Assembly: GCF_001194135.2 (NCBI RefSeq)
Contig: NC_068986.1
Span: 68,358,062 to 68,422,061 of the forward strand
Direction: 5' to 3'
From: Octopus bimaculoides
Taxonomy: Eukaryota
DNA length: 64,000 nucleotides
Below are positions 1 through 64,000 of the stretch, piece after piece (the stretch's first letter is position 1; each line of letters opens with the position of its first letter). The position numbers and the translations under genes are program-made. The notes beneath the pieces are model-generated. The model was not told the DNA's origin, searched no databases, and saw only the letters and a list, made by a program, of their open reading frames with translations.

Positions 1-12833: not shown

Positions 12834-14541
12834 CAGGGGTTGGACAAAATAATGGAAACACCTTAAAATTTCAAACAAATTTATTTTAATATTGGGTAGG
12901 ACCACCTTTGGCAGTAATTACAGCTTGAATTCTATGAGGTATGGACTTGTACAAAGTTTGAATTGTTTCCAAAGGAATTTTTGTCCATTCTTCAGCTAAA
13001 ATAGTCTCCAGTTCTTGTGATGATAGTGGAGGATATCGACTCCTTACTTGTTTCTCTAAAATGCACCATAAATGTTCAGTAATATTGAGATCTGGGGATT
13101 GTGGTGGGCAGATAAGATGTTCCACGTCACTAGAATGTTCCTTGTGCCATTCAGTAACAACTTTAGCTGTGTGAATTGGTGCATTATCATCCTGAAAGAT
13201 TGCATTTCCTTCCAGATACAGTTCCGCAGCCATAGGATGAATTTGATCAGATAAAATGCTTAAATAGTCTAGACTATTGGACTGGCAGATTTCCAAGATA
13301 TANNNNNNNNNNNNNNNNNNNNNNNNNNNNNNNNNNNNNNNNNNNNAGTTCCTCCTCCAGGTTTAACAGTTGGAAGAAGGCAGTCTGGGTTAAATGCTTC
13401 TTTTGGCTGTCCCTACACCAATACTCGGCTGGTGATCGGAAATAGAGTAAAGGATGACTTGCCCGAGAAAATAACATTCTTCCAGTACTCTAGGGACCAA
13501 TTCTGTTGTTGTTTACTCCACTCTAAATGCTTTGCAACATTTGTTTTTGAAAGTAGTGGTTTTCTGATTACAGCTCTCCCATGAAATCTGGCTTTGTGCA
13601 GCTCCTGGCAAACAGTTTTTGTGGAAACTTGGTGGTCCTTTCTAACAATTCACGTAAGAGTCTGACAGTCCCTATCTGAAAGTTTTAGTTTTCTTCCAGA
13701 GTTTTGTTTCGATGAGGAGATTTTTCCCTCTTTCTCAAAGACTGTCATTTTATTTGCCATAAAGGCAGTATACAGAGTAGCTGCGGGCTAGACAAACACA
13801 TTAATGAGATGAGATGAATGACGAACACAATAATATTAATGGGAGAAGACAGAAGCCCCTGCCGAACTCTGCTTCTCTAAAACATTGTTCTTTTATAGAT
13901 TTACAAATTGTGGCTATAAACCTCTTACTTCACAATTTCAATTTACATCATGTCTTTGAAATGAGGCACTTGCCTCTTACAATTTTTTTTTCATGGGCTA
14001 CATGCCCTTTCAATATGAGGCACTCGTCCTCTTACACTTTACCGCCCGACCAAGCTCAGTGCCTCACTCAAGCACCTCGATGGTTCGAGATCAGGCCACT
14101 TCAGCAAGTAGCAGAATGCGTCCTCGGGGAAGGAATCCATCACCCTGTACAAGTCATTTTCCCACACGACCTCCTCAACCACCTGCGGAGGCCAATCAGG
14201 GTCCTTAGTACAGGTGAGGGTCCAAACTTCTTGACAAATTCTTTAACAACCTCTCCCTTGTGGAATAGGATTACAAATTCTTCCTCATTCCAGGACGAGT
14301 CCACAATTTCTACTGTCAGTGGCACAATTCCCACTGACAGGCCTTCTTCCGTTGGTGGCACAATTCCCGCCAACGGAGCATCGGGACACACCGGCGGTGC
14401 ACTATCAGGCACCGACCATGTCCCGTTCTTCCTTTTTTTTCTTTTTGATACACCAAACATTTCGGCTGTTTTCATTACACTAGTTCCTACCATACGAGCA
14501 CCAATAATTTGATCTCTTTGAAAGTGCAATAGATCTGTCAT
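12834..14541 (-). mobile_element. Tc1-like transposon, copy B (DD36E), interrupted by a foreign insert
   Basis: TA + TIR CAGGGGTTGGACAAAATAATGGAAACACC at 12834; D(36)E motif DNAPIH...SPDLNITE; N-terminal HTH MTDLLHFQRDQIIGARMVG starts at 14541. Confidence 0.9.
13749..14440 (-). mobile_element. Insert of about 690 bp of unknown (probably retroposed) origin inside the Tc1 HTH region
   Basis: Transposase reading stops after GVSK (about 14443) and resumes at MTVFEKEGK (13748). The insert has a GC-richer coding-like part, an AT-rich 3' part ending AATAAA, and A-rich junctions. Confidence 0.65.
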
Positions 14542-14720
14542 TTTAATTAATTTTAATTACTTTTTTCTGATGATATCTAAAAATAAACAGCAAAATAGTC
14601 TCCAGTTCTTGTGATGATGGTGAAGGATATAAACTCCTTACTTGTTTCTCTAAAATGCACCATAAATGTTCAGTAATATTAAGCAAAAAACATAAAAATA
14701 AACAATTTTTNNNNNNNNNN

Positions 14721-14760
<40 letters not shown>

Positions 14761-15189
14761 CTCTACATATATCTATCTATCTATGCATATATGTGTGTTT
14801 GTGTATATATGTGTGTGTGTGTGTGTGCATATATATTATATATATATTGTATATATTATATGTATATATATATATATATAATATGTATAAGTATATATAT
14901 ATTATATGTATACATAATATATATATATGTATATGTATAATATTGAGTATGTTATAGAAAGTATGGGCTATTTACAGAGTGCTCGTAGAGAGCTAATGCA
15001 TAAAAATACAATGTAGAGGAAAATGAAAGTGCAAATCCTAGGCAGTCAACCAAATTCCTGAACACATAAATGAAGATATTCAATCAACATAATCGAATCA
15101 TATATATTTGTACACATCAACATAAATCATGCATGTACAGGTGTAAAGATTCTCCAAGGGTACAAAGAATAAAACCAAACATACATAAA

Positions 15190-15845
15190 AATATAGGAGA
15201 AATATAAAAGCATATAAAAATACATATGAAATCACATATAAATAAGGGTTACACGTAAAAAGTTATGCGTGATAAATATAGGAGGCAGAAAACAAATGAG
15301 AGGTTGATAAATATAGGAATAAAAATTTCAATCTTCAAAATGGCTGAGATAAAAGTGACACAAGATATTGAGGTTAAGAACAATAAATAAAAAGGGTCTG
15401 AAAAATAGGAGAGTGTTCCATCTATGGTCGTTTCAGGGGTACGTTACCGGTCAGGGTTAAAAAATTAAAAACTCCATATATGTAATGTCACCATCAACAG
15501 GATGATGTGCTCCTTGGTGTATATCATACATTTTTTAACCCTGACCAGTAATGTACCCTTGAAACGGTCATAGATGGAACACCCTCCTACTTTTCAGATC
15601 CTTTTTATTTATTGTTCTTAACTTTGATATCTTGTGTCATTTTTATCTCATATCTTAGATGTATCAGGAAGTTTAGACGATTTAAGTGGTCTGCCATTTT
15701 GAAGATTGACATTTTTATTCCTATATTTATCAACCTCTCATTCGTTTTCTGCCTCCTATATTTATCACACATAACTTTTATGTGATTTTATATGTATTTT
15801 TATATGCTTCTATATTTTAATATGTTTTTATATTTCTCCTATATT
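15190..15845. repeat. Long fold-back inverted repeat (arms about 276 and 316 bp, 64-nt loop)
   Basis: 15190-15465 is the reverse complement of 15530-15845; the right arm carries an extra block of about 40 bp. Confidence 0.9.
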
Positions 15846-16377
15846 CCAAGCTAGTCAAGTCTGTGGAACGTGAAGGCCAGTTGACATTGCCATAGCTGGA
15901 GATTATTCTCTCTCCAAAGCACTGCTGTAGCAACTGTATTGTTTCTCTTGCGGTATGAGCAGTTGCCCCATCTTGCTGAAACCATGTGTGAGGTCTACTT
16001 TGATTGGCCTTCACGTTCCCCAGATTTGACTAGCCCAGATTTTTTCTTGTGGGGATACCTGAAAGAGAGGGTTTACATAAACAAACTGGTGCAACTGAAG
16101 GAGAACATCAATAGAGAAATCAGAGAAGTGGGATCTGAAACTCTTGAGGGTGTTATGGTACAAGCTTTGGAAAGAGCACAGGCATGCGAAGTTAAAAATG
16201 GCTGCCATTTAAGCAATTGTCATTTTTTACATATCATGTAGAGGTGTTGCAAATTTGACTTGTGAATATTAATTTGCATTTTGTCCTTTATATTGTATCA
16301 AACTTTCATGCATTTATTTGTAAAGTTAAGGAAGTTATTAAAAACTGAAACCCATCAGCGTGTTTTGGGTCACCCTG
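15846..16377. mobile_element. Rearranged Tc1/mariner remnant, DD41D (rosa/Visitor) class
   Basis: Minus segment QQDGATAHT...WPSRSTDLT and plus segment WPSRSPDLTSPDFFLWGYLKE join to give a 41-residue D-D spacing; terminal CACCCTG at 16371-16377. Confidence 0.8.
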
Positions 16378-16404
16378 TGTGTATATATATATATATATAT
16401 ATAA

Positions 16405-16560
16405 GTTCAAAAAAAGGAAAAAGACAAAATAACAACATGAGGACGTGATACAGATTGTGTTACTAGATGCTCGGGAAAGGAAAGAGAGAGAATATGACGT
16501 TTCCAGCGGAGTTCTTCATCGGAAACAAGGAAAGTCCAAAGAAGGGGAAAACGGAGGAAG
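16405..16560 (-). mobile_element. Short repeat between (TA)n tracts carrying a degenerate hammerhead-like core
   Basis: Minus strand GTTT-CCGATGA-AGAACTCCGCTG-GAAA-CGTCA; core U4 is substituted and stems I/II are imperfect. Confidence 0.4.
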
Positions 16561-16698
16561 AAAAAAATATATATATATATATGAGGTGGGGATGAAAAGT
16601 TCCTGGCTTTGAGTANNNNNNNNNNATATGGAATTACCCATATACACACACACACACATATATTTTCAATTAATCGACTGAAAATTGATAAAATTGTA

Positions 16699-16747
<49 letters not shown>

Positions 16748-17173
16748 GACGCATTAGGATATTGCTTAGGCATAGCAATACTAATAACCAGTTGTTAGAA
16801 TTTTGGTTTGTTTTTTTGTTTTTTTTGGTTTTTTAGTAATAATACCATAAGAAGTGTATTTCCCTGGTTTCACATGATTTCCATTTATGCAGTGAGTCAT
16901 AGAAGAATCTGTCATTTAAACTAAGGAGGACACACATACGCACACATGTACAAGTGTGTGTGTGTGTGTATATGTTTTATGTCATACTAAATATAAAACA
17001 AAAATTTTACATTAAACTGGGAAGTACTTAGTACATTTTTGTAGAATACATTTATTAGCTTTTACAAGGAAAAGGCTAACAGAAACTTCGAAGCTTGTTT
17101 GCTTGGTTTCATTGAACAGTTTGATGTATGTGTGTGTATATACCTATATGGATATATATCTATATATATATAT

Positions 17174-17205
<32 letters not shown>

Positions 17206-17724
17206 NNNNNNNNNNNNNNNNNNNNNNNNNNNNNNNNNNNNNNNNNNNNNNNNNNNNNNNNNNNNNNNNNNNNNNNNNNNNNNNNNNNNNNNNNNNNNNN
17301 NNNNNNNNNNNNNNNNNNNNNNNNNNNNNNNNNNNNNNNNNNNNNNNNNNNNNNNNNNNNNNNNNNNNNNNNNNNNNNNNNNNNNNNNNNNNNNNNNNNN
17401 NNNNNNNNNNNNNNNNNNNNNNNNNNNNNNNNNNNNNNNNNNNNNNNNNNNNNNNNNNNNNNNNNNNNNNNNNNNNNNNNNNNNNNNNNNNNNNNNNNNN
17501 NNNNNNNNNNNNNNNNNNNNNNNNNNNNNNNNNNNNNNNNNNNNNNNNNNNNNNNNNNNNNNNNNNNNNNNNNNNNNNNNNNNNNNNNNNNNNNNNNNNN
17601 NNNNNNNNNNNNNNNNNNNNNNNNNNNNNNNNNNNNNNNNNNNNNNNNNNNNNNNNNNNNNNNNNNNNNNNNNNNNNNNNNNNNNNNNNNNNNNNNNNNN
17701 NNNNNNNNNNNNNNNNNNNNNNNN

Positions 17725-17758
<34 letters not shown>

Positions 17759-18134
17759 CCACCTTCAGTCATGAATGACCATGGGATTATACCTAGAAAG
17801 TTTCCCTTCAAGGGAAATATATATATACGGAAGGATGGCAGCCACAGCGGCAATGACAACAATGACAGTTATTGTTGTTATAGTGATGGATTAATATTTA
17901 GAAGTTTGGCCAGGAGAAGATAATTAATTTTGCACATATTTCTTTTAACCAAAGTATTGATTGGTGGAAACTGAAAGAAGCCTGCTGCGTATATATATTT
18001 GTATGTACATATATATGTACCTACTTATGTATGTACATATATATGCATATATATATATACATATACATATATATATATACACATGTATATATACATATTG
18101 CTAGCATGGAAGGCGGACGTTAAACGATGTTGAT

Positions 18135-18465
18135 CATCATCATCATCGTTTAACGTCCGCTTTCCATGCTAGCATGGGTTGGACGATTTGACTGAGGACT
18201 GGCGAACCAGATGGCTGCACCAGGCTCCAACCTGATCTGGCAGAGTTTCTACAGCTGGATGCCCTTCCTAACGCCAACCACTCTGAGAGTGTAGTGGATG
18301 TTTTTACGTGCCACCGGCATGAGGGCCGGTCTAGCGGTACTGTCAATGGCCATGCTCAAATGGTGTTTTTTATGTGCCACTTGCACAGGAGTCAGTCCAT
18401 TGGTACTGGCAATGACCTCGCTCGAATGTTTTGTTCACGTGCCACCAGCACAAGTGCCAGTAATA
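18135..18465 (-). mobile_element. RTE-tailed element with internal units of about 60 bp
   Basis: Same 3' tail and (GAT)n as the RTE ends; three degenerate internal units; related copies at 52215-52505 and 60012-61000. Confidence 0.75.
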
Positions 18466-18479
18466 TGCATATGCAAATT

Positions 18480-18715
18480 GTTGTTGTTGGCACTCTGTCA
18501 CTTACAACGTTGAGGGTTCCAGTTGATCCGATCAATGGAACAGCCTGCTCGTGAAATTAACGTGCAAGTGACTGAGCACTCCACAGACACGTGTACCCTT
18601 AACGTAGTTCTCAGGGATATTCAGCACGACACAGTGTGACAAGGCTGACCCTTTGAATTACAGGCACAACAGAAACAGGAAGCAAGAGTGAGAGAAAGTT
18701 GTGGTGGAAGAATAT
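18480..18715 (-). mobile_element. SINE family A, 5'-truncated
   Basis: Reverse complement of the 3' two-thirds of 5645-6030. Confidence 0.8.
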
Positions 18716-19439
18716 TTTCACTCTAGGCATCAGTAATTTGAAGAAAAGAAATGAACTGTTAATGTTGTCTTTGCCTTGGCTAAGTACCTTTTATGCAAAT
18801 ACAAGCTTCTCTGATTTTTGTTCTGGGTCAGAGAAAAAAAAACGTAAGCTTTTAAAATATTCAATCAATAGGTTTTATTGATAAATGTTTTAATATTTGT
18901 GTGTGTCTATATATGAGTATATGTATTTCTGTATATGTGTATATGTATGCATGTCTGTACCTATGTATTCAAGAATATATAATTCTGTGTATATATGTGT
19001 CTATGAGCATGTATATGTATGTATCCGCATAGGCACATGTAAAATGAACACCCACATACACACTCATTGTTTTTAAAAACATTAATTAAAAGTATTAATT
19101 AAAAGTATTATTTTGGAACATTGTTTAAACTGTAATGCAATTTCATGACTTTGGTTGCATGGAATTTATGACATTTTTATAATAATATTACCATGAGAAC
19201 TAGAAATGAAATCAAAAGCATGAGCTTGAAGCAACCATTTTTATATATGCCATTCACAGTGGTTTTTAAATGAAAGACCATAATGGTAAGTGTTTCTGTC
19301 AAACTTTAATTTCATATTTTTAAAAATAGTGAATATTCAAAAGAAAACCAGATCTGGTTTACCAGCTGATTATTGGTAACAAACAATTCAGGGTATTAAA
19401 AATTAGAGCCTTTTAGTTGTAATGTAAAGGATAAAAGGG

Positions 19440-19778
19440 TAAAGAGCCCCTTCAGTCATGAATGACTATGAGATTGCACCCAGAAAGTTCTTCTCAGAGA
19501 CACAAGTCCGGGCAAGGTTGTTTATGGAAGACCAGCAGTCATCCATGCATACAAGGCTCCCCTGTCCATGCCACTGATGTTATCCAAAGGAAAGGCAAAG
19601 GTTGATAGAGCTTGGCATCAGTGATGTCACAATTCAGTTTTACAGCTGAGTGAACCGGAACAATGTGAAATAAAGTATCTTGCTCAAGAACACAACACAT
19701 AGCTTGGTCCAGGAATTGAACTCGCTGCTTCATGATTGTTAGCCCAACGCTCTAACCACTGTGTCATGTGGCTTCCAG
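19440..19778 (-). mobile_element. SINE family C
   Basis: Reverse-complement similarity to 1270-1580. Confidence 0.75.
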
Positions 19779-22310
19779 GTGCCCTGCAAAAACACTAACA
19801 TCAACTTTGACCTAACTAGACCGAACCCTGACTTCAGACAGCCTACAAGCGAATCAGATTTCAGTTTCAAAGCAAACACCCCCCTCACTCTCCAACCCTG
19901 ACTAACAAAAAATTAACTCCACTCAGTTCACTTTGAAGCTAGCCAAAAGGATAGACCCTGAAGAAGCTGCACCATAAATCTTGTCAGTTTGCTTCTGCAA
20001 CTACTCATAATCTGTGCAGTGGAAACACATCCAGGTCATAAAGACCATAACATATGCTGCATGAAATTGTAAAATAAGAGGAAATAGATTCTGAGGATGA
20101 ATAAGACTCCATGTCTTGTATTGTTATAATTATTGCTAATATATACTCCAGACAATATTACCATTCAGTGAAGCGAACACAGAATTGTGTATCAGAGGAA
20201 TTTACAGAGTGACTGACAACTAAAAGTAGTCATAGACATTAAATACTGATTGATGTGGTTAGCCATACCCAAGAACATGACTGAAAGCCACCATAGTATC
20301 TGCCCAGATGATATATCCCTCAAAACTCACGCACACACATGTGATACATTTTGTGATTGCTCTGAAATGCATTGTCAGTGATGCTTCTGGGGTATCAGGA
20401 GGTTTCAGGTCTTTCAGCATCACCACCACCCTCATCCTGTTGACCCAGCCCAGGTTGATTAAGTCCCAGCTTGCATCTCACTGGTCTACCCTCTTTATCC
20501 CATGACTTCAGCTGATGGAATTTCAGTGATGGAACTTACAGTCCTTTTTATATATGTGAGAGTGTATGTTTGTGTTTCCTTGCTTTGAAATGGTGTGGTA
20601 GTTGTAAGTGAGTGTCACTATCATACAAACAGTGTCATTAATCTCCAACATTCTGCAAGAATATGTTTAACCATGGGTAAATATTACCTTGTTTGGAGGC
20701 AGGTAAGGGTTGGCGACAGGTAGAGCATACAGCCATAGAAAATCAGCCTCAAATAAACTCCATTCAACCCTTTCAAGCAGAGAAAAGTAGACGTTAAATG
20801 ATATCTGAATGAAAAATTATGCATTTGGAATGATAATGGCATACCCACTGTCACTGTGGAAAATATGGAAGACAAGAGAGTGGTGTGGAGGTAGTATTAT
20901 AAGGACACAAATGCAATGACATAAATTCCAGGCTACTAGAGAAAAAAACAAAAAAAACAGCTCTTCTTCATCAAGACAGAATATCTCCCAGAACTGAGGA
21001 TCCCAACTGAAGCAAACACTACCACCAACACCACCCATCATCACTACCATTATCATCTGTAGAAATAACCTCTGCCAACCACAAACCAACAGTACAGCTA
21101 CACTAAAGACGATGATGCTGAGTCATTCCACCTAATTAGTCATTGTTACTAAAATGCAATGTTCTAGTAACTTTTCTGAAGTAGTGAGCATTTCATCTCA
21201 AGCCCTTTCTAGTTTTGAAAATATTTAACAAAATATAAATAATAATTCTAACTTGTGTGTCAGTTGAGGGTGTGATCCACCTCACTGTAAGTGGCACTCT
21301 GTCGGTTAGGATGACAAAGGTTTCAGTTGATCTGATCAACAGAACAGCCTGCTTGTGAAATAAACATACAAATGGTTGAGCACTCCAGAGACATGTGTAC
21401 TCTTATCATAGTTCTCATGGAGATTCAGTGTGACACAGAATATGAAAAGGCCAAAGGTGATCATTTCATAACATCAAACCCTTTCCAGTCTTAAAATTTT
21501 TTTAACAAAATATAAATACATTATTCTAACTGGTGTGTCGTGTCAGTTAACGGTATGATCCATCTCACCATAGACGTAAGGAGAAAGTAAAGTGTCCATG
21601 TGACTCATCATTTTACATCCACTTTTCCATGCTTGCATAAGTCAGACAGTGTTTATTGAGGCAGATTTTTTACAACCATATGTCCTTCCTGTTGCCAATG
21701 AATAAAGCAATTAAGTGGCATGATGACAAGTGTTCCAGTTGATGTGATCAATGGAGCAACTTGCTTGTGAAATTAATGTGCAAGTGGCTGAGTACTCCAC
21801 AGACACATGTATTCCTAACTTAGCTTTCAGTGAGATTCAACTTAACACAGAATGTGACAAGGCAGGCCCTTTGAAATACATTTTTGCCAGCTGAATGAAC
21901 TGGAGTGAAAATAATGTGTTTTGCTCAAAGACACAACACGCCACCAGGTATTAAACTCAACCTTATGATCATGAATACCACATAGCCATGCCTACCATTT
22001 TGCTCAGTGAATTTTGTGAAGCCTAATTTTAGTAATACTAATGTTAGTCATAGTATAATCAGTGTGACAGGACACCCAATGACAATCACCACAATATGCC
22101 ACTGATGCCTACACCTATATATGCGAGCATTTTTTAAATTGCATAATTTGTAACCAAAATTTAGTCACCAGTCTAATCTACACAAAGTTGTAAAGTTGTT
22201 GTGTCCCCAGGTGAACTGGAGAAGCAATAAAGTCAGATAGTGTCACACTATTTTTTCAAACTCTGCAATTCTGAGTTTAGCTTCTACAAAGGTCAGCTTT
22301 GCCTTTTAGC

Positions 22311-23000
22311 CCAGCAGTTCTTGGTCATTTTTTACCTGTGGACTCTTTTTATTCCTATTTTACTTAGGTGGACCCTCATAACCATTCCATGTTTTAAAAA
22401 TCCTATTATATTTTTGTAAGTAAATATTATTAAGGATTGTATAAAAAAAATTGTTAAAATATTTTGCACATTATTTTTTTATTCTTTTATTTGTTTCAGT
22501 CATTTAACTGTGACCATGCTGGAGCACCACCTTGAAGGGTTTTAGTCGAATAAATCAACCCCAGGACTTATGTTTTTGAGCCTAGTACTTATTCTATCAG
22601 TTTCTTTTGTCAAACCACTAAGTTACAGGGGCATAAACACCGGTTGTCAAGCAGTGATGGTGAGACAAACACTGACACAAAGACACACATACATACATGC
22701 ACACACAAACACACATACATACATACATGCATACACACACACACATGCACACACACACACATATATGATGAGCTTCTTTCAGTTTCTGTCTACCAAATCC
22801 ACTCACAAGGCTTTAGTAGAAGACATTTGCTCAAGATGCCACACAGTGAGACTGAACCAGGAACCATGTGGTTGGGAAGCAGGCTTCTTACTACACAGTC
22901 ACATGTAAAAGTATAACCAATTTATTGCATATAAATTATAACAGCAAAATCTTGTATGGACCCAACCAAGGGTTATGTGGACTCTGTCTGAGAACCACAG
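22311..23000. mobile_element. hAT-type MITE with a nested SINE family B (about 22485-22910)
   Basis: Ends CAGCAGTTCTT and GAGAACCACAG; internal similarity to 39841-40965. Confidence 0.65.
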
Positions 23001-23589
23001 TTTTAGCCTTTCAGAATTGATCCAGAATTAGTAGAACTATCAGATCATCAGATGGGTGTATTGCAGCATCTGTTGCAATGTCTATTTGTGTTCTGATCAC
23101 CACATCTGTGACAACACCTGTGCCCTGTTGTATCTACCTTTCCCTTGTACATCATCAGTGGTGCAGAGAGAAGAAACTTGCTGCATAGACAGCTGTTGAT
23201 CTACCTTAAAAAAAAAAAAAAGAAATCAGATATCATGGTCAGCCATGATTGAAGAGGAACCTTAGCTCCAAGGAAAATTCAAATCAAGCAGATCTATGAC
23301 ATATAAATAGTAGGTGAATGATTTGCTGAAATCCACAGATTTTATTGCTCCAAATTTGCTATACACAAGTGTGGCTGTGTGGTAAGGTATTTGCTTCTCA
23401 ACCACATAGTTCCAGGTTCAGTCCCACTGCACAGCACCTTCAGCAAACATCTACTATAGCTTCAGGCTATGTGTGTGTGTGCATTATGTATGTGTTTATG
23501 TCCCTCAAACTTCACTCCACCATCTTTTATCGATGTTAGCTGAGAGATTTCAAACTTGTGTGAACTATTTTGAAAAATTATTTCTGTAA

Positions 23590-23940
23590 GTGCAGGCATG
23601 GGTGTTTGGTTAAGAAGCTTGCTTTGCAGCCGCATGGTCTCAGGTTCAGCCCCACTGCATGGCATCTTGGACAAGCATCTTCTATTGTAGCCCTAAGTGG
23701 ACCAATGCTTTGTGAATAAATAGTTTGCTTGATAGAAACAGTATAGAAGCTTATCATGTTTGTGTGTGTGTTTGTCTCCCCTACCTCACTGCTTGACTAT
23801 GATGTTGGTTTGTTTACATCTTCATAATTATGTGAGACCAGCTAAATATTAGTGCTGGGGTCACTTTGTTTGACTAAATCCCTTCAAGGCAGTGCCCCAG
23901 CATGGTCAGAGTTCAATGACTGAAACTAATAAAATATAAA
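23590..23940 (+). mobile_element. tRNA-derived SINE family B
   Basis: tRNA-like head (GGTTCAGCCCCAC), central CTTGGACAAGCATCTTCTATTGTAGCC segment, internal (TG)n, 3' TGACTGAAAC. Confidence 0.75.
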
Positions 23941-25189
23941 GAATAAATTTTTTTTTTGTAGATTCCCCATTTGCTTACAATTTGAAAGGCAAGTTAGGGA
24001 CCCATCATAATATCCTTTCTACAATAGGCACAAGGCCTGAAATTTTGCGGAAGGGGTCTTGTCAGTTACCAGAAAGAAATGTGCTGAAGTTAAAATCTTA
24101 GCAAATAAAGACAGTTATTACTTCCCTTCCTTTCAATCATATAATCCTTTCTACTTTAAGCACGACCTGAAATTTGGGGGGAGGGGAGGGGAGTTAATTA
24201 CCTCCACTTGGTACTCAACAGGTATGTATTTCATCAACCCTGGAAATATGAAAGGCAAAGTCATCTTTCAACAGAATTTGAGCCCAACCCATGCCAGCTC
24301 CCCACCTTAGGTAACCATCATTTATATCAAGGAAGATCATCAGTTAAGCTGCTGGCTCCAGTGATTAATCTTTTAGACCAGGCTAGAGTATACTGCAGCT
24401 TCATGACTTTCTGAATGGTACACATAACAAAAATTTATCTTGAAAATATTTTAGAACTGATCCACTTAATGATGAGCTATGTTACATGCAGCCCTCTTCT
24501 CGAAAAGGTTGTTCATACCTGTTGTAGACTACTGATTAAACTGTGTAACAATTTTTTTTTTTTTTTTTTCGTCTTTGGTCAATCAATGTTATTTCCTGTA
24601 TTCTTTTGTCTAGAAATCAGAGGAAATGACAATTATTCCTTTCAAAATTTGCTTTTGTGGCCTGGACATCAATGTTTCAAAACTGACCTATTTTGCATTA
24701 CATTTCAGACAGTTTTAGCGCTGAGCTGCTGAAGCAGAAATATCACAGAAATGCTCAATACCACAGATTTGCTTGTCAGTTGCTTGACCTTGACCACTTG
24801 AGCATGTCACCTAGTGGCTGACAATATGTGCATCTCTGATCATGAGTAGAAGTAGTAGGGAGCATCATAGCCACACGTTGAGAAGGATTTTTTGGAGTGT
24901 GAATAAATGTAAAAGCAAAAGTTTGAAGGAAATGTTAACCATTTTTCATACTTTTTAGGAAATAACAAATAGGAAATAGGAAATAACAGTTGCTACCCAA
25001 GGACAATAATCATGTTACGCAGTGGTATTAATGTAAGAAATATAAGTTTAATCTCTTAAGAAATACTTAAAAAGTTTAATATTTTGAGAAAGAGAAGTTG
25101 TGGGTAGTTGTTGACCAGGATTCAGAACTCTGTACAGTAGAAACAACCATGAACTATGCAAAGGGAAACATTAATACTGAATTTGCAAC

Positions 25190-25214
25190 AACAACAGCAT
25201 TGGCAGTGGTGGCG

Positions 25215-25248
<34 letters not shown>

Positions 25249-25279
25249 TAGTAGTAGCAGCAGCAGTAAAAGTAGAAGT

Positions 25280-25311
<32 letters not shown>

Positions 25312-25330
25312 TAGCAGCAGCACTAGCACT
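25190..25330. repeat. Compound (AGC)n/(AGT)n microsatellite
   Basis: Directly visible; explains the poly-A/V and poly-T/A ORFs. Confidence 0.95.
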
Positions 25331-25532
25331 AGTTTTTCCCTGACACACTAGTTCCATTATATTTGAAAAGTGCTTGTAATAAAACTTAGAATTTTATACA
25401 TCTTTCTTCATTTCTCCTTATACTTGATTAAACAAGAAGGCAAACTCCACCCTGACACACCACACACACACACACACACAGAGTTCCATAGATTATTGTT
25501 TAAAAGATAGTATCTTCTTCCTCTTTTCATAG

Positions 25533-25620
25533 ATTGTGCAAACGCTGATGAAGCATTGAAGAGAGTTCAGAGTAGATGCAAAGAAGAAATGGCTGACCTA
25601 CATGCTGACGAAAATTGCGA
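25533..25620 (+). CDS. Internal exon of an uncharacterised Cys-rich protein ((D)CANADEALKRVQSRCKEEMADLHADENC)
   Basis: Acceptor CTTTTCATAG and donor GTAAGT (25621); 88 bp, open, phase 1 to 2, joins the next exon in frame. Confidence 0.75.
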
Positions 25621-26447
25621 GTAAGTAGTCAATCAATGTCCGTTTATATTTCTCATAGTTATATAAGAAAACATGTACTTATTAGTAAAGTACCAAACAC
25701 CTGTACCCTGCAGCAACTCAAGAAGACCCATTACCTACAGCAGAAGCGTTAAGGCTGATCTGTCTGGTAGTGTAAAGCATTCATGGCAGAACCGTGTAAA
25801 AGTGCCCATGTGACAGCACCACATAAAAGCACTCATTTCTAACAATCCAGCAATGTCACGACAAGGAGAAATAAACATACACACACTCACACATACATAC
25901 GTATACACATACACACACACAAACATACATACATACATACTGATTTGAAATTTTGGCACAAGGCCAGCAATTTGGGGGGAGGGGCAAGTCGATTACATCA
26001 ACCCCAGTGTTCAACTGGTACTTATTTTATTGACACCCAAAAGAATGAAAGGTAAAATCAACATTGGCAGAATTTTAACTCAGAACATAAAGACAGATGA
26101 AATGCTGCTAAGCATTCTGTCAGGTTTGCAAGCGAGTCTGCCAGCTCACTGCCTCAAATATAAAAATATATTGATGTAATGAAAGAGTTAGTTTTATTAT
26201 TTCCAATTCTTCAGTATCAGAAAATAACTGCAATAGAGATTAAATATGGTGAGTAGATGAGTAGTGGTTTATTATTTTTGAAGTCAGAAAACACAACATT
26301 ATGTATCTAAAATGATGAACTGAATCTTTCATACATAATTATGCATTTATTTCACCTGACATGTTTTGTGAAACATTAGAAGTATTATATGCTATTATAA
26401 AAATACCAGTACTTCATGTATCTCTTCTTTATGCTTCATTTCTACAG

Positions 26448-26632
26448 AAAGTTCAAGGTCCTGTTAACTTGTGTAGCCAAATCAAACACATCATTTGTCA
26501 ACGAGTTTGTGCAAAGGAGTGATTTGAATTGTAGATTCTCTCCAGAATTTATAGAGAGCTTACAAAGATACCAATCAACTGAAAGCCAAACTGTCACCAA
26601 ATCTACAGATACACAAGATGGGAGCTATGCCA
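26448..26632 (+). CDS. Internal exon (EKFKVLLTCVAKSNTSFVNEFVQRSDLNCRFSPEFIESLQRYQSTESQTVTKSTDTQDGSYA)
   Basis: Acceptor TTCATTTCTACAG and donor GTAAGT (26633); 185 bp, phase 2 to 1. Confidence 0.8.
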
Positions 26633-26974
26633 GTAAGTAATTGGTTCATAACTTTTCATTTCTTTTGAATATGGAATTGTCAGTGGTGGCAGTGACGTTT
26701 GAATGGTTTGATGAGATCCTACAGGCTAGAGTGTTCGTTTTGGTATGGTTTCTATGGTTTAATGCCCTTCCTACTGCCAACTACTGTACAGAGTGTACTG
26801 GGTGATCTTTCATGTTACAAGCACTAGTGAGGTTACCAAGAAGTTAACAAGAGAAGACCCCTTGTCTGAGATGGGTGTAATATTGAGTGAGATCGCTTAT
26901 GCAAGATTGTTGAGAGGCAAGAAAAGTATTATAGAAGGATAAGAACCAGTCAGATTCAGATTAAGAAGTAAAAG

Positions 26975-27115
26975 AGGATGAAGATGACGATGATGACAAA
27001 GAAGACGACAATGACAAAGAAGATGACAAAAGAAGAAGAGGACAAAGAAGACAAAAACGAAAAAGATGAAGACGAGAAAGAAGAAGAAAAAGACAACAAT
27101 GTAGAAGATGAAGAA
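26975..27115. repeat. Purine-rich (GAY/GAA)n low-complexity tract
   Basis: Directly visible; intronic. Confidence 0.9.
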
Positions 27116-27234
27116 CTTATTGTAGAGAGTGCTCAGGTGTTCTACAATTCATCAGAAAAAGTAACCAAAAGCACATGAACAGTACTTAAAATAATGCACA
27201 GGAAGTGAACAGTGAATAGGTCATTTAAAATTTA

Positions 27235-27700
27235 AAAACTAAAAATTGGAGGGAGGGTTAATGAATAGCATAGAAGTTTTGAAGGATGTGGTGATCTGAC
27301 AGCTAACAACTGATGTAGGTAGTTTATTCCATGCTTCAGCAATTCTGAGTGTGAAAAGATGTTTCTGAAAGTCACCAACAATGGAGTCCTGATCCCAGAG
27401 ATCAACCATAGATGTGGTCTGACCACTAGGATGATGTACTTCCTACGGAAGCCCCTCTGGCATCACTGCTCTATCTCCCAAAAGACGATGCTCCACATCT
27501 ACAACACATTGGTCCTCTGATTTCTCTTCAATAGAGCCGGAACATGTTCCCTCTCAAAGACCTTGCAAAGAGGATCAACAATTTCAATAGCAGAGCCCTG
27601 AGAACCATCAATCACATCAGATGGTACAATCATGTTTCCAACAAAGAACTGTATGCTTGCACACATCAACCCACAGCCTCCCACCACATAGCTATCCATC
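27235..27700 (+). mobile_element. RTE LINE reverse-transcriptase C-terminal remnant
   Basis: ..HIYNTLVL.. and LAKRINNFNSRALRTINHIRWYNHVSNKEL..HQP, broken by stops. Confidence 0.7.
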
Positions 27701-28006
27701 ACAGATTTCTATATTCAAGCTTTGTGATTGAATTTAGTAGGTGGAAGTTACTGCCGTGTGTGTATATGTCTGTGTATGTGCTTGTGCCTCTCTCCCAGAG
27801 AGTGAGAGGGGGATTGCTATACTTACTTATTTACACCATGTCTCTTTATTATCCACAAGCCGTTATAAAACAGACTATAAAAAATACTTAATACAAAACT
27901 GATTCTTTCATCCTAAATTTGCAGCAAATTGTTTTACATTATTTTCTTTATTTTTTTCTTTCTTTTTTATTCATGTTAATAACAAAATTTTTTTTTTTAC
28001 TTACAG

Positions 28007-28086
28007 GCAAAACATTCGCATTGATCATTGTCCCAATTGTAATGTCCAGCATATCTGTCTTAACTTTCTTTGCTCTATACAACTGA
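28007..28086 (+). CDS. Terminal coding exon with hydrophobic tail (SKTFALIIVPIVMSSISVLTFFALYN*)
   Basis: Long T-tract plus TTACAG acceptor, phase 1, tandem stops TGA TAG. Confidence 0.75.
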
Positions 28087-28406
28087 TAGAGCCCACATTC
28101 ATCATATCTAGAGAATTTAAATTATGGTGGATATGGATTCTCAAATTTAAAACTATTGGAGATCATGAAGAGAACAGAATTTTATTTTAAATATTTTATG
28201 CCTGATCGCCAGTCATCATCATTTGTTATTTTTGGGATGTGTACATATCCACTAAAATGGTTACTGGGCTGATGTCTACACTGGGTTTATTATCAGCAAG
28301 TGATAAATGTGGTATTAAGAATAGTGGAATGAGTGAAGACAAAGCTATGATAATACTCCAGATGAATGATAAATCTGAGCAGACACAGTACCATTTGAGC
28401 ATATAA

Positions 28407-28456
<50 letters not shown>

Positions 28457-28461
28457 ATACA

Positions 28462-29296
28462 TAATTAAAATTAGGGTTCAGCAAGAATTGCTTCACCACA
28501 CACCGAAAATTAGAAATAGCAGTCAAAACTACTATTTCTCTACCAAAATATATCTCCCAGCCAGCAACACTTGCCACTAAAACATAGGCAAAAAAGAAAA
28601 AATAACGAATCTAACCAGCTCTGATTAACTGTATACGCGTTTCAGGATTAAAGAGGTGTAAATTATATTACCCGAACTTACTTCCTTCATCAGTACAGTA
28701 TTTCAAAATTATAAATCCGAAAATGTTAATAAAAGAATAAGTAATTCAATCAAGCGACATCAAACGATTATCCAGGAATAGCATTTCCGCATTCATATAG
28801 ACGAGCAAGAAAATCGTATCATTCCTCAATTACCCACGTGTGCTACGAGTAATCCCGCAGAAAACTGCAGTTTACTATCAGGGAGTAAATAAATTCTCAC
28901 AGATATAGGGTAAAAATTAATAATTAATGAATAATTAGTAATTTTACCAAGTAGTTTGGTGTGTTAAAAAACCATTATCAGTAAACTTATATAAACATAA
29001 TAAAATTAGGATTCAACAAGAATTGCTTCACCACACACCGAAAATTAGAAATAGCAGTCTTGTTTGCCTATGTTTTAGTGGCGAGTGTTGCTGTCTGAAA
29101 GATATATTTTGGTAGTGAAATAGTAGTTTTGACTGCTATTTCTAATTTTCTGTGCGTGGTGAAACAATTCTTGCTGAATCCTAATTTTAATTATGTTTAT
29201 ATAAATTTACCAATAATGGGTTTTTTTAACACACCGAACTACTTGGTTAAAATTAATAATTAATTAATTAATTTTTACCCTGTATCTGTAAGAATA
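28462..29296 (-). mobile_element. Penelope-like pseudo-LTR fragment with direct and inverted duplications
   Basis: Direct repeat 28462-28525 / 28998-29060 (535-bp period); 29062-29296 is the reverse complement of 28884-29060 and 28462-28590; flanked by (TA)n; contains a hammerhead. Confidence 0.7.
28628..28699 (-). ncRNA. Minimal type I hammerhead ribozyme
   Basis: Minus strand ACTGTA-CTGATGA-AGGA-(35 nt)-TCCT-GAAA-CGCG-TA-TACAGT: 6-bp stem I, intact core, 4-bp stem II, palindromic ACGCGT stem III, GUA cleavage triplet. Confidence 0.85.
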
Positions 29297-30469
29297 TATA
29301 TATATATATATATATATATACCGTAAAAACCCATGTAACTTATACACTTTTTTTCACAAAAGTAAAAATGAACTTTAGAGAGGACGTAAACTATATGAGT
29401 AGGTCATTTCCAGATTTTTGTTTTGTTGAAAAAGACGTACAAAATGTAAGCATTTGTATCGGAAGTTGACTCATTTAATGAGCTTAAATATAATGAAGTT
29501 GACTTTTATTTATGCTGGACAGTATAATGCTTACTTTTTCTGTATAAATTTACTAAAACCATTAAATGGTTAACTACTTTTTGAAGTCTGACGTACATGC
29601 TATATTTTACATATTTTACTTGGTTGAGTAAAGTGTCATCCCAGCTGATGTTTATTGGTAATTAAACTTAATTTACAACACCTGTACATTTTTATCAGCT
29701 TTGTTTTACGTTGACAATTCTTGACAACTTTTCCTGTGTACATACGTCTGTGAGTATACGTGAGAGAGAAAGAGAAGCACACATGTATATACACATATGT
29801 ATACGTGTATATAAAAATATATATAGACACACATATTTGTATACATACACACATGCACATATATATACAAATGTACATTAATATATAAGATATATATATA
29901 TATATATATATACACAGCTATCATCTGCTCACAATTTGTGAAATAATACTTCGGTTATTTCCAGTTAATCCCACACAGTTGCACAGAGACACACAAACAC
30001 ACAGTCTCATAAAGTTACAAATGCATACAAATACTTAAACACAGTCTCATACAGTTACACATATGCACACACAGATACCAGCAGAGAATCAGCGTCATTT
30101 ACTTATTTTTATTGGGATGCTAATGTTGAGGGAAGAGGAGGGTATACCAAGTGAGTAAAGTGGACTATTTATAGAGAAGACAATGCAAACACTTTGTAAA
30201 ATATAGCATTTAATGTGATACCTGTTAAACAGAAATTATTTTTATCTAATGAAAATTTAATAAAATCTAAAGTATGTGAAATTATGCTAAATACAACTAA
30301 ATTTAAAACCTTTTTCCTCTGGCCATATTGACAATTCTGAAAACTTTCGGGTGCAAATTTTACATGAGTATAAGCTTTTTTTTAACAATTTTTATCCTGA
30401 AAATCACCTGCATAAATTACACAGGTGCACAAATTACATGGGTTTTTATGGTATATGTGTATATGTATG

Positions 30470-30523
<54 letters not shown>

Positions 30524-31699
30524 CACTCACACACATCCATACACAAGTACAGACATACCTGTGCATAAAATATTGTAAGAATAAATAAATCGGATGCAGA
30601 TTTAAACAGAACTAAAACTTACCAGTGAGTTATTATTTTCTGTTGATATAATTTTTTTGTTTTGTTTTAGAGCCTCACTAAAGTTTAGTTTTTTTTTTTT
30701 TTGTTTTTTTTTTTTCTTTATTTTCACATTCAATCTGAACATTCCCTTTTGAAACAGTAAATTGTGTCATAGAAGTTGATATTTCAAATATTAGAAAAAA
30801 ATATCTCCAAAATCAGTGATTAATTTACATAGTATGTTTCATGTGTTAAACTTTTACTACAATTTTAAACTGTAATTTAAATTAAGTTTCATGGTTAACT
30901 TATCTACCATGTAGAATAATATTCCATAGTTTATAGTAAAGATTTTAGTGTCCAACATGTATGATAGAGCAATAGATAAGCGTTTGTGGCTCACATTAAA
31001 TTTTCAATTGAAGCAAATTCTCAGCACATAGCACTGCTTTGAGAAATGCATAAACACAATCCCTTTGTCCTCACCTGTGTCTGAATAATAAATCATTGTT
31101 ATTTGATGAAGATTCTGCATTAAAACCAGTAGGTTGAGAGTATATGTCTCCAAGCTACAAAGGCATTATCTTATTCACTAGCAAAGAAAGGATTTGTCTT
31201 CAAAATCAATACTGGAAAATTAATTCCAGCCTCACCAATATGCATTAGATAAACATCAGTGAATATTTGAACAAAGTATTTTTTGTCAATACAAGAATAA
31301 AAACTTTTTGGTCTCCCTTTGTTTTTGTTGTTTATTTTTGGGGAATGGGGTGCATGCATTTTACAATTCTAAAGTTACAAAATAAAAGAAAAAATTTATA
31401 CTTAAAATAAAGAAATAAATTCCAATGTTACAATGAAAAGTTTTGGAGTTCCCTTTATTTTTGTTCCTATTTCTATTCTGCACATGCTCAATGAAAGGAA
31501 ATAAGTGAGAAAAATAAACAATGTTCAATAAATGAAATAAAATCCTCCATTGGTGAAGTAACTGAAATATAAATGATACATTACAAAATATTATTCAAAG
31601 GGTACCAGTATTCATGAAAGAATGATTAATCAGAAACAATTTAAGTAAAATATCTTTAAAGAAGGTTGTTGTGTAAGGGCAGAACAATGTGAGAGGGTA

Positions 31700-32129
31700 C
31701 AAAGTAAACTACAATGTCCTTCTTCAGGACATTTGGGAAAAGCAGGAGTTGCACAGTCTGGTGTTGCTATAGCAGCCAGTCTTCTTTATGTAGTTCTGTC
31801 CTATTGTTCATGGTTAGAAGGCTTCCATAATTCTGCCAATTGCCCCTGTTTGCACTGGGTTGCCTTAATGGAAACTTCAAAATTCTGGGTTTGGCACTTC
31901 TTAAGGTGTTTCTTTATTGAAGTGTTCATGCTCCTTTATTCAGATGTGTAGTTTCCTTGTAGTGCTCCCTGTGTAGGATGCTCCACATTTACTGCAAACT
32001 ATTTCGTATACTACATAGGCCCTCGAGCATGTTTTGAAGTCGTTGGTGAGGTAGTTGGTGAGTGTGCACCCCACAGTAGTCTCTGTGGTATTTTTCCTCG
32101 ACAGAACTTTCCTTAATGATGAACTGGTA
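31700..32129 (-). mobile_element. Penelope-like GIY-YIG endonuclease remnant
   Basis: VVYEIVCSKCGASYTGSTTRKLHI*IKEHL, matching the PLE pattern VVY-I-C--C---Y-G-T-R-L--R--EH. Confidence 0.75.
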
Positions 32130-32141
32130 TGTACCATCTGT

Positions 32142-32496
32142 TATTGTTGGCACTCCGTCACTTACGACATCAAGGGTTCCAGTTGATCCGATCAACGGAA
32201 CAGCCTGCTCGTGAAATTAACGTGCAAGTGGCTGAGCACTCAACAGACACGTGTTCCCTTAATGTAGTTCTCGGGAATATTCAGCATGACACAGTGTGAC
32301 AAGGCTGACCCTTTGAATTATAGGCACAACAGGAAGTAAGAGAAAGTTATGGTGAAAGAGTACAGTAGGGTTCGCCACCATCCCCTGCCGAAGCCTCGTG
32401 GAGCTTTAGGTGTTTTCGCTCAATAAACACAGTGCCCGGTCTGGGAATTGAAACCGCGAGTCCGCTGCCCTAACCACTGGGCCATTGCGCCTCCAC
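32142..32496 (-). mobile_element. SINE family A, full length
   Basis: Perfect 12-bp TSD TGTACCATCTGT at 32130-32141 and 32497-32508. Confidence 0.9.
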
Positions 32497-33374
32497 TGTA
32501 CCATCTGTATGTTAAGTACAATAACTTGAAAGAGCCTTATAACTAATTACTGGGTTTGCAAGAGATTTTGCAAACCCAATAGTTGGTTATGAGATTCTGG
32601 GGCAAAGTCAACTGCATAAAACTCAAATAGGTATAAGATTTGATATCACTGATTCAACACTGAATTGTCATCAGATGTTTTAATGCTCTCTCTCTCTCTC
32701 TGTCTATCTATCTATCTATCTGTTTGTCTGTCTGTCTGTCTATCCATCTCTCTGTGTGTGAGAATAATCCTGTGTGTATACATGTATGAGAAGAGGGAAA
32801 AGTGCTATGAGAAATGTGTTCAATTCATAAATTGTAATGTCTCTCTCACTCACTGCTGTCTGTCAAGTGTATGTTTCTGCATTTGCATGCATGTGTATAT
32901 ATGTTTGCCTCCAGTACTAAAAAGTGCTATCCAAAAAAGATTTTTCAGCATCCCATCAATTCTGCCAAATCGCCAGTATCCAAACAACCACATTTTGTTG
33001 TCTCACTGTGAGCCCACACCACTTCAATCCAGGTAATATTCAGGTTCTGAGCCCTGAGTGAACATATTATGTGATCAGAGGCATTCCAGGAAACCTGGAT
33101 TATATTATCCAAAGTAGCCTTCATTTTTTAGGATAGTAGAGTGTGACTTTAAAAGAGGCTTGCTTACTATTTCTAGCAGACTCTCTTGTTGACTGAAGTG
33201 ATGAGTTGCTGTTGGTTCCAAATAAACTCTGTTTAAACAGATTTATGATAAAAGGCATTCACACCATGGCCATCCAGTCTATTTGATGGTTTTTAGAATT
33301 GGATCATGTAATGTGTCTTCTTTTTAAAAACAAATTGGTGAGGGATGAATTGTATCATTGTTTCTTTCATTTTT

Positions 33375-33619
33375 TTACTTGTTTCACTCATTAGACTGTG
33401 GCCATGCTGGGGCACCTCATTGAAGAAATTTTAGTTAAATGAATTGACCCCAGTATTTTTTTTTAAGATTACTACTTATTCTATCGGACTCTTTTGCCTG
33501 ACTGCTAAGTTATGGGGATGTAAACACACCAACATCAGTTGTCAAGTGGTGCTGAGGGACAAACACACATTGATATACATATATATATATATATATATAT
33601 GCCTGTGTATATGTATATA

Positions 33620-33689
<70 letters not shown>

Positions 33690-33842
33690 ATACGATGGAC
33701 TTCCTTCAGTTTCCATCTACCAAATCCATTCACAAGGCTTTGGTTGGCTTCAGCCTATAGTAGAAGACACTTGCCCAAAGTGGCCACACAGTGGGACTGA
33801 ACCCTGGACTATGTGGTTGGGAAACAAGCTTCTTACCACCAT
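33375..33842 (-). mobile_element. SINE family B with internal (TA)n/(TG)n
   Basis: Colinear with the copies at 54463, 61458 and 62737. Confidence 0.8.
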
Positions 33843-34914
33843 TGGACTGGATTTTTTTTTTTTTTTTTTTTTAGAGATAATTATGGTTATGGAATCAGCA
33901 CTGCACCAAAATGATGAGAAATTTACAATGAAACATTAAGTCTCCATTCTAACAATAGCTATATGCAGAGCACATTTATTTATATGTATTATATAAATTT
34001 TATTTATATGTATTAGTAGTTGATTTCCGTTGGTTTCAACAATAAGTGCTATTCACTTGTTCGAGCAACTTTGACTTAACTGCTCATTGAATTAGCTATA
34101 ATTCATGAGATGCAAATTTCTAAGCCATTTGACCATGCCTGGCTGACAATTTTGTATTCATTATGTAACTGAGTTGAGCCTAAAACGATCTTGCTTCTAA
34201 CGTATAACTGCTTGGAAAATAGAGATAAGATAACTCTGAGGCAAGGACTGGTATATATCGGGTAATTAGTCGCTTCAAGGAAACTCATTTCAAAAACTTG
34301 CAGGCTAATTATGAGGCATAATTTCAAAACTCAACTACGTGTATGTGGATTAGCCCAGGCAAGTTTACATGGCTAGGGGAGATAACTCTTACGACACTTT
34401 TCATAAACCACATTTAACAATACAGATATCACTATACAGCTTACCAGAGAAGCACTACAGGTAATTTCAGAGAAAGCTATTTTCACTTGAAAGCATGTTT
34501 TTGAGACCCAAGATCTGAATGTGAAATAATAGATTAAAAATTCAGTTCTCTTCCCGACATGACCCTACATCTATATTATCACCTTTTTTTTTTTCCTAAC
34601 ACTAAATAGCAATAAGTTATGTAAGTACGTGATATATCTTTAACAAGGGCAACAGGAAAAATAAAAAATTTCAACATTTTTATCCATTAAAAAAAAAAAC
34701 TTATAGGGAGGAAAATATAGATGTGAAAATAATTGAAAACATTTCATACGACAGAAATTGATGCTGGTAGTAAATTTTTACAAATAAAATTCTAATGAAG
34801 AAATTTCATTATTTGTAGAAAACAACTTCTTTTATTCCAAAGGTTTCTAATCCTAAAGTTACAAAACATTTCAACACAACTGGATCACTAGATGCAGCTA
34901 AATCATATTGTTGT

Positions 34915-35895
34915 GGAACAATCTCTAAGGGTAGGTTAGATCAACACGACTCCTCATCCAGATGCAGAATGTGCAATGATTCAGATGGGATCATAGCTCA
35001 CATCATATTGGAATATTCAATTAGCTTAGAATGAAAACAAAAAGCATAGACATACGATTGCTGCAATAATAAAATGAAACTCTTGCAAGAAATTTGGTCT
35101 TGCATGCTCAGGAAAAAAAATATATAACCATTTTGTGAGTATAGAAATGCAAAATTGATGAAATGAGGTCATGCACTTTACTATAGAAACCAAAAAAAAA
35201 AAGATATAGCACAATAGACCAGAGATAGTAGCTGTTGACAAGAAGAAACTCTATTGCAACCGACATAGTATTCCCAGTTGACACCAGAGAAAAGAAAGGA
35301 AAAAGAAAAACCTTAATAAAGTCATCAACTGCTAGAACAGGGAAGTTAACAAGCTTATAATAACACAAATTGTTATAAGCTTTGAGGACAGTGACAACAA
35401 AAAAAATTGAGAATAAACCTTGAAAAATTTGCTCTTAGCCTGGGAGAAGGCTCAGTGCAGAAACATGTCTACTAGAGGATCAGCAAGAATTATCTGAGAA
35501 GTTCTCAATACAATGTAAGAACTGATATGAAAAGCAGAAAAAATTTCTATACAAAATGTATAAAGTACTCTTTATCCTACATCATGAATTCCAGTTTAAT
35601 TGGAAGCATAATTAAACTAGGCACAAGACCAATCCCCTGAAGCATAATATACCTGTGATAATTGGTGCATTGGGAACTGTAATCAAAAATATAGACAAAT
35701 GGTTGACAGTGACAGGAATAGAATGCCCTGAAGAGCTTCTACAGAAAGTTTACCTCTTAGGAACAGGAAAGATTATCAGGAGGGTTTTAAGCACTTGAAA
35801 GACTCTTTGAAAGTTGGTGGATACCTAAGGTTACATGCAGTAACCTGCTACCCACACAAATTTTACAAGGAATAAGACTGAACCTGAGTCAAATC
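34915..35895 (+). mobile_element. R4/Dong-type (RLE) non-LTR retrotransposon 3' fragments
   Basis: CRMCNDSD..IAHII zinc knuckle (about 34960) and IPVIIGALGTVIKNIDKWL...LLQKVYLLGTGKIIRRVLST* (35649-35798), ending in (AAT)n. Confidence 0.75.
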
Positions 35896-36122
35896 AATAA
35901 TAATAATAATCTTTTCTACTAAAGGCACAAGGTCTGAAATTTGGGGGTTGGGACTAGTCATTTACATCGACCCCAGTACTTGACTGGTACTTAATTTATC
36001 AACCCTGAAAGGATGAAAGGCAAAGTTGATCTCGGCAGAATTTGAACTTGGAATATGAAAATCGGCGAAATACCTCTAAGCATTTTGCCTGACATGCTAA
36101 CGATTCTGCCAGCTCGCTGCCT

Positions 36123-36160
<38 letters not shown>

Positions 36161-36586
36161 TCTTTCTACTATAGGCACAAGGCCTGAAATTTGTGGGGAG
36201 TGGGTAAGTAGATCACATCGACTGGTACTTAATTTATCAACCCCAAAAGGATGAAAGGCAAAGTCAACGTCGGCAGAATTTGAACTCAGAACATAAAGAC
36301 AGGCAAAATATCACTAAGCATTTTGCCAAGCATACTAACAATTCAGCCAGCTTGCTGCCTTTAATAATAATAATAATAATAATAATAATGGTTTCAAGTT
36401 TTGCCACAAGGGCAGCAATTTTGGGGGAGGGGATGAGTCAATTACATTGACCCCAGTGTTCAACTGGTACTTACTTTATCAACCCCAAAAGAATGAAAGA
36501 CAAAGTCGACCTCAGCAGAATTTGAACTCAGAACGTGAAGATGGATGAAATGCCACAAAGCACTTCACTCTGCATGCTAAAGATTC

Positions 36587-37202
36587 TTTGTAAGATGTGT
36601 GGCATCAAAACTGAAACAGTCCACATCTTGTAAGTTAGCATAGCAAATTGGCTCAAAAAGAAATACAAAAAAAAAAGGAGGCACGATGACATAGCTAGGT
36701 ATGTTTGTTAGAGATTGTATGAAAAAGTTCAGTCTTGAAAGGACACTGAAATAGTACAAGCATAAACCAGAGAGTGTCACTGAGAATAATGAGGGATTTT
36801 ATAATCCAGTCTGATTCATACTGAGACTATACATTGGTGTAGTTGCTAAAATGATGAAGGAAGCCAAAATTATAGATATTCCCATACCTGAGGACGTATA
36901 GGTGGATGATAAAGAACTGGAAAAAATTGAGAAGTACAAGCCACTACAAGATGAGACTGTATGAATGTGAGCAACAAAAAAGTTACCATCATCCCAGCAT
37001 TGGGATCATTAGCAATGTTTGAAAATTTTGTTGGTGAAATTGGGATTAATACAAAGGTAGAACATGCTTAGAAAACTGCTTTATTGGGAACAGTGAGGAT
37101 TTAGAGACAGGTACTTGGATGTCAAGCATTGTGAAGGAAGACCCTTGACTCTTGACCCTCTTAGAGAATTAGCAAGAGCTCTGAGAAGTGAAATGTATGA
37201 TG

Positions 37203-37254
<52 letters not shown>

Positions 37255-37270
37255 CAACAACAACAACAAT
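36587..37270 (+). mobile_element. R4/Dong-type RLE retrotransposon 3' fragment
   Basis: CKMCGIKTETVHIL..RHDDIARYV..YKHKPESVTEN..IIDIPIPED..DKELEKIEKY..KTALLGTVRI, followed by long (AAT)n(AAC)n. Confidence 0.8.
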
Positions 37271-37271
37271 A

Positions 37272-37825
37272 AATTCCCTGATGCAATACCATGCAGTGAC
37301 TCTCATGGCTTTTGATCTTAACTGAGTGGAAGTGTCATCATGTACATTGTTTTGTCTTGGTATAAATGATGGGCAACAACAAATATTCTGCTGAATACCA
37401 CAGATTTGCATGTCAGTTGCTTGATGTTAACCAGTTGAGCTTGTCCCTTAGTGACTGACAATATGTGCAACTCTGATCACAAGTAGAAGTAGGGGGAGCA
37501 TCATAACCATGTGTTGAGAGGAATTCTTTGGGGTTTGAATAATTCACCTCTGAAAACATGAGTGTTCTGTTCAACATCCTTAAACAAACCTTTTGAGCAG
37601 GATGGGCTACTCAACCTGAAGAAAATTCTAACTGGGCCCCACCTACAAGGTCATGCATGTGTTTATCATGATATGAAATCACCATGTTACGCACGTAGGG
37701 TTATGATGCATGTGCCTGATTTACCCTTATCAAATGGGTAGTCATAATGGGTATATTGAGCTTCATATATTTTACCCCAGTGTCACTTTGATGGCATGCT
37801 CTGCTCTCTCACTCAATAACAATGA
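37272..37825. mobile_element. Unclassified interspersed repeat (about 550 bp)
   Basis: Partial second copy at 24750-24910 (ATACCACAGATTTGC...GAGTAGAAGTAG). Confidence 0.6.
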
Positions 37826-40029
37826 TAATAATTCCTCTTTCTATTATAGACATCAGGCCTGAAATTTGGAGGGAGAGTGCCAGCCAATTACAGCAATACA
37901 CAACTGGTACTTATTTTATCAATCCTGAAAGGATGAAAGATAAAGTCCGCTTTGGTGGAATTTGAACCCAGAAAATGAAGAGCCAGATGAAAAACTGATA
38001 AGTATTTTTCCCAGCTTGCAAACAATTCTCCCGGTTGCCCACCTAATAATGATAGTGATAATAATAATAATAATCCTTTCTACTATAGGCAAAAGACCTG
38101 CAATTTGTGGGAGGGAGATAGTCAATTATATCAACCCCAGTGTTTCATTGGTACTTATTTCATCAACTCCAAAAGGATGAAAGGTAAAGTTGACCTTGAC
38201 AGAATTTGAACTCAGAACATAAGGACAGATGAAATGCCACTAAGCATTTTGTCTAGCATGCTAACAATTCTGCCAGCTTGCTTCCTTAATAAATAATAAT
38301 AATAATAATTATTATTATTATTATTTCAATTTTTTTTTTCCACAAGGGCAGCTTGGAAGAGGTGGGAATGAGTTGATTACATCGACCCCAGTGTTCAGCA
38401 GGTACTTATTTTATCGATCCCCTAAAAGGGAGAAAGGTAAAAATGACCTCAGCAGAATTTGAACTCAGAATGTAGAGACAGGCGAAGTACCACTAAACAT
38501 TTCACACCAGCATGCTAACAATTCTGCCAGCTTAATGATAATAATAATAACTAGCTGGAACCGTGAAAAATTCATGGAAAACAAAAAATGTAAGAATCTG
38601 TAAACAGTGTACTGGTACCATGAGAAATATTTGTATATTATGACCGTTTATCTTTACATTCTGAGTTCAAATTCTGCTGAGGTCGACTTTGCCTTCCATC
38701 CTTTCGGGGTCGATAAATTAAATACCAGTTGTGTACTAGAGTCGATCTAATCAACTGGCCCCCTCCCCACAAAAATTTCAGGCCTAGAAGAGTATATTGT
38801 GACAGTTACAGAATAAAGAAAGTAACATTACACTAATGACTATATAATCCAACCAAAATATCTGTTACACAAACGCAAATGGAATTACTATTTAACCTTA
38901 AAATACATCATACATATTCAAAGAACCATAATGTACAAATTGAAATGCAAAAGAATGAAATAATAAATGGATTTATGAATGAAAGTTTGGAAATTACATT
39001 TATTTCCACCACACAACACTTATTATCGCAAACATGTTTTAACTAACCTAAACTATACACACACACAAATACATTCATATGTCTCGAGTTGTAGCTGTAA
39101 TTCAAAGGGGCCAGCCTTGTCATATTCTGTGTGAGGCTGAATTTCCCTGAGAACTATGTTAATGTTATGCATGTCTGTGTTATGCCATTTGTGAGTTAAT
39201 TTTATTGTGTGGTAATGAAAAGTGAAATTGACGTCCAACATTTGCTGTGTCTATGTATCAATGTATGAACTTTTCTTTGGATTTATGTATCTACTATCTC
39301 CCTCACTTTCGCTCTTTCTCTTTCACTTCTTTTGTGTCCCTCTTCTCTCCTGCTTTTGATTTAACATTTAACAATGTGTATATGTATCTACTTCTCTTGT
39401 GATGTGATAAATATTTAAAAACACAAAACGAACGCCATCACCACTCACTGTCTCTTTCACTCTCTCTTTCACACTCACTTTCTCTCTCTCGTTTTGCCAC
39501 TTCTTTGAAGTGTGACGCACACATCAGGTACTATCAACACCAATTCTTAAATTGTACTTTACTGACCTCAAAAGTATGAATAGTAAAATTGACCTCAGTG
39601 GAATATGAACTCAAAGCATAAAGAGCCAGAAGAAATACCACAAAGCAGTTTTTCCAATGCTATCAATTCTAAGGACACAGTAGAATGAATTCTACCACAC
39701 GCTGTTACTTACAAACAGATTCTACATTTGTTATATAATGCTTGAATTTTTTATTGTGAACAATTTTTAACTTTCAATCATGCCATACCATCCATCTATT
39801 TCCATCCTTTTTCAGTAATTATTTTTTGAAAGGTTCATTGCAGTAGTTCTCAACAATTTTTTACCTATGAACCTCTTTAATTTTTTTTAAAGTCTTCTGG
39901 CTATTTACTGTCTGGGTTCAAATTCCAGCAAAGTAGACTTTGCTTTTCATCCTCTTGGGATCGATAAAATAAGTACCAGTCATATTTTGGGATTGCTGTA
40001 ATTTCAGGCTTTGTGCCTATAATAGAAAG

Positions 40030-40270
40030 AAGTATTATTATTATTATTATTATTATGCATTTCGCTTCCCAGAGTTCTTGAATTCACTTGCTCCAGTTAA
40101 TTAAGAGAGTCAAGGGTCTTACAGTCTTCCTTCACAATACTTGACATCCAAGTACCAGTTTCTAAATCCTCATTGTTCCAATAAAGCAGTTTTCTGAGCA
40201 TGTTCTATCCTTGTATCAATCCCAATTTCTGCAACTTGGTTGCTAAAGTTCCTAATGCTGGGATGATGGT
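40030..40270 (-). mobile_element. R4/Dong-type 3' fragment
   Basis: EIGIDTRIEHAQKTALL, homologous to about 37030-37110, with an (AAT)n tail on the minus strand. Confidence 0.75.
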
Positions 40271-40301
40271 TATTTTTTTTGTTGTTGCCTACATTCATAC
40301 A

Positions 40302-40691
40302 GTGGAGGCGCAATGGCCCAGTAGTTAGGGCAGTGGACTCGCGGTCATAGGATCGTGGTTTCGATTCCCAGACCGGGTGTTGTGAGTGTTTATTGAGCGA
40401 AAACACCTAAAGCTCCACGAGGCTCCGGCAGGGGATAGTGGCGAACCCTGCTGTACTCTTCCACCACAACTTTCTCTCACTCTTACTTCCTGTTTCTGTT
40501 GTGCCTGTAATTCAAAGGGTCAGCCTTGTCACACTCTGTTTCACGCTGAATATCCCCGAGAACTACGTTAAGGGTACACGTGTCTGTGGAGTGCTCAGCC
40601 ACTTGCACGCTAATTTCATGAGCAGGCTGTTCTGTTGATCGGTTCAACTGGAACCCTCGACGCCGTAAGCGACGGAGTGCCAACAACAAAA
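40302..40691 (+). mobile_element. SINE family A, full length
   Basis: 11-bp TSD ACATTCATACA at 40291-40301 and 40692-40702. Confidence 0.9.
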
Positions 40692-41329
40692 ACATTCATA
40701 CATCTCGTCTTGTAGTGGCTTGCACTTCTCAGTCTTTGATTTGTATTTTACTCAAATGGACCCTGACAGCTAATCAATGTATAAAAAAAAATCATATTTT
40801 TATAATTAAACATCATTAGTAACTGTATTTAAAAAGATGTTAGAATATTTTATGTATTGTAGAAGCATAACCAATTTATTGCAGATAAATTTTAGCAACA
40901 AACTGTTATATAGACTGCCCCCACCCTCACCCAAGGGCCATATGGACCCTGGTTAAGAACCACTGGGGTAGAGTTCAGGCACCTCTTCCATAGGGTCCTG
41001 TCAGATCAACCACTATTACATTTCTTGGCTGGATTCTCAAGCATGACTAACTGAGACTATAAAAAGAAAAAGTTATCTTCTCAAGCTATACCGACTCATA
41101 AGGGCCGGTTTCGCAGTCACATGGCACATATTCCCCACCTGAACAGGATGCCAGTCCGTCACAGAATTACTCATTTTTGCCAGCTGAGTGAACTGGAGCA
41201 ACATAAAATGAAGTGTTTTTCTCAAGAACACGACGCATCCCTCGTCCAGGAATCGAAACCACAATCTTATGATCATGGGTCTAACATCCTAACCACTAAG
41301 CCACGCACCTCCACAACTGAGACTATGGA

Positions 41330-41560
41330 TACCATCCAGCCATCTCACTCATAGTCTGCCCCTATATAACTCAACTACAAGGAATTTGTCTTGTGATTTT
41401 TTTCCTGTGACATTCTGACCACATGTCCATCGTACCAGAGCTGTGACCTCTCAATGCAGAAAAGTAGCAGCTCAACCTGGAGAGACTCCTTCATCTTTGA
41501 CCTACACACCCTTGAGAAATGTAACTTCAGAGATCCTGTGAGAAATTTCATATTTTGCTG
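41330..41560 (-). mobile_element. RTE LINE remnant
   Basis: LLFCIERSQLWYDGHVVRM resembles the RTE motif RQLRWxGHVxRM. Confidence 0.6.
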
Positions 41561-41569
41561 CACAGGAAT

Positions 41570-41945
41570 GAATAGGCACAGGCGTGGTTGTGAAATTTGC
41601 TTCCCAAGCACAATTCCAGGTTCAGTCCCACTGCATGCCACCTTGGGTAAGTGTATTCTATTATAGCCCTAAGCTGACCAAAGCCTTGCAAATGGATTTG
41701 GTAGACAGAAACTGAAAGAAACTTGTCATGTGTGTGTATATGTCTTTGTGCTTGTCTGCCATCTCCACTTGACAACCAATTTTGGTTTGTTTACTTTGCC
41801 ATAATTTAGCAGTTCAGCAAAGGGACTGATAGAATAAGTAGTGGGTTTGACAAAATAAGCACTAGAGTCAATTCATTTGACTAAAAACGTTTCAAGGTGG
41901 TGCCCCAGTATGGCCACTGTCCAATGACTGAAACAAATAAAAGGC
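41570..41945 (+). mobile_element. SINE family B
   Basis: tRNA-like head, central domain and 3' ATGACTGAAACAAATAAAAG. Confidence 0.75.
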
Positions 41946-43220
41946 ATTAGATTTCTTCATGATTAATGATCTGATTGCTTCATAAATATTAAACATTTTT
42001 CCACAAAGGAAAATTTCAAATTCTTTGAAATGAAAAATTGTATGACGTCATCTGTATGCTAAATCAAGGTTGATCTACAGTTAAACATCAACAATATATA
42101 CACCTATTCTTTCTAGTTGTTCAAATACAAAGCTATAATTTATAACAGATTCCACTACAGGTAATGAAATACTTCTCATAGCAAAGTTTAGGATGAAAAC
42201 AATAGAAAATTTTGATAATCTGTACTAATTAAAACTAATTATACATGTGTATTTAAAGCTATTCATTTATGTTTCTGCACTTCTTCCCATGAGTAATAGA
42301 GTGATGGTCAAAAACTATGAAGTCTGTCTGAGTAAGAAATAAATTACATAAATAAAAATTTAGGAGCAGGTGTGGTTGTGTAGTAAGATGTTTAGTTTCC
42401 AACAATATGGTTCTGGTTCAATCCCATTGCATGGCACCTTGGGCAAGTGTCTTCTATGATAGCCTCAAGCTAACCAAAGCATTGTGAATGAATTTGGTAG
42501 ACAAAAACTAAAAGAAGACCATCACATGCAAGCATGTATGTATGTATGTCTTACAGTATGTATGTGTGTGTGTGTGGAGGGTGGTGCTACTGTCACCTTG
42601 CTTTGCCGTCACAATAATTGTAAACAAGTGTCACCATCATGCCATCATGCCAAGAGTGTCTTTCATTCCCATTCTTCCATGAAAACATGTCTAGTTATGG
42701 GGAAATATTATCTTACTTGTAAAGAAGTAAGGGTTAGCAACAGGAAGGGCATCTGGCAGTAGAAAATCCCCCTCAACAGTATTCTGTCCAACCCATGCAA
42801 GCATGGAAAAGTGGATATCAAAACAATGATGATGATGATGATGATGATATTTTAGTATAAAAATACTCAATGTAACAATGATATGAAATTTCGTGTGAGT
42901 GACATTTTTACAGCATTACAGAAGGCAGCCAACAAAATAATGACTAAAGACCACCTGACCTAAAAAAAAAAAAAAGAGAGAGAGAGAGAATGAGAGCTTA
43001 GACCGTTGACATATTCAAACAGATTTAGGCCAGGCACTTATTGCAGATGAATGAGAAAATCTTCAAGCTTTACAGCACATCCTTCAATGAGAGATTCCAC
43101 TATCCATTGTTGAAGGATGGATAAAATATGTCAAACAAATCATTTCTGTTTTCTTCATAAACCATAACTAACAAAATAACAAAATTTTTAAGCAGTTTCA
43201 AACACCCAGACATCAAGCTA

Positions 43221-44511
43221 TGAAGGGTGTTCATTGAAGATTTCTCCAGACCCACTTCTGGTTATTGCAGGAAATGGAACTTGTATAGGTATAATCATAC
43301 ATGTCTCTACATGTCACATTGTAAATTGCAGCTTTCCACTAGTATTCATTTGTCTTTTACAGCTGCTGAAGTGGACTAACGCATTAGAATGGAGGCAGTT
43401 GAATGCAGATCAGTGATCAGGTTCTTATACTTGAAAGGTTGTACACCAAAAGAGACTATCGATGGGATGAAAGAAGTTTATGGTGACGATGCACCATCAT
43501 ACAATGTAGTCAAGCACTGGCATTGCCAGTTCAAATGCGGTCAGACATCAGTGGAAACTGCTCCTATTACTGAACCACATTCCGTCATTGATGATGACAC
43601 CATCCATAAAGTGGAAGCCACCATTTTAGAGAATCACCGCATAATTATTTGGCAACTAGCCCAAGAAGTGAAGATAAGTGTAGGGTCCATGGTAAAAATC
43701 ATTCATGACAATTTGCACATACAGAAGTTGTCTACACGATGGATTCCCCTGATGTTCACACCTTTTCAGGAGCAGGAATGAGTCAATTGCTGCCAGGTTC
43801 TTCTGGCAATGTACCAAGAGAATGAGCAAGTCTTTTTTAACAGACTTATCACACAGGATGAAACATGGGTCCATCACTGTAATCCTGAGACAAAAGTCCA
43901 GTCGAAGCAATGGAAGCACAATAATTCACTACCTCAAAAGAAGGCTCGTGTCCAACCCTCAGCAGGCAAGGTAATGTTTGTAGTCATTTGGGACCAGCAC
44001 GAAGTAGTGATGATGGATTTTCTGGCAAAGGACACCATAATTAACAGGGCATATCATGCTTGTCTGCTGCAGAAATTGCAGGATGCCATCAAAGCAGAGA
44101 GGTGTGGCATGCTGACCAAAGGAGCCTGCCTCCTCCAAAATAATGCCCCAGTTCACAATGTGCATGGGGGTCAGATGAAAGCACACTCCTGCAGCTATGA
44201 AATCCTTTCTCATTCTTCTTACTCTCCCAACCTTGCACCATCTGACTTCCACCTCTTTCCAACCATGAAGTCTTTTTTGAAAGGGAAGCACTTTTTTGAT
44301 GATGACGAACTTATTTCCAAGGTAAAGTCTTGGCTCCAGACGTAACCTACCGGCTTCTACAGACGAAGTCTTCACATCTACATAAAGCAATGGGAGAAGT
44401 GTGTCGCCATTGATGGGGGCTATGTAGAGAAGCACTAATAATTATGCCAAGTTTCATTTATCCCAATCCTTGGGAAGTAGGTCAGAGGAAATCTTTAATG
44501 AACACTCTTTG
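43221..44511 (+). mobile_element. Full-length mariner (DD34D) element, 1291 bp
   Basis: TA at 43219-20 and 44512-13; imperfect TIRs of about 60 bp (TGAAGGGTGTTCATTGAAGATTTC / GAAATCTTTAATGAACACTCTTTG). Confidence 0.9.
43389..44438 (+). pseudogene. Mariner transposase pseudogene (349 codons, two in-frame stops)
   Basis: WIPLMFT, ITQDETWVHH, QNNAPVH (catalytic D to N), YSPNLAPSDFHLF, QWEKCVAIDGGYVEK; stops at 43779 and 44343; no frameshift. Confidence 0.9.
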
Positions 44512-44668
44512 TAATTTATTGCAAATTGTAGAAAACACTGAATACATATTGCAAGCCTTTTTGTTTTAATTATCATCAACTGAAAATCAGAGGTAAAGGG
44601 GAGTCTCTGATTCCTTTTATCTCTGAATCTTCTTCATCAATAATCTTTTTCACAAAACTTTGAAAAAT

Positions 44669-44717
<49 letters not shown>

Positions 44718-46974
44718 CATTATTTTTGCATTTTACTGAGGTTTTTTGGATTTTATGTTGCCTTTTTTGTTTTTTGTAAAACTATTTTCATGGATTAATA
44801 ATACGTAGCGAATTGTATCTAGATATTGCAGCTTTAAAATATAATAATTATATAATTTCAAAATTACTTTTTTTCTATGAAGTTAGAAATGCAGTGCTAA
44901 AAATATGTGTAGCGTCAANNNNNNNNNNNNNNNNNNNNNNNNNNNNNNNNNNNNNNNNNNNNNNNNNNNNNNNNNNNNNNNNNNNNNNNNNNNNNNNNNN
45001 NNNNNNNNNNNNNNNNNNNNNNNNNNNNNNNNNNNNNNNNNNNNNNNNNNNNNNNNNNNNNNNNNNNNNNNNNNNNNNNNNNNNNNNNNNNNNNNNNNNN
45101 NNNNNNNNNNNNNNNNNNNNNNNNNNNNNNNNNNNNNNNNNNNNNNNNNNNNNNNNNNNNNNNNNNNNNNNNNNNNNNNNNNNNNNNNNNNNNNNNNNNN
45201 NNNNNNNNNNNNNNNNNNNNNNNNNNNNNNNNNNNNNTGCAACTTACAAAAATATAAACTTAGGCTAAGAGAATATAATAACTGAATCATTGAATTCATC
45301 TTGGATTTTCATTTCCATAAATAGTTTCAATATTTTCTTGTAATTCATACTAATTCATTTTCTAATGTGTAGTTTTGAACCAAAAATGTATTGAAGATAT
45401 AAATTATATTCTCTACACAATAGAAATGTATAGTATATGAATGCCACAAGAAAAATATCATTTCACTGTCAGTGTATGAAACTGTAAATATATATGTATA
45501 TATATATATATATATATGTGTGCGTATGTCATCATAAATATGTAAAAAGAAAACTTAGTTACATGTTTCAATACAGTCAGTATGGCAGGGTTGTTATATA
45601 TATATACAAATATTAACTCAATGTGATAAAAAAAAAAAAGACACTAGACTAGTGTCGTTTCTAGAATTGAGCTGGTAATAATAATTTCTCACGCAATAAA
45701 GGTGTCTCCCACTAATTTTAATTGCAGATGTTTTGCAATAAATAGCTCTGAATATAGATATTCTGGAATGAGATGAGTTCTATTATGTGGTAACAGTTTT
45801 AGAGACATTTCATCGGAGGTAATAATAACAAAAATAGATTGAAGAGGAAAACCACAAGAAACAAAGGTAGAAAGATACAATTAGCAGCAATATCAGTAGA
45901 AAGAGAAAAATACCAATAATTGTAAAACCTTCTTCAATTAAAGGTTCTATATCAACACAAACGTGTATATACACAGTTATACATACATATACGTACTCTA
46001 CCTCCTGTGATCATAACTTTTTGTGCAGTGGGAAATATTAGAAAGAGATATAAAAAAAAAAAAAATGAGAATGAACTTGATGGTAGATTCTGAGCAATGT
46101 TAAGGAATTAACTGCCGTCAGTGACAGTAGCAAAATTTTATTAAGGTCCCTTGCATACTGCGGCACAGAAGCCATTCATAAATTCATTCAAACAGATATT
46201 TACACACATGCATACACACACACACACAAGCTTGCAGACATGCATACTTTTTCTCTTTTCTCTCTCTTTCAGACATCCTAAATGGTTGAATATATAACAA
46301 GTAAACTAATTCATCATTCCACAAACTGTTAAATAATTGTTTACCACAATTATTGCTGTAATCACATTTGTGACTTACTATTTAACTAGTAATTTAAAAA
46401 GTGTCTTCTCGTTTCCCTTTATTTCGGTTACATATATAGAGAGAAGGATTAATTATCAGCATTCATACCAAATGTCTACAAAAATACAACCTTATGTGCT
46501 TATAGCCACCACAACTCAAGCAATCCCATCAGAAGCCTTAGTTTCTTTCTTTCAACAACCAACAATACTGAACATCCTTTGGATTATCTTACTTTTTTAG
46601 AAGGAAAGAAGAGAATGAATACAGTATGGTCATCTGATATATTAATCAGTCCAATGTGGTCATTTGATAATGACCAATCAAGTGTGTCCTATTACCAGTG
46701 TCATCAAATAACTACCAACAAAGTGCAGCTAATTTGATAATTATCAACATTCACTGAACATGCTATGATCACCGGATAACTGTCAAATTAATATTGTTAT
46801 CAGATAACTAAAAACCTTTCAGTATGATATAGCCATCCTCAAATGATTATCAAAGTTTGACTAGCAGGGTGTGGCCAGTAGATAACTCTCAAGATTTGAT
46901 AAGTCAGGTATGATCATAATAATCAAAGCTTGATCCATGTAAGGTGAATAACAGAGTAGTGAGATGTAATGTTC

Positions 46975-47250
46975 TCAACTGACAAAAAAACTGGGATCAA
47001 GGATGATTGAGCAGCATTGATGATAATGAGTGAAGAGATCAGAGATAAGTTGAACATGCTTCCAAGATTGGTCTGCTGGGTCAAAAACTGAAACCATATC
47101 AACATACTGATTGTTAGTAAATTTGTAGCCACCAACACAATAGATTTTATTGTGTCGAATAATAGGATATATACAGGACATTGGTGTCTGTTGAGTTTCA
47201 TTGGTCAAGCGTGTCCACTGATCAGTTACAGGATCATATTTCTCACATTC
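46975..47250 (-). CDS. Kelch-like protein, last coding exon (ECEKYDPVTDQW...IYCVGGY...FDPADQSW...FFVS*)
   Basis: Acceptor TCTTTTTTAG at 47251, phase 0, Kelch GG/YDP/W motifs, TGA at 46977-46975. Confidence 0.92.
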   Translation of the reverse strand, partial: ECEKYDPVTDQWTRLTNETQQTPMSCIYPIIRHNKIYCVGGYKFTNNQYVDMVSVFDPADQSWKHVQLISDLFTHYHQCCSIILDPSFFVS

Positions 47251-48340
47251 CTAAAAAAGAAAAAAAGAAAAAGGATTTTAAAGAAGTGGGATGCTAGTTT
47301 TATTCATCAAATATATTCATAACTCAGATCAAGATCAAATAAAATTTATAGTCAATGCAAGTAACATTTGTTCACATGGATATCGTTCGCTTTCAACTTC
47401 AAATATTAATATCTAATATTTTGACCAGCAATTTACAGCTGTTTTTGTCATTGTGTACTCTCGTTAACTCTGCAAGAACAGAATTATGACATAGTCAATG
47501 GTAAAAACAATCTGCAATTCTTGCAGCCCAAATAATGCAATACCTTCCATTATGCAGTGGTAGAGCAAGTGGAATACAAAGTAGAAATCAACCATTTTAC
47601 TATTTCCTCTGTATATAATCATAAGTTCTTATGGTAGTCAAACCAAGACTTTCAAAAGTCTGTGTGGGTTGAAGGAGAATAGAGGATTAGATTTTTCGCC
47701 TCATAGGCCTTTATGAGCAAACATGTTTACAAGCGTATGCTATAATTGATGAAGTGAAAAGAGTATAATCTTAAATGATTTGATCCAATAATAACTTGTT
47801 TTAATATGTGAAACCATTAAGAAGCCCCAAAGTATTAGAATGCCCTTCCAATCAATCATTGTCTGTCAAGCGTGGTTGATGTATTTAACACTTAAACATT
47901 CAGATTATCCTTTTAAATGTAATGCTTATTTGTTTACATTGTTTTGAATTGACTTTTGAGACTTTGATGATGTGATTGTTTATTTTTAGAACGACATTAT
48001 AGTATAGGTGTGAAGATTTAGATCTGACCAATAAAACAGGTAGAATATTTTGGTTGGATATAGCTAGTTTAAATACTTAAAGATTAAATGTCATGCCAAA
48101 TGCTGATTATTCTGTGATTCCTATATAATAGAGTGGCCATACTTTTATACAATTTGAACTCTAGCCGGTTGCTTTCACATTCCTACTATTCTGATTGATA
48201 CTCTATGAATATTATTATTCATTCAACAACTAATATGCAATATTGTGTCTTTAAGTATGTTATAAACATACATAAATACTCTTCAGCAAGTAAACACATA
48301 AGACAATAAAAAAGAAGTTATGTTGCATGTTATGACTTAC

Positions 48341-48555
48341 TTTGATGTCTTGTATTAAGCCTTGTTGCATAGTACACCCTCCAACAGCATAGATATATCC
48401 ATTGACAGACGCCATTGCATGGCAGGAACGCCTTTGTATCAAGGACTCCCTTCTTTTCCAATCTTTCACAAGTGGATCGTAGCTGACAACATTATTTAAC
48501 AAATCTGTCCCATCATGCCCGCCAGATATGTACAACTGATTGTTTAAAACACAAC
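48341..48555 (-). CDS. Kelch-like protein, penultimate exon (GCVLNNQLYISGGHDG...YDP..DW...YIYAVGG...IQDIK)
   Basis: Acceptor TTTACAG and donor GTAAGT; 215 bp, phase 1 to 0. Confidence 0.93.
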
Positions 48556-49733
48556 CTGTAAATAAAAACGTAACTTTATCAACACAAGACTTGATTGGAT
48601 ATGCATATAACATAAAGGTGATACAAAAGCAGTTTTATTCTTAGTTTTTTTTTTATCTATTTTCATAATGTGGATTAAATAATTCTGCAGTATAGCACTT
48701 TTTACAACACAATACTCTGTCCACAAATCCATTCAACCAGTATACGTTATTCTTTTGCGGTATAAATTCCATTCTACTCTATTGCTCTTTGAAACTAAAG
48801 TTATTCAAGGGAGGTAACTCCGAATTAACCTATCAAAATGACAAAAAAAAATTTGTTTTCTTTAATCTTTAACATTAAGTTTTTCGGGAGTTTTTTTTTT
48901 TTTTCATTCTTAAAATGTTTTTCTCTTAAATTCGCAACAAGTTAAATGGGGAGAACAGTTTTATCACAAAATGATATTTCTACTTAATATTACTGCTAGA
49001 TATTACAGGAAATGGCATAACCTAAAACGTATGCACAGACACTTGTACACGGTCAGTCAATTTGCTAGAAAAAACGGCCAACTCTCTCTCAAAAATCACA
49101 GCCTTTTAAAAGAATAAAGCGAGTCACATTAGATAATGTAAACTTTGGTATATAAAACGACAGGTTGGTCACATCTAATCCCAGGTCTGCTTGACCAGAA
49201 CTGATTTAGGGCTAAACAACTACAATGGTTTGAATCCCCTTCATGAATATAATGAATAAAAAACTTGGGAAGTTTATCATTACACTAAACGAACATAATA
49301 TTAGAAATACAGATTGAGTTATTTCCCTTCTTAGTGATGAGAAAGAATATTCCTTCAACACACACACATTATTTTTTATTTGTCTGTACTGTGGCTATGC
49401 AGGGCAGCACCTTCTAGGCTTACAGGCAAACGAATCTACACCAGTACTTATTTTTTAAAACACACACACACGTACACGGAAGGCTTCTTTCAGTTTCTGG
49501 CTACCAAATCCACTCACAAGGCTTTGGTCGCTGCCAAGCTACTATAGAAGACACTTGCCCAAGGTGCCACACAATGGGGTGACTCCTGAACCATATGATT
49601 TGGAAGCAAACTTCTTATCACACAACCACGTCTGTACATCATCATCATCATCATCCTTTAGCATCCGTTTCCCATGCTTGATGGGCTGTGTATATATACA
49701 AAAATATTACATATATGTTATATCTTTTTTTTG

Positions 49734-49923
49734 TTAGGAAGTAAGTGTTATGACTGGTCACAGAGTGACCATTGATTCACACCTATAAAGCACTTAGCAG
49801 TATAAGTGACTCATCAGGCTCAAATGACCGTTTGAGTCGGATAAGTCACCTATACTGCTAAGTGCTTTATCACTGCAAAACCAACGGTCACCCTATGACC
49901 AGCCATTACATGTAACTTCCTAA
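49734..49923. mobile_element. Small palindromic MITE / fold-back
   Basis: TTAGGAAGT..ACTTCCTAA ends and inner arms ATAAAGCACTTAGCAGTATAAGTGAC / GTCACCTATACTGCTAAGTGCTTTAT. Confidence 0.75.
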
Positions 49924-51354
49924 AACAAAGTATATTAGTGCTCTAATGCTTTAGAGTGTGCCTCTTTTTCGGATATATGAACTGCTGATGCTATTTAATA
50001 TATATATCTAAACATACATTATATATATCTAAGTATCAGGTTTGTTGACCTCTCCACATTAAGCAGAAATTTCCAGCATTCATTATCACTGCAAGAACTC
50101 CTGCATTTTATAAATTCTTCTGCAGTTCCAATATTTTATCAAGACTCACTATTCCTTTTGTGGAACATCACCAACAAAGTTTCTCGATTCTTATGAAGAC
50201 TGTCTTTCAGCTCAATCTGAAGTAATGTAAAAATAAAAACAAACAATGTCTCATTTAAACAAGGGCCTCCTTTTAATAATGTATAAACAGTTTTTGCTAC
50301 TTAACTGATACTGAATGCTAAGAAAATGGAGAAATGTGTCAAAAAAGTAATTAAGCTAAGTGAAGACACGTGGCCTAATGGTTAGGTTATTGCACTCACG
50401 ATTGATAGACCATGGGTTCATTACCTTAACTGGATGGCACGTGTTCTTGAGTGAAACATTTCATTTCACATTGTTCCAACCCCACTTCAATAGGGGTGGG
50501 GGATGTTGGCCTGCTCGCTTAGCCAGCAGGGTGGCGTCCTTTGAAGGCTAAGATAATGCAGTGATGTGTAATATCTGAAAGCCTGTTCGGTCACAATATC
50601 ACATGATAATTAAATACATTAACACATCTAACACATCAAATTGCTTCCTTTGTTTCAGTTAGACTTAGGCAATATCTACAGTTCTAGCACTGATCTGTTT
50701 CATATTGGTATTGGATTTTCTGTTTCACTTCTTTTGATAGGAGCACAAAACGAAAGAGACTGTGAGAAAAATTTTTGTTACTAAAGTAATACTGAATACT
50801 AAGAAAATGGAGAAATGTGTCAACAAAGTGATTAAATCAAGAAATGGTAATAATAAGGTCTGTCTGCTCATTGCACGCATAAATCCAATGAAGTTATCAT
50901 CTACTCAATTTCACAGATAAAGACTTCAGTTAAACAGAGGTTATAGGTGAAAACATTTACTCAAGGTATTATGCAATATGATTGAACATAGTCTCTCATG
51001 ATTGCAAAGTGTTCTTCTTAACTATTCAGCCATGTCTACACAAACACACACATTTGTGCAAATGTGTGGGCATATATGCATGTGAATGTGTATTCATGTA
51101 GGTATATGAAATTGTGTGTATTTGTATGGATTTGTATTGCATGTATTTGAGCAAAACACTGTATTTCACATTCTTCCAGTCCACTCAGCTATGAATTGTA
51201 TCTGTAATTCAAAAGGGCCATTCTGTATAACATCTAATCTCCCTGAGAACTACATTGATGATATACACACCTGTGGAGCGCCCAACTACTTGCAAGTTAA
51301 TTTCATGGCCCAACCACTTGCAAGTTAATTTCATGGCCAGATGGAGTGCCAGGC

Positions 51355-51391
<37 letters not shown>

Positions 51392-51553
51392 GTGCATGCT
51401 TGTGCATGTATATGTGTGTGTGTGTGCATGCACATGGAATCATAGGTTTAGAAGTCAAAAAAGTTAATGTCTACCCAGTTCACTCAAAACTGGTTGGCCC
51501 GATTCTATAGAAGAAAGTTGGCCAAGATATCATGCAATGGATGAGATGCGTGC

Positions 51554-51593
<40 letters not shown>

Positions 51594-51763
51594 ATGCATG
51601 AATGTGTGAGTGCACACACGTATGTGTGTGTGTGTGTGTGTGTGCAATCAAAAATGTAACCATAGGCCTAAAAGCTGGTTTTTGGAATTTGGTAGAAACC
51701 TCTAAGATTATATCAATTATTTATTAACCTATAAATGTGTTTGTTAGGCTTTTTTTGTATGTA

Positions 51764-51799
<36 letters not shown>

Positions 51800-52214
51800 T
51801 GTTATATATATATATATATAATGAAATTTCATAGTAGTTTGTATGTGTGTAAAGTTGTTTGGTTAAAAGTGAAACAATTATAGGATAGATTTATCATTAG
51901 GTATAAATGTATATGCACTTACAAGGTGTAATTATAGAATGAATATTGGATGTATTTCTATTGTAGTATCATTATATGCGAACAGACATCACAATGTGTA
52001 GAACTATGTAAATCTGTACAAACAATCCTTATGAAGTTACCCTATAGAATTAAATTCCGTTTTTTAAGAACTAATTCATAATTCCAAATGAATGGATATA
52101 AACAGGAAAAAGTATTAATATATGAGCATGATTGTAAGCTTCATAACTAGCGTAGCATAAATGGGTACACACTCACAAGAATGGAAAGTGTGAGTGTACG
52201 TTTGGATAAATCAT

Positions 52215-52505
52215 CATCATCATCATTTAACGTCCACTTTCCATGCTAGCATGGGTTGGACGATTTGACTGAGAGCTGGTGAAACCAGATGGCTACACCA
52301 GGCTCCAATCTGATTTGGCAGAGTTTCTACAGCTGGATGCCCTTCCTAACGCCAACCACTCCAAGAGTGTAGTAGGTGCTTTTACGTGCCACCGGCACGA
52401 AGGCCAGTCAGGCGGTACTGGCAACGGCCATGCTCAAATGGTGTATTTTACGTGCCACCTGCACATGAGCCAGTTCAGTGGCACTGGCAACAATCTCGCC
52501 AGGAA
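52215..52505 (-). mobile_element. RTE-tailed element with two internal units
   Basis: Near-identical tail to 18135 and 60012. Confidence 0.8.
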
Positions 52506-53334
52506 GGCATATGTATGAATATAGTACAACCCATGCCAGCATGGAAAATGGATGTTAAATGATAATGATGATGATATATGCTAAAGTGGAATAAATGTAT
52601 ATGTACGTATATACATGTGTGTACAAGTAAATTTGTTAGTTTAATAGCCTCTCTCAATGAAAAGCAACAGGGTAAAGACTGTGGTGGCGATACTATATAT
52701 CTAAAATTGAATCTGCAAGGTGACAGTTCTCAGTATCCTGCTGAGTTAAGAAAGAGAGCATACATCATCAGTTTTCTTTGAAGTGGAACAGTAACAGACA
52801 CAAGAGATGAGTAATTGTTAAAGGTTATCGTTTTAAATGCCTTTTTTTCCTAAAATTCCAGATAAATCTGTAGTCAAATATCAATTGAATATGCAGTTCT
52901 TTATTCTTTTGTTTTTTTTTTAATTTCCTTTAATTTATTTTTGTTGTTTTTCTCATTTGTATCTCTCTTTATTTCCTTGTTCCTCTTTGTCAGAGGAATA
53001 TTAAAAATAATATTTCAGTATGGGCATAAAAGGTGGAAAAAGCTAAAGATGATACAGCAGTACTTTGACTATGGTCACCCAAGGATGTGCATGTATACAT
53101 GCTACTGTTGAATCGTAATAACACAGTATTGCATATAGTATGTGTAACATTCAACAATTAACAGCTGATAATGATGTGTTGAAACAATTGTAGTGATATA
53201 TAATAAAGCCTGTTTGATCCATCTTCTTGTGCTAAATTTTTCTTTCTAAACACACACACACATGTGTGCATGTGTGTGTGTGTGTGCATGCATGTGTGTG
53301 TGTATGTGGGTGTGGTACATGAACATATATAATT

Positions 53335-53560
53335 CCATCATAAGGACATCAAAAAGATGGAGCATTTCCATCAAGAGAAATTCCACAACATCAAATGGCA
53401 GGACTACATAACCAATAATGTTATCCTAGAAAAAGTCAATACAGAGTCAACTATGACAAAATACTGGAAAAAGAGAGATTGCCTCAACATTTATTCTTCA
53501 GTGAATTGCCCACTGGAAAAGCCCACATGGATGTCCCCTAAACCATTACAAAAACCAGGT
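53335..53560 (+). mobile_element. RTE LINE remnant
   Basis: MEHFHQ..NIKWQDYITNNVILEKVN, a typical RTE post-RT motif. Confidence 0.65.
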
Positions 53561-53705
53561 TTTCACACAGTTACTGCCTAACAAATTCATTCACAAAACA
53601 TTGGTCAGTCAGGCTTCAGTAGGAAACACTTGCCCAAGGTGGTACACAGTGGACTAGAACCCTGAACCATCTGTTACAAAGTGAGCTTCATGATCCCTGC
53701 AGCCA

Positions 53706-53736
<31 letters not shown>

Positions 53737-54462
53737 GTGCACACACAAGTGTTCCGTCATGACTTGATCCAGTTGGAACTTTTTTCAACTGCTTCTTAAG
53801 AGCTCTGGTTTTCTTTCTCCCGGAAATTGAGAACCATTTTATGAGATCATAGGTAGATTTGCATATGATCTCATAAGACTTGGCTAGCATATTTTTCTGC
53901 AATTGCAACATATTTTCACTATTATTACAGTTTTCTTGTGTTCCAATAAATGGAAGGATTTATAGAATCAATTATTATTTATTCAAGTATATTTGTACTT
54001 ATCATATCATAACTGATTTAGCGTTTTCCCTGTCTTTCATAGAGGTGTACTTCCTTCTCAAAAATCCTTCTTAACAAAATATAAATCACTCAATAACAAA
54101 GGGAGAAATCTTCCGTTGTTTCTGTCAATATCACATCAAGTATTTGCACATATGTGAACCTAAGTGTATGTATATGTATGCATGCATACATATACATCTC
54201 TTGTGAGATGCATATGTGTCCTTCCACTAAAACTAAGTGTGTATACATGTGCTTATGCATATAGTTAAATACAGTAACAGCCCCATGAATGTTGACTAAA
54301 TGAAATGTGCTAAGATAAATTGAAAAAAAATTCATAAAAGAATTTTCAGCAGTTTAACTGACAGCATAATGTGCTTATAAATGGGGCATAAAATATGCAA
54401 AAAAAAAAAACAAGAAAGAATAGTATTCATCTAAAATAGCAAAGAATGCTTTATACATTCAA

Positions 54463-54866
54463 CTCTTTTACTCTTTTACTTGTTTCAGTCATTTGACTGC
54501 GGCCATGCTGGGGCACCGCCTTTAGTCGAGCAAATCGACCCCAGGACTTATTCTTTATAAGCCTAGTACTTATTCTATCGGTCTCTTTTTGCCGAACCAC
54601 TAAGTTACAGGGACGTAAACACACCAGCATCGGTTGTCAAGCTAAGTTGGGGGGGGGGGGAACAAATACACACACACGTATATATATACATACATATATA
54701 CGACGGGCTTCTTTCAGTTTCCATCTACCAAATTCACTCACAAGGCTTTGGCTGGCCTGAGGCTATAGTAGAAGACACTTGCCCAAGGTGCCACGCAGTA
54801 GGACTGAACCCAGAACCATGTGGTTGGTAAGCAAGCTACTTACCACACAGCCACTCCTGCGCCTAT
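54463..54866 (-). mobile_element. SINE family B, young copy
   Basis: Head AGGCGCAGGAGTGGCTGTGTGGTAAG, 3' (AAAAGAGT)n tail; high identity to 61458 and 62737. Confidence 0.88.
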
Positions 54867-56492
54867 AACTGGTGTACTTATGTCATCAAAAACAATGACC
54901 AGCAGTTTTATTATTTATAGTGATTCAAAATGATGGGTGAAATTATTGGTTTCAAATTTTGGCACAAGGCCAGCAATTTTAGGGGAGGGTTAGGGTTAGG
55001 GCTAGGGTGGATTATATCAACATCAGTAGAACACTGATACTTATTTTATTGACCCCAAAAGGATATAAAGCAAACTCAACCTCAGAGGAATTTGAACTCA
55101 GAACATAAAGATAGATGGAACAACACTAAAGCATTTTTGCCCAGCATGCTAACAATTCTGCCAGCTCACTGCCTTATGGCTGAAATTATTGATAACCTTC
55201 TTACATAAAGATTTTGCACCTTGTATTTAATAGTAGAATATAACATTATGATCTAATCCAAAAGGCCAAGACCAATCATTCATAAATGTGACAGTGCATG
55301 CTGCTCTCTGAATACGATGAGTCACACTGCTATGTAGTCAAAAATTATAGCTTTTTTTTTTTTTTTACTTATAAAATTTTACTAGACCAATGAATGATTA
55401 AATGATAGTAACTCTTACTCTTTTACTTATTTCAGTATTCAGAGTGCAGCCATGCTGGAGCAATGCTTTGAGGAATTTTAATCGAACTAATTGACCCCAT
55501 TACTTATTTTCTTCGTAAGCCAGGAACTTATTGTATTGCTCCTTTTTTGCCAAACCGCTAAGTTACAGGAACATAAACACACCAACACCGGTTGTCAAGC
55601 AATAGTAGGGCACAAATACAAACACACTGATATATATATATATATATATANNNNNNNNNNNNNNNNNNNNNNNNNNNNNNNNNNNNNNNNNNNNNNNNNN
55701 NNNNNNNNNNNNNNNNNNNNNNNNNNNNNNNNNNNNNNNNNNNNNNNNNNNNNNNNNNNNNNNNNNNNNNNNNNNNNNNNNNNNNNNNNNNNNNNNNNNN
55801 NNNNNNNNNNNNNNNNNNNNNNNNNNNNNNNNNNNNNNNNNNNNNNNNNNNNNNNNNNNNNNNNNNNNNNNNNNNNNNNNNNNNNNNNNNNNNNNNNNNN
55901 NNNNNNNNNNNNNNNNNNNNNNNNNNNNNNNNNNNNNNNNNNNNNNNNNNNNNNNNNNNNNNNNNNNNNNNNNNNNNNNNNNNNNNNNNNNNNNNNNNNN
56001 NNNNNNNNNNNNNNNNNNNNNNNNNNNNNNNNNNNNNNNNNNNNNNNNNNNNNNNNNNNNNNNNNNNNNNNNNNNNNNNNNNNNNNNNNNNNNNNNNNNN
56101 NNNNNNNNNNNNNNNNNNNNNNNNNNNNNNNNNNNNNNNNNNNNNNNNNNNNNNNNNNNNNNNNNNNNNNNNNNNNNNNNNNNNNNNNNNNNNNNNNNNN
56201 NNNNNNNNNNNNNNNNNNNNNNNNNNNNNNNNNNNNNNNNNNNNNNNNNNNNNNNNNNNNNNNNNNNNNNNNNNNNNNNNNNNNNNNNNNNNNNNNNNNN
56301 NNNNNNNNNNNNNNNNNNNNNNNNNNNNNNNNNNNNNNNNNNNNNNNNNNNNNNTATATATATATATAAACTTACTATTAATAAACGTCTGGTAGTGTGT
56401 TGTGTATGATTATGCATGTATGATGGTGACACTTGCTCACACCTATTATCTAACGTCAAGACAAGATAGTAACACACATACATGTACATTAT

Positions 56493-56527
<35 letters not shown>

Positions 56528-57364
56528 TGTACTCATTTACAAAATCCACTTATAAGGCTTTGGCTGATCTATAGTAGAAGACACTTGCCCAATGTGCCAT
56601 GCGGATGAAAAGCACACTTCTTACCACACACCAATGCTTACACCTGAAGTAAGATATCTACATTAAAAATATTTTCCTAATGATCACTTCCATTTAGATA
56701 TCTGTCCATCAGAGATATTGATCAGAATATATTCAGCTCGAAACAGTGAATGAAGTCATATATCTACAGCAGCATAAATGTGTTTTGTATTACAGTATCT
56801 GGCAAAATACTCCATGCACTTGAAACATTGTATGATCATGTTATCATTGTCTTACTGACAGAGATCAGATGTACATAGAGGTGGCTATAGTGAGTGTGGA
56901 ATGAAAGTGGAGGAGGTGTTGATGGCAAATATGAGAGGGTGTTGAGAATGATAGCAGAGGAGAGAGGATGTTAAGGATAAAGTATGGTGATCCAAAGATG
57001 CTGCTCAAGAGAAAAGGAGGAATAACTGGTAACACAGAAAGGGGTAATTGGTGGAAAATAAAGTAGGAAGGTATGAAATTGAGAACGAGGAATGGATTTT
57101 AAAAGGAAGTAATTCCAAGGAGAGAGGGAGCACAAAGGGGAGATTGAATATGTGCAAGAAACATGTTTATATTTATTCTTAATACATTCCAGCAAATCTT
57201 TAATATATTTATCATCAATATGTATAGCATTTTTCTTTTTATTCTCACCATTTTACCAACTCATAATAATTTATTGATTTGGCAGACATCAGCATGCATC
57301 AGCAAATAATTTGTTTGCTGAATTCTATAAACAAAAACAACAACTATTGTTTAGATTTATTGAT

Positions 57365-57510
57365 ATACAGGTAGAAGGGCATCCAGCTGTAGAAACTCTG
57401 CCAAATTAGATTGGAGCCTGGTGTTGCCATCCGGTTTCACCAGTCCTCAGTCAAATCGTCCAACCCATGCTAGCATGGAAAGCGGACGTTAAACGACGAT
57501 GATGATGATG
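57365..57510 (+). mobile_element. RTE-type 3' tail fragment
   Basis: GAAGGGCATCCAGCTGTAGAAAC...GACGTTAAACGACGATGATG. Confidence 0.75.
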
Positions 57511-58344
57511 TAGCTTGGGCTGAAGTGACACAGACAAGTTGAAACATCGGTGTCTCAAAGTTTCCCAATGTCAAAGAATTAAGTGTATTGTCAACACATT
57601 GTCTAAAGAGAGGTGTTCTCCAAAGACAAACTACAACAGTAGTTAACATATTCACATTCAAATCTGCTGTAATTCAGTACAAGCATGACTTTGTAGTCAA
57701 GAAGTTTACTTCCCAAACACATGACATCAGTCCCACTGTGTGACACCTTGGGTAAGTGTCTTTTACTAAAGCTCAGGGCTGACCAAAGCCTTTTGAGTGG
57801 ATCTGGTAGTAAAGTAACTCTAAACCCCCAAGATAACAAATTGACAGACATCAAATTTGAGTCTCGATAATGGTTAACCGACTAAAGCTGCATGTATTTT
57901 TACATAGCTCAGTTTTTAAAACAATTAGCAATTATGACAATTCATATTTATATAATAAGATAAAGCATTATGTTAAAAGATTTAACTAGAATATATATTA
58001 AATATGAATATGTGTTGAAGTAGGTGTCTAAAATATATATTGATTTCAAATTTTGGCACAAGGCCAGCAATTTCTGGGGAGGGGATATGTCAATTACATC
58101 AAGCCCAGTGTTCAATTGATAGTTATTTCAATGACCCCCGAAAGGATGAAAGGCAATGTTAACCTTGATGGGATTTGAACTCAGAATGTGAAGACAGGTG
58201 AAATATCACAAATCATTTTGCCTGGCATGTTAATGATTCAACTAGTTCACCACCTTAGCAGTTTAAAATATATATTAATACTTTGTTTCTTGGTATCTTT
58301 TAATAAACAATGAATAAATCTATAATCTTTGACAATCATGTAAG

Positions 58345-58580
58345 CAAAAGAGCAACAACTACTAGATCAGCAGTACAGCATAACCACTCCCTGTCCAAAT
58401 TAAGGAGCATCTCACTACCAATGCCTCCTTCTGCAAACACCTGAGCAGATGTGGCAACACCACCAAGGAGATAGACACCTCCACACTAGCCTCAGAGAGC
58501 AACACCAGCAATTTACTTATAAAAGTGGTTCTACTGATCCAACACCTCAACCCAAAAATTAACAGTCAATTGGAGTGGTT
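58345..58580 (+). mobile_element. Penelope-like GIY-YIG C-terminal remnant
   Basis: VQIKEHLTTNASFCKHLSRC...LASESNTSNLLIKVVLLIQHLNPKINSQLE, matching the PLE pattern KEH..HL..E.N..L...I....P..N.Q. Confidence 0.6.
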
Positions 58581-59173
58581 CCTATGACAGCATCACAGCA
58601 ACTGTGACCAACACCATCCAACAGATAGGGAATGGCCTACAACAACAGTAGGAGGTTTGTTTACACCAAAACTCAGACAGCCAGCAACACTTGAGGGGGT
58701 AACTGCTACTACTACTACTAATATAACGCTGTTACATCACAGATGGCATGGCAATGGCCTACAACAACAGTTGGAAGTTCATTTACACCAATGTTCAGAG
58801 TGTCGATTACATCTACGTTTGGAGAGTGACTACTGTTGCTACATAACGCTAGGGGATTTGAATGGGTTAATGGAATCTGCATAACTGGACATTTCCCAGA
58901 CTGTTTTTCTTCTGCACCTGAAATATAAAGGTTTTATAAAACTTTCCACATTGTCAGAAGCTTTCTATTTTCTCTTTTTACCTTCTTCAATATTACAATG
59001 CTTCAAGCAAACTACAACGCTCTTAAAAATACATCTGTTCTTTACATGTAATAAATCACTGAGTTAGTATTTAACAGCTCGGCAGGTAAGAAGAGAAGGA
59101 TTTCTCCAAACCTTAATTTTGATTTCTTTGAACTAATTCAACACTGACTGTTAAGTAAAATGGATTGACTTAC

Positions 59174-59351
59174 CTGCATGTTCATGAACAAGATAAGGCA
59201 AATCTTTGTCCTTTTCCCAAACATCTTGATCACAATTATAGACCTCAACGCTTGGTAGTACTCCTGTCCAGTTTATTCCACCCACAGCATACAGCTGATT
59301 GTTTAATACTCCCAAATAGAAAAGACATCGGTATTCATTCATTGCTGCTAC
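59174..59351 (-). CDS. Kelch-like protein, internal exon (VAAMNEYRCLFYLGVLNNQLYAVGGINW...YNCDQDVW...HEHA)
   Basis: Acceptor TATTTCAG and donor GTAAGT; 178 bp, phase 0 to 1; G|GT joins 48555 in frame. Upstream exons were not found in the window. Confidence 0.93.
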
Positions 59352-60011
59352 CTGAAATAAATAGAAACAAAATTTATGATTTAATACAGTGGTCAACAAT
59401 GTTCCTGCTTTGTGAGTCAAGAAAATTAAAAAGTGAAATCATGATCGTACAAGACTTTCTTAACATCACTTCTTGCAATGAAAGAATTGCGACACAAATC
59501 TATTTTCTTTTTGAACCAACAAATATTTTTGTCTTGAATTGCTTCAGTCACACTGTTCACAACACACACACACACACACACACAGCAAGCAAGACTCAAA
59601 CTCAGATGAATAGAAAAGTAGAGATGATAATCTCAAACAGTTGATTTCAATGCTATGCAACCTCTATAAATGGCAAATTACAACAAATAGAAAACTGTGC
59701 AGCAAAAGTAATATTAATAGAAACTTATGAATTATGAATTTCTGCCCTCATTTAAAGAATGATGTGCCAGATTTTGAGATTAAGATACTATAAATATAAT
59801 GCAAAGTAGAGCAACTTGTTTTATCAACAAAATCTCTTTTAACTTTCCAACTCTTAAGTTGCAGTTGCTTTCTCTCCTTTCTCAGCATATTCTAAACTGC
59901 TAGCATAACCCTCATACCTGCCAAAATTTATCTATTCTACATATGTTCTACTATTCTTTATCTTTCTATATACACTGTGTGTTCAAATTTTGTACGATCT
60001 TCCCCTCACAA

Positions 60012-61000
60012 CAATCATCAGCATCGTTTAACGTCCGCCTTCCATGCTAGCATGGGTTGGACGATTTGACTGAGGACTGGTGAAACCGGATGGCAACACC
60101 AGGCTCCAATCTAATTTGGCAGAGTTTCTACAGCTGGATGCCCTTCCTAACGCCAACCACTCAGAGAGTGTAGTGGGTGCTTTTATGTGTCACCCGCATG
60201 AAAACGGCCACGCTCGAAATGGTGTCTTTTATGTGCCAACCGCACAAGAGCCAGTCCAGGGGCACTGGCAACGATCTCGCTCGAAAACCCTACAAGGCCA
60301 GTCAGGCGGTATATATATATATATATATATNNNNNNNNNNNNNNNNNNNNNNNNNNNNNNNNNNNNNNNNNNNNNNNNNNNNNNNNNNNNNNNNNNNNNN
60401 NNNNNNNNNNNNNNNNNNNNNNNNNNNNNNNNNNNNNNNNNNNNNNNNNNNNNNNNNNNNNNNNNNNNNNNNNNNNNNNNNNNNNNNNNNNNNNNNNNNN
60501 NNNNNNNNNNNNNNNNNNNNNNNNNNNNNNNNNNNNNNNNNNNNNNNNNNNNNNNNNNNNNNNNNNNNNNNNNNNNNNNNNNNNNNNNNNNNNNNNNNNN
60601 NNNNNNNNNNNNNNNNNNNNNNNNNNNNNNNNNNNNNNNNNNNNNNNNNNNNNNNNNNNNNNNNNNNNNNNNNNNNNNNNNNNNNNNNNNNNNNNNNNNN
60701 NNNNNNNNNNNNNNNNNNNNNNNNNNNNNNNNNNNNNNNNNNNNNNNNNNNNNNNNNNNNNNNNNNNNNNNNNNNNNNNNNNNNNNNNACTGGCAACGAT
60801 CCCGTCCCGCTCAAGGCATTTCATGTGTCACCCGCACAAGAGCCAGCCCAGGGGCACTGGCAACGATCCCGCCCGAAAGATTCCATGTGTCGCCCGCACA
60901 CGAGCCAGCCCAGGGGCACCGGCAACGATCTCGCTCAAAAAACCTCATGTGTCACCCGCACAAGAGCCGGCCCAGGGGCACCGTCAACGATCTCGCTCGA
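60012..61000 (-). mobile_element. RTE-tailed element with an expanded 62-bp tandem array (spans an N-gap)
   Basis: Units at 60822, 60884 and 60946 plus units before the gap; same tail as 18135 and 52215. Confidence 0.75.
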
Positions 61001-61249
61001 ACTTTATGTTAATGGAAATAAAGTGACATAAAAGTTGTGAAAGTCTCAAAGAGAGGAAATGGAGGGAGAAGGATTTCAAAGTATGAAAGGAAAAGCTGAT
61101 AATTATTAAAACCTAAATAAAAAAAAAGTCTAATAGAATATCTGGCTGATAGTTTAATATAAACAAAACAATGGCAATTCAAATCTTTTTCTTTTATTGT
61201 CTTTGGAGTCAGATTCATATTATTATTGGTTTCTAATGAAATTAAAAAT

Positions 61250-61679
61250 AATCCTTTCTACTATAGGTACAAGGCCAAAAAATTGGGGGAGAGGGGCTAG
61301 TCGATTACATTGACCACAGTGTTTCACTGGTACTTAATTTATCAACCCCGAAAGGATGGCAAAGTTGACCTCAATGGAATTTGAACTCAGAATGTAAAGA
61401 CAGAGGAAATGCCACCAAGCATTCTGCCTAATGTGTTGAATCTGCCAGCCTGCTGCCTTACTCTCTTTACTCTTTACTCTTTTACTTGTTTCAGTCATTT
61501 GACTGCAGCCATACTGGAGCATCACCTTTAGTCAAGCAAATCGACCCCAGGACTTATTCTTTGGCAGCCTAGTACTTATTCTAGCAGTCTCTTTTTGCCA
61601 AACCGCTGACTTACGGGGACATAAACACACCACCATCGTTTGTCAAGTGATGGGGGGGGGACCAAACACAGACACAAAC

Positions 61680-61723
<44 letters not shown>

Positions 61724-61884
61724 GACGGGCTTTTCAGTTTCCATCTACCAAATCCACTCACAAGGCTTTGGTCGGCCCGAGGCTATAGTAGAAGACACTT
61801 GCCCAAGGTGCCATGCAGAAGGACTGAACCCGGAACCATGTGGTTGGTAAGCAAGCTACTTACCACACAGCCACTCCTGCGCCT
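61250..61884 (-). mobile_element. Adjacent SINE E (61250-61460) and SINE B (61458-61884)
   Basis: Colinear with the other copies in the window. Confidence 0.85.
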
Positions 61885-62736
61885 TAATGAAATTTAAAAT
61901 AATATCAGAGTAGACTAATGGGACACCAGCTCATAATCTACAAATGATATGCGACTGTGTTGAATTATTATCAAGCATTATGATAAGTGGCATAAAAAAA
62001 AATTTCGACCTTGTTTTTCAAAATAATTGAATTTCATACAAACATTTTTTATGTAAAACAGATTTCAGTTCTACTAATATCAGAAAGGAGTAATTAATTT
62101 CTTCAGAAGAGTGCAAGTGTCCTAATTAATTAATTAATTAACCCAAAGCTAATTAGAACAGAAATGAAGAAATGAAATATCTTAATACTTCAGGTTGATT
62201 AAAAATATCTGAGTTTCACACGTTTTTTTATATTTTTACTTTATTTATGAATGTATCTGCTTGAGCTGATTAAATATCAGTTTACTGGGAATTACAGGCA
62301 GCTGTACTCACTCCACAGCTGAGACAACTAACTCTTGTTAACCCAATACACCTTACAGTAAATGTGTACCATGAGTAGGATCCAGTATTTATTGAAAACA
62401 ATAAGAGAACTGTTTAAATGAGAAATTATTTCAGTAGCTTGCAAAGCTGAATTCAAGTGCTCACATGAACATGGTTTGGAGAAGAAATGATATTGCCCAC
62501 CTAGTTTAACCTAGTTAAAAAACACCTTCAAAAACCCAGTAATTAATCATGCATGCATATACTGTTTTATTATGCTAACAAAGGTAGGATAGTTCAGTCT
62601 CAGCCTGATCACAGTATACTGGCTGTGACCAGCAAAAGAGTGTTTCATAATCGTATACAATACAAAGCAATACAAATAGTGGGCAAACTAGAAATGCCTG
62701 AAACAATTTGTGAGTATACTTGTGTGTGAGGTTTCT

Positions 62737-62961
62737 TTTACTCTTTTACTTGTTTCAGTCATTTGACTGCGGCCATGCTGGAGCACCGCCTATAGTCGAG
62801 CAAATCGACTCCAGCACTTATTCTTTGAAAGCCTAGTACTTATTCTATCAGTCTCTTTTGCCAAACCGCTAAGTTACGGGGACGTAAACACACTACCATC
62901 GGTTGTCAAGCAATGTTGGGGGGACAAACACAGACACACAAACATATACACACAAACATAT

Positions 62962-63030
<69 letters not shown>

Positions 63031-63197
63031 CACAACGGGCTTCTTTCAGTCTCCGTCTACCAAATCCACTCACAAGGCTTTGGTCGGCCCGAGGCTATAT
63101 TAGAAGACACTTGCCCAAGATGCCACACAGTGGGACTGAACCCGGAACCATGTGGTTGGTAGGCAAGCTACTTACCACACAGCCACTCCTGCGCCTA
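62737..63197 (-). mobile_element. SINE family B, young copy
   Basis: As 54463-54866, with a longer internal (TA)n. Confidence 0.88.
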
Positions 63198-63795
63198 TAT
63201 ATATATCCATGCCAGCATGGAAGGCAAACATTAGATGATGATGATGATGATATGTATTGTTATATTTGGAGATGGTCATATTTTTGTCAATTAAACGCAT
63301 GCACAATATACGTGGTCTTCACTTCAGCTTTTTTTGCTATTATTTTTGTGCCTTTGTCCAAGCTCCTCAGTAGGAAGACAAAATGGAATAAACAGAACAA
63401 GAGCAGACACATGATATAGAAAATCACTGATGAGGTCACAGAATGTGGGACAAAAGAGCTTATATAAAGAAACTAAAATAATAATAAAGCTGAAATGAAG
63501 ACCAAATACAGAGCGCATGTTCTTAATTCACAAAAATGTGACCGCACTCAAATATAACAATACCTGTTTCAACACATGATTTCACATCAGGAATCTACAT
63601 AAACATATATACAAACATACAGGCATATAATAGGTTCAGATGTGCAGGTATGGTTGTGTGGTAAGAAGTTTGCTTCCCAAAATGGTTCTGATTTCAATTA
63701 CACTATGTGGTACCTTGGGCAAGTGTCTTTTGTTCTGGCTCTGGGCCAACCAAGCACAGTTACAGACACACACACACATACACACACACACACAG

Positions 63796-63826
<31 letters not shown>

Positions 63827-64000
63827 TATATATAAACAATATATGAGTATATGCATATATATGTACATGTATGTATATACGTTCATCCACATGTACATAT
63901 AGATACATAACTGGGTACATGACGTGGCAAAAGAACAAGGACAAAAATGGTAAACAAGGTGCAACAAACAAGCAGGCCACATAGAAATATCCCCTTCATC

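Follow-up and report, generated by a model that had tools for sequence, protein, structure and literature searches.

LOC106874009 of Octopus bimaculoides encodes a small octopod-restricted, probably secretory protein with a candidate GPI-attachment signal

The analysis of a 64,000-nt stretch of Octopus bimaculoides DNA (hereafter, the window) established that three spliced exons read from its sequence are the last three of the four exons of LOC106874009, a RefSeq gene encoding a 138-residue "uncharacterized protein" (XP_014777055.1). The interpretation that best accommodates the available data, to which we assign a probability of roughly 0.6, is that this gene encodes a small octopod glycoprotein, with a helical four-cysteine ectodomain, that would be exposed at the cell surface through a GPI anchor. 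The peptide encoded by exons 2-4 is 100% identical to residues 23-138 of XP_014777055.1 (also EukProt EP00106_P009613), and the RefSeq model does not differ from the window, to which it adds an out-of-window first exon. The original prediction had presented this gene as hidden. Its existence was in fact already known through the RefSeq annotation, and its identification here does not constitute a discovery, but the public record assigns it neither a function nor a domain or family, and literature searches with the gene and protein identifiers matched no paper. The case for the expression of LOC106874009 comes from public gene models.

The window matches O. bimaculoides chromosome CM046606.1 with 100% identity (locus L001, offset 21148), and the features of the gene are arranged as follows:

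Positions 10001-10064 of locus L001 (11,084-11,147 nt before base 1 of the window): exon 1, encoding the putative signal peptide; located by tblastn and then read directly
1..25532, + strand: 3' part of intron 1 (whole intron, 36,616 nt)
25533-25620, + strand: exon 2, 88 nt; splice sites and translation read directly
25621..26447, + strand: intron 2, 827 nt, GTAAGT...AG
26448-26632, + strand: exon 3, 185 nt; splice sites and translation read directly
26633..28006, + strand: intron 3, 1374 nt
28007-28086, + strand: coding part of exon 4, 80 nt; TGA stop codon at 28084-28086
28087..28447, + strand: probable start of the 3' UTR, about 360 nt collinear with O. sinensis at 88% identity

The consensus splice sites and matching phases proposed for the three exons in the window were borne out, with coordinates and phases confirmed and the orthologous genes in agreement. 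Exons 2, 3 and 4 are preceded by the acceptors ttttcatAG, tttctacAG and acttacAG, both donors read GTAAGT, and the joined exons translate as CANADEALK...FFALYN followed by the stop codon. The peptide originally reported was exact from its second residue on. Its first residue is Asn22 and not the reported Asp, which arose because the G of the acceptor AG had been used; the true codon is split between an A from exon 1 and AT from exon 2. Exon 1, which reads MTFRWMTCILSIMIILLYSNS followed by the split codon and a GTAAGT donor, was absent from the window in tblastn and six-frame word searches that included the flanks of N runs. The observation that two exons were missing from the list of open reading frames is plausible, with the first segment lying in no ORF of at least 50 aa and the last one only in a 55-aa TTG ORF.

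Exon 2 spans from the last two bases of the Asn22 codon to the first two bases of Glu51, and encodes either the end of the signal-peptide c-region or the mature N-terminus, together with predicted helix 1 and residues Cys23, Cys37 and Cys50. Exon 3 extends from the third base of Glu51 to the first base of Ser113, and contains predicted helices 2-4, Cys59, Cys79, the Asn64-Thr-Ser sequon (26485-26493), a Ser/Thr-rich polar stalk and the candidate omega tripeptide Ser110-Tyr-Ala112 (26623-26631). Exon 4, running from the last two bases of Ser113 to Asn138, codes solely for the hydrophobic C-terminal tail KTFALIIVPIVMSSISVLTFFALYN, which would serve as a signal for GPI attachment or else anchor the protein in the membrane. 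The sequon, the Ser/Thr-rich stretch and the terminal hydrophobic run devoid of a cytoplasmic tail had all been correctly recognized, and the five cysteines reported are present in O. bimaculoides, but only four of them are conserved. The odd cysteine count had been taken as a sign of a missing upstream exon; such an exon does exist, but it codes for the signal peptide and supplies no cysteine partner. Cys23 is unique to O. bimaculoides (it is replaced by Pro in O. sinensis and O. vulgaris, and is absent in Argonauta), bringing the conserved count to four.

Homologs were sought with word-indexed searches, using the single peptide and then a three-species profile, and with a single, exhaustive profile search in HMMER. 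Across libraries of 5.8 and 1.84 billion proteins, relatives were identified only in O. sinensis (E=1.4e-40 in the word-indexed search with the peptide), O. vulgaris and Argonauta hians (E=5.5e-21 in the exhaustive HMMER search), in records annotated merely as uncharacterised or hypothetical:

O. vulgaris: CAI9723742.1, 136 aa
O. sinensis: XP_029638182.1, 104 aa, truncated model
Argonauta hians: GAB1608288.1, 135 aa

As far as these searches indicate, the family is confined to the incirrate octopods Octopus and Argonauta, in agreement with the lineage-specific character originally attributed to it. Two bacterial repeat proteins (P0005 and P0006) also matched, but the similarity was limited to the low-complexity ESQTVT..TTFAL stretch and both were discarded as spurious. 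No paralogs were found within the window or within loci of 59, 28, 45 and 54 kb.

The O. bimaculoides protein shows 67-71% identity to its Octopus orthologs and 42-44% identity to that of Argonauta. Common to the orthologs are a four-exon structure, intron phases 1/2/1 and a long first intron (36.6 kb in O. bimaculoides, 22.8 kb in Argonauta and about 40 kb in O. vulgaris). Exon lengths are 64/88/185/80 nt in O. bimaculoides and 61/88/176/83 nt in Argonauta, and exon 2 measures 88 nt, in the same phase, in O. sinensis and Argonauta too. The orthologs share the putative signal peptide, the stalk and the hydrophobic C-terminal tail, and a three-species alignment revealed no variation in residues C37, C50, C59 and C79 (with conserved spacing C-x12/13-C-x8-C-x19-C), in the N64-T-S sequon or in the motifs LKRVQ, SFVN.FV and FS.EF. 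The Argonauta gene-model pipeline has been described (PMC12682272), and the model for this gene may be partly homology-projected.

The 100% identity to an annotated protein and the presence of orthologous exons with the same splice sites indicate that the reading frame is not a chance ORF, and we regard it as practically certain that LOC106874009 is a real protein-coding gene. The locus could conceivably be an annotation artefact, or a decaying or non-coding region whose ORF is fortuitous or was functional until recently and evolves neutrally within Octopus. Such an explanation would be consistent with the divergence between O. bimaculoides and O. sinensis, where dN/dS reaches 1.75 and, on coding sites alone, is not significantly different from 1 (p=0.27), and where exon nucleotide identity (86.9%) is no higher than that of introns, intron 2 showing about 8% mismatches plus indels. 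It would also fit the finding that a collection holding one contig per protein contained no transcript contig with this protein. Several lines of evidence nonetheless make it very unlikely. The four-exon ORF of Argonauta is intact, with its phases, four cysteines and sequon preserved, and dN/dS relative to this species is about 0.19, with synonymous change in excess (p=8e-5); an orthologous sequence with dN/dS below 1, the absence of which had been put forward as grounds for discarding the gene, was therefore found. Among Octopus species, the 351-nt coding sequence presents no indels, against about 4.8 events expected at the non-coding rate (P=0.008), and no stop codons (P(no stop)=0.12). Exon 1 likewise retains its ATG and donor, and its promoter is conserved: a comparison of O. 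bimaculoides with O. vulgaris shows a TATA box and 5' leader that are strongly preserved, whereas the signal-peptide codons have diverged with an in-frame 6-nt indel. Furthermore, the Octopus species differ by 40 nonsynonymous changes against 6 synonymous ones, and the divergence of replacement sites exceeds that of non-coding DNA by a factor of about 1.8 to 2.3, above the neutral rate (p=0.0017 overall and 0.00018 for the ectodomain). Judging from these substitution patterns, the family is under long-term purifying selection, while the excess of replacements suggests positive selection between Octopus species, where the faster replacement is probably adaptive.

The arrangement of these features allows a course of events to be proposed for the encoded protein. 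Transcription would start from the conserved TATA-type promoter preceding exon 1, and the cleavable signal peptide encoded by this exon would route the product to the ER; as judged by rule, exon 1 of all three full-length proteins encodes a basic residue and then a hydrophobic core of 12-15 residues. The mature protein, of some 90 residues, would form a small predicted four-helix domain, in which the four conserved cysteines could pair into two disulfides and a single conserved position is a putative N-glycosylation site; the polar Ser/Thr-rich stalk follows this domain. The marginally hydrophobic C-terminal segment of 22-23 residues would most likely be removed by the GPI transamidase, with the GPI lipid joined at about Ser110, and the domain would then be displayed as a glycoprotein on the outer face of the plasma membrane. 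Devoid of an intracellular part, it could operate as a ligand, a co-receptor or a recognition/adhesion tag.

That the protein is secretory and membrane-tethered appears very probable, and the balance of the sequence features leans towards a GPI anchor rather than a transmembrane one. GPI signals conform to a pattern in which a small omega residue is followed by any residue other than Pro at omega+1 and a small residue at omega+2, with a polar linker of about 10 residues upstream and a hydrophilic spacer after omega+2 that typically comprises 8-12 residues (PMC10491789). Their hydrophobicity is expected to be marginal or insufficient for a stable transmembrane helix (Galian et al. 2012, as cited in that source). 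The octopod proteins share with this class the putative signal peptide, the polar linker, Ser or Asn at the candidate omega site, Ala at omega+2 and a marginally hydrophobic C-terminus, of a length in line with the 15-20 or more residues expected, that lacks a cytoplasmic tail. The tripeptide is S110-Y-A112 in O. bimaculoides, N-H-A in Argonauta and N-Y-A in the other two Octopus species, and the linker upstream of it reads TKSTDTQDG. They depart from it in an apparently shorter spacer, which amounts to 3-7 residues between omega+2 and the hydrophobic run (three, S-K-T, at the lower end, and 6-7 if the hydrophobic stretch is counted as the last 19-20 residues), and in the conservation from Octopus to Argonauta of a tail motif, Pro..MSS.S.L, beyond what is expected of a discarded signal.

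The latter two features could instead point to a functional transmembrane helix, in which case the same gene and ectodomain would be retained and the tail would constitute a permanent type I transmembrane segment, essentially without a cytoplasmic tail, that might pair with another membrane protein via its conserved Pro/Ser face. The tail consists of a 22-23-residue uncharged run that stops 1-2 residues short of the C-terminus. In Octopus its mean Kyte-Doolittle hydropathy (about 2.1) and slightly negative insertion free energy (-0.3 to -0.7 kcal/mol, as a simple sum on the biological hydrophobicity scale) are compatible with membrane insertion, as is the presence in Argonauta of an Arg just ahead of the C-terminus. 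On the same scale, however, the Argonauta tail scores +2.8 kcal/mol, too polar for stability, and the would-be cytoplasmic side in Octopus lacks positive charge, with a Lys or Arg located on the luminal side. The computed hydrophobicity of the tail is hence too marginal for a firm transmembrane helix, and a tripeptide of small residues (S/N, Y/H, A) has been preserved 28 residues from the C-terminus, where a GPI signal would require it. We consequently consider a transmembrane tail the less probable option, albeit one with roughly half the weight of GPI anchoring.

A third proposal sees in it no resident surface protein but a precursor destined for secretion, which would be a prohormone or pheromone processed at the conserved Lys-Arg pair, or else a soluble factor released from the membrane. 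The water-borne pheromones of Aplysia are small helical disulfide proteins, and the small size of the octopod protein, its putative signal peptide and a Lys31-Arg32 pair that is invariant in all species would all agree with this notion. Nevertheless, the pair lies inside predicted helix 1, and cleavage at this point would yield no more than an acidic peptide of 7-9 residues that lacks an amidation signal. Together with the conservation of the hydrophobic C-terminal exon in all species, these observations led us to reject prohormone processing at this site and render a secreted precursor highly improbable, marginally more so than an artefactual locus. Release following GPI anchoring is possible and would be compatible with the preferred explanation of a lipid-anchored surface protein.

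No known domain was detected in these proteins. Pfam searches with hmmscan at E-values up to 10 and up to 5 assigned no family to the window peptide or to the three full-length proteins, PDB searches by single sequence and by profile returned nothing significant, and the best matches (Bcr-Abl_Oligo, E=0.17; a 59-aa hypothetical protein, E=0.8) were dismissed as chance-level. AlphaFold2 modelling of the full-length protein was unusable (mean pLDDT 39), and modelling of the ectodomain alone with three sequences produced four helices with a mean pLDDT of 64.6. The poor full-length prediction and the moderate ectodomain model make the four-helix fold and its disulfides tentative. Foldseek searches of the PDB with the ectodomain model returned no match at E<=0.001 and nothing beyond generic helical bundles (best E=1.4), and the domain was accordingly given no fold assignment. 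The GFRalpha, stanniocalcin and DUF19 folds that had been suggested as relatives found no backing, since none emerged from the Pfam or PDB sequence searches or appeared among the Foldseek matches listed; moreover, the GFRalpha/GDNF-receptor domain contains about 10 cysteines, in contrast to the four conserved in the octopod family.

Vertebrate helical, disulfide-bonded, N-glycosylated and GPI-anchored proteins include those with the Doppel/PrP-type C-terminal domain and Gas1/GFRalpha. By analogy, LOC106874009 would present the same layout, with a signal peptide, a glycosylated helical disulfide domain, a short linker and a GPI signal, and would likewise lack an intracellular part, so that any signalling would have to proceed through partners. 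Neither sequence nor fold similarity to these proteins was detected, and LOC106874009 is not a member of either group.

Surface proteins involved in recognition, reproduction or immunity typically combine fast replacement with a preserved reading frame. A more ambitious possibility, which we consider unlikely but not negligible, is that the family is an octopod invention with a small helical fold of a new kind, acting in recognition at the cell surface and evolving rapidly. In such a scenario, positive selection between close Octopus species would drive its evolution while the disulfide scaffold, the glycan site and the lipid anchor are kept, as might be envisaged in gamete, self/non-self or chemotactile recognition. 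If expressed in gametes, suckers or particular neurons, the protein would offer a tractable entry point to a possible octopod-specific recognition system.

LOC106874009 is one of many lineage-restricted, uncharacterised octopod secretory or membrane proteins. Octopus-specific uncharacterised genes encoding signal-peptide or transmembrane proteins have been reported as markers of cell types in the optic lobe (bioRxiv 10.1101/2022.06.11.495763). These markers are likewise octopod-restricted, small and secretory or membrane-bound, with no detectable homologs and low-confidence AlphaFold models, and those designated obimac0010569, obimac0019980 and obimac0022194 in the same work appear to be distinct from LOC106874009. 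The contribution of the present analysis is modest, and lies in the definition of a family of four proteins, with a predicted four-cysteine helical ectodomain, a conserved putative glycan site and a likely GPI signal, and in the finding that its reading frame is kept while replacement sites outpace neutral DNA between Octopus species. LOC106874009 also illustrates that eukaryotic genes composed of short exons can be recovered from raw sequence by reading alone.

Beyond the coding exons, intron 3 holds an old dispersed repeat (approximately 26649-27548), of which an 86.5% identical copy is found elsewhere in intron 1; the repeat occupies the orthologous site in O. sinensis, in a block with 86% identity. 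Past the stop codon, the first hexamers resembling poly(A) signals are located at 28464, 28647 and 28728.

Direct reading of window positions 25300-28300, with the three proposed segments spliced in silico, outlined a gene with entirely canonical splice sites: acceptors ttttcatAG, tttctacAG and acttacAG, and GTAAGT donors at both junctions. The segments are the following exons of the Octopus bimaculoides gene LOC106874009:

25533-25620, + strand, exon 2 (88 nt)
26448-26632, + strand, exon 3 (185 nt)
28007-28086, + strand, exon 4 (80 nt)

Their join reads CANADEALK...FFALYN followed by TGA, in agreement with the originally predicted peptide except at its first residue, given as Asp through inclusion of the G of the acceptor AG; the true split codon, A/AT, encodes Asn. 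The reported absence of two exons from the open reading frame track is explained by their ORF context: no ORF of at least 50 aa contains the first segment, and the last is found only within a 55-aa ORF starting at TTG. The 25533-28086 interval belongs to a real gene, and its exons had been correctly read. Exon 2 is directly preceded (25171-25343 and 25460-25480) by a long trinucleotide microsatellite of (GTA/GCA/GCT)n type and by a (CA)n run, the latter also found at the orthologous O. sinensis site.

Residues 23-138 of XP_014777055.1, annotated as "uncharacterized protein LOC106874009", match the spliced peptide at 100% identity. Outside its N-runs, the window matches chromosome CM046606.1 (assembly GCA_001194135.2) at 100% identity, its first base being base 21149 of the chromosomal locus examined, L001. 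The gene described as hidden was therefore already in public annotation, where it carries no functional description. The public model begins with MTFRWMTCILSIMIILLYSNS, which was not found in the window; its exon maps to L001 10001-10064, ~11.1 kb before the first window base, and window positions 1-25532 are therefore part of a 36.6-kb first intron. The exon ends in ...TCA A/GTAAGT, in phase with exon 2. Comparison with the O. vulgaris locus (L004) revealed strong conservation of the TATA-containing upstream region and of the 5' leader, and conserved ATG and donor, together with highly diverged signal-peptide codons bearing an in-frame 6-nt indel, the picture expected of a genuine signal-peptide first exon. 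The element itself, of TATA type (CTATATATTAAGCG), is conserved and sits ~110 nt before the ATG, outside the window (L001 9880-10000; L004 2865-3000); conservation is higher in the leader than in the signal-peptide codons downstream of it. The missing upstream exon postulated from an odd cysteine count thus exists, but the cysteine argument fails: Cys23 is not conserved (both O. sinensis and O. vulgaris have Pro at this position, and the residue is missing from the Argonauta protein), and the sole cysteine contributed by exon 1 sits inside the signal-peptide core.

Relatives were sought in a library of 5.8 billion proteins by word-indexed search, both with the peptide and with a three-species profile, and among 1.84 billion representatives with an exhaustive HMMER profile search. 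Only three proteins were recovered:

XP_029638182.1, Octopus sinensis
CAI9723742.1, Octopus vulgaris, found via its cluster
GAB1608288.1, Argonauta hians, E=5.5e-21

All are octopod, in line with the predicted lineage specificity; the family is uncharacterized and octopod-restricted. Two bacterial repeat proteins were discarded as spurious, their match being confined to the low-complexity stalk. The Argonauta, O. vulgaris and O. bimaculoides genes share four exons and their intron phases; the first intron spans 22.8 kb in the Argonauta gene and ~40 kb in that of O. vulgaris. Exon 2 has the same length, 88 nt, in O. bimaculoides, O. sinensis and Argonauta. For O. sinensis, the RefSeq model (104 aa) is N-terminally truncated: its start is a Met within exon 2 (O. 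sinensis locus L002, 9963-10050), and it omits the acceptor and 11 preceding in-frame codons (PANADEALKRVQ), all of them conserved, as well as a distant signal-peptide exon like that of O. vulgaris.

The encoded protein presents the following organization:

exon 1, signal peptide
~70 residues, ectodomain, with four helices predicted by AlphaFold2
N64-T-S, invariant sequon between helices 2 and 3
QSTESQTVTKSTDTQDG, polar, S/T-rich stalk
S110-Y-A112, candidate omega to omega+2 tripeptide
K114 to N138, hydrophobic tail, the only part encoded by exon 4

The AlphaFold2 pLDDT was 39 for the full-length protein and 64.6 for the ectodomain alone, modeled from three sequences. Four cysteines (C37, C50, C59 and C79) are invariant, with spacing C-x12/13-C-x8-C-x19-C. 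Pfam searches with the peptide (E up to 10) and the three full-length proteins (E up to 5) returned no match, PDB sequence and profile searches gave nothing below E=0.75, and Foldseek comparison of the ectodomain model with PDB yielded nothing at E<=0.001, its top matches (best E 1.4) being generic MIT, TOM20 and designed helical bundles. The suggested fold relatives GFRalpha, stanniocalcin and DUF19 were absent from the Pfam and PDB results and from the Foldseek matches listed, and their cysteine counts do not fit. The Doppel/PrP-type domain and Gas1/GFRalpha modules are small helical, disulfide-bonded, N-glycosylated GPI proteins, and the architecture seen here resembles theirs by analogy, not by membership.

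The nature of the C-terminal tail was assessed against the GPI signal pattern summarized in PMC10491789. The protein presents a signal peptide, a polar linker of ~10 residues and a hydrophobic end without cytoplasmic tail. The candidate omega residue, 28 residues from the C-terminus, is small (Ser in O. bimaculoides, Asn in the other species), omega+1 is not Pro and omega+2 is Ala in all; the spacer is short (3-7 residues). The best 19-mer, summed simply with Hessa biological hydrophobicity values, scored -0.3 to -0.7 kcal/mol in Octopus and +2.8 kcal/mol in Argonauta, values that are borderline for, or fall short of, what stable membrane insertion requires. Efficient GPI signals are described as marginally hydrophobic in Galian et al. 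2012, as cited in PMC10491789. The P..MSS.S.L tail motif speaks against GPI: it is conserved from Octopus to Argonauta, which is unusual in a discarded signal. A type I anchor devoid of cytoplasmic tail is the less probable reading. The tail is predicted to be a GPI attachment signal, with a probability of roughly 0.6.

Under the GPI reading, the exon 1 signal peptide would direct co-translational entry into the ER, where the ectodomain would fold as a helical bundle with two disulfides, N64 would be N-glycosylated and the stalk possibly O-glycosylated. Transamidation at about S110 would join the GPI lipid, and the protein would be displayed on the outer leaflet of the plasma membrane. Since it has no cytoplasmic part, its action would depend on partners, whether it serves as ligand, co-receptor or recognition tag.

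Fast evolution is the one mildly surprising trait of LOC106874009. Between Octopus and Argonauta, synonymous sites are saturated (pS 0.73; pN 0.35) and synonymous change is in significant excess (p=8e-5); dN/dS is ~0.19, so that the refutation named for the original prediction, which included the lack of any orthologous sequence with dN/dS below 1, does not apply. For the pair O. bimaculoides and O. sinensis, dN/dS is 1.75 (40 nonsynonymous differences, 6 synonymous), not significantly above 1 on coding sites alone (p=0.27). The neutral rate was taken from collinear non-coding DNA, where the p-distance to O. sinensis is 0.080 (1.9 kb) and that to O. vulgaris 0.086 (19.6 kb). Synonymous divergence (0.086) is in line with this rate, and replacement-site divergence exceeds it both overall (0.144; Fisher p=0.0017) and in the ectodomain (0.175; p=0.00018). 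Relative to the flanking non-coding DNA, divergence at replacement sites is 1.8- to 2.3-fold higher when O. bimaculoides is compared with O. sinensis/vulgaris. The 351-nt coding sequence shows no indels, against ~4.8 events expected at the non-coding rate (P=0.008), and no stop between Octopus species (chance of escaping one after 46 random substitutions, 0.12). A maintained frame with replacement faster than neutral is a signature of positive or diversifying selection, for which the data, from one species pair and a short gene, are suggestive. Polarized with Argonauta as outgroup, the changes fall on both Octopus lineages. The rapid evolution of the ectodomain points towards a putative recognition role. 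Some octopus-restricted, uncharacterized signal-peptide/TM genes mark specific optic-lobe cell types (bioRxiv 10.1101/2022.06.11.495763); LOC106874009 belongs to this general class, and no identifier linking it to the genes of that study was found.

The stalk and tail codons (26578-26632 and 28007-28083) present no synonymous differences from O. sinensis at ~31 synonymous sites, with ~3 expected, and 10 nonsynonymous ones. Chance may explain this, or a constraint acting on the nucleotides themselves, for instance splicing enhancers close to the short last exon.

Other features were identified in the window:

4878-5231 and 12886-13296, - strand, two DDE_3 (Tc1-like) transposase remnants inside intron 1
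26649-27548, + strand, dispersed repeat inside intron 3; another copy, in intron 1 (L001 12092-12956), is 86.5% identical
43389-44345, + strand, mariner/Mos1-type transposase remnant (HTH_48 plus Transposase_1) downstream of the gene
48260-48613, - strand, Kelch-repeat open reading segment (Kelch_1, E=3e-17)

The Kelch segment, ~20 kb downstream of the LOC106874009 exons, probably represents an exon of a neighboring kelch-like gene encoded on the other strand. The intron 3 repeat, which contains a K/E/D-rich ORF (26978-27178), is also inserted in O. sinensis and therefore predates the species split. The stretch that follows it (27544-27702) looks like the C-terminal portion of a non-LTR reverse transcriptase; a Pfam search of this stretch gave no match. 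The assembly gaps (N-runs at 9346-10212, 17206-17724 and others) are bordered by TA-rich microsatellites.
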